A DNA stretch of 63,999 bases, the filler included, from Dimargaris cristalligena (lineage: Eukaryota): assembly GCA_003614675.1 (NCBI GenBank). It is 7 parts of 7 records of this genome, joined end to end, with 100 filler letters (N's around TTAATTAATTAA, not from the genome) between each part and the next. Parts side by side here need not be neighbours in the genome. Positions count along the whole stretch, not along the records: positions 1 to 9,198 come from ML003279.1; 6 more parts are not named here. One strand, written 5' to 3'. Below the pieces are notes generated by a model. It searched no databases. It was not told the origin of the DNA and saw only the letters and a program-made list of their open reading frames with translations. This document shows, piece after piece, positions 1 to 63,999 of this stretch; within the stretch, counting starts at the first letter, position 1, and every line of letters starts with the position of its first letter. The translations under genes and the position numbers were made by a program.

Positions 1-833
1 TCTATCATCACCTTTCCCTTTTTATCACCTATCTTTTCAAATAAAGTTCAGTTTTCAAGGATTTGAGTTTAGTTCTTTACACTAAGGTATGATAAATAGG
101 CCAACTGGACAGCTGTGAGGACTTAGAAGACTCTGTCAGTAGCCAGAAGAGTCTTTGGATCAGCACTTGAGTGATTAGTGCAAACTAAGGAGTCCAGAAG
201 GGGAATACTTATATGATATAGGGTGATCCCATAGTACTGGGGGTGACTATGGGAAGGTTAATATGGTACTATATGGCCTAATATAGTCAGATACTAAACT
301 AGCTAGATTAGGGTAGATTAGAAGGTCCATATGGATAGAAGGTTTATTCTTGATAATAACATATGAAAATAAAGATTTGAAGCAGTAGTAATGGGTCCTA
401 AACTTCAGAAATGTACAGATTAAATCAATTCTAAGGTGGTAGCAAGGAACCATTTTATAGCCAGATAATTTATAATGCCATAGAAAGGTATAAGGCTATT
501 GTAAAATATCTTAGAGTAAAGTGGGGGATTAGAAGGTCCAACAACCAGTAAGGTAACTTTACATCCATTCTGAAATTCTTGAATCCCTAGCCATTCTACT
601 CTTAGTATTCAAATCCAGTCCAGTAGCTGGGCTGCTAATGACTTCACTAATATAATATTATACCATGTAACATCATATGTGGATATCAATGATTTCCTAA
701 GAACTATGATATTCCAAACAATAGTACTGCCAAATTTTTTGTTTGAATGTTTCACTCAAAAGGGTACCAATAGCACCCATGTACCCACTGTTAAGAATCA
801 CAAACCAACTGTTTATTAGCATCATATGGAGGC
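1..833. mobile_element. CpG-free degenerate repeat / transposon relic
   Basis: No CG dinucleotide in 1-833 and no credible ORF. 81-286 recurs in inverted orientation at ~5053-5258. TE origin is inferred; family unknown. Confidence 0.45.
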
Positions 834-836
834 CGA

Positions 837-3090
837 GAAGCTAATGCTAAATGGGGGATGTGATGGTGTATAGTATATCCAGAAGAGAAATCGTACCAAT
901 GAATGGCATGTGAGGATATTCAACCAAGCGTCAGTGTTGATTAGGGTTTACCTAGTTAATTAATTCTAACCAGGATTTCAGAAGGATGACAGACCCATTT
1001 TCTACCGTATTTGTCATATAATGTCAGTGTATTACTTTCTTCGTTGATGGAGACTATTTTGGCCAAGTGTACTACCGTGGGGGATTTGCGAAGGGCAAAC
1101 ATAATTCCATCTGTATGGAAGGTAAATGTAGTTACATATTGACAAAGACTAGGTTATGAATGCTATGTAAAAAAATAATTCACCCTAATGCCACAGCGAG
1201 TAGGTAAAATAAGGGACACCAACCTTTCGACAATCCAAGCAAGGTCAGGGTGCATTAGGTAAACCTACTATGTGAGTGCCTACTTACCCCCAGATCGTAT
1301 TTCGACTCTCATGCCAGAGAAATTTAAAGCCCACATTATTTACTTAGAGTCTCTGGGGTCCAGTTAGAGGGCGGGTGAGGATGTGGGGTGGAATATAGAC
1401 AGCTGTAAGGGGCTTGGTAGAAAGTTCGGGAAAGGTAAGCGAAAACCTGATATGAGTGGTAATGTTGAATACAAAGAACTTGTTGAAAAATGACCATTGG
1501 GGCGGAGTCGAGCCTACTTTATATAATTACGTAAGCTTATAATGTAATCGACCATTCAAGTAATTTAAAATGGACTTTCTTAAACATGAATATTATTATA
1601 TGTCGGTCCAAACCATCAGTCGCATGCAGGCTTGTAATATTACTTATATATGTTTTATCAATGTAAAATTATAACAAATTTAAATAAATTGGAGTATACC
1701 TATTAGCTGTTCGGGTTATACAGAAACGGTACAATTAAAGCACTACAAGGCTTCATTTAAAATAAAATAAAAACATTATTGAACTATTTAGTCGTGGCAT
1801 GATAATGCTTGGAGTTAAACATTCCTGCTGGGGGTAAAGTTTATCGTGTTTCATAGAACACATACAACCAACACCATAATCTTGTTTGCTAAACATTGAC
1901 CCACAATTTCACACGGCTTGTTCAAGTAAGTGTAGCTACAGCCCGTAACCCATTGAAAAAAAAAGTGATAAATCGAACAGCTTGGTTTGTGGTATACCAA
2001 GACCTCTTTGTATTTTACCAAGAGCTGTCAACTATTCAATAGTAAATTTCCCCGGTTCTCACGAAGTAACATATGTATGTCATTCATCGAACTAGTTATC
2101 ATTGATTCCTTGAATATAGGCTGTACGTGGCCATGTTCTACCATCCTGTATTTTTTGGACGATCACTAATGTCAATCAGGTTTTCTGTTAACTCACATGC
2201 CCTATAATCTTCAAAGAGACTATTTTCCCATGTCAACAACCCGACTAACATGTTATATCTAATAGTGATCAATGGGGGCAATATAAAGGAAACGGCCAGA
2301 GACGGCTTATAATCCCACATATCAATATTCACCCGTTTAATATTATCTGAAGTCCAGTTCACAAATCCCCTCACGCGATTTATTAGCTTTGATTGTGAAG
2401 ATGCGAGATTTCTATAACAGGCACATTAGATGCCAAACGAGTTAAAACAGGAGGTTTGGTGCATGTATGTATGTTGCGTCGAGAGATAGAATTGAAAACA
2501 TAACCCGAGAAATCAGTGACAGTGCAGCTGGGCCAACTTCACTCCGTGTTTACAAACCTGAACAAATAGGACAGTCTACGCACCTAGAAACATTACTTTA
2601 GCGATGCCATTATTACCAGTGACAGGGATTGGTGACTCCCCTACAACTGATCATGTTAAATTTGGATTTTCTATACAGTAATGGTCGTCAAAGTACTGGT
2701 GATTATTTTATCTCGTCAATTTCGTGATTCGGGTTTCCAGCATTCCATGACCTGTGTCAAATATAACCTTTGTGGGATATTTATTGACATGCCAGTGGAC
2801 TATAACCGATACGTCAATCGGCGCCATTAATCATTACACCCTTATGGCTAATCGCCTTTCCCACCTCAAAAATTAATGGACTATTTCCATTCAATGTACC
2901 ACACTCCCTAGGACAGCGACTGTGTCCAACCGGTTAATACTAAACTAGTGGGTCTCGGCAACTTGAATGGCACACTATGACCGATTAGAATGGAAGCGTA
3001 CTAGCCTGGGAATGATTGCCGGCCGATATATATTAGTAGTAAGTGTAGGATATACTAAAGGTAGATCAATAAAACTATCTAGAGGGGACG
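837..3090. repeat. Copy 1 of a ~2.3-kb direct segmental duplication (copy 2 at ~5626-7955)
   Basis: Colinear similarity along the whole span, e.g. TTTGCTAAACATTGACCCACAATTTCACACGGCTTGTTCAA and CGAGAAATCAGTGACAGT in both copies. Ends are approximate. Confidence 0.9.
956..1336 (-). CDS. Spliced 67-aa microprotein, Tudor/SH3-barrel-like (copy 1); exons 1336-1288 and 1110-956
   Basis: ATG at 1336, GTAAGT donor, CAG acceptor, 204-nt CDS ending TAA: MWALNFSGMRVEIRSGDGIMFALRKSPTVVHLAKIVSINEESNTLTLYDKYGRKWVCHPSEILVRIN. Exon lengths and intron phase are identical in the paralogue. TATATAAA lies ~185 nt upstream. The fold call is by eye only. Confidence 0.8.
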
Positions 3091-4679
3091 GCAGTAGTTA
3101 GAGGACAGCAAGTACCTCTAGTCAGTTGGAGTTATAAAATAGAATAATCAGCAGTGGTATTTTTAACTGGATAAAATGAAAGGGCATATAATAACTAAAT
3201 ACACCAACATATTTGGTCAGAATCAGGAGAGACGAATAAACCTGTTGGGACATGTTTTTCATGACACCATTGATGGGGTGGGCACGAAGTCATGCTCCAC
3301 AAAAGACTATCCAGGCGAGTTTTTTTTTTTGCGACAGTCCTGCCAACTGATAATCCCGTCATATGAATGAAATTTGGCACTGATAATGATACCGGAAAAG
3401 GATACACGTAGGTTTTTTGTAAAGAAAAGGCCTTTAAAATATCAGATATTCAAATGGCCGCGGTATAGGACCATGCAGAGTGGACCCAGCTAATATCCCA
3501 CCCCCTCACAGAAAAACATAGCAGCTTAAATCTCATGTTTGACAATTGACCAGAAACACAAAGGGAATTGTTGGAAATCGAAGCATTCATTATAGTCAAC
3601 GTGACTTCGACAAAACTAAAACAAGTACAGCTGGATGTAGTAGACCACCAGCCAATCCATTTCCTAGGTCAACGGTAGGGCATGAACCGCAAATGGGGTT
3701 CAAAGGAGGTATGCTGGTCGAACCAAACCCCTGTAAAAGGCTGGACTTAACGGGACCTGGAAGTAACAGTACTTCATTCATTCCTATTATCGGGGCCTCT
3801 TTATTATATAAAGAAAGTATTCATACAGTGAATATTCTTCTCGGTAAAAGGTCTCTTCATTTTGGATATTCGAGGGGACGCATGTGCTGATTAAGTGGGA
3901 AATGGCAGTGTCCGCCCGTATGTAGTTAATCAAGAGCCCGAAAGCTTACTACGTATGTTGGGGGTTATAAATATCCGCCAGTCGGCCCCACTAGCTTTTA
4001 GTCCATATCTTTTTCTTTGCACAATTAGCACAATGTTGAGATTTCAAAGAAAAATATCTGATGAAATCAAGAAGTGGTTTCGAACCTTTTGAGACTATCC
4101 ACCATATGCCCCCCGTCACAAGGACAAATAGCTATTCACCGAATGGCTGCCATCACTGGTAAGTAATTATTTTTATATATGTACGTATTTTGTGTTTATA
4201 ATTCGCCTCTAAGATTATAAATATTTCTGCTTCTATAGTATAACCACAGTATATATTGTGTCCATGCCAGTCCCCGTTAGATTGAAATAATATTCTTCTA
4301 TATTAGTATGTAGTACTATTTTATTTTCAGTAAAAGATTAGGAAAATGTATAAAATTGTGTGGCCTCTATTAAATGGACCACCACCACAATGGCCAAATG
4401 GGCTTCCCTCTGCTCTAACAACACGTTTTGCGGGTGTTGCAAAACAGGTGGTAGTTGTAGTATTTTTTTGGTGTACTAACCACATTTAAACTGTAATATT
4501 GATCTAAAATAATTATTACTACTATATAGAACGGTCCCATTCTAGGGAGGGTAATGGGTGACCTTTTAGGATTGGGATAAGACACACCATAACCTGGCAT
4601 CCAATTGGTCCTCCCCGTATTCCCTCCCTGTTTGCCCAAACAATGACAGTCCCAAACTAACTATCCTCTCACAAATCCG

Positions 4680-5625
4680 CCATTGCTTGCCAGGTTAGCC
4701 ATACAATAGCCATACAGTATATATCTCTTCTTGCTGCCAATATCCTTAATGAAGTGCATTTTATTATGCCCACCATCAAGTACCAAACATACATACAGTA
4801 TAGCAAGTTATTTTAAAGCCCTCCATAAGCATGTCTTTACCTAACAATTGCATCAGTTTATTTCTACATAAATTGCCATGTAAATATGATTTCTTTAAGA
4901 GTAACCCCCTCTTTAAATTGGTGTATACCCTCATTTCACAATGGTACTATTCTTAATAATTTTCTTTACTATATTTTATATTATTATTAAAATTTTTCTT
5001 TTAGCTATCAGACTATCTAATCCCCCTTAATCTAGACACCTTTATGTCCATCCCTATTAGGCCTTATAGTACCATATTAACCTTCCCATGGTTACCCCCA
5101 GTACTATAGGATTATCCCTTATTATATAACCCTCCCCCTTCTAAACCTCACCTCTTTGCACTAATTACTCAAGTGCTAATCTGAAGACTCTTCCAGTTAC
5201 CATCAGAATCTTCTAGATACCTATGGCTATCCAGTTAACCTATTTACCTATACCTTAGTCTTTTTAATATCCTTCCTTTGGGACCTCTCTCTAGAGATAT
5301 CCCTGTATATATATAACTAGGCCCTATTAGGACTGGTTAGATTCCTTAGCTTATTCCTATCCCTAGTTTACCCCTAATAAACTCTATATATGCTCTACTC
5401 CCCTATATACTGACTAGTAAGTGTGACAGTTGCATGTCCCTTACATTTACCTATTATAACCTTTATTAGTTAGTACTATACCTGTACCTGGCACTAGCAA
5501 CCACTTAGCTGTATCTAAACCCTGCCTACTATTTAAAGCCTATCCATAGGACTCTTGATAAACTAAGAGTGGTTGGCCTGGGTATTACAAAAACCTACTA
5601 TTTATTAACACTCTATAGAGGTCTA
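4680..5625. mobile_element. CpG-free degenerate repeat / transposon relic
   Basis: No CG from 4680 to 5758. Contains an inverted, diverged copy (~5053-5258) of 81-286. Confidence 0.45.
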
Positions 5626-7955
5626 GAAGCCAATGCAAAATGGAGGAGTAGATGATATGTAATATATCCAGTAGAGAAATTATTCCAATTAATAGTCATA
5701 GGGGGGGGGTATCCAACCATTTGTCATTGTTGATTTGGGTTTTCCCAACTACTCAAAACGAACTAGAATATCAGCAGACGAAAAGATCCAATCAATATCC
5801 CTAAAGTCGGTGATCATCACTGTGTTATTTTCTTCGCAAATGGATATGATTCTGCCCACATATAGTACCGTGGGGGTTTCGCGATGGGCGAATATAATGT
5901 CACCTATATAAAAGGTAAGCATATTTACACGTTGCCAAAGACTGGGTTATGAATACCATATAAACAAAATCGCATTGGTAGTGTGACAGTGTAGGATACG
6001 ACTAGAAGACCGGAAAAAGGGATATTGAACTTCAGACAATCCGCACAAGAAAAGGGTACCCTAGATAAACCTGCTATGTAGGTGTCTACTTACACCCAAC
6101 TTTCAATTCGACCATTGGGCCATTGAAGCTCTCGGCCAGCATGCCTTATTCGGAGTTTCGGAAGACCAACTAGGGGGCGGGTGTGGATGCGAATGTGGAT
6201 GTAGAATATAGACCGCTCTAAGGGGTTTGGTAGGGAGTTCGGTAAAAACTAGCAAAAGTGTGTTGTGAGAGACAATGTTGAATACTCAGTTCTTATTTGA
6301 AATCTAGCCGTAAGGGCGGCATCTAACCTAATTTATGTAGTTCCGCAATCCAATAATCTAATTGGCCAATCAAACGATCTAGAAAGTACTTACTTAAACA
6401 CGAATATTATTATATGTCTTTCCGAACCATCAGCCGCATGCAGATTTGTAATGGTTTGTATTATTTTATCAACGGAATATTATAGTAAGTTTATATGTAT
6501 TGGTCTATACAGGAATGGAACAATTAAGGTGCTACAAAGCTTTGTTTAAAATAAAAGGTGCATTATTAAACTATTAGTTAGCGCAAGCTGATATTTGGGA
6601 TTAGCCATTCCTACTCAATCCAAAGTTTATCGTGTTACAAAGAATACATACAACCAACACCAAAATCGATTTTGCTAAACATTGACCCACAATTTCACAC
6701 GGCTTGTTCAAATAAGTGTAGCTACGGCCCATCACCCATATAAAAAAGTGATAAATCGAACGGCTTAGCTTGTAAAATACCAAGGCCTCTTTGTATTTTA
6801 CCAAGAGCAGGAAACTGTTCAATAGCACATTCCCTCGGTTCTCACAAACTACCAGGCGTATACTATTCGTAGAACCAGCTGTATTTGCTTCTTTGAACAT
6901 GGACTGCACGTGACCATGCTCTACAGTCCTGTAGTTTTGGACGATCACCAGTATCCATCAGGGTTTGTGTTAATCCACATGCCCTGTAATCTTCAAAGGA
7001 ACTATCGCCCCACGCTAATACCCCAACTAAAATGGTGTATCTGGTGACGATCAATGGAAACAATGTGGGGGAAACGACCGCAGATTGTCTAGAATCTCAT
7101 ATACCAATATTCACCTGTATACTATAATCTGGAATTTGGTACAGAAACCCCCTCACGCGGCTTGTATGCACTGCTTGTATAGATAAGAAACATAAGAGAC
7201 AAATATATTGGATGTTAAACGAATTAAAAAATGGGGATTGTTGTATGCATGTGTGTTGGGTGGGGAGGAGGAATTGAAACCCTACCTCGAGAAATCAGTG
7301 ACAGTACAGCTGGACCAACTTCACTCCGTATTTACAAACCAGAACAAATAAGGTAGTCTATGCACATAGCAACATTACTTTAGCGATGTCATTATTAGCA
7401 GTGACAGGGACTCGTGACTCCCCTACAACTGATCATGCTGAATATAGAATTCCTATACAAATATTGTTGCCAAAGTACCGATGACTATTTCATTGCGTCA
7501 TTTTTGTGATTCAGGTTTCCAGCATTTCATAATCTGTGGGAAATAAAACATTTGTGGGATATTGATTGACATGTTAGTTGGCTATAATCAATACGCCAAT
7601 GAATTCCTTCAACATTGTCAATCACTTTTCTTGATGTTAAGTTTTTTTATCGCTATCCGCGGATATCATTTATCTAGGACTGCTGACCCACCTGAGAAAA
7701 CAAAAACAAATGACAACTATTGTCCTTATATATATCGCTCCCCCTGGGACACTTAAAAGGTTCGAGAGCTAATACTAAATCAATGGGCCGGGCAGCCATG
7801 GTGGTGCACTACGAGAGTGATGCACTATGGCAAATTTGATAGCAACCATACTAACTTGGGACTGGCTGTCAATTGGGATATATTAGCAGTAAGTGGTGAC
7901 CATGAAATATAATGAAGGTTGTACATAGTTACTGGGCACTGCAAAGGGACGGGTT
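5626..7955. repeat. Copy 2 of the ~2.3-kb duplication
   Basis: Colinear with ~837-3090 at an offset of ~4.8 kb. Confidence 0.9.
5749..6142 (-). CDS. Spliced 67-aa microprotein, Tudor/SH3-barrel-like (copy 2); exons 6142-6094 and 5903-5749
   Basis: ATG at 6142, GTAAGT donor, TAG acceptor, 204-nt CDS ending TAG: MLAESFNGPMVELKVGCDIIFAHRETPTVLYVGRIISICEENNTVMITDFRDIDWIFSSADILVRFE. 27/67 residues identical to copy 1, with no indels. Confidence 0.8.
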
Positions 7956-8646
7956 TATAAATGGGTATCCAAATAAATGATGGATACAAGTTAAGATATA
8001 ATAGGGACATACTCCACGTAAACATCTGTCTTCAATATCAGGCAACACTACTGGTCTCATCTACGAATAGAAATTATGGACATTGGGGGGGGGGCTGGGT
8101 GGTAATAGGAATACTTTCAAGTCAATAAGTAACAAAATAATATAAATCATAGATTATAACAATAATCTATTCAATCAATGTCGTAAATAGGTACTTACCG
8201 GCTCCCAGAGAGGTGACATGACCGCTAATCAATTAATAGTATAGTAATATAAATTTTTAGTTATGGCCATATGTAGCTGGAATATTAGTAATTTATTTAT
8301 ACAGGGTCGCAAGGAGTAGTGCCTATATGGCATTTTAAATCTCCACCCTGGGGGCGTCAAATAAAAGAAAGCATTAGCCACCGCTACTTAGTAGCAGGGC
8401 CTTGCAGTAAAACTTTAACAGAGGGGGGTGGTAGGGCCGGTAGTGAAATAAAGGTGGACGTCCAGGGGTTGCTTTCAAAGGGATATTGCTGCAGATCACT
8501 GCATGCCTCTATTCACACTTCGCCTACCAGTGTCTATTGAATTGGAGCACTAGTAAAAAAAGGAAAGGAAACAAAGAGAGAGAAAGAGAGAACAAAAGAG
8601 AAATAACAGAGAAAAAAAAGGAGGGGGGTGAAGCTATAGCTGCAAA

Positions 8647-9120
8647 CTATATAGCCGGGGGGTTGGCTGCAGTGGTAGTAGACCAAATTGAGCCTGAGTC
8701 CTCTGGGGGGAATATGATATCAGGGCGGCATATATGGTCAATATACAGTAGTATTTTAAGGAGGGGGACCCAAAAATGGCAGGAGTAGTGGGGGGACGTT
8801 GGTAGGGAGGAGATGGTAAAATTGATGGGGTTATTATCAGTTGGGGGGGATGGGAGTGCATCAAGTAATGGGCAGGGGATGAGAGGGCATTTTGGGAGAT
8901 GGTTTTGGGATGTGTGGCCAGTACCATATGGGCAATCCTTATAGCGACCTGGTAACCACCCCATATGCCAGCAAATTAGACAGCAGCATTCAAGGCAAGT
9001 GGCAGGCAAGTAGGTAATGGGGTCTTTGCCAATAAGGCGGCAGCAACCTTTCATAAGGGCCTGGGTACTCTGTAATAAATCAACTTCAGTAAGGCGGGTG
9101 TTGTGGTAGGACCTGAGACT
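8647..9120 (-). pseudogene. Cys/Pro-rich degenerate ORF, possibly a retroelement Gag remnant
   Basis: CLICWHMGWLPGRYKDCP loosely resembles a decayed CCHC knuckle. The TGC/TGT runs could be CpG-deaminated Arg codons. Weak support. Confidence 0.25.
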
Positions 9121-9198
9121 ACTTAGTCAATTGTAGTATTCCTTTTTTCAATCACATTCTATTTTTATATCCTTTTATCAGTGAAGTCATGATTTATT

Positions 9199-9298
9199 NN
9201 NNNNNNNNNNNNNNNNNNNNNNNNNNNNNNNNNNNNNNNNNNTTAATTAATTAANNNNNNNNNNNNNNNNNNNNNNNNNNNNNNNNNNNNNNNNNNNN
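9199..9298. other. Artificial contig linker N44-TTAATTAATTAA-N44 (also 18496-18595, 27784-27883, 37058-37157, 46310-46409, 55557-55656)
   Basis: Six identical 100-nt spacers with stops in all six frames. Complete contigs are 9197, 9188, 9174, 9152 and 9147 bp, in descending order. Confidence 0.98.
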
Positions 9299-9801
9299 AA
9301 CCTAGTCCGTTCCGGCCGCCACACTACCGGCATGCGTCCCCTTACCCCCCCCCCCGCTCTACTGGTTCCCAAAAATAAATATACCATGGTCCAAATTAAT
9401 TTTTCGGGATATGGTGGAGATGGGCAATACTGGGCACCCCAACCAAAGAATATTACTTGGCCGCGAATTATGCTGATAAGCTCAGTTGTTCTACTATGCA
9501 GAAAATTACCAGTAATATTATTATGGATTAAGGCAATGGAGCTTAGTTGTAATATTATTATCTGTTATTAACCAATACTGAGGGGAGGAGACCAACCCCC
9601 CCCCCAATCCAATTTATTTTTTATCCAGCGGACCCCCACCACACACATACACCTACGTAGACTCTATTCAGCTCCTGTAGTGTGTGATCCATTTCCATTG
9701 CTCCAATGCGTTGACCTACTCAGGCTATTGACTGTTTGTAAAACTATTCCTCTATCCATACTTAGTCTTCGTTCACCCTTCACATAGTCCACGCTCTCCA
9801 C

Positions 9802-12153
9802 ATGGCTCAGCGCATTGCTAAACTTGCGGAATTGCGAGGTCTTTGTCCTCGGGCGATCTCGCCCGCTCGTTGGACCACTGCGACCGGCTCCGCCCGCCTT
9901 CTCACTACCGCTGCCCGCAACCCCGTCCTTCGGAACTCGGCCTCCTCCAACCTAGTCCGTTCCGGCCGCCACACTACCGGCATGCGTCCCCTTACCTTCC
10001 CCCTTGCCGCCCACCGCACCATGGCCACTTCAGCCTTGGACAACGCCGACCCTCAGGATCTGGCCCGTCTCCACAAACTGCGCAACATCGGTATTTCCGC
10101 CCACATTGACTCGGGCAAAACCACCCTGACCGAGCGGGTTCTATTCTACACTGGTCGTATCAAGGAAATCCACGAGGTGCGGGGCCGCGACAATGTCGGG
10201 GCCAAGATGGACTGGATGGAATTGGAGCGGGAGAAGGGAATTACCATTCAGTCTGCGGCCACCTACGCCCACTGGAAGGACTACAACTTCAACATCATTG
10301 ATACGCCCGGGCACGTTGATTTCACCATCGAGGTGGAGCGTGCTCTGCGGGTCCTGGACGGTGCCGTTCTGGTACTGTGCTCGGTGAGTGGGGTCCAGAG
10401 TCAGACCATCACCGTGGACCGGCAAATGAAACGCTACAACGTACCCCGTATCTGCTTCATCAATAAGATGGATCGGGCCGGTGCGAACCCCTTTCGGGTT
10501 ATCTCACAACTGCGCAGCAAACTGCACCTCAACGCCGCCGCCATCCAGCTCCCCATCGGCGCGGAAAGCAACTTCGAAGGGGTCATCGACCTGGTCAAGA
10601 TGCAGGCCTACTATAACGAGGGTTTCCGAGGGGTCGACGTGGTCACCAAAGAAATTCCCGAGTCACTCCTGGCCCAGGCCAAGGAGAAGCGCCAGGAGAT
10701 GATTGCCACCCTCGCCGAAGTGGACGACGAAATCGCCGAAATCTTTTTGGAGGAAGGCGAGCCCACCACCGAGCAGCTTCAGCGAGCTATCCGGGACTGT
10801 ACCGTTAGCCGGAAGTTTGTACCGGTGATGATGGGTTCCGCCATCAAGGACAAGGGGGTCCAGCCCATGCTGGACGGCGTATGCGATTATCTGCCCAACC
10901 CGTTGGAAGTCGAGAACATCGCACTGGACCTTCAGAAGAATGAAGAACGCCAAGTCGTCCACCCCGTATCCGACCTCCCCTATATTGGCCTGGCCTTTAA
11001 GCTGGAGGAGGGTAAGTACGGTCAGCTAACCTATATTCGAGTGTACCAGGGCCGCATGGCCAAGGGCGATACCATCTACCACGTCCGTACGGGTAAAAAG
11101 CTGAAGGTGTCCCGTCTGGTCCGCATGCACTCCAACGAAATGGAAGACGTCGAAAGTGTCGGTGGTGGTGAGATTTGCGCCCTGTTTGGCGTGGACTGCG
11201 CCTCTGGGGACACCTTCACCAACGGGCCTAAAGTGTCCATGTCATCCATGTTCGTTCCCGAGCCGGTCATTTCGTTGTCCATCACCCCCAAGTCCAAGGA
11301 ATCGGCCAACTTTTCCAAGGCGCTGAGCCGATTCCAGCGGGAGGATCCCACCTTCCGGGTGCATCAGGACGCCGAGAGCAAAGAGACCATCATTTCCGGG
11401 ATGGGTGAACTCCATCTCGACATTTACGTGGAGCGTATGCGCCGCGAGTACAAGGTAGATTGTGTGACCGGTAAACCACGGGTGGCCTTCCGCGAGACCA
11501 TCACTCGTAAGGGATACTTCAACTACACCCACAAGAAGCAGTCTGGCGGTTCGGGGCAGTTCGCTCGCGTAGTGGGTTACGTCGAACCTGTAGAAGAGGC
11601 CAACGAGGACGGTTCCACCACCGAATTCGTCAACCAGGTCACGGGCGGTACCATCCCGACCAACTATATCCCGGCCTGTCAAAAGGGGTTCGAGGATGGT
11701 CTCGAGAAGGGCTGGCTCATTGGCCATCGGGTGAACGGCGTGCGGTATGTGCTGCAAGACGGTTTGGCCCACGCTGTTGATTCATCCGAAATGGCCTTCC
11801 GTCTCGCCGCGTCGTACGGTTTCCGTGAGGCGTTCATGAAGGCTGGTCCCGTCATTTTGGAACCCGTCATGAAGGTCGAAGTGAGTGCCCCGCTGGAATT
11901 CCAGGGCAACGTGCTGTCGTCCATCAACAAACGTAAGGGTATGATCGTGGATACCGAAACCCAAGACGACTACTGCAGTGTAACGGCCCATGTCTCGCTG
12001 AATAACATGTTCGGGTATTCCACCGAATTGCGGTCCAGTACTCAGGGCAAGGGCGAATTCACCATGGAATACGAACGCCACTCACCTGTCATGGCGTCCG
12101 TGCAGCAAGACCTCATAGACGAATACCAAAAGACTCGTGCTCAAAAGAAATAA
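9802..12153 (+). CDS. MEF1: Mitochondrial elongation factor G1, intronless
   Basis: [61 protein letters not shown] and [12 protein letters not shown] motifs. Arg/Ser/Thr-rich targeting presequence. Confidence 0.96.
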
Positions 12154-13413
12154 ACCTGGGGATAGAGCGATGTATCTCTGCGGACTCTAACACCCCATAT
12201 TATTTCAATTTAGTTTTAAAAAGGCAGCGTAGTTGCTATAATAGATTGCGGTGGTACCTAAGGATAGTTATGTTTTATTGGATGGTTTTAATAAAATTCT
12301 ATAATTCAATGTGAGCTGGGCTAACGATCGATTGCTGGGTTATTGTAAAAGCTGGATGACACTGGACCGGATAATAAGACGGTCTTTCTGATCATATACA
12401 TCAGCCCATATGTAATCAGAAACAACGCAGGTAATAAGCTATTCAGAGATGGTGCGCCTTGGGAGCCACTCTTTCCAAATCAGGGTTGCTGTAATAAACC
12501 AATGCCATCTGGGCATAATTAAGGCCATGTATAGGTGGCGTATTTAAATGATTTGGAGGAAATGTCGGGGGTTTTTTCCAGGGGAGAGGGGTGGTAAAGT
12601 AATCATCGGTATGGGGCGACCATACGTATATTCGGGCCTAAATGCCCGATTGCCCAGATTCACCAATGCCCCAAAGAACCAAGAGGAGGGTGAAATGGTG
12701 CACCAGTAGCATGTCCACCATTTATAAAAATAAAAATAGATTAAATGTAATAGCTGGTCTATGCTATACGACGGAGCCCGAGAGAGAGGGATATCTACCG
12801 CAGTCCAGTGAAATGAGAGCTTTTACGGCCTGTTGTCCAAATTGTAACATCTCTAGGCCCCACGCCAATCTGGTGGTCGTTCGCTCCACTTTGGCCGTCA
12901 ATCCATTTTGGCTTATTCCGGCCAATCGACGGTGTCCAACGCAACCCATCCACAATGGAAGCAGGGCCCGCCAGCCCTGTGTCAACTCGCTTGGCGTGGT
13001 GGACTCCGCTGCCCTGCTCGCCTATTCCCTCCGTGGTTGGGTACCCCACCAAATGTCGTTAGTACCGACGGCCTTGGATATCCGCCGCTCTTGGGCAGCC
13101 ACGTCGCAATTATCAATAAGCCGCATATATCCAATCCATCACCATAGCCATATATACATCCTTCTTTTGGGTGGGTATATAACTTATATGCGCTCTTGCC
13201 ACCACCCTTCCCCTTCGATTTGCTCTATATTACTAGCCCTGGCTCTGTCTCTCCACTTCATATATCCCTTCCCATCTCCCCTTTGCTCTCTATACCACTC
13301 TCCCTTCGGCCATTGTATCTCATCTTCTACGTATCTTTCACTGCTCTCTTGGCCACAACTCTTCCTTCTCCATGCCTTATCCATCCAGCTGCAACCCGCG
13401 CAAACCATCTAAA

Positions 13414-16071
13414 ATGCGCCGCTTATGGGGCCTGGCCGTGGTCAGCCTGTACCTGCTCACCGTGCCCATGGCCGTCCACGGCAACGTCATGGGTATCGAC
13501 TATGGTACCGACTTCTTCAAGGTGGCCTTGGTCGCCGCCGGCAAACCCCTCGACATTGTGCTCAACCGCGACTATAAGCGCAAGACTCAGTCCGTCGTCG
13601 TTGTCAAGGGCGATGAGCGCTTCTTCGGCGTGGAAGCTGTCAACAAGGTAAGCCCCCCTACTCCATAGTCACGCTTGGTATTATAGTGTAGTCAAGCATT
13701 GCCAGTCCCATTGGTGCTGTGAACCCTTAAACTCACCCCCCCTCTAATGTCCATTGCCTCTTTTGCGGCCTTTCGCTCGTCTCCACCCTACTAGCAAGTC
13801 CGTTTGGCCGAGTATTCCTATCCGTCGGTCAAGGCTGTCCTGGGTCGTCTCTACAGCGACCCCGATACCCAGGACTACATAAAGCGCTATAACCCCACCA
13901 TGGTCGAAGACCCTGAGCGCAAGACTCCCTTGTTCCAACAGGACCACTCCACCTTCTACAGCCCCGAGGAGCTGTTGGCCATGCAGATTCAATATGCTCG
14001 CGAAACCGCCTCCGCCGAGGCCGGCCGGCCCATCACCAGTGCCGTGATCGCCGTGCCCCCATTTTTTGATCAATTTGAACGTCAGGCTATCCTGGATGCC
14101 GCTTCTTTGGTGGGTGTACGCGTGTTGTCAGTAATCAACGACGGTGCTTCCGTAGCCTTGAACTATGCTATGGACAAAAGCTTCACAGAGCCCCAGTCCA
14201 TTCTATTCTACGACGTGGGCGCTGGTAGCACCACTGCCACTCTAGTCCGCTTTACCTCGGACGCGATGGCCAAGTCCACCCAGGTCGGTGTCCAGAGCTA
14301 CGGGTTCGACCGCACCTTGGGTGGCAGTGAGCTGGACCACCGGATCGCTGCCTTGCTGAGTGAAGAATTTATGCGTCAATTCAAGGATCAGGTTTCCCAG
14401 CACGTGGATGACTCCCCGCGCGCCAAAACCAAATTGCTCAAGGAAGCGAACCGGGTCAAGCACATTCTTAGTACCAACGTTGAAGCCCGGAGCTCCATCG
14501 AAAGCCTCCTCGATGGCCACGACTTCCGTACTACGGTGACCCGCGAGCAACTTGAGTCCCTCACCGAGGACTTGGTACCCCGCTTTATCCAGCCCATCGA
14601 CGATGCCCTAGCCCGCGCCAATATGACTCTGGCTGAAATCCAGTCCGTCGTTTTCGTCGGGGGTGGTCTGCGCGTCCCCTTCATTGACCGTGTTCTCCGG
14701 GAATATGTGGGTGATGACAAGGTGGCCCGTAACATCAATGGTGATGAAGCCGCTGTGAAGGGTGCTGCTCTCCACGCGGCCAGCATGAGTATGCAATTGA
14801 AGGCCAAGGGTATTTCGCTCAAGGACATCGTGCCCTACCCAGTGGAAGTAGTCTATGGTGAAACCGGCAGCGATATCGTGTCCCCTCCCCTTCCTCCTAC
14901 ATTGATTTTCCCTGCTGATGCTGACTTGGACAGTCGCCGGGCCATCTCGTTCCGCCACGCCAGCGATTTCGCCGTGCGGCTGCGCTACCCCGCCGACCCC
15001 ACCCTGCCCCATACTGAATTAAGCCAAATGAGCATTACTGGGCTTACTGACGCGGCCGAGGGTTACAAGCCCGAGGATCTGGGTCAACCCCTCCCCAAGG
15101 TCCGTCTGTCGGTTTTGGTCAACGAAAATGGTGTGGCCCAATTGCTCAAGGCCGAAGCTGCCTTCAATGTAACCAACCCCGTCCCAGAAAGTTCCTCTGA
15201 GGCTTCTAATAGCGAGTCCTCGGCCGCTGAGGCCGACAGCAGCGCTTCCTCCGAGTCTTCGTCCTCCACGACTTCGACGGCTGTTGCAACCCCGACTCCC
15301 CACGAACTGTTTAAGCTCGTCAAGGTGCCTCTTAAGATTACCTCCCAAGCCCTGGGGGTGCCCGCTCTGAGCGCCGATTCCAAATCAGCCGCCCGCAAAC
15401 GGTTTGCCGCCATGGACAAGAGTGATCGCCGGCGCCTTGAGCACGCCGAAGCCGTCAACAACCTCGAAAGCTACATTTACTTCATTCGTGACTTTGTGGA
15501 AGACGAGGTGTTCCACCCTTTCGCTTCTCCCGCCGATCGTGACACCCTGGCCTCCGATGCCAATGCTTTCTCCGAATGGTTGGAGGACACTGGTATCAAC
15601 GAAGAAACCCCGATTTACGTTGAAAAATACGACCAACTCAAGAAGGGCGTGGATGCGATCAAGCTTCGCCACTCAGAGCATCAGGATCGGCCCAAAGTGG
15701 TGACCCAATTGCAGAAGGCCACTTCCGAAGGCCTCTCTCTCTTGGAGCGTTTGGCCAAGGAATACACCGACTTGGAACTGAAGAATGCCCGCAAGGACAT
15801 GAATTCGCTCCAGCAGGCGGTCGATAAGGCCACCACCTGGCTCACTGACGCTACCGATCAACAGGCTAAGTTGGCCCTGACTGAAAACCCCGTATTGCTC
15901 ACATCGGAAATGCGCGCCCATATGGATACCGTTGATAAGGCCCATAAGAAACTGGCAGGCCGCAAGATTCGTAAGCGGCCTAGCGCGACTGCTTCCGAAA
16001 CCGAGACTGATGCTACTCCCAAGGACGAGAGCGATGATAGTTCCAGCCGCCCTGTCCATGACGAACTTTAA
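13414..16071 (+). CDS. LHS1: ER lumenal Hsp70-family nucleotide exchange factor (Lhs1/GRP170/HYOU1); exons 13414-13647 and 13795-16071
   Basis: Signal peptide, VMGIDYGTDFFKVALV, ILFYDVGAGSTTATLV, NINGDEAAVKGA and C-terminal HDEL. In-frame GT-AG intron at 13648-13794. Confidence 0.93.
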
Positions 16072-16602
16072 GCAATACTTTTATTTATCCCACTGTTAGC
16101 TAGTCTAACCAGCTGGAGCTTAAAATGCCGTTTTTTTGATCATCTTGCCATCCATGTTTGGTGCTTTGGCTCAATTTCTTCCCCTTCTTTCATCTGCTAT
16201 GTAGATTGTCATTCCTCATCGATTTCCTTCTCCACTATATAAATATCGACAAATCATTCATTAAAGTCACTAGACCTTTTATAAGGCAATTATCGTTATT
16301 CTCTCGTTTTAAAGTGGAGGCTAGGAACTAATGGTGGAGGACTGTACAGTTGAAAGTAAAAATGTGGGAAGGTAGGGTTAATCGAACCGCAAAACGAAAC
16401 GGTGTTCGCTCGGTAAGTCTGGTATTGCTGGTATTAAATAAATTACCCGTCTATTACCTCATTCACATGCCATCTAAGATCCGAAATAGCTCTGTCAAAT
16501 ATCGTCCATTTCAAAGTAGCGGTGTGGATATATTATTCAAGAGACATCCAAGTACACCATATATATATATTGGGGGTGAATTGTGTAAGAGTAAGAAGTT
16601 GA

Positions 16603-18495
16603 TTAGTAGCCCCGTGTTTCCTGGATCACCGTTTTCTTTTGTTGGGCTGTCATACGCCCGTAACCCGTTAGATGCATCGTAAAAGTACCCGTTCCCGCCG
16701 TTAACGACCGCAGAGCAGACGAATAACCGACCATGGAGCTTAAAGGGACCTGGGCGTGAATGACTTGCAAGCCAGACTGCCCACCACTGGATGGGCCACC
16801 GTAATCACCATACAGTCCACTAGAATCGCTCTCGGACTCCGTATCATCCGAAGGATTGGTATTGGTATTGTCGTCGGCACCAAGCCCACTTACGCGACCT
16901 CGCCGCACGCCACTCAAGTCACTTAACGTAGGCCCTAAATAGGATTCGGGCACTTGTACCACCACATTCATTAAAGGCTCCAACAACTCACACGTCGTTT
17001 GCTGTAACGCCTGGCGAACCGCCGAGACCGCACAGGCCCGTAGGGCCGCGGGCGAGCTGTCTTCTTCGCCGTACCACCGCAGGTGGCTCGCCCGGACGCG
17101 CATTTCTACGAGGGAGAACCCGAGCAGTTCGCCCCGGCTGAGGGCCTGCTGAATACCCGCGCGTACCGCCTCTTCGACGACTTCACGATCAGGTACCTCC
17201 TGTGTCAGGGAATCAAATAGCTCCGATACATCAATCGAGTTGGCACCCCGATCCACCGCACTGCCACTTTCAGGGTCGGAGTCGGAGTCAGCCAATTCCT
17301 CCCGCGGTTCGAGGGCCACAGTTATGCCGGCACGGCCCCGTTTACCAAGGACTTCCTTATCGTATTCCACCACCACGTCACCCGACGGCCGGCTGATCGT
17401 TTCCCGGTAGGCAATACGGATACCCCCAACGTCGGCTTTCACTTTATAATCCCGTAATAGCCGGTCTTTCACAATATCGAGGTGCAGTTCGCCCATCCCG
17501 CTGAGAATCGTTTGCCCCGATTCGGGATCGGTACTGACGTGCAAGGAAGGATCTTCGAGTAAGATATAATTAAGCGCCTGGGTGAGGGCCTTTTCTTCGG
17601 TAACGGAATGGGGCTCGACGGAACAGAAAAAGACGGGTGGTGGGGGTTCTAGTCCCCGGAGTTTGGGGAGTGCGGCTAGTTTAGGGGACCGCCCACTTCC
17701 GCCGGACACGGCTGCGCTGTCAACCAAGGTATCACCCGTACGCGTATGTTTAAGCCCCAGAATAACCCCAATCCCCCCCAGAGGAATTTCGGCGACCTCT
17801 TCAACATCGTCGGCGTACATGGTTAGCAACTTATTGGCCCGCTCCTTCTCCCGGTTATGCGTATTGATCAGTGTCATTCGGGGGGCCAGTGTGCCCGAAT
17901 AGACTCTGACGAATACCATGGGGCCTCGTCGCGAATCATAAATAACCTTGAAGGCCAGGGCACAGAGCCGGCCCGGTCCCTCGACCAATGGTACCGTCAC
18001 CACTTGATTAGGATGCTTAGAACCGCTTCCCGGCACAACGACAGTAGGGTTGGGCACATCGGCAGGGCAAGGTAAGTAGTTGATGACGGCATCCAGTAGC
18101 GGCTGCACTCCGGTATTGCGGAACGCCGAACCGCAGAGGACGGGAACGCCCTGATTAGCGATGGTGACCCGCCGGATAGCCGCGTCAATGTCCGCCGCCG
18201 ATACGGCCAGTGGATCCTCGGATTCGAGGAAAATCTCCAGCAGAGTTTCGTCCAAGTCACACAATGATTCAACCAGATCGGCGCGGGCCTGATGGACCGC
18301 GTTTACCAAGTCCCGCGTCTCGGAGGATGCTTCGGTGACGGTGGCAGACAGCGGAGTCTGATTCAGCTTCACCCCTTCGGTGGTCGTGTCGAATTCCAGC
18401 AGTTCCATGCGGATGACATCCGCAATGCCAGCGAGTAATGAACCGTTGGATAGGGGAATTGCGGTCAGTCCCCGGGTATTCACTTGGTCGAGGGG
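16603..18495 (-). CDS. MEF2: Mitochondrial EF-G2 / ribosome-releasing factor 2, 5'-truncated by the contig end
   Basis: [73 protein letters not shown] and LRSLTAGTGTFTM. This is the divergent EF-G2 type and it lacks the KKQSGG motif. Confidence 0.88.
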   Translation of the reverse strand, partial: PLDQVNTRGLTAIPLSNGSLLAGIADVIRMELLEFDTTTEGVKLNQTPLSATVTEASSETRDLVNAVHQARADLVESLCDLDETLLEIFLESEDPLAVSAADIDAAIRRVTIANQGVPVLCGSAFRNTGVQPLLDAVINYLPCPADVPNPTVVVPGSGSKHPNQVVTVPLVEGPGRLCALAFKVIYDSRRGPMVFVRVYSGTLAPRMTLINTHNREKERANKLLTMYADDVEEVAEIPLGGIGVILGLKHTRTGDTLVDSAAVSGGSGRSPKLAALPKLRGLEPPPPVFFCSVEPHSVTEEKALTQALNYILLEDPSLHVSTDPESGQTILSGMGELHLDIVKDRLLRDYKVKADVGGIRIAYRETISRPSGDVVVEYDKEVLGKRGRAGITVALEPREELADSDSDPESGSAVDRGANSIDVSELFDSLTQEVPDREVVEEAVRAGIQQALSRGELLGFSLVEMRVRASHLRWYGEEDSSPAALRACAVSAVRQALQQTTCELLEPLMNVVVQVPESYLGPTLSDLSGVRRGRVSGLGADDNTNTNPSDDTESESDSSGLYGDYGGPSSGGQSGLQVIHAQVPLSSMVGYSSALRSLTAGTGTFTMHLTGYGRMTAQQKKTVIQETRGY

Positions 18496-18595
18496 NNNNN
18501 NNNNNNNNNNNNNNNNNNNNNNNNNNNNNNNNNNNNNNNTTAATTAATTAANNNNNNNNNNNNNNNNNNNNNNNNNNNNNNNNNNNNNNNNNNNN

Positions 18596-18902
18596 CCTGG
18601 TCAATGAACTGGTTGCCGCCGTAGTAGCGGGCCCCCGGGTAGCCCTCGGAGTACTTGTTTTGCATCACGGAACCGAGGGCATCCATCACGGCGCGGGACG
18701 TGAAATTCTCGGAGGGGATCAGGTCAATGCCATCCCGTTGGCGGGCCTTTTCCTGTTGGATAATGGAGTAGACCGCGGGGTCTACCTCGGCCAGGGGGAG
18801 ATTCAGGTCACTGGCGGTGGAGGTGGAGTAGGCGGCAGTGGTAACTCTGGTGGCGTGGCGCCGGGCCAAGCCGGCGGTGACTCGAGTCAGAGAGTAGGCC
18901 AT
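18596..18902 (-). CDS. SHM1: Serine hydroxymethyltransferase, probably mitochondrial; N-terminal fragment
   Basis: Presequence [17 protein letters not shown], then [43 protein letters not shown]. Truncated by the linker. Confidence 0.9.
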
Positions 18903-20478
18903 GTTAGACGCAAATTCAAGGAGGACAATGCGGGGGGAATGGAGCGGGAGGGTTACTATACCTACGAGTAGTTTAGTTGGCGACAGGTGACTGGAAAAGT
19001 CAGCAAGAGAAAATACACAGAGGTGGAAGAAAAGAGACCCGAAGGACCGGAGATGCGAAGCAACAGTCACAAGGGACGGGGAGAAGTGAGGGTTTATGTA
19101 CGACGGGTTGGTTAGAGGGGAGGGAACGTACTCTACCACATCGTGAGGCAGGCGAAGGAAACTCATATTTTCAATCTGAGGCAAAAGTAGTCACTTTCCT
19201 CTATTGCTGGGTGAGACGGCGGCACCTGATTGGCTTTTCCCAGTCAACGCTGGGGCCCATGCGCGAATCGCAAATCAACGTTAATATGTGGGTGAGAATT
19301 ATTGAATACATATGATTCAGCAATACCAATATACTGCCGTCAGTTGAAACAACCAACACCATCACTACCATCCCCATATGGGATGTATTCGGCTGGCCGA
19401 GTCCAGCGAGTAGAATTGCCGCAATGTGGCAGCTGGTCTTCGCAGCGACTTGGTATAGGAGGGAGGTCGTGTTCTAGCAAGCCCTTCTCTATTTTGGGGC
19501 AGTTCTACACCCCCAAGAAATCTAATCTCTAATGAAGTCTGACATTTAATTGCCAATGTATGCTCACTATCGTATAGTAAGCGAATACCGATCATCCAGA
19601 TGACGGGCGTGAAGAGTGGAGTATTGCTTTTCGCAACAGAACTTTAAATGAAGTAGTGATCCCCCTATTGCAACCACAGAGTGTGGGGCCCGCCTCCCAG
19701 AAACTGAATGGTCACCCTGGAAAAAATGACCTTCCAAATTAAAAATGCTCAGCTACTAGCCAAAATTAACCACCCTTACGAACTCAGGATATAAAATAGA
19801 ATAGAGTGCAGTTAAATCCCGGTTCGTTAACTATTAATAAAATAGTCCCTAAATATCTATATAATGCGTACTTTCCCCACTCAATAAACCGCGGCAATGC
19901 TAGCCCCCGTTGGCCCTAGCGTAACACTGTGCTCAGGTTGACATTCGCACCACAATATTTAACCCTTGGCGTATTGTAATTGTTGATCTACCAAAATTCG
20001 ACCATAGTGATCCGCCGGCAATAATATCTAAATATTCCTCCTATGGCCGTCTAACATCCCAGGGACAATTTTCACATTCAGTTGCCACTACTCCCTGATC
20101 ATCAGAATTGGATCATTTGGAATTGATACCCAGCCCAAGGCCACAGCAGACCCTTATTCCATACCTCAATTTGATTTGTGTCCAACTACGCCAATCCCAG
20201 CATGTTGCGGATAATTAACAAATACAAGGTGGGTGGCGGGGGTTTATTGCAGCGATTTGATCAAAGTATCGAACATTGTAACCCCCAGACTACCGACCAA
20301 ACAACATATTTAGGAAATGGGGAGGGGGGGTGTTTGTGAGTGAGAGGAGGGGGGGAAAGATTGAGATTGTATATTGTTTATAGTTCAAATTACAATGATC
20401 GGTAACGGAACGCTACAGGGATAATTGAAGACGAAGCAGCAAGAAGAATAGAAGGATTGGAGAGTTGTAAAAGTAAAT

Positions 20479-21492
20479 TTACTTCTTCTTGGGGGCGGAC
20501 TTGGACTTGGTGGAAGCCTTCTCGGCCTTCTTCTTATCAGCGGTCACCTTCTTGGCGGCCTTAGCCTTTTCGATGGCTTCCTTGCGAAGGGCAGCACGAA
20601 CCTCGGGCTTCTGCTCGCGCTTGGCCTTGATGGTCTCCAAAGAGGCACCGGCGACGGCGCGCTGGCTCTTGACGGTACGGCGGGTCTTCTTGCGGGTGAT
20701 TTCTTCAGTCACACCCTTGCGGTTAATGCGGCGGTAGACCACAGTCCAGTTGATCTTACGGGGGTTCTTGCGCTGGAGGAACAGCGACTCCGACTTCGAG
20801 CTAACGAAACGGAAGACACGGTTGTCGGCACGGACATACAGGGAACCGTGACCGGGGTAGATCTTGTGACCGGAGAAGGAGCAGATTTCCAACCTAGTAA
20901 AGTGGGGGGAGAAGGGAGGCCCGAGGGAGGGATAAAGAAATAGGGGGGAATGGGTTAGATTCAGTACATGGGAGTAACAAAACCATCTGGTAAGATTGAC
21001 GGAATGGGGTCCCAATTAGTATTAGTCGGGAGACAGCCAGCGATTCCGGGCTCTGGGATGGACCGTTCACGCAAAGACCTCGCTCGACGCCGGTCTCATT
21101 CCAACGAACATTCGCCTGACCTGGACATAGCCCTCTTCTGGAGTGACTTCCGCGCCTTTGCCGATTGGTTTCGAACACCAATAATAAGGGGGCGCATAGT
21201 TCTCTACACAGATGTCCAGGCCGACTGGGTTCGTCAGTTCGATTCGAGTAATCGCGGCGTCTTATCGTCGGGGAGATGATGATTCCGGTAAAACGACCTA
21301 GGGTTGGATTGCGATGTGAGACCGGTTCGGCTTAGGCGATGTCTGGTTCCCGGGAGACGGCCGTTCGGGCTGATGGATGGATGGATGGTCGGACGGATGG
21401 ATGCGGCCGGCAAGCGAGGATTCGTCCGACAGGGGGCTGGGGTTAGGGTGGTGTACACCATCGGCCTCGATGGCTTCGGACACTTACTTCAT
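20479..21492 (-). CDS. RPL24: 60S ribosomal protein eL24; exons 21492-21488 (ATGAA) and 20893-20479
   Basis: [18 protein letters not shown]...[14 protein letters not shown] with a Lys/Ala-rich tail. 594-nt GTAAGT...TAG intron at 21487-20894. Confidence 0.95.
21090..21325 (-). ncRNA. Candidate structured intronic RNA element in the RPL24 intron
   Basis: Nested inverted repeats: 21090-21098/21317-21325, 21100-21105/21303-21308, 21120-21128/21212-21220, 21152-21156/21191-21195 and 21164-21169/21177-21182. Confidence 0.5.
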
Positions 21493-22131
21493 GGTGGTAT
21501 GAGTTCGCCGTAACAGAAATGTGGGGGTTTCCGAGGTACTAGAGTTAAGCGAAAGAGAGAGGCCGAATCGTAACCCCCAATTCCATCTGTTTTAATAATT
21601 CAGTTGGCGGGTGGTTTGCTCACTCACACTACCTTCTCTCCTAGTATTAGGTATAGATGATATGTGGCGATTGGCCTTATTCCCCACTTCTACCCACACC
21701 ACACATTACCATCCCTTGGAGCACACCTCCCCCCCTACCTACAGCATAAATGGCCCACACCCTATATCCAACCACCGCCATCTTAGTACTCCTAGAGCCA
21801 CACACATTATAGGCTGCACGACTACTGTTAATAGTCACGTGCCCGAAATTACCCACCCATATCCCCCCACCAGCTTCTTCTTTTACCAGTTAGTTCTAGC
21901 CCTTAGGACTTGACTGTGCTATAATATACCAGAGTGGATAGGATTCAAGTTGTCAGCCCAAAAAATAAAAAATAACCCCCCCTGTTCATAGCCAATTCTG
22001 GTCCAATTCACGAATTCACCAAAGGCCCACTCATTTCTATTTGTCACATTTCTGGGAATATCGCCATTGCCCGCCCATTCTCGGACGCTGCCTCTACATT
22101 CACTTTTACTTCTCCTCAACCAACCCCAGCA

Positions 22132-25014
22132 ATGACCATGCCAAGCGAAAGTCCCAGCCAACCTCGAGCCTCCGATAGTCCCCGGGTCAATGTAGAAGTC
22201 GACCCGGGCAATCTTGAGGATATCACCACCGTTGCCGCTGCCCAAAAAGGTAATACCAAAACCTCAGCTCACCTTATACAGCTTATTCACCGACCTAGAT
22301 ACATGCTAGGAATCCATGGTCTATTAGATATATGGAAGTAATTCTGATTTAGAGCCGAATTCCACTCGGTTTATGCGGCTGACCTTGCTCCAATACATTT
22401 GTCTATCATCTCCATATTGATCTATAGCAGCCCCAAGAGGTCGCACTCGAGTCAACCGTCTTGCTAACCAGATTCCCGATGACATTTTGAACAACGAACT
22501 CCTTAATCAGGCCATTGCGCTGGTAAGTTGCTTATTAATATTACCCGGCCTACCCGATCAATCATCATAGATGTTCGATTCATTTTGGTATTTTTATTAA
22601 TGCTATTTTTAAAAAATTATTTGATCAATACCCAAACATTCGATATGCCCAGCTACCCAGCAATTACAAATTTGAAATCCACAAGACTGTGTGGCAAATC
22701 CGAAAGGCCGAGTCAAAAATGGGTAAGTCTGGCGTTAATGTAATAATCCTTTCGCCTTCCCTATTTTAGTGACACACTATAGGCAACCACACCAACCTTA
22801 CAGCCTTGACCCTATCTGTAACACACATTGTTTAACCAGCTTACCAACTATATAAATATATATCCTACTGTAGTGGCGCTCCAGTTTCCCGAAGGCATTA
22901 TGATGTTTGCGTGCACCATTTCCGATATTTTAGAAAGGTAATTTCAAGATACATATATGCATCCTGTAATGATTGCGCACTGAAATAGATATATTCATTC
23001 AATAAGGCAAATCCCTCAAGTCTACCTTTAAATTATTTGTACCGGTTTTCTTGAATATATATAGATTCTGCAATGTGGAAACGGTCATTATGGGTGATGT
23101 GACTTACGGGGCGTGCTGCGTTGACGATTTTACCGCTAAAAGTCTCGGATGTGATTTTATGGTCCACTACGGCCATAGTTGTCTAGGTAAGTAATCTGGT
23201 TTATTGAGCAGCCATAGCCAAGTACATAATATTTTTTTGCAGCCCCATTATGGTAACCAAAGCTCTTTCGGAGGCCTCAATTAACACTCCTCAACTTTCT
23301 GTATCTCCACGGAAATCAACACCTCACTACCCATCCACCCAGTCCCGGTCAATGTCACGTCTATCAAAACCTTATATATCTTCGTCGAAATTGGTATCGA
23401 TACGACTCATTTTCTGGACACCGTTCGGAAGAACTTCCCGGCCGGATCCCGGCTGGCTATGGTGGGCACTATCCAGTTCGTCGCAGCCATTCAGGTAAGT
23501 AGGGGCGGGGAAAACCCAAGCCTCGTGTATTCCAATTGCTTATAGGCGTGTATTAGCGGGATCCAAGTCGACTGTCGAGTATATTTTCAGCGTATATGTT
23601 TGTATCTAACTCGACTTTTTTACCCCTTATTTTTCGTCAAAACTGTCGCTCCAAATAGCATTCTCGCCAACAACTCTCCGAGAAATATACAATCACTATC
23701 CCTCAATCGAAACCCCTTTCCCCGGGTGAAGTTTTGGGATGCACAGCACCGCGACTAACCGACCAAGATGCGATTGTGTAAGGCAGCTTGTTAAGTGCAA
23801 TTGTTATAGTAATGTTTATCGATTTTACCGGCTATTCAAAAAACGGCCATGCGCTACTCTTTAGCTTTCTGACTAAATTCGTTTTACGATATTGCTTATT
23901 TACCCTCACCTCGTCATATAGCTATCTTGCGGATGGTCGATTCCATTTGGAAGCCATCATGATCGCGAATCCCGATATCCCGGCCTACAAGTAAGTTGCT
24001 GATCTGCTCTATTATTATGTACTCTCTTAGTAGGTACCACATTTATAGATACGGATTCCAATATGTTCCCTGTGCTAAACATATGGTTTATACCCAACTA
24101 TTATAACTGTCACTATTAATATTATTTTTAAAAGGTACGATCCGTATTCTAAGAAGTTCACACAAGAATACTACGAGCACGCTGAAATGCACAGTCTACG
24201 AAAGAGTGCCATTCAATCGGCCCGGCGAGCCAAGAAGATTGGACTTATCATGGGAACCCTCGGTCGCCAAGGCAGCCCGGTGGTGTTAAAGGTAGAGTGC
24301 ATTTCATCAGCTAACATTCTCAACCCCTCAAGTCCTTAGCTTATGGCCTTTCTTAGGTTTTGTTTTGGTTACAATTCGAGCCCACCCTGTTGAAACCCGC
24401 GCACCTCTTTTCTGCCCGTATTATTCACTCTGGGGCGCCCTGGGGACCGGTCCTATAATTGAAATGAGACTTACATTAGATTTATGCGTATTATACTTGT
24501 AATCAAACTGCGAACCTAGGAATTGGGTGACAAGCTGCGCGCCCGGGGTATCGATTTTGTCACGGTGCTCCTGTCAGAAATTTTCCCCGACAAATTGGCA
24601 CAGTTTAAGGACGTTGATGCGTAAGTAACCATTCGCCCGCGTTTACGGAGCCCTACTTTCCTTGGTGAATTTGAGTCATCGTTAGTAATAGTGCCACTTA
24701 ATCGAAAATATACTAGTTTCTCTTCAAGTCACCGGGCCGGTTATTAATAATTAGTTATTTTGTATTTACTATTCAACTCTTTCACTACCTCACCAATTGT
24801 TAGCTGGGTCCAGGTAGCCTGTCCCCGCCTATCCATCGACTGGGGATATGCCTTCCCCAAACCATTACTATCGCCCTACGAAATGTCAGTGGCGCTGGAG
24901 TCGGTGCCGTGGCAATCGTCGTATCCAATGGACTTTTATGCCAATGACTCACTGGGCCCTTGGACCGTCAACCACGGCAAAGCGCGCCCGAAACGGGTCG
25001 CCACCGGCCAGTAG
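22132..25014 (+). CDS. DPH1: Diphthamide biosynthesis protein Dph1, about 11 exons
   Basis: The spliced product contains [86 protein letters not shown] and [14 protein letters not shown]. Ten GT-AG introns were read by eye; exact junctions are approximate. Confidence 0.93.
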
Positions 25015-25693
25015 AATCGTCGACTTACCTTGTTTCATTTTATTTTGACCGATGGTCTTTGAAGATAGAGTGACAGGAGTAGTGCAGGAAAGGAACATCA
25101 ATAGGGAGTACACTCCCGTAATATAATGAGGTCGAACGGCTTAGCGTTTTGAAGGGTTCTTTGGCTACCTTGGAATGATCCCCTTCGCTTGGCCTATGAT
25201 TGCATTACCAATAAAGCTCTACAGTTTTCAATTATTTAATGATGGTATCATGCGTAAATCCCTCGTTGGTTTCTCAAAGGGGGGTAGGACAAGGGTCTTC
25301 CGCATCCATTCTGGAGCTCTATGTAATCACGGCAGTACCTTTTTAGTCATACATGGGGCGTAGCCTTATTGAATAATGGTGGAACGTAATGGGGGGAGCC
25401 GCTGTTCAGTCGGCCGATTGGGAAACAGAAACAAGAGCGAACTGTCCAATTATGGATATAGTCACACCCAAAAAGGGGGCTGGCTGGCTCACACGAGTGT
25501 ACTGGCGATCGTAAGCTGAGGGGGAAAAGCACATCAAACGAGTAGTTTTGGGATATAATACGTGGGCTACGTTCCCCTCGGGGCTGCTGGTTTGTGTAAA
25601 GCTACTTATATTGATAGCACTTACCCGCCTTCCTGGACCACATACCCCTTTTAGCATACCCTTGAATACACACCACGTAAATTATTTTTGAAC

Positions 25694-26266
25694 ATGCGGT
25701 TGGCTTATCCTACCCTGTTTCTCTGGGTCTTTTTACTAGGTGAGTGGCCTACCTCGGCGCAAGACTGCCACGCCATTCTGGAACAAACCGATAACGACTA
25801 CTGTAGTGTCATTAAAAACACCATCACCGATCCCAGCGACCAAATTCGCCAGCGCCGTCGAGACGAATTCAAGAAACGAGTCTACAACTCGATCCTCGGG
25901 TTGGCCGGCTCTTACTACTCGCCCGCCCAAGAGGCCTTTTGCCAACGCTCCTTCGACTGGCTGGTGACCAAAGTAACCAGTTTCCGGCTGCAACGGTCGG
26001 ACCCGGCGTTGAAGCCGCTGGATCAAATCGAGCTCTATGATACTGCTACCGACTTTGTGCTGGTCATGCAGCGTCATGAGGGTTACCATGACATGGTGAT
26101 GACCGAGCTTTACGACAAAGCCCATCTAGAGAAGGAATTAGAGAATGATACGTTCTCTCAGGCCAACGGAGCTACCGGTGACGCAGTGCTGGGCCTACCA
26201 TTGTATACCAATAACCGACAGGACAAGACAGTGTATGATATTGTCCACTCATGCCATGAGAACTAG
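25694..26266 (+). CDS. Orphan secreted protein, 190 aa, 4 Cys
   Basis: ATG at 25694. Hydrophobic N-terminus MRLAYPTLFLWVFLLGEWPTSA, and codon usage like the neighbouring genes. No family recognised. Confidence 0.7.
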   Translation: MRLAYPTLFLWVFLLGEWPTSAQDCHAILEQTDNDYCSVIKNTITDPSDQIRQRRRDEFKKRVYNSILGLAGSYYSPAQEAFCQRSFDWLVTKVTSFRLQRSDPALKPLDQIELYDTATDFVLVMQRHEGYHDMVMTELYDKAHLEKELENDTFSQANGATGDAVLGLPLYTNNRQDKTVYDIVHSCHEN

Positions 26267-27359
26267 TATAACTGTAGAGGTGCCCTAATTAATGGGTTAT
26301 TTATTTATTTGGTATTTTGATAATTGGTGATATTCGATAGTAATGAATGATATTAAAGAACGATGGTGGCCCGAGCAGTAACCTTGTAGAAGGAAATGTA
26401 CATAGCTACCTTAAAGTGGCAACCACTGTGGACAAAATAGGGTTGATAAAACAGCACCAGAGGTTTAATGGCCAGATGCTTTATCTCGCCTAATACATAG
26501 GCGGGGGATGTGGTGTGTAGCGATGCCAGCGGAAAGGGGCTGGCGGCGCCTTGAGTGCACCAGCAAAACCGACTGATGGGGGTATACATTCCAGCCGACC
26601 CTGGCCCGCTTGGTTGGTGTTAAGCAGCCCCTTGTTGCAACGAACGCAAACAGAGCAGGTGTCGCCAACAAAAGTAAATCATTTAGGTGTGTTGAGCGGG
26701 CATCGCTTTGGGCTCGAAGTAGACTATGATCGTCCGGTTGACACTCCTGGGACATTCTTTCGTATCGTTGGGCTGACCAAGAAGAAGGGAATATAACTCA
26801 GGGCTTAGCTGTACCACGGTCATGTTGTTAAAGGAATAGTATTGTTGAAGCCAGTGCCCCCCATATGATCGTACGCAAACTAAATATCGATAGAGGTGAT
26901 CAATGTAATATTGTTGAATTTATGTTGCTTACCCGCTATGAACGGGTGACCTGTATTATTTTCCGGATATACCTGCTCCAGCTCCACTTTAGGCTCCGCA
27001 CTCCCCTGCTGGGCTGGCTCCGTATGCGACTTATTAGTTACTCGTGTTACTTATTTGTCTTTTTTATATGGTTTCCCTTTACTTTAAATCTCTATCCATT
27101 TGGCGAATCCTTATCTTTACCCTGCCGAAAGGTCCATTCGCCTTTATTGTAGGGCTGGTAGTGCAGCTCTTGCCTGCCTATTTTTTTATATAGCACAGCT
27201 ATTTTCTTGTTAGACATCCACAGCTATTAGCTTGTTCTCCCATCTGAAGACCCTGCTGCTCTTGAATCTCACCTCATTTCACACCTACACCCCCGCGCGG
27301 CCGTTTTCAACGCCGTTTACCCCATCAGCAGCACTACATTTCCTCCCATCCATTCCACC

Positions 27360-27783
27360 ATGACCCAAGGCACGCCGGCTAAGCCCGTGTCGGGTGCATA
27401 CAAGGACACCTCCGTCAACATCGCCACCGCGTTTGCCACTGCCGATTTCACGCGAGCCGATCTCCGACCTGTGCCCCCTCGCCCGGGTCCGAGTCCCCCC
27501 GAGGGCTCCACCGCCACGGCACCGAATGCCCCTAAAGTTTTCCAAAAAGTCTGGGCCACTCCCAAAACCCCCGCTGGGGTCATTTCGCGTTACGGTCCGG
27601 GCAAACGGCCAGGGCCCACGCCATCCCAAACCAAACACTCCGTAACTTTCGCAGCCGATACCCAGTTCGACGACAGTTTCGACCATTCCCAACTCGCGCC
27701 GCCCGCCGCTGAGCGAGACTGGCAGGCGGTTTGGCGGAATACCCCCAATTGGGTCCAACGCGTTCAGGAACGGAAAAAACTCG
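27360..27783 (+). CDS. Hypothetical Pro/Thr-rich protein, N-terminal fragment
   Basis: CACCATG start after a pyrimidine-rich leader. The frame stays open to the contig end. Confidence 0.5.
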
Positions 27784-27883
27784 NNNNNNNNNNNNNNNNN
27801 NNNNNNNNNNNNNNNNNNNNNNNNNNNTTAATTAATTAANNNNNNNNNNNNNNNNNNNNNNNNNNNNNNNNNNNNNNNNNNNN

Positions 27884-29384
27884 TAGTTGGGCATACTGCC
27901 TCCATTGTCGTTGACGGTCATGGCGCCGTCCCGCTGGTGGTTGGCCACCTTGGCGTTCTGGGGCACGTTGATGGGGATCTGGTTGAAGTTGGGGCCCAGG
28001 CGGTGGCGGTGGGTATCGGGGTAAGAGAACAGGCGGCCCTGGAGCATACGGTCGAAGGAGGCGTCAATGCCGGGCACCAGATTGCCGGGGGAGAAGGCAG
28101 CCTGCTCAACTTCGGCGAAGTAGTTCTCGGGGTTGCGGTTGAGAGTAAACTTGCCCACTTCCATCAGGGGGTACTCCTTTTGGGACCACACCTTGGTGAC
28201 GTCAAAGATGTCGTAGCGGAACTTCTTGGCCTGTTCGGGCTCCATGACCTGAATGTAGGCGGTCCAGCTGGGGAAGTTATTGTCAGCGATGGCATTGAAT
28301 AGGTCCTGGGTAGCATAGTCGGGGTTCTCACCCTCGAGCTGGGCGGCCCGCTGAGCGGCCAGGTTCTTGACCCCCTGGTTGGTGCGGAAGTGCCACTTGA
28401 AGTAGCGGAACTTGCCGTGGTTGTCGACCAGCTTGAAGGTGTGGCTGCTGTAGCCGTGCATGTGGCGGAAACCGTCGGGAGTACCCCGGTTGGAGAAGAG
28501 GATGGTGGCCTGGTGCAGAGACTCGGGGACCAGGCTGAAAAAGTCCCAAACCATGTCGAGATCCTTCAAGTGGGTCCGGGGGTTACGCTTCTGGGTGTGG
28601 ATGAAATCGGGGAACTTGATGGGGTCGCGCACGAAGAAAATGGGGGTGTTGTTACCGACCATGTCGTAGTTTCCCTCCTCGGTGTAGAACTTGAGGGCGA
28701 AACCACGGGGATCACGGGCGGTATCGGCCGAGCCGCTCTCGCCACCGACAGTGGAGAAGCGGGCGAACATGGGGGTACGCTTGCCCACGGTGCTGAGGAA
28801 TTTGGCGCGGGTGAGGTGGCTAATGTCCTTGGTCACTTCGAAGTAACCATGGGCACCGGCGCCCTTGGCGTGCACCACGCGCTCAGGGATACGCTCGCGG
28901 TCAAAATGCGACAGCTTATCAATCAGGGCGGTGTCGGAGATCATACTGTTGGGTATAGAGGGTATACATTATTATTATTATAGTTATATAGGGTCGAATT
29001 AGTATAGACCGGCATAGGGGAATATATCGATCGAAAGCCTCGGCTCACTGGGCCATATTGGGGCTAAATAAAAGGCACCGAAGCCAAAAGTGAATACTCT
29101 AGGGCCAGGCGGAGACCGAGGCGTTAGAGTTTTCTCCCGGCCAGTGGTAGTATGACGCAAAGTTTATGCTACTAACAGCCAGTGCTGCTGTAGGCGGGGG
29201 GAGGGCAGCAGTCACATATTGGCCGTGGCCAAAGTAAAGATCCCCCTAACAAGGTAAGTATATGCGTGTATTTGGTCGGTTTGGTAGAGAGAAGTACGTA
29301 CATGGGACCACGGGGACCAGCGGTCAAGCTGGTCTGGTTGTTGTCGACCGGGCAGCCGGTAGAGGTGGTGAGGATAGGACTCAT
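27884..29384 (-). CDS. Monofunctional small-subunit heme catalase, 3'-truncated; exons 29384-29302 and 28945-27884
   Basis: [17 protein letters not shown] active-site motif and [14 protein letters not shown] proximal heme ligand motif. 356-nt intron at 29301-28946. Confidence 0.95.
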
Positions 29385-30504
29385 GGTAACGCCTATGCTA
29401 ATACTAGGGTGAGGAAGAGGGCAAATAGGAGAAGGGGTGGCTGAATGACCGGACAGGACAAAGGTCAAAAAGAGATGTACTAGGTGCAGTAGGAATGAAG
29501 GAGAATGAAATAAGCCGAATAAACGAAAAGTAAGAAAGAAGAGCAGGGAGAGGGAACAGAACGAGAGGGAGTGTGAGTGAGTGGGCGTAGGGAGTGGTGG
29601 GCCGGAGGAGGGATGGTGTCGGGTGAAACCTGACTCGGCGAGGGAGGGAACAGTAGAGTAATGATATTAATGTGTAGTGTGAATAGTAGAGAAGAGAGTG
29701 GCATCAGTGACTATCACGGGCCACGAATAAGCATGGGGAGAGGTTGAAATTCACGGGCATCTTCAACTCCCCTATATAATATGCACACACACCCATTTTC
29801 ACGCTTAAATGAACGTGACAACAGCGTTGGAAGCGTGAAATCTCCTCCCTACTGCCTATGGGTGAGGAGCGTACCCAACAGTAAGTATGTTTACCCAACT
29901 TATATGGCCTGGTTCAGAGGGTGACTCTTACTATTATTATCATCATTATTGATTATTTGGGGTTTGCATTCAATGAACCATCCCACCCATAAAATACATG
30001 CCACGCTATTTTGCACTTGTGGCCAGCAAATTGACCAGAGAAAGCAATAACCGTGAACAAGCAAGTAATGAGTGAGACTCTTATATGGGTTTCGTTAAGC
30101 CGCAGCCCGGCCCACGTCCTATTGGCTCTGGCCGGTTTGTGGGCGATACCCCCGGGGATTCATGTGAAAATCATCTCCCCACCTATGCCTATGGACAACA
30201 GCTCCACCCGCCCCAATAAAATAAATGCGCATGATGTAAACACTGCACACCCAGGAACTGCCCGCTTCGTTACTCAAAAGGAGCAGTCGCAATTTAAGGG
30301 CATTGCAGCTCACTACACTGGCCTTCAAAGTTGGGGCTAGATTAATGGGCGATCCCCAGAGCGCCTAGCCAAATACTACCCCCCCCTCATTCATACCGTA
30401 CTATTGTAACCCTGTGGCACATGATGATCCGCTCCTATTTTATTGACATTAAAACCACAGTCCCTTCATATCGAGTACATGTATTATCGGTGTATACCAA
30501 AAGC

Positions 30505-33114
30505 CTAAAGCATCTTAAGTGGATTATACGACCGCGAATTGGGATCCATAGTCGGGTCCACCGCCGGTTCCGGGGGCGGTGCCACCAGCTGGGCCTCCCG
30601 CAGATGTTCCCACCGGGGCAGCATCTGGGGGAAGTGTTCCTTAATGCAGGCGTCCAACCGGGGCAGTTCGGCCTTGAGTCGCCCGAACGACGCCAAAAAT
30701 CTCAGCAACGTCGCCATGAATTTCGCATCCGGTGCTACCGTACGTTTCATTTCGACCATATCGATGAGCAGCACATCAATCGCATTAGTCAAGGCCCCTT
30801 GGCGGAAATACGCTTCGAGCAGGGACGTGAAGTTATTAGCGTTGAGTACGAGACCCTGTTCCGCGGCGCGTTGGAGCACCCCCGGGATATAGATCATGTA
30901 ACCCGTAAACCCACACGTGTCAATAGCAATCGAGACCGTGGCGTTGGTCACGGGCATGTCGTTGAGGCGCATCAGACTCCACATTTGGAACGCATCCAGG
31001 GGCTCCTCCACCAGATTGTAGGCGTCCATTAAAGCATTATATAACACGCTACTGGGCTCATTGTGCAGGTCCAGGTTGAATAGTCGGTGCATCAACCGGA
31101 TTCCTTTTACGTCACCCTCCAGGGCGTACCCCTTGATCATCGTGGTGTAGCTATAGAGGTTCGGGTACACGCGGACCCCAATCATTTCCTCAAACAGCGC
31201 CAACGCCCGGCCCATGTAGCCCACCTTGGTGAAGGCCCGGAGGGCCGTCGTGTACGTGTAAATGTTGGGCTGGAGACCGCCATCCACGAAAATTTGGAAC
31301 AGCTTCGCTGCTTCCTCAGCATCGCCGCTGTTGATGTAGGCACTCATCACAATATGGGCCGTATAATTATTCACCTCGATGCCCGCGTCGACCATGCGCT
31401 GGAACCAATGGATGACTTGGGCGTAGTGCTTCTCCCGTAAGTGACGGCCCATGACCTGGTTGACCATGTGGCGCATCGGGGCCTGGCCCGATTCCATCAT
31501 CTCCGTTAAGATAGCATCGGCTTCTTTTACTTGCCCACCCTGGCAGAGCCCGGAAATAACGATACTGTAAGTGTGCGGGGTGGGGAGCTGGAAGGCGGGG
31601 TATTGGTCGGGCTGGAGGGCCTTGGCGGCAAGTTCGTGGTAAATGCCCATGGCCGTCTTCAGGTCGCCCCGGGCAAAGGCGGCCTTCATTAGGTTATTGT
31701 TCACAAACACTCCCGGGACCACCCCACTGCTGCTAAGAGCCGCATACACCCGATCCACCTGGTCGAACCGGCGGCACTCGGTGAAGGCATTAATCACGAT
31801 TCCGTAAAGGTCCCCCGATACCTTGGCGGGATCCCGGCGTTGCAGTACGTCGAAAATGGCACCCACCTGGTCCGCGTCCCGGAGCTGGCCAAACGCCGCA
31901 ATGAAGGCCGATCCGACCTCATCACTGTAATTCGGAGACCGAGCCTGTAGGTCGGCGAATAATTGGTCTACGAAGGATCGATTGCGGGCACGGGCCGCCG
32001 CTTGAGCGAGGATGCCCATATATCCCGCGGATGGGGAGTATCCCTGGCCCGATAGGGTATAGTAGGTAGCCTGGAGCGCCTCTAGGTCCCGGCGATCGAG
32101 AGCAATATCGAGAATTTGGGCTATAGTATCGGGGGTCGGCTTTACGGACCAAGAATTGACCGCCTCCAGGAAAAAGTCGACGGCTCCTTGAAGATTACCT
32201 GCACTACGGTAGGCCCTAATGGTCTGGCCCACGTCATCGACGGAGACGGCCAGCCCATGGACAGCTACTGACTGGACCAGATGGTGGGCCTCGTCGGCCT
32301 CACCAATAGAGGCGTAGACCTTTAATATCGGCTGGTATATCTCGGCCTCGTGTCCTTCTATATCGGATTGCTTAATCGGGTGGGTGGATTTAGAGGCAGT
32401 CAGTGAAGACGCATCAGGGGCCATTGACCCATCTTCGGAACTGCTTAGACGAGGCTGGGCCCACGGCAAACCAGACTCCACGAGCCAATCCCGACACAGG
32501 CTGCGTATCCGGGCCCGTAGCGAAGGGCTGATCAAGTCGGTAACGAGTGGGGACGGGGGTTGCAGGACGGCATTGATTTTGCTAGCATCCTCGGTGGAGG
32601 CGGCCAGGTTGTTGTTGTTGTTGCTGGCGCCCTCTCCGTCCGCCTCCGGGGACGCTTCCTCCGGCAAATTCCGGGTAGACGCTTCGGAACCCGGCTGCTC
32701 CGACGGCTGGCCGGAGGGAACTAAGCTGAGCTGGCTTTGGGCCACCAAATTGAAATCGAGGGGAGCTAATTGCGACAGCAATTGGGCATTCCGGACCGAA
32801 ATGTAGGCCAGCCAGACATCCTGGCCGCTGCCTTCGGCCAAGGCAGCCCGGAGTCGATCGACAAGGGGGTCGTACGAAGAAGCAAACGACCGGGACTGCT
32901 GAACCAAGTAGGGGTGGAGGGAGAGGGGGGGAGACCAGGGAAGCGAACAGCCTGGCTTCCGGTACGGCGGGTGGATCCGAGAGGGGAGGAGGGGGGTTGA
33001 GGTCGTCGGGTATGAAGAAGGCTGGGTCAATAGTGATAGGACTCTCTTGGATTGGCGGGGCAATCCGAGCCGAGTCAAAGTAGGGGTGGCTGGTAGCCTA
33101 TGTAAATGCCACAT
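30505..33114 (-). CDS. Pentatricopeptide-repeat (PPR) protein, probably mitochondrial
   Basis: Tandem ~35-aa repeats such as TYSIVISGLCQGGQVKEADAILTEMMESGQAP and TYTTALRAFTKVGYMGRALALFEEMIGVRVYPN. Arg/Leu/Ser-rich presequence. Confidence 0.9.
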   Translation of the reverse strand: MWHLHRLPATPTLTRLGLPRQSKRVLSLLTQPSSYPTTSTPLLPSRIHPPYRKPGCSLPWSPPLSLHPYLVQQSRSFASSYDPLVDRLRAALAEGSGQDVWLAYISVRNAQLLSQLAPLDFNLVAQSQLSLVPSGQPSEQPGSEASTRNLPEEASPEADGEGASNNNNNLAASTEDASKINAVLQPPSPLVTDLISPSLRARIRSLCRDWLVESGLPWAQPRLSSSEDGSMAPDASSLTASKSTHPIKQSDIEGHEAEIYQPILKVYASIGEADEAHHLVQSVAVHGLAVSVDDVGQTIRAYRSAGNLQGAVDFFLEAVNSWSVKPTPDTIAQILDIALDRRDLEALQATYYTLSGQGYSPSAGYMGILAQAAARARNRSFVDQLFADLQARSPNYSDEVGSAFIAAFGQLRDADQVGAIFDVLQRRDPAKVSGDLYGIVINAFTECRRFDQVDRVYAALSSSGVVPGVFVNNNLMKAAFARGDLKTAMGIYHELAAKALQPDQYPAFQLPTPHTYSIVISGLCQGGQVKEADAILTEMMESGQAPMRHMVNQVMGRHLREKHYAQVIHWFQRMVDAGIEVNNYTAHIVMSAYINSGDAEEAAKLFQIFVDGGLQPNIYTYTTALRAFTKVGYMGRALALFEEMIGVRVYPNLYSYTTMIKGYALEGDVKGIRLMHRLFNLDLHNEPSSVLYNALMDAYNLVEEPLDAFQMWSLMRLNDMPVTNATVSIAIDTCGFTGYMIYIPGVLQRAAEQGLVLNANNFTSLLEAYFRQGALTNAIDVLLIDMVEMKRTVAPDAKFMATLLRFLASFGRLKAELPRLDACIKEHFPQMLPRWEHLREAQLVAPPPEPAVDPTMDPNSRSYNPLKML

Positions 33115-33796
33115 TGTTGGGGAGAATATATTCGGCGAAGCTTAAATAGAAGGCAGTGATGAGGAATTGGGTAATAAATTGGTGAATGCAGTGAAGTTGA
33201 TTGGGGTAAGAGGGAGAATCGCTTTGCTTGACTGGCGATCAGAGTAGGTAGGGAATGTGAGGGAAGAGTATAGCTTGTTTCATGCGGGCCCTGTGTCTAG
33301 ATATTGGAATACTCCGCCTTCTTGGACAGCCCTACAGTTAGCTCCCTCAATGGATAATTGCTACTCTGGCTTTTGTGGCATCCTGTAAGTTACGGCCTAT
33401 GTTGAGTGGGGCGAAGGATTCAATTCCCTTCTACCAAGAGATATAATAGCGTAGGACCACTTTAGATTCATGGGTGAAAAAATATAGCACCGCAATCATA
33501 ATTTCTGCAGTCCCTCCCGCTATATTCTCCCATCGCCCAGGGTTATCTGTAAAAACTGGCCAATTCTCAACCAAGGGGGCCAAAAGCTCTCGAGAACCAG
33601 GCTAGTGGGGGAACGGCGGCTTCTTTAGTCAGGGGAAAGTGACCGGAGTCCTATACTCATGTCCCTTTCACCCTCTTCCTCCTTCTCTCCAGTTTTTTTT
33701 TACCGTATTGAATTTTCTTTTGACTTGATTGCCGCTCATCCGGCCACTTTGGAATCCCGTTTCTCTCGAACCTCTCAAACACCCCTCCACACAGCC

Positions 33797-34211
33797 ATGG
33801 GTAACGTAAGTGACTTCTTCCAGCCGTCCGTACCAGCGAACTTCGACCGCCTCGCTGCACCTGCCCAGACCCTAAAAAAATTCTCTTTCTAAGGTCTACC
33901 CTTGCCATTCTCTGACCCCTTCTTTTTGTTATTTTACTATACATTCCCCGGTGGCCCTACTCAAAATCATACATACATGCGCACAGGGACAAAAAGCTGT
34001 TCACCGTCGTGAACGCAACGCCAAAGGTGGAAAAGCCCCCAACAGCCAGCTCAAGAAGAACGAGGCCGCCAAATCCATCATTTGTATGGTGTGTCGCCAG
34101 ACCTTTCTCCAGACCGCCAATGCGAGAGCCCTGGCCGAACATGCCGAGAACAAGCATGGTAAAACCCTGAAGGACTGTTTCCCCGAAATTGCCGCCGCCA
34201 CTACCGCATAG
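33797..34211 (+). CDS. Small ZNF706/At2g23090-like zinc-binding protein (77 aa); exons 33797-33805 and 33987-34211
   Basis: MGNGQKAVHRRERNAK...SQLKKNEAAKSIICMVCRQTF...LAEHAENKH...CFP. Confidence 0.85.
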
Positions 34212-34466
34212 AGTATTAGAACACCCTGCTCCGCTCGCGCACTCCATGTCCGGGAATGATTAACTTTTAAAGCACGGCCTGTCCCTCATACTAAGTTACT
34301 CGTCACTGTAACCACGTGAGCCCCGCGGCCGTATGTGTGAACCAACTTCATGCCACTACCACCGCATCTTTCAATTGTTAAATAAATGTAATTTTGGTTC
34401 ATTGGGTATACCGCTATAGTCGGTTGGGGGGACACTGATGTCAATAGTAGGTGCTTAATTTTTTTT

Positions 34467-36708
34467 TTAACTTTGAATCCGCCGGATATCCTCCTGGACT
34501 TGTCGCGTAGACTCCATAATCTGCCGGTACGCCTCGGCCAGTTTTTCATACTCGGGCCCGGCGTGCTGGTATTTGAGTAAGTGTTCACCCACGTCACTCA
34601 GTTTGCCCAGCAGCGCCTTTTCGCGTTCATCTAGACAGTGTCTACGTATAGAGGCAAACATGATATGGCATACGAAATACATCGATTTCTGAATGAGGCC
34701 TGTGGTTTAAACTCCAATGTCCAGGTTTGGTTGGTAATGTTGACCCAAGTAGTTGGCCGAAGTAAGCCCAACCTAGCGTAGATCAGGCTGGGAAATCCGG
34801 CACAGTCCTTCGGAAATCGTAGCCCGCAAATTTACGGGGATATCCCTTTCTACCTTAATGTGCCCAACGCGCTCATGGTATCGGGGCTGTACCAGAGGAT
34901 AAGTCCTTCGTAGCGCATAATTCTAATAGTACATTTAAGCAACCATAACAACCATTAGAGTGAGTCCCCAGAGATACTGTAATTACAGTGACCAATGTCA
35001 GTCCACCATTCCTTTCAGTGTGATTGGTTAGGCACTAAACGAGGTCAAAAATACACCCCGCTGGACTTACTTGAGTTTGAGACACATATTCTCAATTATA
35101 CAGTCAAAGTACTGCGTGAATGCATCAGCTACACCGGACTCGTGGTGAAACAGAAAGTCGACTGATGCAGTCCATAACTCACTCAGCACCGCTTGGGCAA
35201 TCTGCGATTGTATATATTGGGGAAGAAGGGTTAAATACAGAAGTATCAGGTAAGGACGGCCATAATTAGGGAAATAATAAACGTAATTTTTAAAAGCACA
35301 GAAGCCCCAGTACATACTGGCATGTAAAGTGGCATTCCCATTGTATAGCGTTCGTTGATGATAAATTACAGCTAATAGTAAAATAGCCAATACAAATCAT
35401 TCCTCGACAACGGAGTCCACTCTACAACTATGAAAGCGAAAACCCACCTCAAAGCATTCCGCGTAGTCGTCTAGTAGCTGTTTCTGGGCATTTTGCAATC
35501 GCTGTTGGTCATGCCGGTTCTGTTGGATCAGCAATTCGACGGTATCCTGGAAAGTAGAATCATCTTGTCGTGTAATATTGAATGTCGACGCCATGTCAGT
35601 GCATACATAATGGTATAGGATATAGTCAATTCTCAGGCAAACTCGTTCAATGAATAATACGGTGAGTAAGAGAGGTCTGAACAAATCAGAATAGCTGCTG
35701 GCTGGTTCATACAAGGGCTGCTTTTATAAAATAAAAGGGAGATTACATATATGGTCAATGTCTATACCTGGAACGGCTGCCCTTGAGGAACCAGGAATAC
35801 ACCGCTCGACAGTTTCCAAAATGACATTTAATTGCTTCTCGCATTCCTCGAATATAACCGGCCGTGTATTCTATAATTGCAATCAAAGGTGTAAATTTTT
35901 GTAATAGAGTACGATACAGGTAGTGAGGAATCGGAGGAAAGATCGCATCTAATTATGCAGCGGCCATTTCCAAAGAACGGCAATTAAGAGGGAGGGATAG
36001 TAGACAGATTCTACCGTCAGTCAAACACTTACCAAAGGTAGGACCAACGATTCCGGTGTAGCCGATTCTAGACCAAACGGGAGTTGGGAACAGTCCGACT
36101 CGGAAAGGATGCGGTGACAATAGGCCCGTTCACGATTGACAATAGTCTACGGAAACCCCCGGTAGTAGAAGCGATAGGAAGTTATTCATTTGTTAAAGTA
36201 TGGATCAAGCAGTCGGCTACGGTGGTATCTCTTACAATAAAGCACCGTTCTCGAATGGGGAGGGGGGGGTGAATGGGCTAAGTCTCGTGTAAACCACTTA
36301 CCAGAATGGTCCCGGGAAGCGAACCTTGAGCCACTTTTTGCTCAACAGTCTGACATATCGTCTCGTAGGCTAGCCGGACTTCAAGGCACTTGGTGCGGTT
36401 GGTCAACAGTTCCGCCTGTGGATCCAAATAGTATGGGCAGTACGAAGCCCAGAACAATGCCATGTATTAGAGGTGGTTATCAGTTCCATTTCCATTGAAT
36501 ACAGCCAAACCACCAAGCGGATGGTTTTTTTTTGGGGGGGGGGATTACTATTGATCGATATTAGGCTGGTGGTGTGTGGACGGAGACTTACTTCCAAAGG
36601 GTTGGGGGCTTCTGAAGGCGGTAGTAGTATGGTCTGTACCTCGGACCATAGCTTAGCGAAATGGGGAAACCGAGTGACCACTGCGAGGGGTAGGGGAGGT
36701 GAAACCAT
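34467..36708 (-). CDS. HAUS4: Augmin/HAUS complex subunit 4-like protein, about 8 exons
   Basis: The spliced C-terminus IIENMCLKLK|IMRYEGLILWYSPDTMSALGTLR|HCLDERE...KYQHAGPEYEKLAEAYRQIMESTRQVQEDIRRIQS and the N-terminal FPHFAKLW match the HAUS4 pattern as I recall it. Middle exons are approximate. Confidence 0.65.
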
Positions 36709-37157
36709 TAAACTCATTGGGGAAACGGTTCAATTCGAGACGAGGTAGAGAAATAAAATAACAATGGTCGGAAATTGAACAGTAGCAACGGCAGAACGGA
36801 ATGTAAAGCCTGGTTCGCCTATCCCAGCTAAACAAAAAACATTTTGTGAAAGTTTCCTGTTCTAGTCGTCGAGCGTTGATGCCGCCACAAGCGAGCGGCT
36901 GGTTGTTTCGTTCTAGCCATTTAAGTTTGTACTAAACTCATTCATTCATTCATTCATTCGTTTTTAAAAAACTCATTATGTTAATAGAGGGGAAAGAAAA
37001 ATTTTTCCGTAAAAATATTACTTTCCCCGAAGTAGAAAGGAAAAATTTCCATGCGAANNNNNNNNNNNNNNNNNNNNNNNNNNNNNNNNNNNNNNNNNNN
37101 NTTAATTAATTAANNNNNNNNNNNNNNNNNNNNNNNNNNNNNNNNNNNNNNNNNNNN

Positions 37158-38700
37158 CCTACTGTTAGAAGCCTACCCCCGAGACTCTTGACGGACTAAG
37201 AGTGGATAACTCGGGTGACAGTCTGAAGCAACCTTTTGGCCCATCATGGCCATTTTGGAGTGGAACAACTGTTGTTCAACATACCTAAGCTGGTGGTAGG
37301 TACCATGGTTTGGCTATCTCATAAGAATTACACCCCATTTTTCGGCAGTGTGGGAATAGTGCTATGCTTCATAATGTGAATGGCTGTTGCTCCCATTTTT
37401 TTTTTCACCTAAAGGGATAGGTTAGCCGAGAAAAGTGATATAGGGGTTTTTCTTTCAACTATATATAACGTAGCCCTTTTGTCCCCTATGGTCTTTAAAC
37501 TATTATCATTAAATCTGTGGACTTGTTTACTATGGCGAGTTTATCAAAACATTTTAAGGGCAAAAGGGAGTGGCCTAGTAGGGATTACCCTACGGCTAAT
37601 CCCATAGCTCCAATTATTAAGCCCATCAAGTGGGCTTATCTGCAAGTAAGTATCATTAGTATTTTTTTAATATGCATTTTCTATTTAATTAGCTCTTTAT
37701 GTAGCCCGGCACCTATTTATATAATGCCGCTGTGTATCATTTTATGGACATGGCATATTAAATATTGATACCCCCTATACCACTAGTAGCTATACCAAAG
37801 GGAGCAGCAATGGAGTGATGGCTCCTTACTTCGGTGAAAGCACCATTCCAGCTCCCATTATACTAGTTCTTTGATGTGTGACTTCCAAGTAAATATTCCA
37901 TTAGATAGTTTGGACTTACTTTTATATATTCTAATTTCTAACTACCTGTCCCTATGCCCTATCTCATTCTCAAATATTAATGACAATTTAGATTATGAAC
38001 TTTTTTGGATCACACAAATAAGTGGCCTGGTAATACAACTGTGCCCTCCCCTGTCCCAGAATATAGATCCTGACAGTTCCAGGATGTGTATAATCAAACT
38101 GCATTGTCCACCATAACTTACATTGATCCTCCTTTTTCCCCTTTGTGGCACCTAAGCTGTGACCGCACTCCAGTCCATATGAAGACATGCCTTTACTTGA
38201 ACAGTCAGCACCTGAAGTAGCCCAGTGCCATACCTTACCAACCAATTACCTAGTGTCTAAACTAGATAATATTATTCGCAACTATCAACACCATTCTCCC
38301 AGACATTTCTACCATGGGAGTCAACTTAAATCCCAATACTGATAGATGGCTGTCCAATTGTCTATCACTCCGGAGCATTCTTATACTGCCAACCCTGGTC
38401 CAACTCCCATCTTGGACCTAGACTACCGAAATACTAAGTCGAATGTGGTTTCTAACTAGGGCACTTATTCTTATCATTTACTCACCAATTAATTTGAAAT
38501 ATAGGGCCTTTTACATTTAGCCATTGGTCTCTGTACCCTTGCCTATATGCATAGGCTTTAGGCCTATAGGCTGATTTCCACTCCCCCTTTACCTCATCCT
38601 TTTAATTTAGTCTCTTTCACCCTTCCCGGCTAACATTTATAGCTCTTTTTTTTTGGTTTGGCTTGGTCTCATATCCTCCAAATAATAAATTCTCACATTT
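37158..38700 (+). mobile_element. Degenerate, CpG-poor relic, possibly the 3' end of a Ty3/Gypsy integrase
   Basis: VVGTMVWLSHKNY at ~37292-37331 resembles the Gypsy VGDxVWLSxKN motif. NINDNLDYE near 37975 resembles a chromodomain start. Frames are broken. Confidence 0.3.
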
Positions 38701-40270
38701 CTCTTTATATTTTTTATTCACCTAATAAACACTTTATGTCTTTGTATAGATTATGCCGCAACTATTACTGAACGAGACCTAGATGATCGATGAGATACTT
38801 CTAATTAGTTTACTATGCATCTGACACAATGGCTTTGTCATACCAAATATATTTTGTGGCTAAATATTACTGAAATCTCAAAAGAAATGAATTGTTTGTT
38901 CCTATACTCACCCTATATGCAGCATATCCAGAGAGTCCAGTTTAAAGCAACTGGATGTACGTCTGCAATTCTGAAATGTTTCGATGACCGACCTCTCCAC
39001 CGTTACTCCAGGATCCGCGTAGTATGCGTCCTATTTAATATTGTTGTGCGAGTTGTCGCAACCGAGATCTATTTACTGCGACAGCAATGGGGCACATTAA
39101 TAGCAACGGTGCCTTGGTGGAGGGTGTCAACTTGAGGGGTAAAAGTGGTTTTGGTACATACATGAATAAATAGTGGATTAATGTATCACGGAGACAGAGG
39201 TTTTTAATCCGGGTGGAGGGGATACCTATAAAAGGAACGCGCCTTGGTATTGTTTAGGAATGGTCTTGATGGTACGCGAAGGTGCACAATATACTAGAAG
39301 GTCTCTGAAATGTACCAAGGTGAACCCTGCGGCTTTGCTAAGAGCCTTAAAGGAGTTGTAGTGATTGGAAAGTATCCGGAGAATAGTTTTCTTTTCGCTA
39401 GGCTACCAAGAGGAATATTCTATTGTCCAATTAGACTTAACTCGGCTTTGACTGGGTTTAAAACCAAGATCTATTAGCATTAACCATTTGGTACAACAAG
39501 TGTAGTATTAATAGTTAACTCCAGAGATATTTGTAAACAGCTGACTATTACATATAAAATATATTAAGTTTACCTAATACATTTTGGCATACGGCTGGAC
39601 CCCTTAGCATAACTTCACTTGCTTCGGTGCTGAAATGGCAGTTGGTAGTACTGTATAGTTGCGTAGTACAGGAATAGGGAAATCTTAGGCATTATCGATA
39701 TAATCAGATGCGAGTATTTCTGCAATTTTCCGTCTTATTACGACTTCGGTATTGCCATTGGCCCGGACGAAGAAATCGTACATTACTTCTTGAAGTCGTA
39801 AGTGGAAAGCCGGCCCCAACAAAGATAGCTGGTTCGGTCGCAGAAGCCGTCAATGATGAAGAGTGCTTCAGGATTTATTTATCTTCGATTTTATGCGGTC
39901 TGTTATATTTAAATCCGTCGATGTTCATCGCAAATCTGTGGAGCATGTTCCAAAACGCAATCCTAAGTCAAAGTCCGAGTTCGAGTCCGAGTGCATCACC
40001 CAGTTACGCCCATAGGTATCTCTCCCGGGTATTGTTGAATTACGTACATCTGGTCCGTGTTCGAATTCATACATTTCAATATGGACATCTGTATAGAGTT
40101 CTAGAGAAGAAATAATCGAGGGTAAATTCGAAAGTAGCCATGGTTCCTTGTGTATGCCATTTTTGATTCGGCTTTGTCGATTTACTTGAATTCCTTTAAA
40201 AATAAATTTCTACTCGTTAAATGATTAATTTTTGGTCATCCAGGCACCATCCTCATTCCTGTAGAGATGT

Positions 40271-40391
40271 CGACACCCGCCCGACCGCCCCCTAGGATCG
40301 AGCGTTTTGGTCATACGAATCCCCCATGTCGGGCCTGATCCTCCTCCACTCGGTAGGACCGCACCGAATCCTACCGGTCACACAGGTGTCG
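40271..40391. ncRNA. Candidate 121-nt three-way-junction structured element
   Basis: Perfect stems CGACACC/GGTGTCG, GCCCGAC/GTCGGGC and CGGTAGGA/TCCTACCG in a GC-rich island within AT-rich intergenic DNA. Confidence 0.4.
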
Positions 40392-40762
40392 GTAGTACCC
40401 TATTGCTCTGCTCCCACTTGGAACAAAGAGGGATGACTAAAAAAATATACCACATCACATAGGTTATTATATGTTATTTCTATTTAGGTTTGATAGTTAG
40501 TCAAATTACGCTGTATCCATTGAACCTAACCATTTAAAATATACTCTACCAACTATAGTATTGAATAATAACCAACTGCCTTGAAGTACCGCATACCCAC
40601 CCCTAGCTAATTTCGACATTTTTGCACCCTTTAATCAATGTGTATATAACTTTAGTATTTCCGATATTAACAACTATTGATTAGTCGCCATAGCTGAATA
40701 AGAATTAAGTATTGATACCTCCCTCTCCCCCTTCACGGCGTAAATGCATGTAGAGAGTGGGT

Positions 40763-43751
40763 CTAGTAAGCATTAATGAGTTTTTGTAGCTGAATATTCT
40801 CGGCTTCCAGGGTTTCCGCCAATTGGTGGGCCTTTTCTAATTTGCCCATTAGCCAACCGATCCGCCCCCCGAGCTGATCGGGAACGGTCGCATTGGGATC
40901 GAGCGTAGTGTGGTGAGTTGGGATCACCCAAGATACCCACCAGGTGGGTTTTAAGACGCGGGGAACATACCCCGACCAGGTCGACGTTAAGGGAGATAGC
41001 CGGCTACCCATGCCTCCTCCGGAGCTGGTTAGGAAGGCGGGGCTGGGAATCCCTTTGAAACCAGCGATACCCTCGAGACGTTGTAATTCGGTTTCGTATT
41101 TGCCAATGGCCACGTTATGCTGGTCAATGAGGGCTTTGTTGGTACGGATTTGCATAGCCGCGGCGTATACGCCATCCTCCTGGATGAATTTGAAGGCCGT
41201 ACTAAGTACTGGACGGGCCGGGCGGATGACAGCGGGTCGACCTGTTCGTGGGGGATAGTAAGATTACACATAAACGAGGGTGGTATTTCCCATTAATAAT
41301 AATTAGTATCCCCTGGCGAGGCCAAATACTGAATAATAGGGTGGGGTTTGCCCACGTGATGATTGGATCATTTTTAGCACATGCGCTCCCGGAATATGTG
41401 CTTGACTTACCGTTGTTTTGCACAATACTAATGAGTCCGGCGTATTCCATAGCCAAGAGCGCCTGTTCGTCCCCGATAAACAACGGGGATGCCAAGAGGG
41501 TATAATAGTTAAGGGACGGTTTCTGAGCCAGTGATTTCATAATGGTCCAAAACTGAATGGTGCTCCACTTTCGTTTCGCGTCCGCCATATTGGTATCCTC
41601 GGAGTCCTGGTCGGATAAAGCAAATTTACGCACTTCGGCCGCGGTTTTCGTCACAATGTCATCCACCGCTTCCGTGATGGGTTGGCCCCCTTTCACTTTG
41701 CGGACCAGGAGTTCAAGGTCAGTGAGTCGGCCGCCCAGACACACCACGGCGGTCTCCAGTTGTCGGACCAGGGTTTGGTAATCCGCGTGGTCCCGGTCCG
41801 AAGCGGTGGGCGGGGGAACGTCATCCAAATCTAGCTGGTACTTGAGTACCTCGAGGGCACTTTCGGGGGACGGGTCCGCAAGGACAAGGTTGTTGAGGGA
41901 CTTGTGGGGCAATACCCGACTGAGGGTTTTGGACGCGGCCACATTGGAGGACACGAACAAAACGTGGGCCGCTTGGTTTTCGGTGAGCAGGGCCGCCCAT
42001 TTGGCCAGGATTTCCCAGAGCACTTTCTGGTGCTCGTCCGTGTCGCGGCACATGTACCCGGTGATCACAATCAACGGCGTATCGGTAGAAATGTACGAGT
42101 CTTCCGACTCACTTAGGTCGGTGGCTTGGGCCCCATTGGTCGCCCCCTCCGCATTGTCGGGGGTAGCGCCACCGGGGGTCGCTGTGGGACTGTTTCCTTT
42201 ACTTTGCAACGCAACGGACGGCCCATTGGGGTGACCCGGGCCAAACACCCGTTTCCACAGGGTAGTTAGTCCGGAATCGGGCTGCGCCCGGGCTTCCGCC
42301 CTTTCCTCGGCCCGTTCCTCCGCCACATTTTCCCGAACATTGTGGATAGCTACCGCAACACACTCGAGCACTTTTTCCAATTGGGCCTCGGCACTGGCGG
42401 ATAGGCCCGCTTTCTGGCCGGTCGTGGTGGCAATGGCCATATCCATTAAATTAGTCACACTCTGCATGAAACTGAAGACGGGACGGTAGCCGACCTGTTT
42501 GGCCAAGAGAACCAGCATTTCCCGCTCGTTACGGGCCCGGGCCACTTCGTTGGCGTTGATGGTCAGTCGGTAGGGTCGGTCCCGGGTGACTTGGCGCACA
42601 ATCTCGGACTTCCCCGTGCCGTGGGGGCCCTGGACTAAGGTGAACGTTTCGGGGACTTCGTGGAGCCATTTCTCCAAACGCTGGCGATCCTGCTGCCGTT
42701 CGGACCAAGTGGCCAGTCGCCGGCCGTCCAGGCCATCGGAGGGGGCGTGAAAGATGCGGTGGATGGTCTGGCGACTCAGCCACCGCAGCATTGGGTAACT
42801 ATCCCACTGGAACCGTTGTAATAGGTTACATTCGATGAAGAACACCCGCACCGGGTCGAAGACGGCGTAGACAATGGCAATGAACGCACCGGCCAAGAGG
42901 GGAAGGACAAGGCGGGGGTGGGAGGTTAGCCAGTCCCAAATGTATTTTTTACGCATGATGCGTTCGTAGGAGAGGATAAGATCGGTGTCACCCAAGGGAA
43001 TGCCATGGAGACAGTTGCGGGCGCTCGCGGCGGACCGAATGCGGGTGTACTGGATGATGGCGTAGCGGGGGGAGTCCTTGACCGCAGGAGGGTGGATGGT
43101 AATGTCGAATATGCGGCCAAAGGGACGGAAGGTGCGGTAAAGGGCTTCGATGGTCGGATCCGGCCCCTGAAATTCGACCCGCAGGCGGGGTGAAGGGTAC
43201 CAGTTGATGAGATCCTCGGTAAACGGGTGGCCCTGAACCCGGAAGGCCCGGGTTTTTTGGATATTGAACCAATTCCGGGCGACCCGGTTGGCCACATGGC
43301 GCTCAATATCGCGATCCAGCTTATCGTACACCTGGCTCACTTCGGCCTGGTCTAATGGCGAAAGGGAACTACCGTCACCACTCTCACTATTCTGGTAGGC
43401 CAGCTTGACCAAGGCGCCGCCTTCCTTGACCCGGGGGATAACGTCTTTAACCACTAGGCCCTGTGGCAACTTCTGGGGTACTAGGCAGTGGTTAATATGC
43501 TTTTCCAGCCCCTGGTGGGACCGTATAAAGAGATAGCCTCGGAAATCGAACTGGTTGAACTTGATGGGGTAAATGTTGTCGAAATAGACGCACAGGTCCG
43601 GGGCGGTTGGGTCAGTGGTGGGCGGAGTTGAGTCCCAGGGCACTGGTTTGGTTTCGGTCAGCCAACGTTTGGGAATTACCAGTGGGCGGAGTCTGCGGCC
43701 CTGGAGTGGAGGCCGCCGTATGGACGAGCCCCACAAACGGGCGATAGTCAT
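40763..43751 (-). CDS. YME2: Mitochondrial escape protein 2 (Yme2/Rna12: RRM, TM, P-loop domain); exons 43751-41411 and 41241-40763
   Basis: VYFDNIYP, PRVKEGGALVK, LYRTFRPFGRIFDI, AASARNCLHG, WLTSHPRLVLP, VQGPHGTGKS and LGGRLTDLE. Spliced GRPAVIRPARPV across the intron at 41410-41242. Confidence 0.92.
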
Positions 43752-44684
43752 GGGGGTAAGTGCGGGGGAGGACCAAACCGAAAAGTATACAAAACTAGAG
43801 AAGGGCTGAGGCGTAGCAAAAGATGAAATGTGAGGTTGAAATGGCAAATGGATCGAAGGAAAGGCTTTTGGGTATTGTAGGAAGTTCTTAAGGGCCGTCC
43901 TTTGGCGGAACCCACACTGCTCGAGATAAGTATAATATGGGCATGTGCCACTACTATATCGGACAAACCATACGCCATACACTACTGACTGGGTCCAGGA
44001 CTGGGGTTAAACTAGGGCTTTTTCTGGTGTAACTTCCCAGGGATTTCGTATCTGTTGCCGGATACTTGGGAACAACCACCAATTGGACCCAAAACTACTG
44101 TAGCCAGCCAATTTGCTTGGATTGCCAATGCTGATATTTATAATACTAGGGGAAAACTAAGAAGCCCCTGAATTAGACATATTTCCTAGGGCCCCCTAAG
44201 ATCCGGCTGTTTGAACGGCCATGCTTAATTGACCATACAGTTTGTCTTCGAATCAAACGAGGCCGCCCAATACGGCCCTACTCAAGCAATCCCCTTGTAT
44301 TGCCGGAATAGTCGTTTAACGGGTTTTGGGGAAAGGACTGGCCTACTCAAAGATTGCTCATCGATTGATCAGGGGAAAGGAGAAGAAGGGGGGATTTCAA
44401 GGAGTGATGCCCTCTCCCTTGCGGTGGGAATACATCCGAAACGAAGCGCTACCGACATCAGTCAATCATACAATATATGGATACACTCTGATTACTTGAT
44501 AGCCTCCACCACCACACTGATAGCGGCCTTGATTAGCCAGCTATTTAGACCCCGCTTTAGCCGTCCCTCCTCCTCCTCGTCCCCATTACTTTGTTTCCCT
44601 GGAACCTACTACTATCTGCGTGTGTTCCTCTTACAACCTTCAAAATACTCCTCTCAGACTCTCCATATTCCACTACGCTTGACC

Positions 44685-45545
44685 ATGACCCTCGGCAGTC
44701 CCAAGCCCACCACCCCCAGCGTCTCCGGCGACACCTGCCGGTTTGACACCCACGCCTCCCTCGCCACGCTCAAGAGCCCCCTCAACCAGCCCGCCACCTC
44801 CCCGGGCCACAGTCACGGTCATAGCCATAGTCACGATCACCAAGTCATTGAGCACGGCCACACCCATGACGTTCTCGACCACCCAGGCTTGTACAATGAG
44901 CGCGACCCGCCGCGGTACCAGCAGCGGGACTGGTCTGAACGGGCCTTCACCGTGGGTATCGGGGGTCCCGTCGGCAGTGGCAAAACCGCGCTCATGCTCG
45001 CGCTCTGTCAGACCCTCGCCCCCGCCCACAACATCGCCTGCGTAACCAATGACATCTTCACCCAGGAGGACGCCGAATTCCTCATCCGCCATAAAGCCCT
45101 CCCCGCTGACCGCATCGCCGCTATTGAAACCGGGGGTTGTCCCCATGCCGCCATCCGCGAGGACATTTCCGCCAACCTCAATGCCCTCGAAACTCTGCAG
45201 GCCAAACACCACTGCGAGCTCCTTCTCGTGGAATCCGGCGGGGATAATTTGGCCGCCAATTACAGTCGCGAATTAGCCGATTACATTATTTATGTCATTG
45301 ATGTGGCCGGTGGGGATAAAATTCCCCGCAAGGGCGGCCCGGGTATCACCCAGAGTGACTTGTTGGTGATTAATAAGATTGATTTGGCCCCGTTGGTCGG
45401 CGCCGATTTGGGCGTCATGGATCGGGATGCCCGAAAAATGCGCGGGTCCGGCCCGACCATCTTCGCCCACGTCCGCGGTGGCAAGGGTGTCGATGGTATT
45501 GTCAAGGAGATCCTGACCGCCTACCGTGAAGCCACCCATCATTAA
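44685..45545 (+). CDS. ureG: Urease accessory GTPase UreG with His-rich N-terminus
   Basis: [62 protein letters not shown] and NKIDL. Confidence 0.95.
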
Positions 45546-46409
45546 AGTGGTGTACGCGAGGCACAGGTGTGTAAGGGGGGTTAGGCATGCGATAGAACGG
45601 CGGGAGGAGGAGGAGGGTCGACTCGGTGGTAGCCGACTGCCTCCAGGGGTTTCGCACCCTTTCGTTCGTTATTTTCCTTTCATTGCATCATTACTACACC
45701 CATATCCCCCTTATGCTTTCCCATCACCCCCCTCCCGCAGCTAGATCCACCATTGCCAAGTGTCTATTATCCCTTGCCGATGCTGGCTCGCTTTGCGGTT
45801 TCCCCATAGTACAATGAGTCCGAACCTTTAAATTTGCACTACCCTGGCTATATGTATCCCCCTTACCCTATTAGCACTCGCCACTCACACCATACTTGCA
45901 TCAATTGAAACTCTACAATATATAAATACGGACTCACTCAGGGGCCAAACGAGAAGAAATGACAGTCAACTAGCCAATCCCGCCTGATCCCCTCGCCCGA
46001 TAAACTGCAGAAATAGGGTGCATGGCGTGCGGCCCCATTGTACCCACGAAGAGTGTGTGTCTTGGTGGTGACATGGGTCCAGCAGGCATATTATAAAGTG
46101 GAAAGGGAAGAGAATATCGTATATTTTACAATACCCATCAGAGGTGGGAGGGCAATCATTATACAGCAATTATACCCTTATACTTCATTTAATCCCGAGT
46201 TATATGCCAGTGGTCGAAAGACGGGTAGGTAGCGTGACTGATGTTGGTGGTGGGTGAGGGCGTACTGTTGAGACCCTGAAAACCAGTCCAACTTAACGAG
46301 TGCGTCGCGNNNNNNNNNNNNNNNNNNNNNNNNNNNNNNNNNNNNNNNNNNNNTTAATTAATTAANNNNNNNNNNNNNNNNNNNNNNNNNNNNNNNNNNN
46401 NNNNNNNNN

Positions 46410-48230
46410 GATCGGGAGCGCCAGGCGTTCGAACAACGCATTGCCGACCTGGAGGACCGGGTGCAGCGGGAGGCCCGGGCCCTGCGGGATGCGATGGCCC
46501 ACCGTGATACCCTGCAACGCGAGATTGTGGGCATGTGCGGCGACTACGAGTGTCAGATTGAGGGCCTGAAGGGTGAGTTGGAGCGGACACAGAACAACGC
46601 CCGTGCTTCGGAGGACCAACTGCGGGGCCAGTTGGCGGAGGCTGAATCAACTTCCACTGATCTGCGGGGTGAGAACGATGGCCTCCGTCACAGCCTGACC
46701 CAGGCCGAAGACCGTTTGGGATCCCTCGCTCTGGCCCTGGAAACCCAGGCTAGCGAATCGAAAGACATGCTGGATCGGTTATCCCGGCAGCATGAGCAGG
46801 AACAAGGCGAGCGGCAACGTCTGGAATCTGAGCTAAAAGACCGGGACCAGCTAGTATTGCGGTTAGAGACTCGTCTGAAGGACCTGACCCTAGCGCTGAC
46901 CCAGGCCCAGGACAGCCAGCGTCTGACCAGTGATACCAACACAACTGAGCAGCGGGCCCTGAATCAGAAAATTATCGATCTCCAGGCCGAACTGGTCAAC
47001 GTTGGCAGAGAGAAGGTCGAGCTGGTGGTGCAACACCAACAGGAAATCACCAGCCTGCACGCTGAGCTACAGGCGGCCCAAGCGCGGGAGCTCAATCAGG
47101 CCCACGAGTTGGACCTGCTCCGGAACTCGGTGGGTGACCTCCAGCAGAAGCTGCAACGCGCCAATCGACTGATGAAGCAGCGCGAGTCCCGGTTCCTGAT
47201 TGAGTTGAAGAGCGTTGACGCCCAAATTACCGAGCTTCACGCAAGTAAGCGGCGCCTGATGGAACAGTTCGAGCAAGACGCCCGGCCTACGGAGGACCTG
47301 TTGGCCGCGGCGATGGACGAAGACGACGACATCAGGGATGCCGAGGACGAGTCGACCCGGGAAGCCCAGGCGATCGCCCCCACCCTCTTGACATCGAAAG
47401 TGGCGGTCGAAACGACCCGTACCCTAGAACTACTGGATCGCCAGCGGCGGGCGCTCACCGCCACCTACCACTTGAATGAGCAGAAATGGCTGACTGAAAA
47501 TGAAAACCTCGTCGATGAAATCGAGCTCCTCCGTAGCCAAATCCGCTCGCTCGAGCACGACCGGGACACCCTCGGCCGGCAATGGGCCCGGGACATCCAC
47601 GCCAATGTATCCCATTTGGTCGAACACCACACCCGGTCCAGTCGGGCCATCGACGAGGTCATCCACCAATGCCAACTGGAACTGCGTCTGGCCGAGACCG
47701 CCCTACACAAGCTCCAGGTGCCCCTGCAACAGGCCCGCGAGGAAATCCAGGCCCTGCACACCCAACGCGAGGAACTGCAACTGCAATGGGATAAACACCG
47801 CCAGCAACTGGAGTCGGAGCGGGAGGACCTGGAGGCCCAATTACGCCTTCACGGGGACGAAATCCGGGGCCTGGAGGCCCAGCTGAAGGAAGACGAGGCG
47901 GGCCGGGATGAGGCTATCGACAGGGGTACTGCCAATAGCGACAGTGAAGACGATGGCAACCAATCGCCACTCTCTCCCCGCTCGACACTCACACGCATCG
48001 CCGATCTGAAACAACTTAACGAAGAACTGCAGGACAACTTAACCCAGTCCTCCTCCGAGCTCGCCGACCGCTCCGCCGACCACCAGCGTCTGATGGACGA
48101 TATGGACGCACAGATCCGGGAGCTAGAGCAGAGTGTTCAGACTATCGACGAGACCTACGAATTCCGCCACCGCGACTTCCAGGCCAAAGAGGCCCAGCTG
48201 CAAAGGGCACTGGCCGATCAACCGGTGTAG
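46410..48230 (+). CDS. Long coiled-coil protein, 5'-truncated
   Basis: Frame open from the contig start. L/E/Q/R-rich heptads over about 600 aa. No family recognised. Confidence 0.75.
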   Translation, partial: DRERQAFEQRIADLEDRVQREARALRDAMAHRDTLQREIVGMCGDYECQIEGLKGELERTQNNARASEDQLRGQLAEAESTSTDLRGENDGLRHSLTQAEDRLGSLALALETQASESKDMLDRLSRQHEQEQGERQRLESELKDRDQLVLRLETRLKDLTLALTQAQDSQRLTSDTNTTEQRALNQKIIDLQAELVNVGREKVELVVQHQQEITSLHAELQAAQARELNQAHELDLLRNSVGDLQQKLQRANRLMKQRESRFLIELKSVDAQITELHASKRRLMEQFEQDARPTEDLLAAAMDEDDDIRDAEDESTREAQAIAPTLLTSKVAVETTRTLELLDRQRRALTATYHLNEQKWLTENENLVDEIELLRSQIRSLEHDRDTLGRQWARDIHANVSHLVEHHTRSSRAIDEVIHQCQLELRLAETALHKLQVPLQQAREEIQALHTQREELQLQWDKHRQQLESEREDLEAQLRLHGDEIRGLEAQLKEDEAGRDEAIDRGTANSDSEDDGNQSPLSPRSTLTRIADLKQLNEELQDNLTQSSSELADRSADHQRLMDDMDAQIRELEQSVQTIDETYEFRHRDFQAKEAQLQRALADQPV

Positions 48231-49368
48231 TTTTAGATGCTCGCCTTTTTGTGGCACTGCCATATCACTTTTATAATCTCTGCTTATCCCCTCCCCCCAT
48301 AATATTACCATCGTTTATGTATCCGACCAAACACTGAGTGAAAAGGGAAACGAGTAAAATCCGCCATATATTTTATAGCGCCTCTCCCTTCAATGGCCGC
48401 CTTCCAATTGCTTCATTCACTTTCCAAAATGCCAATTCATACTTTCTATCCCCACTCGAATCCGACCCTTTAATGATGATTTACTAAGCTATATTTACTT
48501 TTCTGTTTTTCGCCACTGTTACTCATTCTGCGTCACCCCTCCAATCCAAGTTGTATATCTATTAACCTGCTCGACTGTATTACTCCCCCCCATCCCTGTC
48601 TCGTTAGACAACCGGTTTTACACTGATACCTTTTGCATCATTTGGCCCTCCTTAAATTATCCCTTTAAGTGGTATCATATTTCACATATCCCACCCCCTT
48701 TCCACCATTTTCCCCAATAAATATTCCCCTTTGTTGTTCATAAAGTCTAGATAAATCAACCTCATCAATCTGGGAGAGGTTCCACCAGGCTTTTAAACGA
48801 AAAATCCGCTGGATGAGGTAAATGGTACTACTAAAAAACGAATCCTCCACCTATTATCCCATACACACATCACGATTAAACCCCTATTCACCAGAGCTAT
48901 ATCTTACCCAGATTCTTTTTGCAGACCTTATTGCATACGGGGACCCGATGAAACTGGTAATATGCTAACAGACGCTGTATATGAAAAGAGGTACCACACC
49001 AACTGGTTGGCAACCTACTGCTACGGGACATAATAGTATGTGTCCCCTAATCTGAATGAATGGAATGGGGTTTACGGTATCTCATCCTAGGCTACATGGG
49101 CTATCTGTGTGAGCAACTCTTTTGAATTCGATTGCTGTAGACTTTGCTGGTCGGATTTATTAAACGGCTAATCAGGCGATTAAAAGAATGTCGAAAAGAA
49201 CCGGTGGGCGGCCGCCTATCATAAAACCCATATAGAGGGTAATTGTAGGCGCAAGGGTGAAAATAAAAATAAATAAATAACAGTCCTTAGTTGCCATTTG
49301 GTAAAGTGGCTCAAAAAGCTCTAAAGGAGCGGGAGGGATGGCTAAATGCAAACCATTGCCTGTTAACC

Positions 49369-49797
49369 TCAAAGTGGCCGTCCCGTAAGAGCCTGATGAT
49401 AATTGCTCAGTGTCTCCAGGTCTTTCTGGGGTGTAGAAGGCGGGTATCTGGAGGTATCCGCGTACTTGTAAAAACCATCGAGCATAGAATCCCATCTTTT
49501 GTGCGTAGCTTCCGGTTCATCTTCCGGCTGGGGATGGGACCTCGCATAATTACTATGGGGCTTTGGGTTATTCAAATATAGACTCAATGGAACGACGTAA
49601 TTAGTGCTTTGGAATAAAGCGTTGTACATTTCCGACGTCAGTTGGCTGGGCGGAGGAAATTGCCCGGGGGAATAAGCGGACATGTCCAGTGTATTTCCCG
49701 GATATACAGGGACCGGAATGGCGGCGACATTAGCTACAAGAATACACAATGCCCAAAGGGTCACCATGCGGACCAAACTGCCGAGTGTCTGGGACAT
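49369..49797 (-). CDS. Orphan small secreted protein (142 aa)
   Basis: Signal-like LVRMVTLWALCILVANVAA|IP and an upstream TATATAAAA near 49960-49968. A single KR dibasic site. Confidence 0.65.
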   Translation of the reverse strand: MSQTLGSLVRMVTLWALCILVANVAAIPVPVYPGNTLDMSAYSPGQFPPPSQLTSEMYNALFQSTNYVVPLSLYLNNPKPHSNYARSHPQPEDEPEATHKRWDSMLDGFYKYADTSRYPPSTPQKDLETLSNYHQALTGRPL

Positions 49798-51481
49798 TTT
49801 AAACGGTTAACAGGAAATAGGTGAGGAGGTATAGGCTAAACAGGTACACCCAGAATTACTTTGGGCCAAATAGGGAGGAAATAAAAATGCCGGGAAGTGT
49901 TCAAATGGCGATGATAAACAGTGCTTACATTATCTACACAGAGGGAGAGAACAGGTGGGTTTTATATACTGGTGCTGGTTATAATTTAGGATGGGATTGT
50001 TGGAGGGGATTCATGTGGTGCAAGGACTAGGCGTCGCAGCTGGTTTGGACGCAGCCAGACTGGGCATTTCTTCCCCAAATGGTTTACCAAAGACCCGTTA
50101 CTGCTAGCCTGGCCGAAAATAAAAGTGTTCGAACAACTTAGGCCCTTGTTACCACACTAGCTGTAGTCCAAGTGCCTGGGTAATTTCCTATTATAGTATG
50201 GTGAATATTCGCATTTGGGGGTTAAAAGTGCCGCGGTTAAATTTATATTGCTATATCCCGGCTATACTGTATCACTAGTACAAAGTTGGGGGGAGAGGGA
50301 ATAGAAGGGAAGAGACGGGGAGAGCGGAGGGGGTGGACTTCTCAGATCAAAATTAATAATCGGGATATACTTGGACCAGTCAATAGAAAAGACAATACAA
50401 TTGGGAATCTCTCGATTCCACCACCCCGATACAGGCAATGCCTCCTTCCCGGCGTATAATGTGCGCCGGAATATGCCCCCACAGATGGATAAATATCCTT
50501 CAATTAGACAATACAACTCATTCTATCCCAGTTTTCCGACAGCTAACGGTTGGGGTGAGTAATTAACCATTTCGAAAACGAGTATTTCAAAGCTAGTGTA
50601 CTAACAGGTAAATACAGCAATAAGTATACCTCCGTTGCTATTATTGATAGGTAGCTGGAGACGACAATCACTCTACAAAGCCTTGTTTTTCTTTTCCGTC
50701 CTCGCTGACTTAACGGATTGGTTGGGCCAATCACCAATGTATAGCCGAATGGCCTGTATATATTTTACAGAATATGGACCGGCCCAACAGTGAAATTGGC
50801 GAGGCGAGGAAGGAAGTGTTCTGTACGGATATTTGGATAGGCAGCCGCCACTACTATCCCCTTTTTTGTATTGCCCAATAGTTAGAACGGGTGAATAGTC
50901 TTGACGAGTACACCGCCTATTCTATGAAGCATTTCCCTTTAACCAATATGTTTCCCTTCAACGAGGATTGCTGGAAGGTATGGCGGGAGGTACCACAGCG
51001 GCCACCATATAGATTGGGTTTAGCCGTATTGTAAAAAACGAACAGTATAGTAGATGAGCTGGGGCCTACTGTTGGTAAATAGTCCTTCCGCTTATTTACC
51101 TTATTAATTTTCTTTGTAAATGTTGTACAGGTATATTGAATTTGACCCGCATGAGCCATACTTTCCCTCCGATTAGTAGTCACCTGACTTTCAACGGACA
51201 GGAGTTTAGCCCAAGGGTATTTTCTATTAATCCGGTTTGTTTACTCTAGGGGACCGAAGCAGCATACACCTTTGCAAGCACAGCCCAAAGCGCATTCTGT
51301 GACGACCGCATTTAACCATTCCAACTCCGCCAATTTCACCGTTTGCCCCTCGTTATCCTGTATTCTTTTCGGTTCCTCGTCTACCAACATACACCCCCTT
51401 TACGGACCAAACCTCGGCTCTACTTTCTCTATTAGCCCCTTCGCATTCCCAAGTCCAGTTTATAACAATCCACACAGAGCC

Positions 51482-52142
51482 ATGGCCCTCGAGAACTGCC
51501 TGGCTAGATTGGCCGACACTGTTCAGCAGCTCAACCAGCTCGATTTTGAATATCCCAAGGCCGATTTGAGAAGCCTGGGCATCGGACCACCGGCTGGCGG
51601 TCACCAGGAGGGACAGACACCACCTGTGTCCATGCGGCCACCCCGCCCGTTCGAACATAAGCTATCGACTGCTGAGTTCGATAAGTTGCTGGAGGAAGTC
51701 CAAGTGAAATCCAATGAACTAAAGTAGGTATCGAATAGCACGGCGGACAGCTTTATTGAGGGTTGGGTATGGGAAACCCCGCGGACAGTAAAATGGATAT
51801 GGCCCGTTTCCCCTGGCTACCTTAATTATTATGATATTCCGGAAAAAATGCGACTTGGGCCAAATTAGATGCCAGGGGTGTAGATTATTAACCTGATTGT
51901 TTCATTGCCACCGTGACCCCCCCCTTTTCTTATGGCACAGATTCCGCAACAAGAAAACACTATCCGCCTTCGAGTTTGAGGACCTATTCGAACGAACTGT
52001 TGATTTAGCGGAATTATGGTGAGTTGCTAATCTCAAAATGACCAATGAGTATTAGGTTCGGTTTTACTGAAAGTATAGCCGAGCCACCTTCATAAGGAAG
52101 GCTGAACCACATAGACACAATTATATATCTGACCATTATTAT

Positions 52143-52176
<34 letters not shown>

Positions 52177-53391
52177 CACGGCGTACTTTCACCATTCTCC
52201 GGCTAGTGCCATACCCGAATGCGACGAACGGTTAGATGACATCGCTGTGCAGTATGAATCCCTCGCCGAGTCTTCTGAGGTGTTGCGCAACCAGTTGAAC
52301 GAGGTAAGCCAAATATTGGACTGTAAATTGATATCATGTCGATAAACGGCTTGTAACTAACTGAAATTCCCCCCTTGACATATGCCATAGATGGTCGAGA
52401 TGCCTATACACCACCACTTATTATATAGGGTGAACTTACGAGATTTTTTTTGTTTTGAAATGGTACCACACCCTCCACCTACAATGGTCCGATTGCTTTG
52501 TCCCTTGAGATCCAACTAACTTTACCCGATCCCGAAAGTGACCGGAACGATGGCAACCGGCTAATGGAGGAGTTGAACCAAATCCAGAATGATATACGGC
52601 AAACCCGGGCCCTCGTGATGAAAAAGGAGCGGATACTGGGCGAGCTGGACCAACAAATCACCAAGCACCGGCGGGTGGCGACGGTCAAGGCCACCTCCCA
52701 ATCCATGTCGTCGTCCGATTCTTACGAAATGGCTGAAATTGGCCACCTGGAGAAGCTCGTTGCCGAAAAGTCGCGGTTCTTGAAAGCGCAGGAGGAGGCC
52801 TATGGTGGTTCCCCCGAGAAGGCCCCGGGAGCCTCCCCGCCTGGATTCGACTGGGCTTTACTGGAACCGGTGGTGGCCTTTGATTCCACGGTCCAGGAGC
52901 AGATTCGGGCGTATCGCGACGCCCCGGACCGGATGGCTTGGCAGAGCTCGGGCGCCGCCCGCGGAGAAAAGATTCCCTCCCATTTGGGGTCAGTCCAGGC
53001 TATCCTGAACCGCATTCTGGTGACTACCGAAAACTACCACTACAATGCGGATTTCATCCAAGCGGCGCTGCAGCGTACCACCGCTTTGGTTGCCGAGGCC
53101 CGGCCACTCGCTACGACAGGTAGCCGACCGACCAACGCCAGTCCCAATGGGGCGCCTGAGTTCCCCATCGAAACGGTATTGGCCGCGGCGGCCCTCCACC
53201 ACCTCATCGAGTCGGGCGGGGTGGTGCTATTCCGCGATTTAAAGGTTCATACGGGAAAAGCAGCTGAGGCGCGTGGGTACCCGGTGGAAAAAGCCGTTGA
53301 GAGCATCTATTCCATGGTAGCCAAAAAATGGATTGAGATTGACCGCACCACGAAGGACACTCTGGTTCGGTTCAAGGACTCGATGGCATAG
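51482..53391 (+). CDS. DASH/Dam1 complex Spc34-like protein with long C-terminal extension; exons ~51482-51723, 51941-52018, 52207-52303 and ~52510-53391
   Basis: LENCLARLADTVQQLNQLDF, MRPPRPFEHKL and FEDLFERTVDLAELCAIPECDERLDDIAVQYESL follow the Spc34 pattern as I recall it. The last acceptor is uncertain (GAG). Confidence 0.55.
52146..52173. repeat. (TA)n microsatellite in an intron
   Basis: Direct reading, about 14 TA units. Confidence 0.9.
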
Positions 53392-56300
53392 ACACATTAT
53401 GGAAGGCGCTGTTCCCTGGGTCTCTATAATGGGCTCGATTAGGGGGTTGTTTTAATAAATTATTTTTTAAAAAAATATTTTGGGATGATGGCTGATGGTA
53501 TGAAATGTCACAGGTTGTTTGAAACGGGTTGATGCGAAGCACAGTCTCCGTGTGAACGACTGAAGCAGTAGCATGTCCACTGGCGGCCTCTAATAAAATT
53601 GCCCGACCGCCATAATAATGGGGTATGCAATTAATAGGAGTGTGAATGGGTCAGGCGGAAAGTTTGTCATTTTCCCGCCGAATTTTAATGGAGTGGACAA
53701 AGGGGCAGACCTGTAAGGGAAAACCGGAGGATGAGGGGTGCAGTGTCATGAGGATGCAATAGGGACTTGGGTCAAACTGAGATTGAGGGAAAATCAGATT
53801 TCTGAAAATAAAAATAGGTCTGATTTCAAGGAACGAGATATGGGGACCGTAATAATCAGCGAGTTAATTGGTTACTCAACTTGGAAAAAATCACCATATA
53901 ATATTGGTCAGCAATGAGTGCCACAGCTCGGCTGCGTTTATAATATTCACTGTAAGTCAATAACCTGAACCAGTAGCGACCATTTTAAAAGGCCTCATTG
54001 AGACCCCGGCCGGCTAGTGGCTCTATTTCGTCTAGCCTTAGGAGATCGACTGTGGTTACCCCATGTTTACCTGCAACTAGCTGGTTTCAGGTGAATAGCA
54101 AGTGCGGTGCGACGGGATTGTAATGCCTTGTTGCACAGGATGGTATTAAACATCAACCTGGATAACGCACTAATGCCAGTTATGACGGCGAACCCAGTTG
54201 CGGGCAAAACGATATGAAATCAGGCTCAGAGCCTTGATTCGGTAAATAGCATGTGTTTTTGTTTATAATATGGAGAGGGGGTAGTGACTAAAGCTGTCAG
54301 AATACCTAGCCGTCCTCACCGAACCCCAATATCAATTGCTTCTTAAAAGGAGCAACGAATCAAGGCCGGTAAGATCATCGAATGGGCCCCGGTCGTGAAA
54401 GCGGAACCCACAAATCTCCCTTTACGAACGGCAGGTTGTCATTCCTCAACCAACTTTAGTCAACGGCTGTAAATTAATAATGGAGCAGCTTAGTTGTAGA
54501 AACTATTAACATGATCCTGTAAAGTACAGTCGATGCTGTTCATGGAGGTGGCGGGACTCCCTCTTTTTATGGGGGAGGGCGATTATTCCGGCTACTAATG
54601 CCATCTTTGTGGGACAGGTCAGTACGCTGAAATACCGAATCTGCCAATCATTTAACCGGATTTCTCGCTGCGGCCACACAATGCTTAGCCGCGAAAGGAA
54701 AGGATAATCACCAGTAATAACAAAGGCCGATATACAGGTGGCGACGCCCCATTGGCCGAACCGAGTAGATACTAATAATGAGTTCTTATCAGGCAGCTTA
54801 GTCGGGCCTGGCCTATTTTACACCAACGGGCTGCGAGAGTATGCTAAAGGGGGGGGGATAGGTTTCCGGACGGGTCCAGACGAATGTGCGAGCCTTATCC
54901 GCAGGTACTGCGGTCTATCCAAAAGGAGTTTGTATCGAAAAACCGACTCCCCTCCTTGGGCGAGGAAGTGCGAAAGGCACTTAGTTGAAATAAATATAAA
55001 ACCCAAGCCTTGGCAACAATGATATTCGCCAGACTTCCTAATTTAGGCCCAATAGCCCTTCCCAAAGTCCCACATTTACCGGCTCGGAAAATACAGCCAA
55101 TCAACGCGCAGTGCTTCGGCCGCCACTCAAAGTATCCATGAGGGAGTTAGATGACAGGGAGGGTGTGACGCCCCGTCCTCTCAATATAGATCAGACTATC
55201 TCCGCCAAAATGGTTAGCCGCCGCCCTAGCAAGGGAAAGGACGCTGTCCCACATGATGCAGCTCTTCTTTCTATTTAGCATAGAGTAAAAAGGCCTCTTT
55301 GATTAAGAAGGCCTGGTCAACAACAACTGGCCACTCTCCGCCATTTGTCAGCCCGTGTCCGGTGGGACCTCCCCTTATAAGGAAACCGGCGAATGGGCGG
55401 CTAAATCGATCTGGAGAGTCCACCAATAAGAGCGCAAGGAACGTGGCGGGTGCGGGATGGCCTATAGCCGACTTTATCGCTCTGTCCAATCCTATTTTTT
55501 CGAGCACACTGTCCTTCGGCAATCCCTGACTCCAAAATATGTCCCACTTGCTCACCNNNNNNNNNNNNNNNNNNNNNNNNNNNNNNNNNNNNNNNNNNNN
55601 TTAATTAATTAANNNNNNNNNNNNNNNNNNNNNNNNNNNNNNNNNNNNNNNNNNNNGCGAAAAATAGATAAAAAATAAAAGTAGGTAAAAAATGTGGTAA
55701 GTTCACCACAGAGTAAATGAAATAGGAAAAAGATAAAATATACCCTATGTATAACAAAGGTAGAGTGTGTTGGAATACTATGGATGTAAAGAAAATAAAA
55801 CTAGAAGTAAGGGAAGAAAGTAGCTAGAGGATAGTAGGTGCCTCTAGGTAGTTAGTTTTATTGAGCTGTAATTTCAATGGGGTGATATATAAGTGGCTAA
55901 CATAAATGATCTCATAGTAGTAGAATAAACTTACATAATTGGGTAAAATAGGATAAGATAAAGAACATATAGGAACATATTCTTCAACACAAAATGGCAT
56001 GCTTATTAAATAGATAGGAAAGAAGCATTAAATTGGAAGAATGCTGCTGAGAAAAATAATACAGCACCTTTTATTTAACCTATCTCTGTTAAGAAGTCTA
56101 CAGCCTCCTTGACTTCCCCCCCGCTCCTGAAGAAACCTGCAAATGGGTCTTTCACCCCAGGTCCTCGTGGCAAGTCAGTCAAGCCCAGCATCACCACCAC
56201 CACTGCCAAGCCCATATTTGCCTGAAATGGGTATTCCAGAAACTAAAACTAGGACTGGTAGTCAAGGCCCCTTCCTTGGCAGAAGGGTGTTTCCCAAGGA

Positions 56301-57673
56301 AAGGCCTACCCTTGCTCTACCCCTACATGTGCTGCACCATTATCTTCCACTCAACACATTCCTAGCATATGTATTTACAATTTTATGAAATGTGATGGGT
56401 TGACCACTACTGGTTCTTTTCACTCCAAATAATTGTGAATTGACCAAATACATTATCTTCCGCTAAGTATTTTTAAAAGTGATATACCTGTTTATATATA
56501 TATTACATTAATTTGGCCCTTTGGCTGGGAATGGTCCAGAAGCCTTGAACTAGCCAAGTCCCTTTGCCTTCCATAGAATCCCATGGGTTTAGATGGGCTG
56601 TATTGAACTAAGATGTATGTTTTTATATGACTAGTTAAGCAATAATAGTATAGGTAATAGGGGGTGGAAATTGGCGGAAATGATAAAGTTAGTTGGGTGG
56701 TCTGTAGGCACACTGCAGAGAAATGCTGCAGCCACCTGCTCTTGATTTAGAATGTAATGATGTAAATTGTGATTGTCAAGTATTCCAACTTTTTAGCGAA
56801 CAGGTCGATAGAATACCATCAATTTATGGGTGTTTGTGGCTGTTACTTTTATACTGGAGGGTGGTTGCTCGACGAGTTGAAAATTATGAAGTCAAAGTAA
56901 TAGCACTGCTGGATAGGCCGCTAAGGAAGATACGAACTAGAACAACCCTTGTTTGAGTGGGGATTTCAGGACAGCCTATTAGTCCGGAAGTGCCTCCACA
57001 TCAAGAGTCCTGAGGATGTGTTGGGACGTAAATCATACCATTACCCATGATGATAGTACAATTCTATTAATTACAATGACTGGTTAGTGCGTATTATTGA
57101 TTTCACCTAAACGGGCGTAATTGCCAATCATCAACCAAGGTGAGACTCTTGGGACGCTTGATGCTTAGCTATCCTAGAAGACATGACCATGGTTAATGAA
57201 TGGAATGGCCGACTGGACTACAGGAAAGTGGTGATTTCGTTGGTTAACTTTTAAACCCAACGGAGAGTCGATACGGACGAAACTCGGCCCAGCTGTATAC
57301 GATTCGGAATAAAAGATAGATAGTAATATAGATAGGGGGAAAATTAACCGGGCAAAATCAGTCGCAGTCAGATTTTATACAGTTAAATTTGAGCCTCGCC
57401 CATATATTTTGATAAATGAGTCCCTTCTTTCAATTTAAACATTATAATTCTGAAACACCGATGGGGAAGTGCCGAAGTAGCTGACGATCCACATTGGCGT
57501 ATAAACTGGCAAGCAACAGTCTGTATTAGCGATGGTATTTGTATGGTGCATATTTATATAGGTTGAAATAAAATTAAAAGGACAAGTACCCGAAATGATT
57601 GAACCGTAGTAATATACCGATAGAAGGCGATTATAGTATACGGGTGTGATAAAATGGGAGGGCTGCTTGATCA

Positions 57674-60600
57674 TCAAGGTACATCAACGGGGCCGATTTC
57701 ACTGAAAGTGCCTTTAGAAAAGTACTCGGCAATCACATCAAACCCTTCGGGTGCATCCTCCAGCTTCGCCAAAAAGCGGTCGTGTTGACCAGCGGCTGCC
57801 TCTTGGCTTCGAATCACCTCGGCCACCATCCGATTTTCCGTTGCGCAACGCGGGCATTCCTCCTCCGCTTCCCCCAAACACCGCTGGTGGTAGGAGTGCC
57901 GGCACAGAAAATGAATGGCCGGTAGGTCCAGCGGGGTTTGGCAGGAACTGCACTGGGTGGCCTGGAATACAATGGGGGTAGTTTGCAGGCGCCGAATATC
58001 TTGCCGCATGGCTTCGGTCTCTTCCCGGTAACTCTCGATTAATCGCTGGTCCTGGTCGGCTTGGGCGCGTTCGGAACGTAGGGAGCGGAGAAGAAATTCT
58101 TTCACCAGACCTAGTTTGGCCACCGAATGGCGACTGAGGATTTGGACCACCTCCAACGGAGGAAGGAGGCCTAGGCGTTCGATTTTGGCCAGCAGGGGCT
58201 GCAATTCGTCGGCGTGGGTGGTGAGAGTCGTGCTGGACGAGACAATGTAGTTGAGGGTTTGGGTGTATAGGGAGGGCTCTTTGGTACCCAGTTTGTCCAA
58301 GAGTTGGAGTACGGTTTCAACGTCGTCCCGGTCCATGTAAAACTGGAAGAGCTCCTGGTACATTTGGCGGGATTCATAGAGCCAAGTGGTACCCTGATCA
58401 AACTGTACCATGTCGCATAGGGTAAAGGCTTGGTCCCAGTCGTAATCTACGTCGCGGTCCTGGAGCAGGGCCATTACCTTTTTGGCGGCCGTCTGCCGGC
58501 CAGCGGCGGAGTCGCCGGAGTCGGATGATGGGGTCGCCGAAGTGGCAAGGCGGGTAAAATGCTCCCATTCCTCCAAGTGGAGCTCGAGGAGGGTAAGCCA
58601 CACCACTTTGCGGTCGGCCAAGGTCTCGTCCTCCGCAGGGCCGGCATCCGCATCCGCCGCGGTACTTGCCGGGGTGTTCGGTGCGGTACGCTCGCTCCCC
58701 GAGTGCCAGCGGCGTTTGGACACAGTCTCCAAAAATTGGATTAAGTTCTGCGGGTGATTAATAAACACGCTTAAGAAAGGACGGGGGCTAGGTGGGGTGG
58801 TGTTGGGCTCAATCCGCGTACAAGTATCGATGAACAGCTGGGTCGTTTGATCCGGAAGTTGGTCTAACAGACGTTGACCGTAGCGAGTTAAGTATTCCAC
58901 CCGCTCAGAGGCATCGAAAGTACCGTGGCGGAGGTAGTCGACCGCCTCGTTGAGGTTCCCAATGTCCTCAATCTGGATCTCTAGGTAGACGCCGTGCTGG
59001 TTAAAACGGCGGGCGAGGGCCAGGGCGTGATCGGCGTATCCGGCCTGTCGACACACCTTGATGGCGGTATCCACATCGAATTGGAGGTCGGTTCCGCCCT
59101 GCTGCAGGAACCGGCTGAGCCGGGCCTCGTCCTTCAGTTTGGTGTAACAGTTGAGAAGCAGCGTGGTATGATCGGCAGTGGCCAGACCCTGTTCGTGGAG
59201 GGTCTCGAGATACGACGTCAAATGGTGAAGCCGCTGGGCGTCCAAGAACTTGCGAATCACGTACGAAGGCTCAACGTAGCCCACGGTTTGGAGGTATTGG
59301 TCCATGGCCCCGTCGTAATCATCCTGAGAGTACAGGTAGTCGCCGTAGCGTCGGTAAATCTCGGAGATACTCCCCTGGTTATAGCGGTGGTGGGTGGCCA
59401 ACTTTATAGCCAGAGGGTACAAATTTTGTTTATACAGGATATCCAGTTTCTGAGTGAGCGATTTTTCCTCCAGTCGGTAAAGCTCCGTGGACTCAGTGCT
59501 GGCCGACTCCGGGCTTTGGACCACCACGAAGATACCACCCCATTCGGATATAACTTGAACCTGGGCGGCGGCGAAATTACCTGAAAAGGCCACTAGTTTG
59601 TTTCGCATATCCAGGACCTGCAAGGTGAGGTTAGGTGCACTAACCATGGGGGTGGGAACCAGTGAAGTAGGTACATCCCCGCCCGTTGGGCCGGAGGCTC
59701 CGTATAGCCAGTGCAGGCCGCTCTGGCTATCGGCGTCGGGGTTGGTCAGGATGATTACGTAGTCCTTAAAGGATCGCACCAGGACTTTGGGGCCTTCGAT
59801 GGCGAAACACGGACCACGGCCCTCGGGGGAATAGAAATAGATGGCCTCTTCGCGGGCCACCACGAGCTCCCCGCGGGCATTAGTATAACAGGCTCGAAGG
59901 GCACAGCCTTCCTGATCCAACAAGGTCTTGATCTCCCGCTGTGAATGGGTGGTATTAAAGACTAGAGTCTGGCTGGTGGTCGTGGTATAGAGCAGCGTAG
60001 GACTTGATGCTGACGGGGGTGGAGGGGGGCGTCGGTTATTGGCAGTATCGTTGGAATCGCCCTCGCCCGGGGGTGAGGTGAAGGCCAGTCCGGTTATAGG
60101 TTCCGTGGCCTCATGGAGTATTTTCTGTTTGAGCTGACCATGGTGGCGACCGAGGTCCCCACGGCCCAATACCACTAGACCGTTAGCAAAACCAAACGCC
60201 CATTGGCCTAGGGAGGGGTGGACGTCAAAAGTCGTGACGGGGAAAGGGGTGACGGGGAAATACTGAAGGGTAACCATGACGGGCTGATAATTGGCGTGGA
60301 ATACGCGGTCTAATGGCCATACCCGAATCAAGGGAGGACGCGATACGACAGATTCGAATTCCTGGGTATGAGGTATATAGTCGGGCCAAATATGGGGGTG
60401 TTCATAGGTTATTGCAGCCCAAAGATACTGCGAGTATAAAGCAGTGTAGCTGAGGCTGGCTCGCCACACTACGATAGAAAGCGGCGATTTACGTTATCGG
60501 CATGGCCGTGGCCGTGGCCGCGATTTCCGGATGCAACTTACATTAATAGTGATTAGCGCATTGGCCTCGGGGATACACTTAAGGTGGGTTAAGCGGCAGT

Positions 60601-60955
60601 CGTCCTGGGGCGCTGGCACAGCAAAAGACCGCACGGTGAATTTGGGGTCGACCACATGCACCGTATTCGTACGAACGCTTCCCAAGAACAGAAACCCGCC
60701 TTGCTGGTCAGTGGTGGTGGTCCAAGCCTTGTTGGTATGGTGTGGGCCGCTTTCGTTGGCGCTATTGGCAGTCCCTGACTGGCCGTCGGTAGGGGGAGAA
60801 GTCGGAAGGGGGGGTGGGCTCGAGTCTAAAACTACACCGGGCTGGCCCTCAGTCGAGGTGATGAGGAGGTCAGGTTCGGAAAAGACGGCGGGGAGTTGGG
60901 GAATCTCCTCCTGCACGAAGAAGTTGAACCGGCGGAGTCGGAAAGTATTCGTCAT
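57674..60955 (-). CDS. VPS11: Vacuolar protein sorting 11 (CORVET/HOPS); exons 60955-60542 and 60361-57674
   Basis: LRRFNFF N-terminus, YFYSPEGRGPCFAIEG, EPSYVIRKFLDAQR, HTTLLLNCYTKL and C-terminal RING CSSCQTPLDLPAIHFLCRHSYHQRC. Confidence 0.95.
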
Positions 60956-61371
60956 GGTGGAGAGTCCGCTTGACGACGAGTCCGCAATGCACAGCAAGAG
61001 AGATAAATGGAGAGACTTGAAGGAGAAAAGAGGTTAGAACAACTGGGATGGGATCAAAGGGTTGTTAAATGAAGCCACCCTGGCACTGGTGAGGTTCGGC
61101 CATAACTACTACCACTACAGAACCTTCTTGGGCATTACCCATCGCACATCCGGTACAGAGTTGGCTTATCTAGTTGTGGGTTCTAGCCCTGTATGCGTAG
61201 TCCATCTGCCTAGCTCCTTTACCTTCAAGGTTGTTGGTCTAGTCCTTGCTTGCACCTTTGTACTTTCTCCGTATACTTGGCTTTTACTTTCCAAGTTCTT
61301 CCCTCTCCCATCACCTTTGTTGTTTAGTTCGTTTCGTATATACGCGCCCCCGTGTGGCTGCTACATAGGTC

Positions 61372-63999
61372 ATGTTGGTCCGTCTTCGACCCTTGGGTCT
61401 CCACTTATGGCTGGTCATATTTGCCCTGGCCAGTCTCACTACCTCCATTCACGCCACTGTCTATGAGGATCAGGCCGGAATTGCCGATTGGTAAGTCAGG
61501 ACTTACATCGGCATATACAGTGGCCCTTTTGGAACAAGGCCGGGATTCCCCCCATTCTAGACTGGCATGTACGCCAGGCCCCCCAACCTGCACTACTTGG
61601 CCTTGGGCGGTCGGCACTCCAACCTGGCAGGCGTCAAACCTGTTATTTTCCATGGTCAGGAAGCCATGTTCCCACTTTAACTATTGCACTCCCTCTTTAA
61701 CACTGGGGTATTATTACTAATACAGTCTTACTCAATACCTTTTTTGGCCCACGGCCTCTTTATATTAACGCGATCCTACCTGCTGCACAATAGGCAAAAG
61801 AAACTGATCGGCAAACCCGTCAAAACCCTCACCTACCAGGGCCAAAATAGCTCGTACATAATCACCACTACCGAAAGGAATATCCTTGCCCTGCTCAGTC
61901 CCCTATCCGACGAAATTGTTTGGCGGCACCGTTTCGAGCCTACCGACCAGATTTATGACTTTAGTACCTCCCATCAGTTGATTTTTACGCTCTCCAGCAA
62001 CAACGCAGACCAGTCAACCGTGGCCCTCCGCGCCTGGGATGTGGCCTCTGCGTTTATGGTTTGGGAGAAATTTCTTACCATTGCCGCGTCGCCGCTTATC
62101 CCCCAGTTGCGCATGGTCCGGGCGGACGGCAGCGGTGATGCCATTGTGCTAACACCGGGTCCCCACTCTACTCTGACCCGACTTCACGCTATGACGGGTG
62201 CGATCGCATGGACCACCGGACTCGACACCCCTACTGGCGAGATTCTGGCGGATGTAGTCGAATCAGACGGCTCGCTCTACCTTGTGGGTGACGCCTCCCT
62301 ACCACCTAATCAGTACCACATTGATGTTTCGCGCGTTGACCCGACCACCGGGCAGGTCCAGCACCTTTACAACACCGCCCCCCATAGCCGGTTCGGCGAC
62401 GTCACTATTGTGCCCTCCCTGGTGGGTCCGGCGTGGGTCGTCTGGAAAACCCCCGAGGGCCTCGTTGTCAATACCCTAGGGGCCGCAGATCAAATCCGCG
62501 CCTTCTCCACTCGAGAGCTCGAATTGGATGGGGCCGACTGGACCTCCGTTGTATTATCTGGGCCCACCCAGCACGGCCTTCCCTTTGCGCCATTTAAACC
62601 CGCCTTTGTGATGCAGTCACTGAACACTCACCCCAGCGCCGCTTGGGTGGTGACCATGGACACCCAGGACCTTGAAAAGGCCCCAAGCCAGGTCAACTCA
62701 TTAGCATTGAAGTCTGAACACACTATTTCGGCTCTAGCTCTAGCCGAGCTGGGTGACCGTACCTTGGTGGCATTCGCTGAGGACACTCCCCTCGACCAGA
62801 CAATCGTGCACATTGAGCCCCTGGATGATACTACCCAACGCATGACGCTGAGTCTTCCCATTTCATCCATTGAGGCTGGCCCGGTCTCCCGTTTACATCT
62901 AATCCCAGGGGATAGTCTCGCCCAAAGTGCTGTTATGGTAACCTTCGAAAGTGGGTTCATAGCGCTGGCCACCCCCGAACGCCTGGTGTGGAAACGGGAA
63001 GAATCCTTGGCTCACGCCCAGGCCTTTCAGTGGTTAGACCTACCCGACTCCCACCTGTGGTCTGAGGATCAAGACGAGCTGGCCGAAGACCCCGAAATCA
63101 CCGATCAGAGCAACCTAATTGCCCGCTATGTGCGCCGCTGGCGCATCCACTTAGGCCAGCTGGTCAACCTGGCCCGCCGGGTGGGTTCCGGTTTGCTTCC
63201 CTTCGTCGAGGTATTATCGAGACCTAGCTCTTCCGGTGCTCACTCTACCCCGGTGATTACCACGGGCCAACACGATTCTTTCGGTATCCGCAAATTGGCC
63301 ATTTTCTTGACTCCCCAGGGCGCGCTATCGGCTATTGATACCCTTCGCGGACAAGTCGTTTGGACTCGCTTCCTACCTACCCTCACAGCCAGCCCCTCTG
63401 AATTGGGCCTGACTTGGACCCACCTCTTCGTCGTCCGTCCAGCCGTGGTGCGTTTGCCGCCCTTGCTGGCCGTGGTCGGACACTCGGCCGCTTTGGAGTC
63501 CCCTATTGCCCGAGTGGTCTATATTGATGGGCTATCGGGCGCCCTTCCCACGGATGTCACTGCTGCTACTACTCTCAATGTGTTGACCGATCACGTTTAC
63601 CAATTACCGATTAGTGACCCCGCGGACCGCATCAATGTCCTTGCTTTTACGTATTTTACTTCCTCGGCGATGCAGCCCCGCGTCCGACTGGTTCCCGATA
63701 GTTCATCCATTCGGGCCCAACTCCGGTCGTTGCTGGACCAGGTGGTCCTAGTGGCCGCTCTCACCGCCCCCTCGGCTCTGTGGGCTGACTCGAACGAGAC
63801 CCCTATTAAGGGCCACCGGATAGTGATGTCTGATGCCGATCTAGATAGCAGTCATGGAAGTGACCTTTCTACCGCCGTGGTTTGGCAGTTAGACCTACCT
63901 GCCCACGAATCTTTAGTCCAGGCCCAATCCAAGAACTCCTACGAACAAGTCGCTTCCCTTGGTCGAGTCCTGGGTGATCGCTCGGTTCTTTATAGTTGG
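61372..63999 (+). CDS. EMC1: ER membrane complex subunit 1, 3'-truncated; exons 61372-61490 and 61794 to the window end
   Basis: Signal peptide, then VYEDQAGIADW|QKKLIG, VWKREESLA, DSFGIRKL and VASLGRVLGDRSVLY. Missed by the ORF track because no stop lies within the window. Confidence 0.92.

Follow-up and report, generated by a model that had tools for sequence, protein, structure and literature searches.

Two small gene models lie on the minus strand of an AT-rich region, poor in genes, within a window of 63,999 nucleotides from Dimargaris cristalligena (the whole stretch of DNA that was analysed). An earlier note had proposed them as a pair of hidden spliced genes, each encoding 67 amino acids, and their coordinates, exon sizes, intron phase, splice sites and stops all reproduce: copy 1 runs from 1336 to 956 and copy 2 from 6142 to 5749. 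Each has exons of 49 and 155 nt, giving 67 codons and a stop at the matching aligned position, and each is interrupted by a phase-1 intron with the donor GTAAGT and an acceptor that reads CAG in copy 1 and TAG in copy 2. In copy 1, exon 1 (1288..1336) starts with the ATG at 1336-1334 and contributes 16 codons plus 1 nt, the intron (1111..1287, GTAAGT...ACAG) is 177 nt long, and exon 2 (956..1110) closes with a TAA at 958-956; a family HMM matches the two exons over 1336-1286 and 1111-959. Copy 2 is built the same way, with exon 1 at 6094..6142 (ATG 6142-6140, HMM match 6142-6089), a 190-nt intron at 5904..6093 (GTAAGT...ATAG, with CTTAC 12 nt 5' of the acceptor) and exon 2 at 5749..5903, ending in a TAG at 5751-5749. 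Both copies carry an in-frame TAA two codons 5' of the ATG and a purine at position -3. The introns of neighbouring genes (n=2) are similar, one of 169 nt with the donor GTAAGT and the other of 147 nt with GTAAGC.

The flanking signals, too, are conserved between the copies. A TATA-like element, a putative promoter, lies on the minus strand 61 nt 5' of the ATG in copy 1 (1393..1397, within a conserved block) and 68 nt 5' of it in copy 2 (6206..6210). Past the stop, by 138 nt in copy 1 (812..817) and 142 nt in copy 2 (5601..5606), comes an AATAAA on the same strand, which probably serves as the poly(A) signal. The proteins themselves have drifted a long way apart. Only 27 of 67 residues are identical, and the nucleotide differences number 22 of 49 in exon 1 and 57 of 155 in exon 2, with no indel in either exon; on our recount the identity, the exon 2 figure and the absence of indels agree with those given earlier. 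So does the basic-to-acidic charge swap, the pI being 9.43 in one copy and 4.46 in the other, and the net charge moving from +2.7 to -6.4.

Each gene sits in a repeat unit of about 2 kb, which takes in roughly 1.5 kb on its upstream side and 160 nt on its downstream side. Unit 1 (799..2830, minus strand) and unit 2 (5588..7612, minus strand) are in direct orientation, 4.8 kb apart, and BLAST aligns 799-2818 with 5588-7600 at 72.8% identity over 2053 columns; a pairwise alignment was also made. To call the region repeat-rich, as had been done, overstates matters: across the whole window we found only this pair, an inverted pair of 240 bp and a single match of 55 nt. A second coding gene in the conserved 1.5 kb upstream was rejected, since the differences follow a three-base period in none of the segments scanned and Pfam has no match there. 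We rejected a non-coding RNA as the explanation of the repeat, on three results: Rfam had no match at E <= 1, no tRNA was found, and the conserved block folds no better than its shuffles (z +0.8 to +1.4, both strands, both copies).

The pair has a third relative. A profile built from exon 2 only, run against 1.84 billion representative proteins, returned a single match (E 2e-6), the annotated 73-aa protein KAJ1978328.1 (P0001 in our numbering), which also comes from Dimargaris cristalligena and may itself be an ab initio model. Although the query was exon 2 alone, the first 16 residues of KAJ1978328.1 align in register with the exon 1 peptides, at a score reached by 2 of 100,000 shuffles for copy 2 and 72 of 100,000 for copy 1. 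The three members align without a gap over 67 columns, 18 of them invariant. With KAJ1978328.1 as the query, tblastn finds exon 2 of copy 1 at E 1.1e-5 and of copy 2 at E 2.6e-11, and by family HMM and tblastn the 64 kb contain only the two copies. An alternative model of 81 codons (donor 1283, acceptor 1149) is conserved in both copies; we rejected it because KAJ1978328.1 lacks the 14 extra residues. A single-exon ORF of 57 aa from the ATG at 5922 is present in copy 2 only.

Beyond this, searches were empty. Copies 1 and 2 are themselves absent from all the public protein sets searched, and the profile search of representative proteins revealed no relative in other Dimargaritales or elsewhere. 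A word-index protein search found nothing with exon 2 of copy 2 and only KAJ1978328.1 with the three-member alignment, while a pattern scan of viral contigs yielded 180 pattern matches and no relative. Neither Pfam nor NCBIfam has a family at threshold, the NCBIfam search giving nothing at all. The literature we found on Dimargaris cristalligena does not mention the family as far as listings and main-text passages go, including passages of PMC9866270, PMC6784888 and PMC13533422, though supplements may carry relevant gene lists. The earlier suggestion of an uncharacterised family is thus borne out by a third member and by the lack of a Pfam or NCBIfam model at threshold. As judged from these searches, the family appears very small and so far species-restricted, with at least three members of 67-73 residues.

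How surprising is it that two copies so diverged should keep the same gene structure? At the observed divergence of 39%, neutral simulation kept the open frame, the ATG and the stop in 1.3-2.1% of runs. Retaining GT..AG under neutrality brings a further factor of 0.14, and the absence of indels another of about 0.15-0.3, the latter being our own estimate from the 11 gap events in 1796 aligned non-coding nt of the repeat, as against none in the 204 coding nt. Survival of the whole structure through neutral decay is therefore improbable, roughly of the order of 1 in 1000. Nor is the repeat full of comparable structures. It contains 160 conserved one- or two-exon models (both copies, both strands), and at least 50 codons are reached only from the ATG at 1336 to the stop at 956, the next-best model having 49 codons against 67; the gene also holds the longest co-open frame across the six frames, 65 codons against 52. 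The replacements between copies are conservative: their BLOSUM62 score is 129, compared with 82-84 +/- 19 in simulations with stop-free random placement, of which 42-59 per 5000 reached that score (p about 0.01). Agreement in hydrophobic class, on the other hand, lies within the range of the simulations, 669-743 of 5000 reaching it. The pattern of preservation exceeds chance, and both copies look like real genes that would be translated. Their codon composition is unlike that of established genes: GC3 is 0.40 in copy 1 and 0.51 in copy 2, near the intron and intergenic GC of 0.39, versus 0.61-0.72 in eight housekeeping ORFs of the window.

What might such a protein look like? By hhalign, the three full-length members match an 81-sequence alignment of the 2B region of PIF1-type helicases with a probability of 92.7%, E 4.3e-7 and a score of 37.1, a template family first found through a pattern scan seeded with the microprotein family's own motif. 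Not one of 200 column-shuffled families reached that score (maximum 21.6), the reversed family scored 11.2, and dropping the three helicases that bear the selected 9-mer left the score unchanged at 36.9. The match is specific to one region: of 20 sliding helicase windows only the two containing residues 290-332 score highly, the remaining 18 giving 7.6-11.9, and an unrelated alignment gives 12.5. As for the identity of the template, 41 of 42 members match Pfam SH3_13 and 26 of 42 match Pif1_2B_dom. Other measures are weaker. A version of the family alignment with exon 1 missing from two rows drops the hhalign probability to only 41.8%, and HMMER scores to the helicase profile are weak, at 6.8, 4.7 and -0.3 bits. 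Independently, exon 2 of copy 1 matches TraI_2B below threshold (E 0.0031, with 17.8 bits where the cut-off is 26.7); neither copy 2 nor KAJ1978328.1 has a Pfam 2B match at E <= 10.

The Pif1 2B domain is SH3-like, and motifs B and C form its strands beta11-12, as described in passages of PMC4824106. The family resembles this domain in aligning on the motif B and C strands, in its LxLKxG start, hydrophobic strand and G-K-I-G-x-I-type hairpin, and in its comparable size of 55-60 residues; the profile match spans family residues 10-46, or 5-65 at a greedier setting. It differs in being free-standing, with 67 codons and its own ATG and stop, where the 2B domain is inserted in the RecA-like 2A domain, and in having no helicase core nearby. 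The helicase invariants Q-V-M-F..K-N-D and N-G-K are kept only in part, with K-N in KAJ1978328.1 alone, and the long loop-3 hairpin of Pif1, again from passages of PMC4824106, has no counterpart. No Pfam 2B model (PF18335, SH3_13; PF21530, Pif1_2B_dom; PF18340, TraI_2B) reaches its gathering score, so that by Pfam thresholds the family would not be classed as a 2B-domain member.

The explanation we favour, at a probability of roughly 55%, is that these are two real, unannotated paralogues of a tiny species-restricted family encoding an SH3-like module and held under weak constraint. The gene unit consists of the TATA-like element, the ATG, the short exon, the phase-1 intron of 177 or 190 nt, the long exon and the AATAAA, and was duplicated together with the 1.5 kb upstream. 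From its sequence, the protein is most likely a single five-strand SH3-like beta-barrel with no signal peptide. Exon 1 would supply the first strand (an LKVG-type motif) and exon 2 the remaining ones, among them a hairpin of the form G-[KR]-I-[IV]-S-I and an end strand with DILVR. Since no relative can be detected other than the 2B/SH3 domain of PIF1-type SF1B helicases (motifs B and C), we infer a free-standing binding module, whose variable loops may contact nucleic acid or a protein partner. It could descend from a helicase accessory domain, possibly by way of a Helitron-type helicase, or it could have converged on that domain. The paralogues have kept their frame, gene signals and residue chemistry at an omega near 1. 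If they are expressed, then intact spliced genes for microproteins, overlooked by two public annotations, lie hidden in the AT-rich "empty" DNA of a fungus that diverged early, and they would offer a concrete case of orphan-gene origin from a barrel of some 60 residues that elsewhere occurs only inserted in helicases. If they are not, the locus illustrates how far an open frame can persist once a duplicate has diverged.

The earlier note took a different view, in which diversifying selection acts on a recognition surface, as it does in effectors, recognition proteins or chromatin-reader mimics. Dimargaris cristalligena is a mycoparasite according to passages of PMC9866270, the charge swap is large, and non-synonymous divergence (p 0.378) is higher than divergence in the non-coding flanks of the repeat (p 0.24; p 3e-4 by Fisher's test). 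Yet the intron (p 0.34) and the synonymous sites (p 0.43) stand above the flanks as well (p 0.0046 and 0.0067), with no difference in divergence among the three classes, and thus the excess in the gene body is not specific to protein. The preponderance of non-synonymous change that had been remarked upon is what the numbers of sites predict, with 59.3 changes at 157 non-synonymous sites and 18.7 at 44 synonymous sites. Whole-gene omega comes to 0.83 (bootstrap interval 0.42-1.59), from the one pair available for comparison as DNA. Nor do the changes cluster as had been thought: the same 15-residue maximum is reached by 4628 of 20,000 shuffles of residue changes, and for nucleotide changes the count is 4997 of 20,000. 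Codons 45-59 do show dN 1.17 against dS 0.58 and a non-synonymous rate above that of the intron (p 0.004), in a patch picked post hoc. The claim that there is no signal peptide is consistent with Kyte-Doolittle hydropathy (12-residue means over the first 30 residues peak at 0.97-1.43), which speaks against a classically secreted effector; each member has one or two cysteines. Diversifying selection is not supported, and we consider it quite unlikely. Nor do the nucleotide figures bear a mark of purifying selection, whether in omega, in the site classes or in the differences by codon position, which are flat at 28/23/27, and this leads to another possibility: that one or both copies have no function, being perhaps duplicates in decay, not yet disabled, of a functional gene like that for KAJ1978328.1. 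Copy 1 is the most derived member, with 23 and 27 of 67 residues in common with the other two; against the helicase domain it scores 12.6 by hhalign, where they score 19.3 and 28.1; its GC3 equals the background and its GC is flat across codon positions (0.42/0.39/0.40). Both copies, moreover, are unannotated. The joint survival of frame, ATG, splice sites and stop, the conservative replacements and the coding sequence free of gaps all argue the other way, and we regard this explanation as unlikely.

A mobile origin has also to be weighed. The 2-kb unit might be, or once have been, a non-autonomous Helitron-like or LTR-like element, its ORF a passenger captured or left over from a PIF1-type (Helitron) helicase. 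The repeat has sharp ends, stopping about 15 nt past the AATAAA, the two units stand as direct repeats in an LTR-like arrangement, and the ORF resembles nothing but the PIF1-type helicase 2B domain; according to passages of PMC10799480, few TE-derived domains are co-opted in fungi as often as those of PIF1 and Helitron helicases. Against this, none of the 103 ORFs of at least 40 aa in 1-9190 reached a Pfam curated threshold, and there was no RT, integrase, transposase, Rep or helicase core among them; the TraI_2B match of copy 1 was the sole listing at E <= 0.01. A full-length helicase HMM run over the window found no relic motif (best independent E-value 0.88). By eye, the aligned boundaries show no terminal inverted repeats, TG..CA or TC..CTRR, and on that basis we rejected LTR or Helitron ends. 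Only two copies exist in the 64 kb. RIP was rejected as well: (CpA+TpG)/(ApC+GpT) is 1.10-1.15, and C/T differences run at 20-24% in all four contexts with no context preference and no CpA-to-TpA bias. We hold a mobile element to be very doubtful. A bolder reading strikes us as a long shot: the SH3-like 2B barrel of a PIF1/Helitron-type helicase would have escaped as a spliced microprotein gene in a haustorial mycoparasite and been duplicated, its loop surface and charge now being reshaped, and its products might serve in trans to decoy or modulate PIF1-type helicases or the DNA or proteins that these work with, the partners belonging to the fungus, a selfish element or the host. The paralogues resemble lineage-restricted orphan microproteins of fungi in being short, species-restricted, missed by annotation, near-intergenic in base composition and weakly constrained. 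They also recall TE-derived co-options, for which PIF1-type helicase domains are a frequent source in fungi (PMC10799480, in the same passages), and would differ in having kept the small accessory barrel alone, with the helicase motor lost, as a spliced stand-alone gene. We found no published case of a stand-alone 2B-domain microprotein.

The small beta-barrel that had been suggested for these proteins holds up in so far as the controlled profile match is to an SH3-like domain; its Tudor, chromo and KOW variants gained no support beyond one weak KOW match. The likeness to Tudor, chromo-barrel and KOW domains lies in short alternating hydrophobic strands, glycine turns and a domain of about 55 residues, and the strand pattern is one we take to resemble that of Tudor. 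Pfam has no match at or near threshold for these families, the best among them being KOW7_SPT5 with KAJ1978328.1 (E 0.13, 12.5 bits against 27.1). Across the three members, just two columns are invariantly aromatic, with a tryptophan kept in two of three, and a conserved methyl-lysine or methyl-arginine cage is therefore not evident. Profile and single-sequence searches of the PDB, taken to E <= 10, brought up no chain of the Tudor, chromo or KOW type. The PDB sequence matches that did appear had E 0.25-1.6 and were treated as noise-level; two of them are RNase P protein component 1 barrels.

The two minus-strand genes could be rebuilt in full from the window sequence: copy 1 from exons 1336-1288 and 1110-956, copy 2 from exons 6142-6094 and 5903-5749. 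Each has exons of 49 and 155 nt, encodes 67 codons, stops at the matching aligned position and carries a phase 1 intron (177 nt in copy 1, 190 nt in copy 2) with a GTAAGT donor and a CAG or TAG acceptor. In both, an in-frame TAA lies two codons before the ATG, and a purine (A or G) occupies position -3. The copies differ at 22 of 49 nt in exon 1 and 57 of 155 nt in exon 2, with zero indels in either exon; their proteins share 27 of 67 residues and are oppositely charged (pI 9.43, charge +2.7, versus pI 4.46, charge -6.4). Coordinates, exon sizes, intron phase, protein identity and the exon 2 differences all reproduce what the earlier note had read from the sequence alone, and its basic-to-acidic charge swap is borne out by the pI values.

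Chance is a poor guardian of such a structure. When 39% divergence, as observed, was simulated under neutrality, the frame stayed open in 13-24% of runs, and open frame, ATG and stop were all kept in 1.3-2.1%; the survival probability of GT..AG was 0.14. The non-coding part of the repeat that holds the genes has 11 gap events in 1796 nt, against 0 in 204 coding nt. Taken together, these figures put chance preservation of the whole gene structure near 1e-3. We then have the census of all one- or two-exon models, on both strands, whose ATG, GT, AG and stop are common to both copies. It yielded 160 conserved models, of which only two, both starting at ATG 1336 and ending at stop 956, have at least 50 codons (the next best has 49). 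The longest co-open frame among the six contains exon 2 (65 codons versus 52). Replacements are conservative: the BLOSUM62 score between the copies is 129, versus 82-84 +/- 19 when an equal number of differences is placed at random, stop-free, and 129 was reached in 42-59 of 5000 such simulations. Two other genes in the window have introns that fit in donor type and length, the protein-anchored one of the RNA12 gene (GTAAGT, 169 nt) and that of the Hsp70-type gene, deduced from an ORF break (GTAAGC, 147 nt). The simulations, the census and the replacements support the earlier claim of an unannotated spliced pair, and the copies are most likely real genes of a tiny, one-species family of small beta-barrel proteins.

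The third member of that family came from a profile search in which the exon 2 peptides of both copies were the query. Among 1.84 billion representative proteins, one was returned at E <= 0.001: P0001, a 73-aa protein of D. cristalligena (KAJ1978328.1, 'hypothetical protein H4R33_006000'; E 2e-6). Although exon 1 was absent from the query, the exon 1 peptides match the N-terminal 16 residues of P0001 in register. Copy 2 is identical there at 7 of 15 positions, a score reached in 2 of 100000 shuffles; the copy 1 score was reached in 72 of 100000. The three members align gap-free over 67 columns, 18 of them invariant, with pairwise identities of 27, 23 and 30 of 67. P0001 is best read, from these alignments, as a third paralogue and not an allele, because its identity to the copies is 45% and 34% whereas a second D. 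cristalligena strain differs by only ~1% in RNA12. Its gene model may be ab initio; PMC9866270 describes Funannotate annotation for such assemblies, work from which KAJ1978328.1 may come. Within the window we found no further copies.

P0001 also bears on two other ways of reading the locus. In both copies the exon 2 frame continues without a stop through 14 codons at the 3' end of the intron (5904-5922; 1111-1153), and in copy 2 an ATG at 5922 opens this extended frame, giving a single-exon ORF of 57 aa. An alternative donor-acceptor pair (1283/1149), which is conserved, would yield a product of 81 codons. P0001 speaks against either reading.

What might these proteins look like? No Pfam or NCBIfam family reached threshold for them, and PDB sequence searches gave nothing below E 0.25. 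Two leads converged: copy 1 has a sub-threshold match to TraI_2B (E 0.003), and a pattern scan led to a metagenome locus that encodes a bacterial PIF1-like helicase, with the matched part inside its 2B/SH3 region. We therefore built a template that avoids leaning on the selected sequence, adding 80 related helicases, aligning them, cutting out the 2B region (SH3_13 in 41 of 42 members, Pif1_2B_dom in 26 of 42) and comparing profiles. With hhalign, the three full-length members matched this region at 92.7% probability (E 4.3e-7, score 37.1), pairing family residues 10-46 with helicase residues 290-332, a figure to be read with the caveat that one of the query family's own motifs had led to the helicases in the first place. 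None of 200 column-shuffled families reached 37.1 (mean 10.4, maximum 21.6); the reversed family scored 11.2 and an unrelated alignment 12.5. The score was 36.9 after the three closest helicases were removed. Against the full-length helicase alignment the same region was the only match (75.7%), and of 20 sliding helicase windows the two with the 2B region scored 33.7 and 36.7, the others 7.6-11.9. Exon 1 appears to contribute to a match that spans the splice junction, as the gene model would predict, because the probability falls to 41.8% (score 23.5) in a second run where two rows lack it.

The Pif1 2B domain is SH3-like, with motifs B and C forming two of its strands, according to PMC4824106. 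We put the probability that the microproteins fold as an SH3-like barrel at about 0.65. The small beta-barrel guess of the earlier note gains support as far as the SH3-like barrel goes; among known domains the closest is the SH3 domain of a helicase, not Tudor or KOW. That the family truly descends from a helicase 2B domain is less likely than not. The similarity itself has weak sides: the members taken singly score only 12.6, 19.3 and 28.1 in hhalign, and just 6.8, 4.7 and -0.3 bits in HMMER. A helicase that decayed in place is unlikely, because no helicase relic was found beside the two genes. The clade that supplied the helicases (L001 at 4131-6692 of its own locus, with L002-L081) is mostly Bacteroidota, ~800-880 aa long, with C-terminal HRDC and HTH_40; its 2B region carries an invariant Q-V-M-F..K-N-D / N-G-K-x-G signature.

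The earlier note had also proposed diversifying selection, and this is not demonstrated. Between the copies dN is 0.525 and dS 0.629 (Nei-Gojobori; omega 0.83, bootstrap interval 0.42-1.59), differences fall 28/23/27 at codon positions 1/2/3, and non-synonymous divergence is no different from synonymous (p 0.60) or intron (p 0.49). The variable patch at codons 45-59 has dN 1.17 versus dS 0.58, and the clustering of changes that had been remarked on lies within chance, the observed maxima being reached in 4628 and 4997 of 20000 shuffles. GC3 is 0.40 and 0.51, whereas eight housekeeping ORFs have 0.61-0.72. The simplest reading is one of weak constraint. Overall, the note's observation is confirmed and its interpretation half right.

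Each gene belongs to one unit of a 2-kb direct repeat (799-2818 versus 5588-7600, 72.8% identity). The unit takes in ~1.5 kb of DNA before the ATG and ~160 nt downstream of the gene, ending ~15 nt past a conserved AATAAA. Its most diverged part is the gene body, where 139 of 381 nt differ, versus 388 of 1619 flanking nt (Fisher p 1e-6). Measured as JC distance, divergence is highest in exon 1 (0.69), followed by exon 2 (0.51), the intron (0.45), the downstream flank (0.32) and the upstream flank (0.29). Compared with these flanks, it is the transcribed unit as a whole, and not just the protein, that is fast-evolving or old, because the intron (p 0.0046) and the synonymous sites (p 0.0067) exceed them as non-synonymous sites do (p 3e-4). 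Possible causes are conversion or constraint of the flanks, exchange with other paralogues and transcription-linked mutation. Upstream, a 41-nt run identical in both copies (1885-1925 and 6671-6711, ~600 nt from each ATG; length matched in 3 of 5000 shuffles) and a gap-free 675-nt block (2157-2831 versus 6939-7612) show stronger conservation than the genes do. A search of the upstream part for codon periodicity, Pfam, Rfam, tRNA or a stable RNA fold found none, nor did the repeat show a RIP signature. A second pair, of 240 bp (81-322 and 5016-5259, 76% identity), is oriented oppositely to the units, with one member 330-480 nt downstream of each. It is just as diverged as the flanks of the 2-kb repeat, which suggests one old duplication, then inversion or rearrangement.

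The surroundings are AT-rich, with GC 0.37-0.43 at 1-9190 versus 0.5-0.57 in genic parts. There, curated Pfam thresholds were reached by 0 of the 103 scanned ORFs of at least 40 aa (3 further ORFs lay outside that scan), and the TraI_2B match of copy 1 is the sole listing at E <= 0.01; a 159-aa frame at 8650-9126 (minus strand) has no Pfam match at E <= 0.01. In the rest of the window the large ORFs belong to fungal housekeeping genes (EF-G, Hsp70-type, PPR, RNA12, CobW, VPS11, EMC1, catalase, L24e), and a 606-aa frame at 46410-48230 (plus strand) has no Pfam match at E <= 0.001. D. cristalligena is a mycoparasite (PMC9866270) within Kickxellomycotina. It has one homologue of a giant-virus major capsid protein, the only such match in a non-zoosporic fungus according to PMC13533422, and as far as we can tell unrelated to the microprotein locus. 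The RNA12 ORF is identical to RKP34254.1 of this species at 718 of 719 aligned residues and to the second public model, KAJ1984219.1, at 775 of 782; the next relatives show only 58% and 51%. Within this RNA12/Yme2-type gene (41202-44006, minus strand), RKP34254.1 lacks 63 residues found in frame in both the window ORF and KAJ1984219.1, including a stretch with a G-x-x-G-x-G-K-S P-loop motif, and the gaps look like falsely predicted in-frame introns. Two EF-G-type GTPase genes (9766-12153, plus strand; 16603-18543, minus strand) lie 4.5 kb apart with the Hsp70-type gene between them, and are probably two mitochondrial EF-G paralogues.
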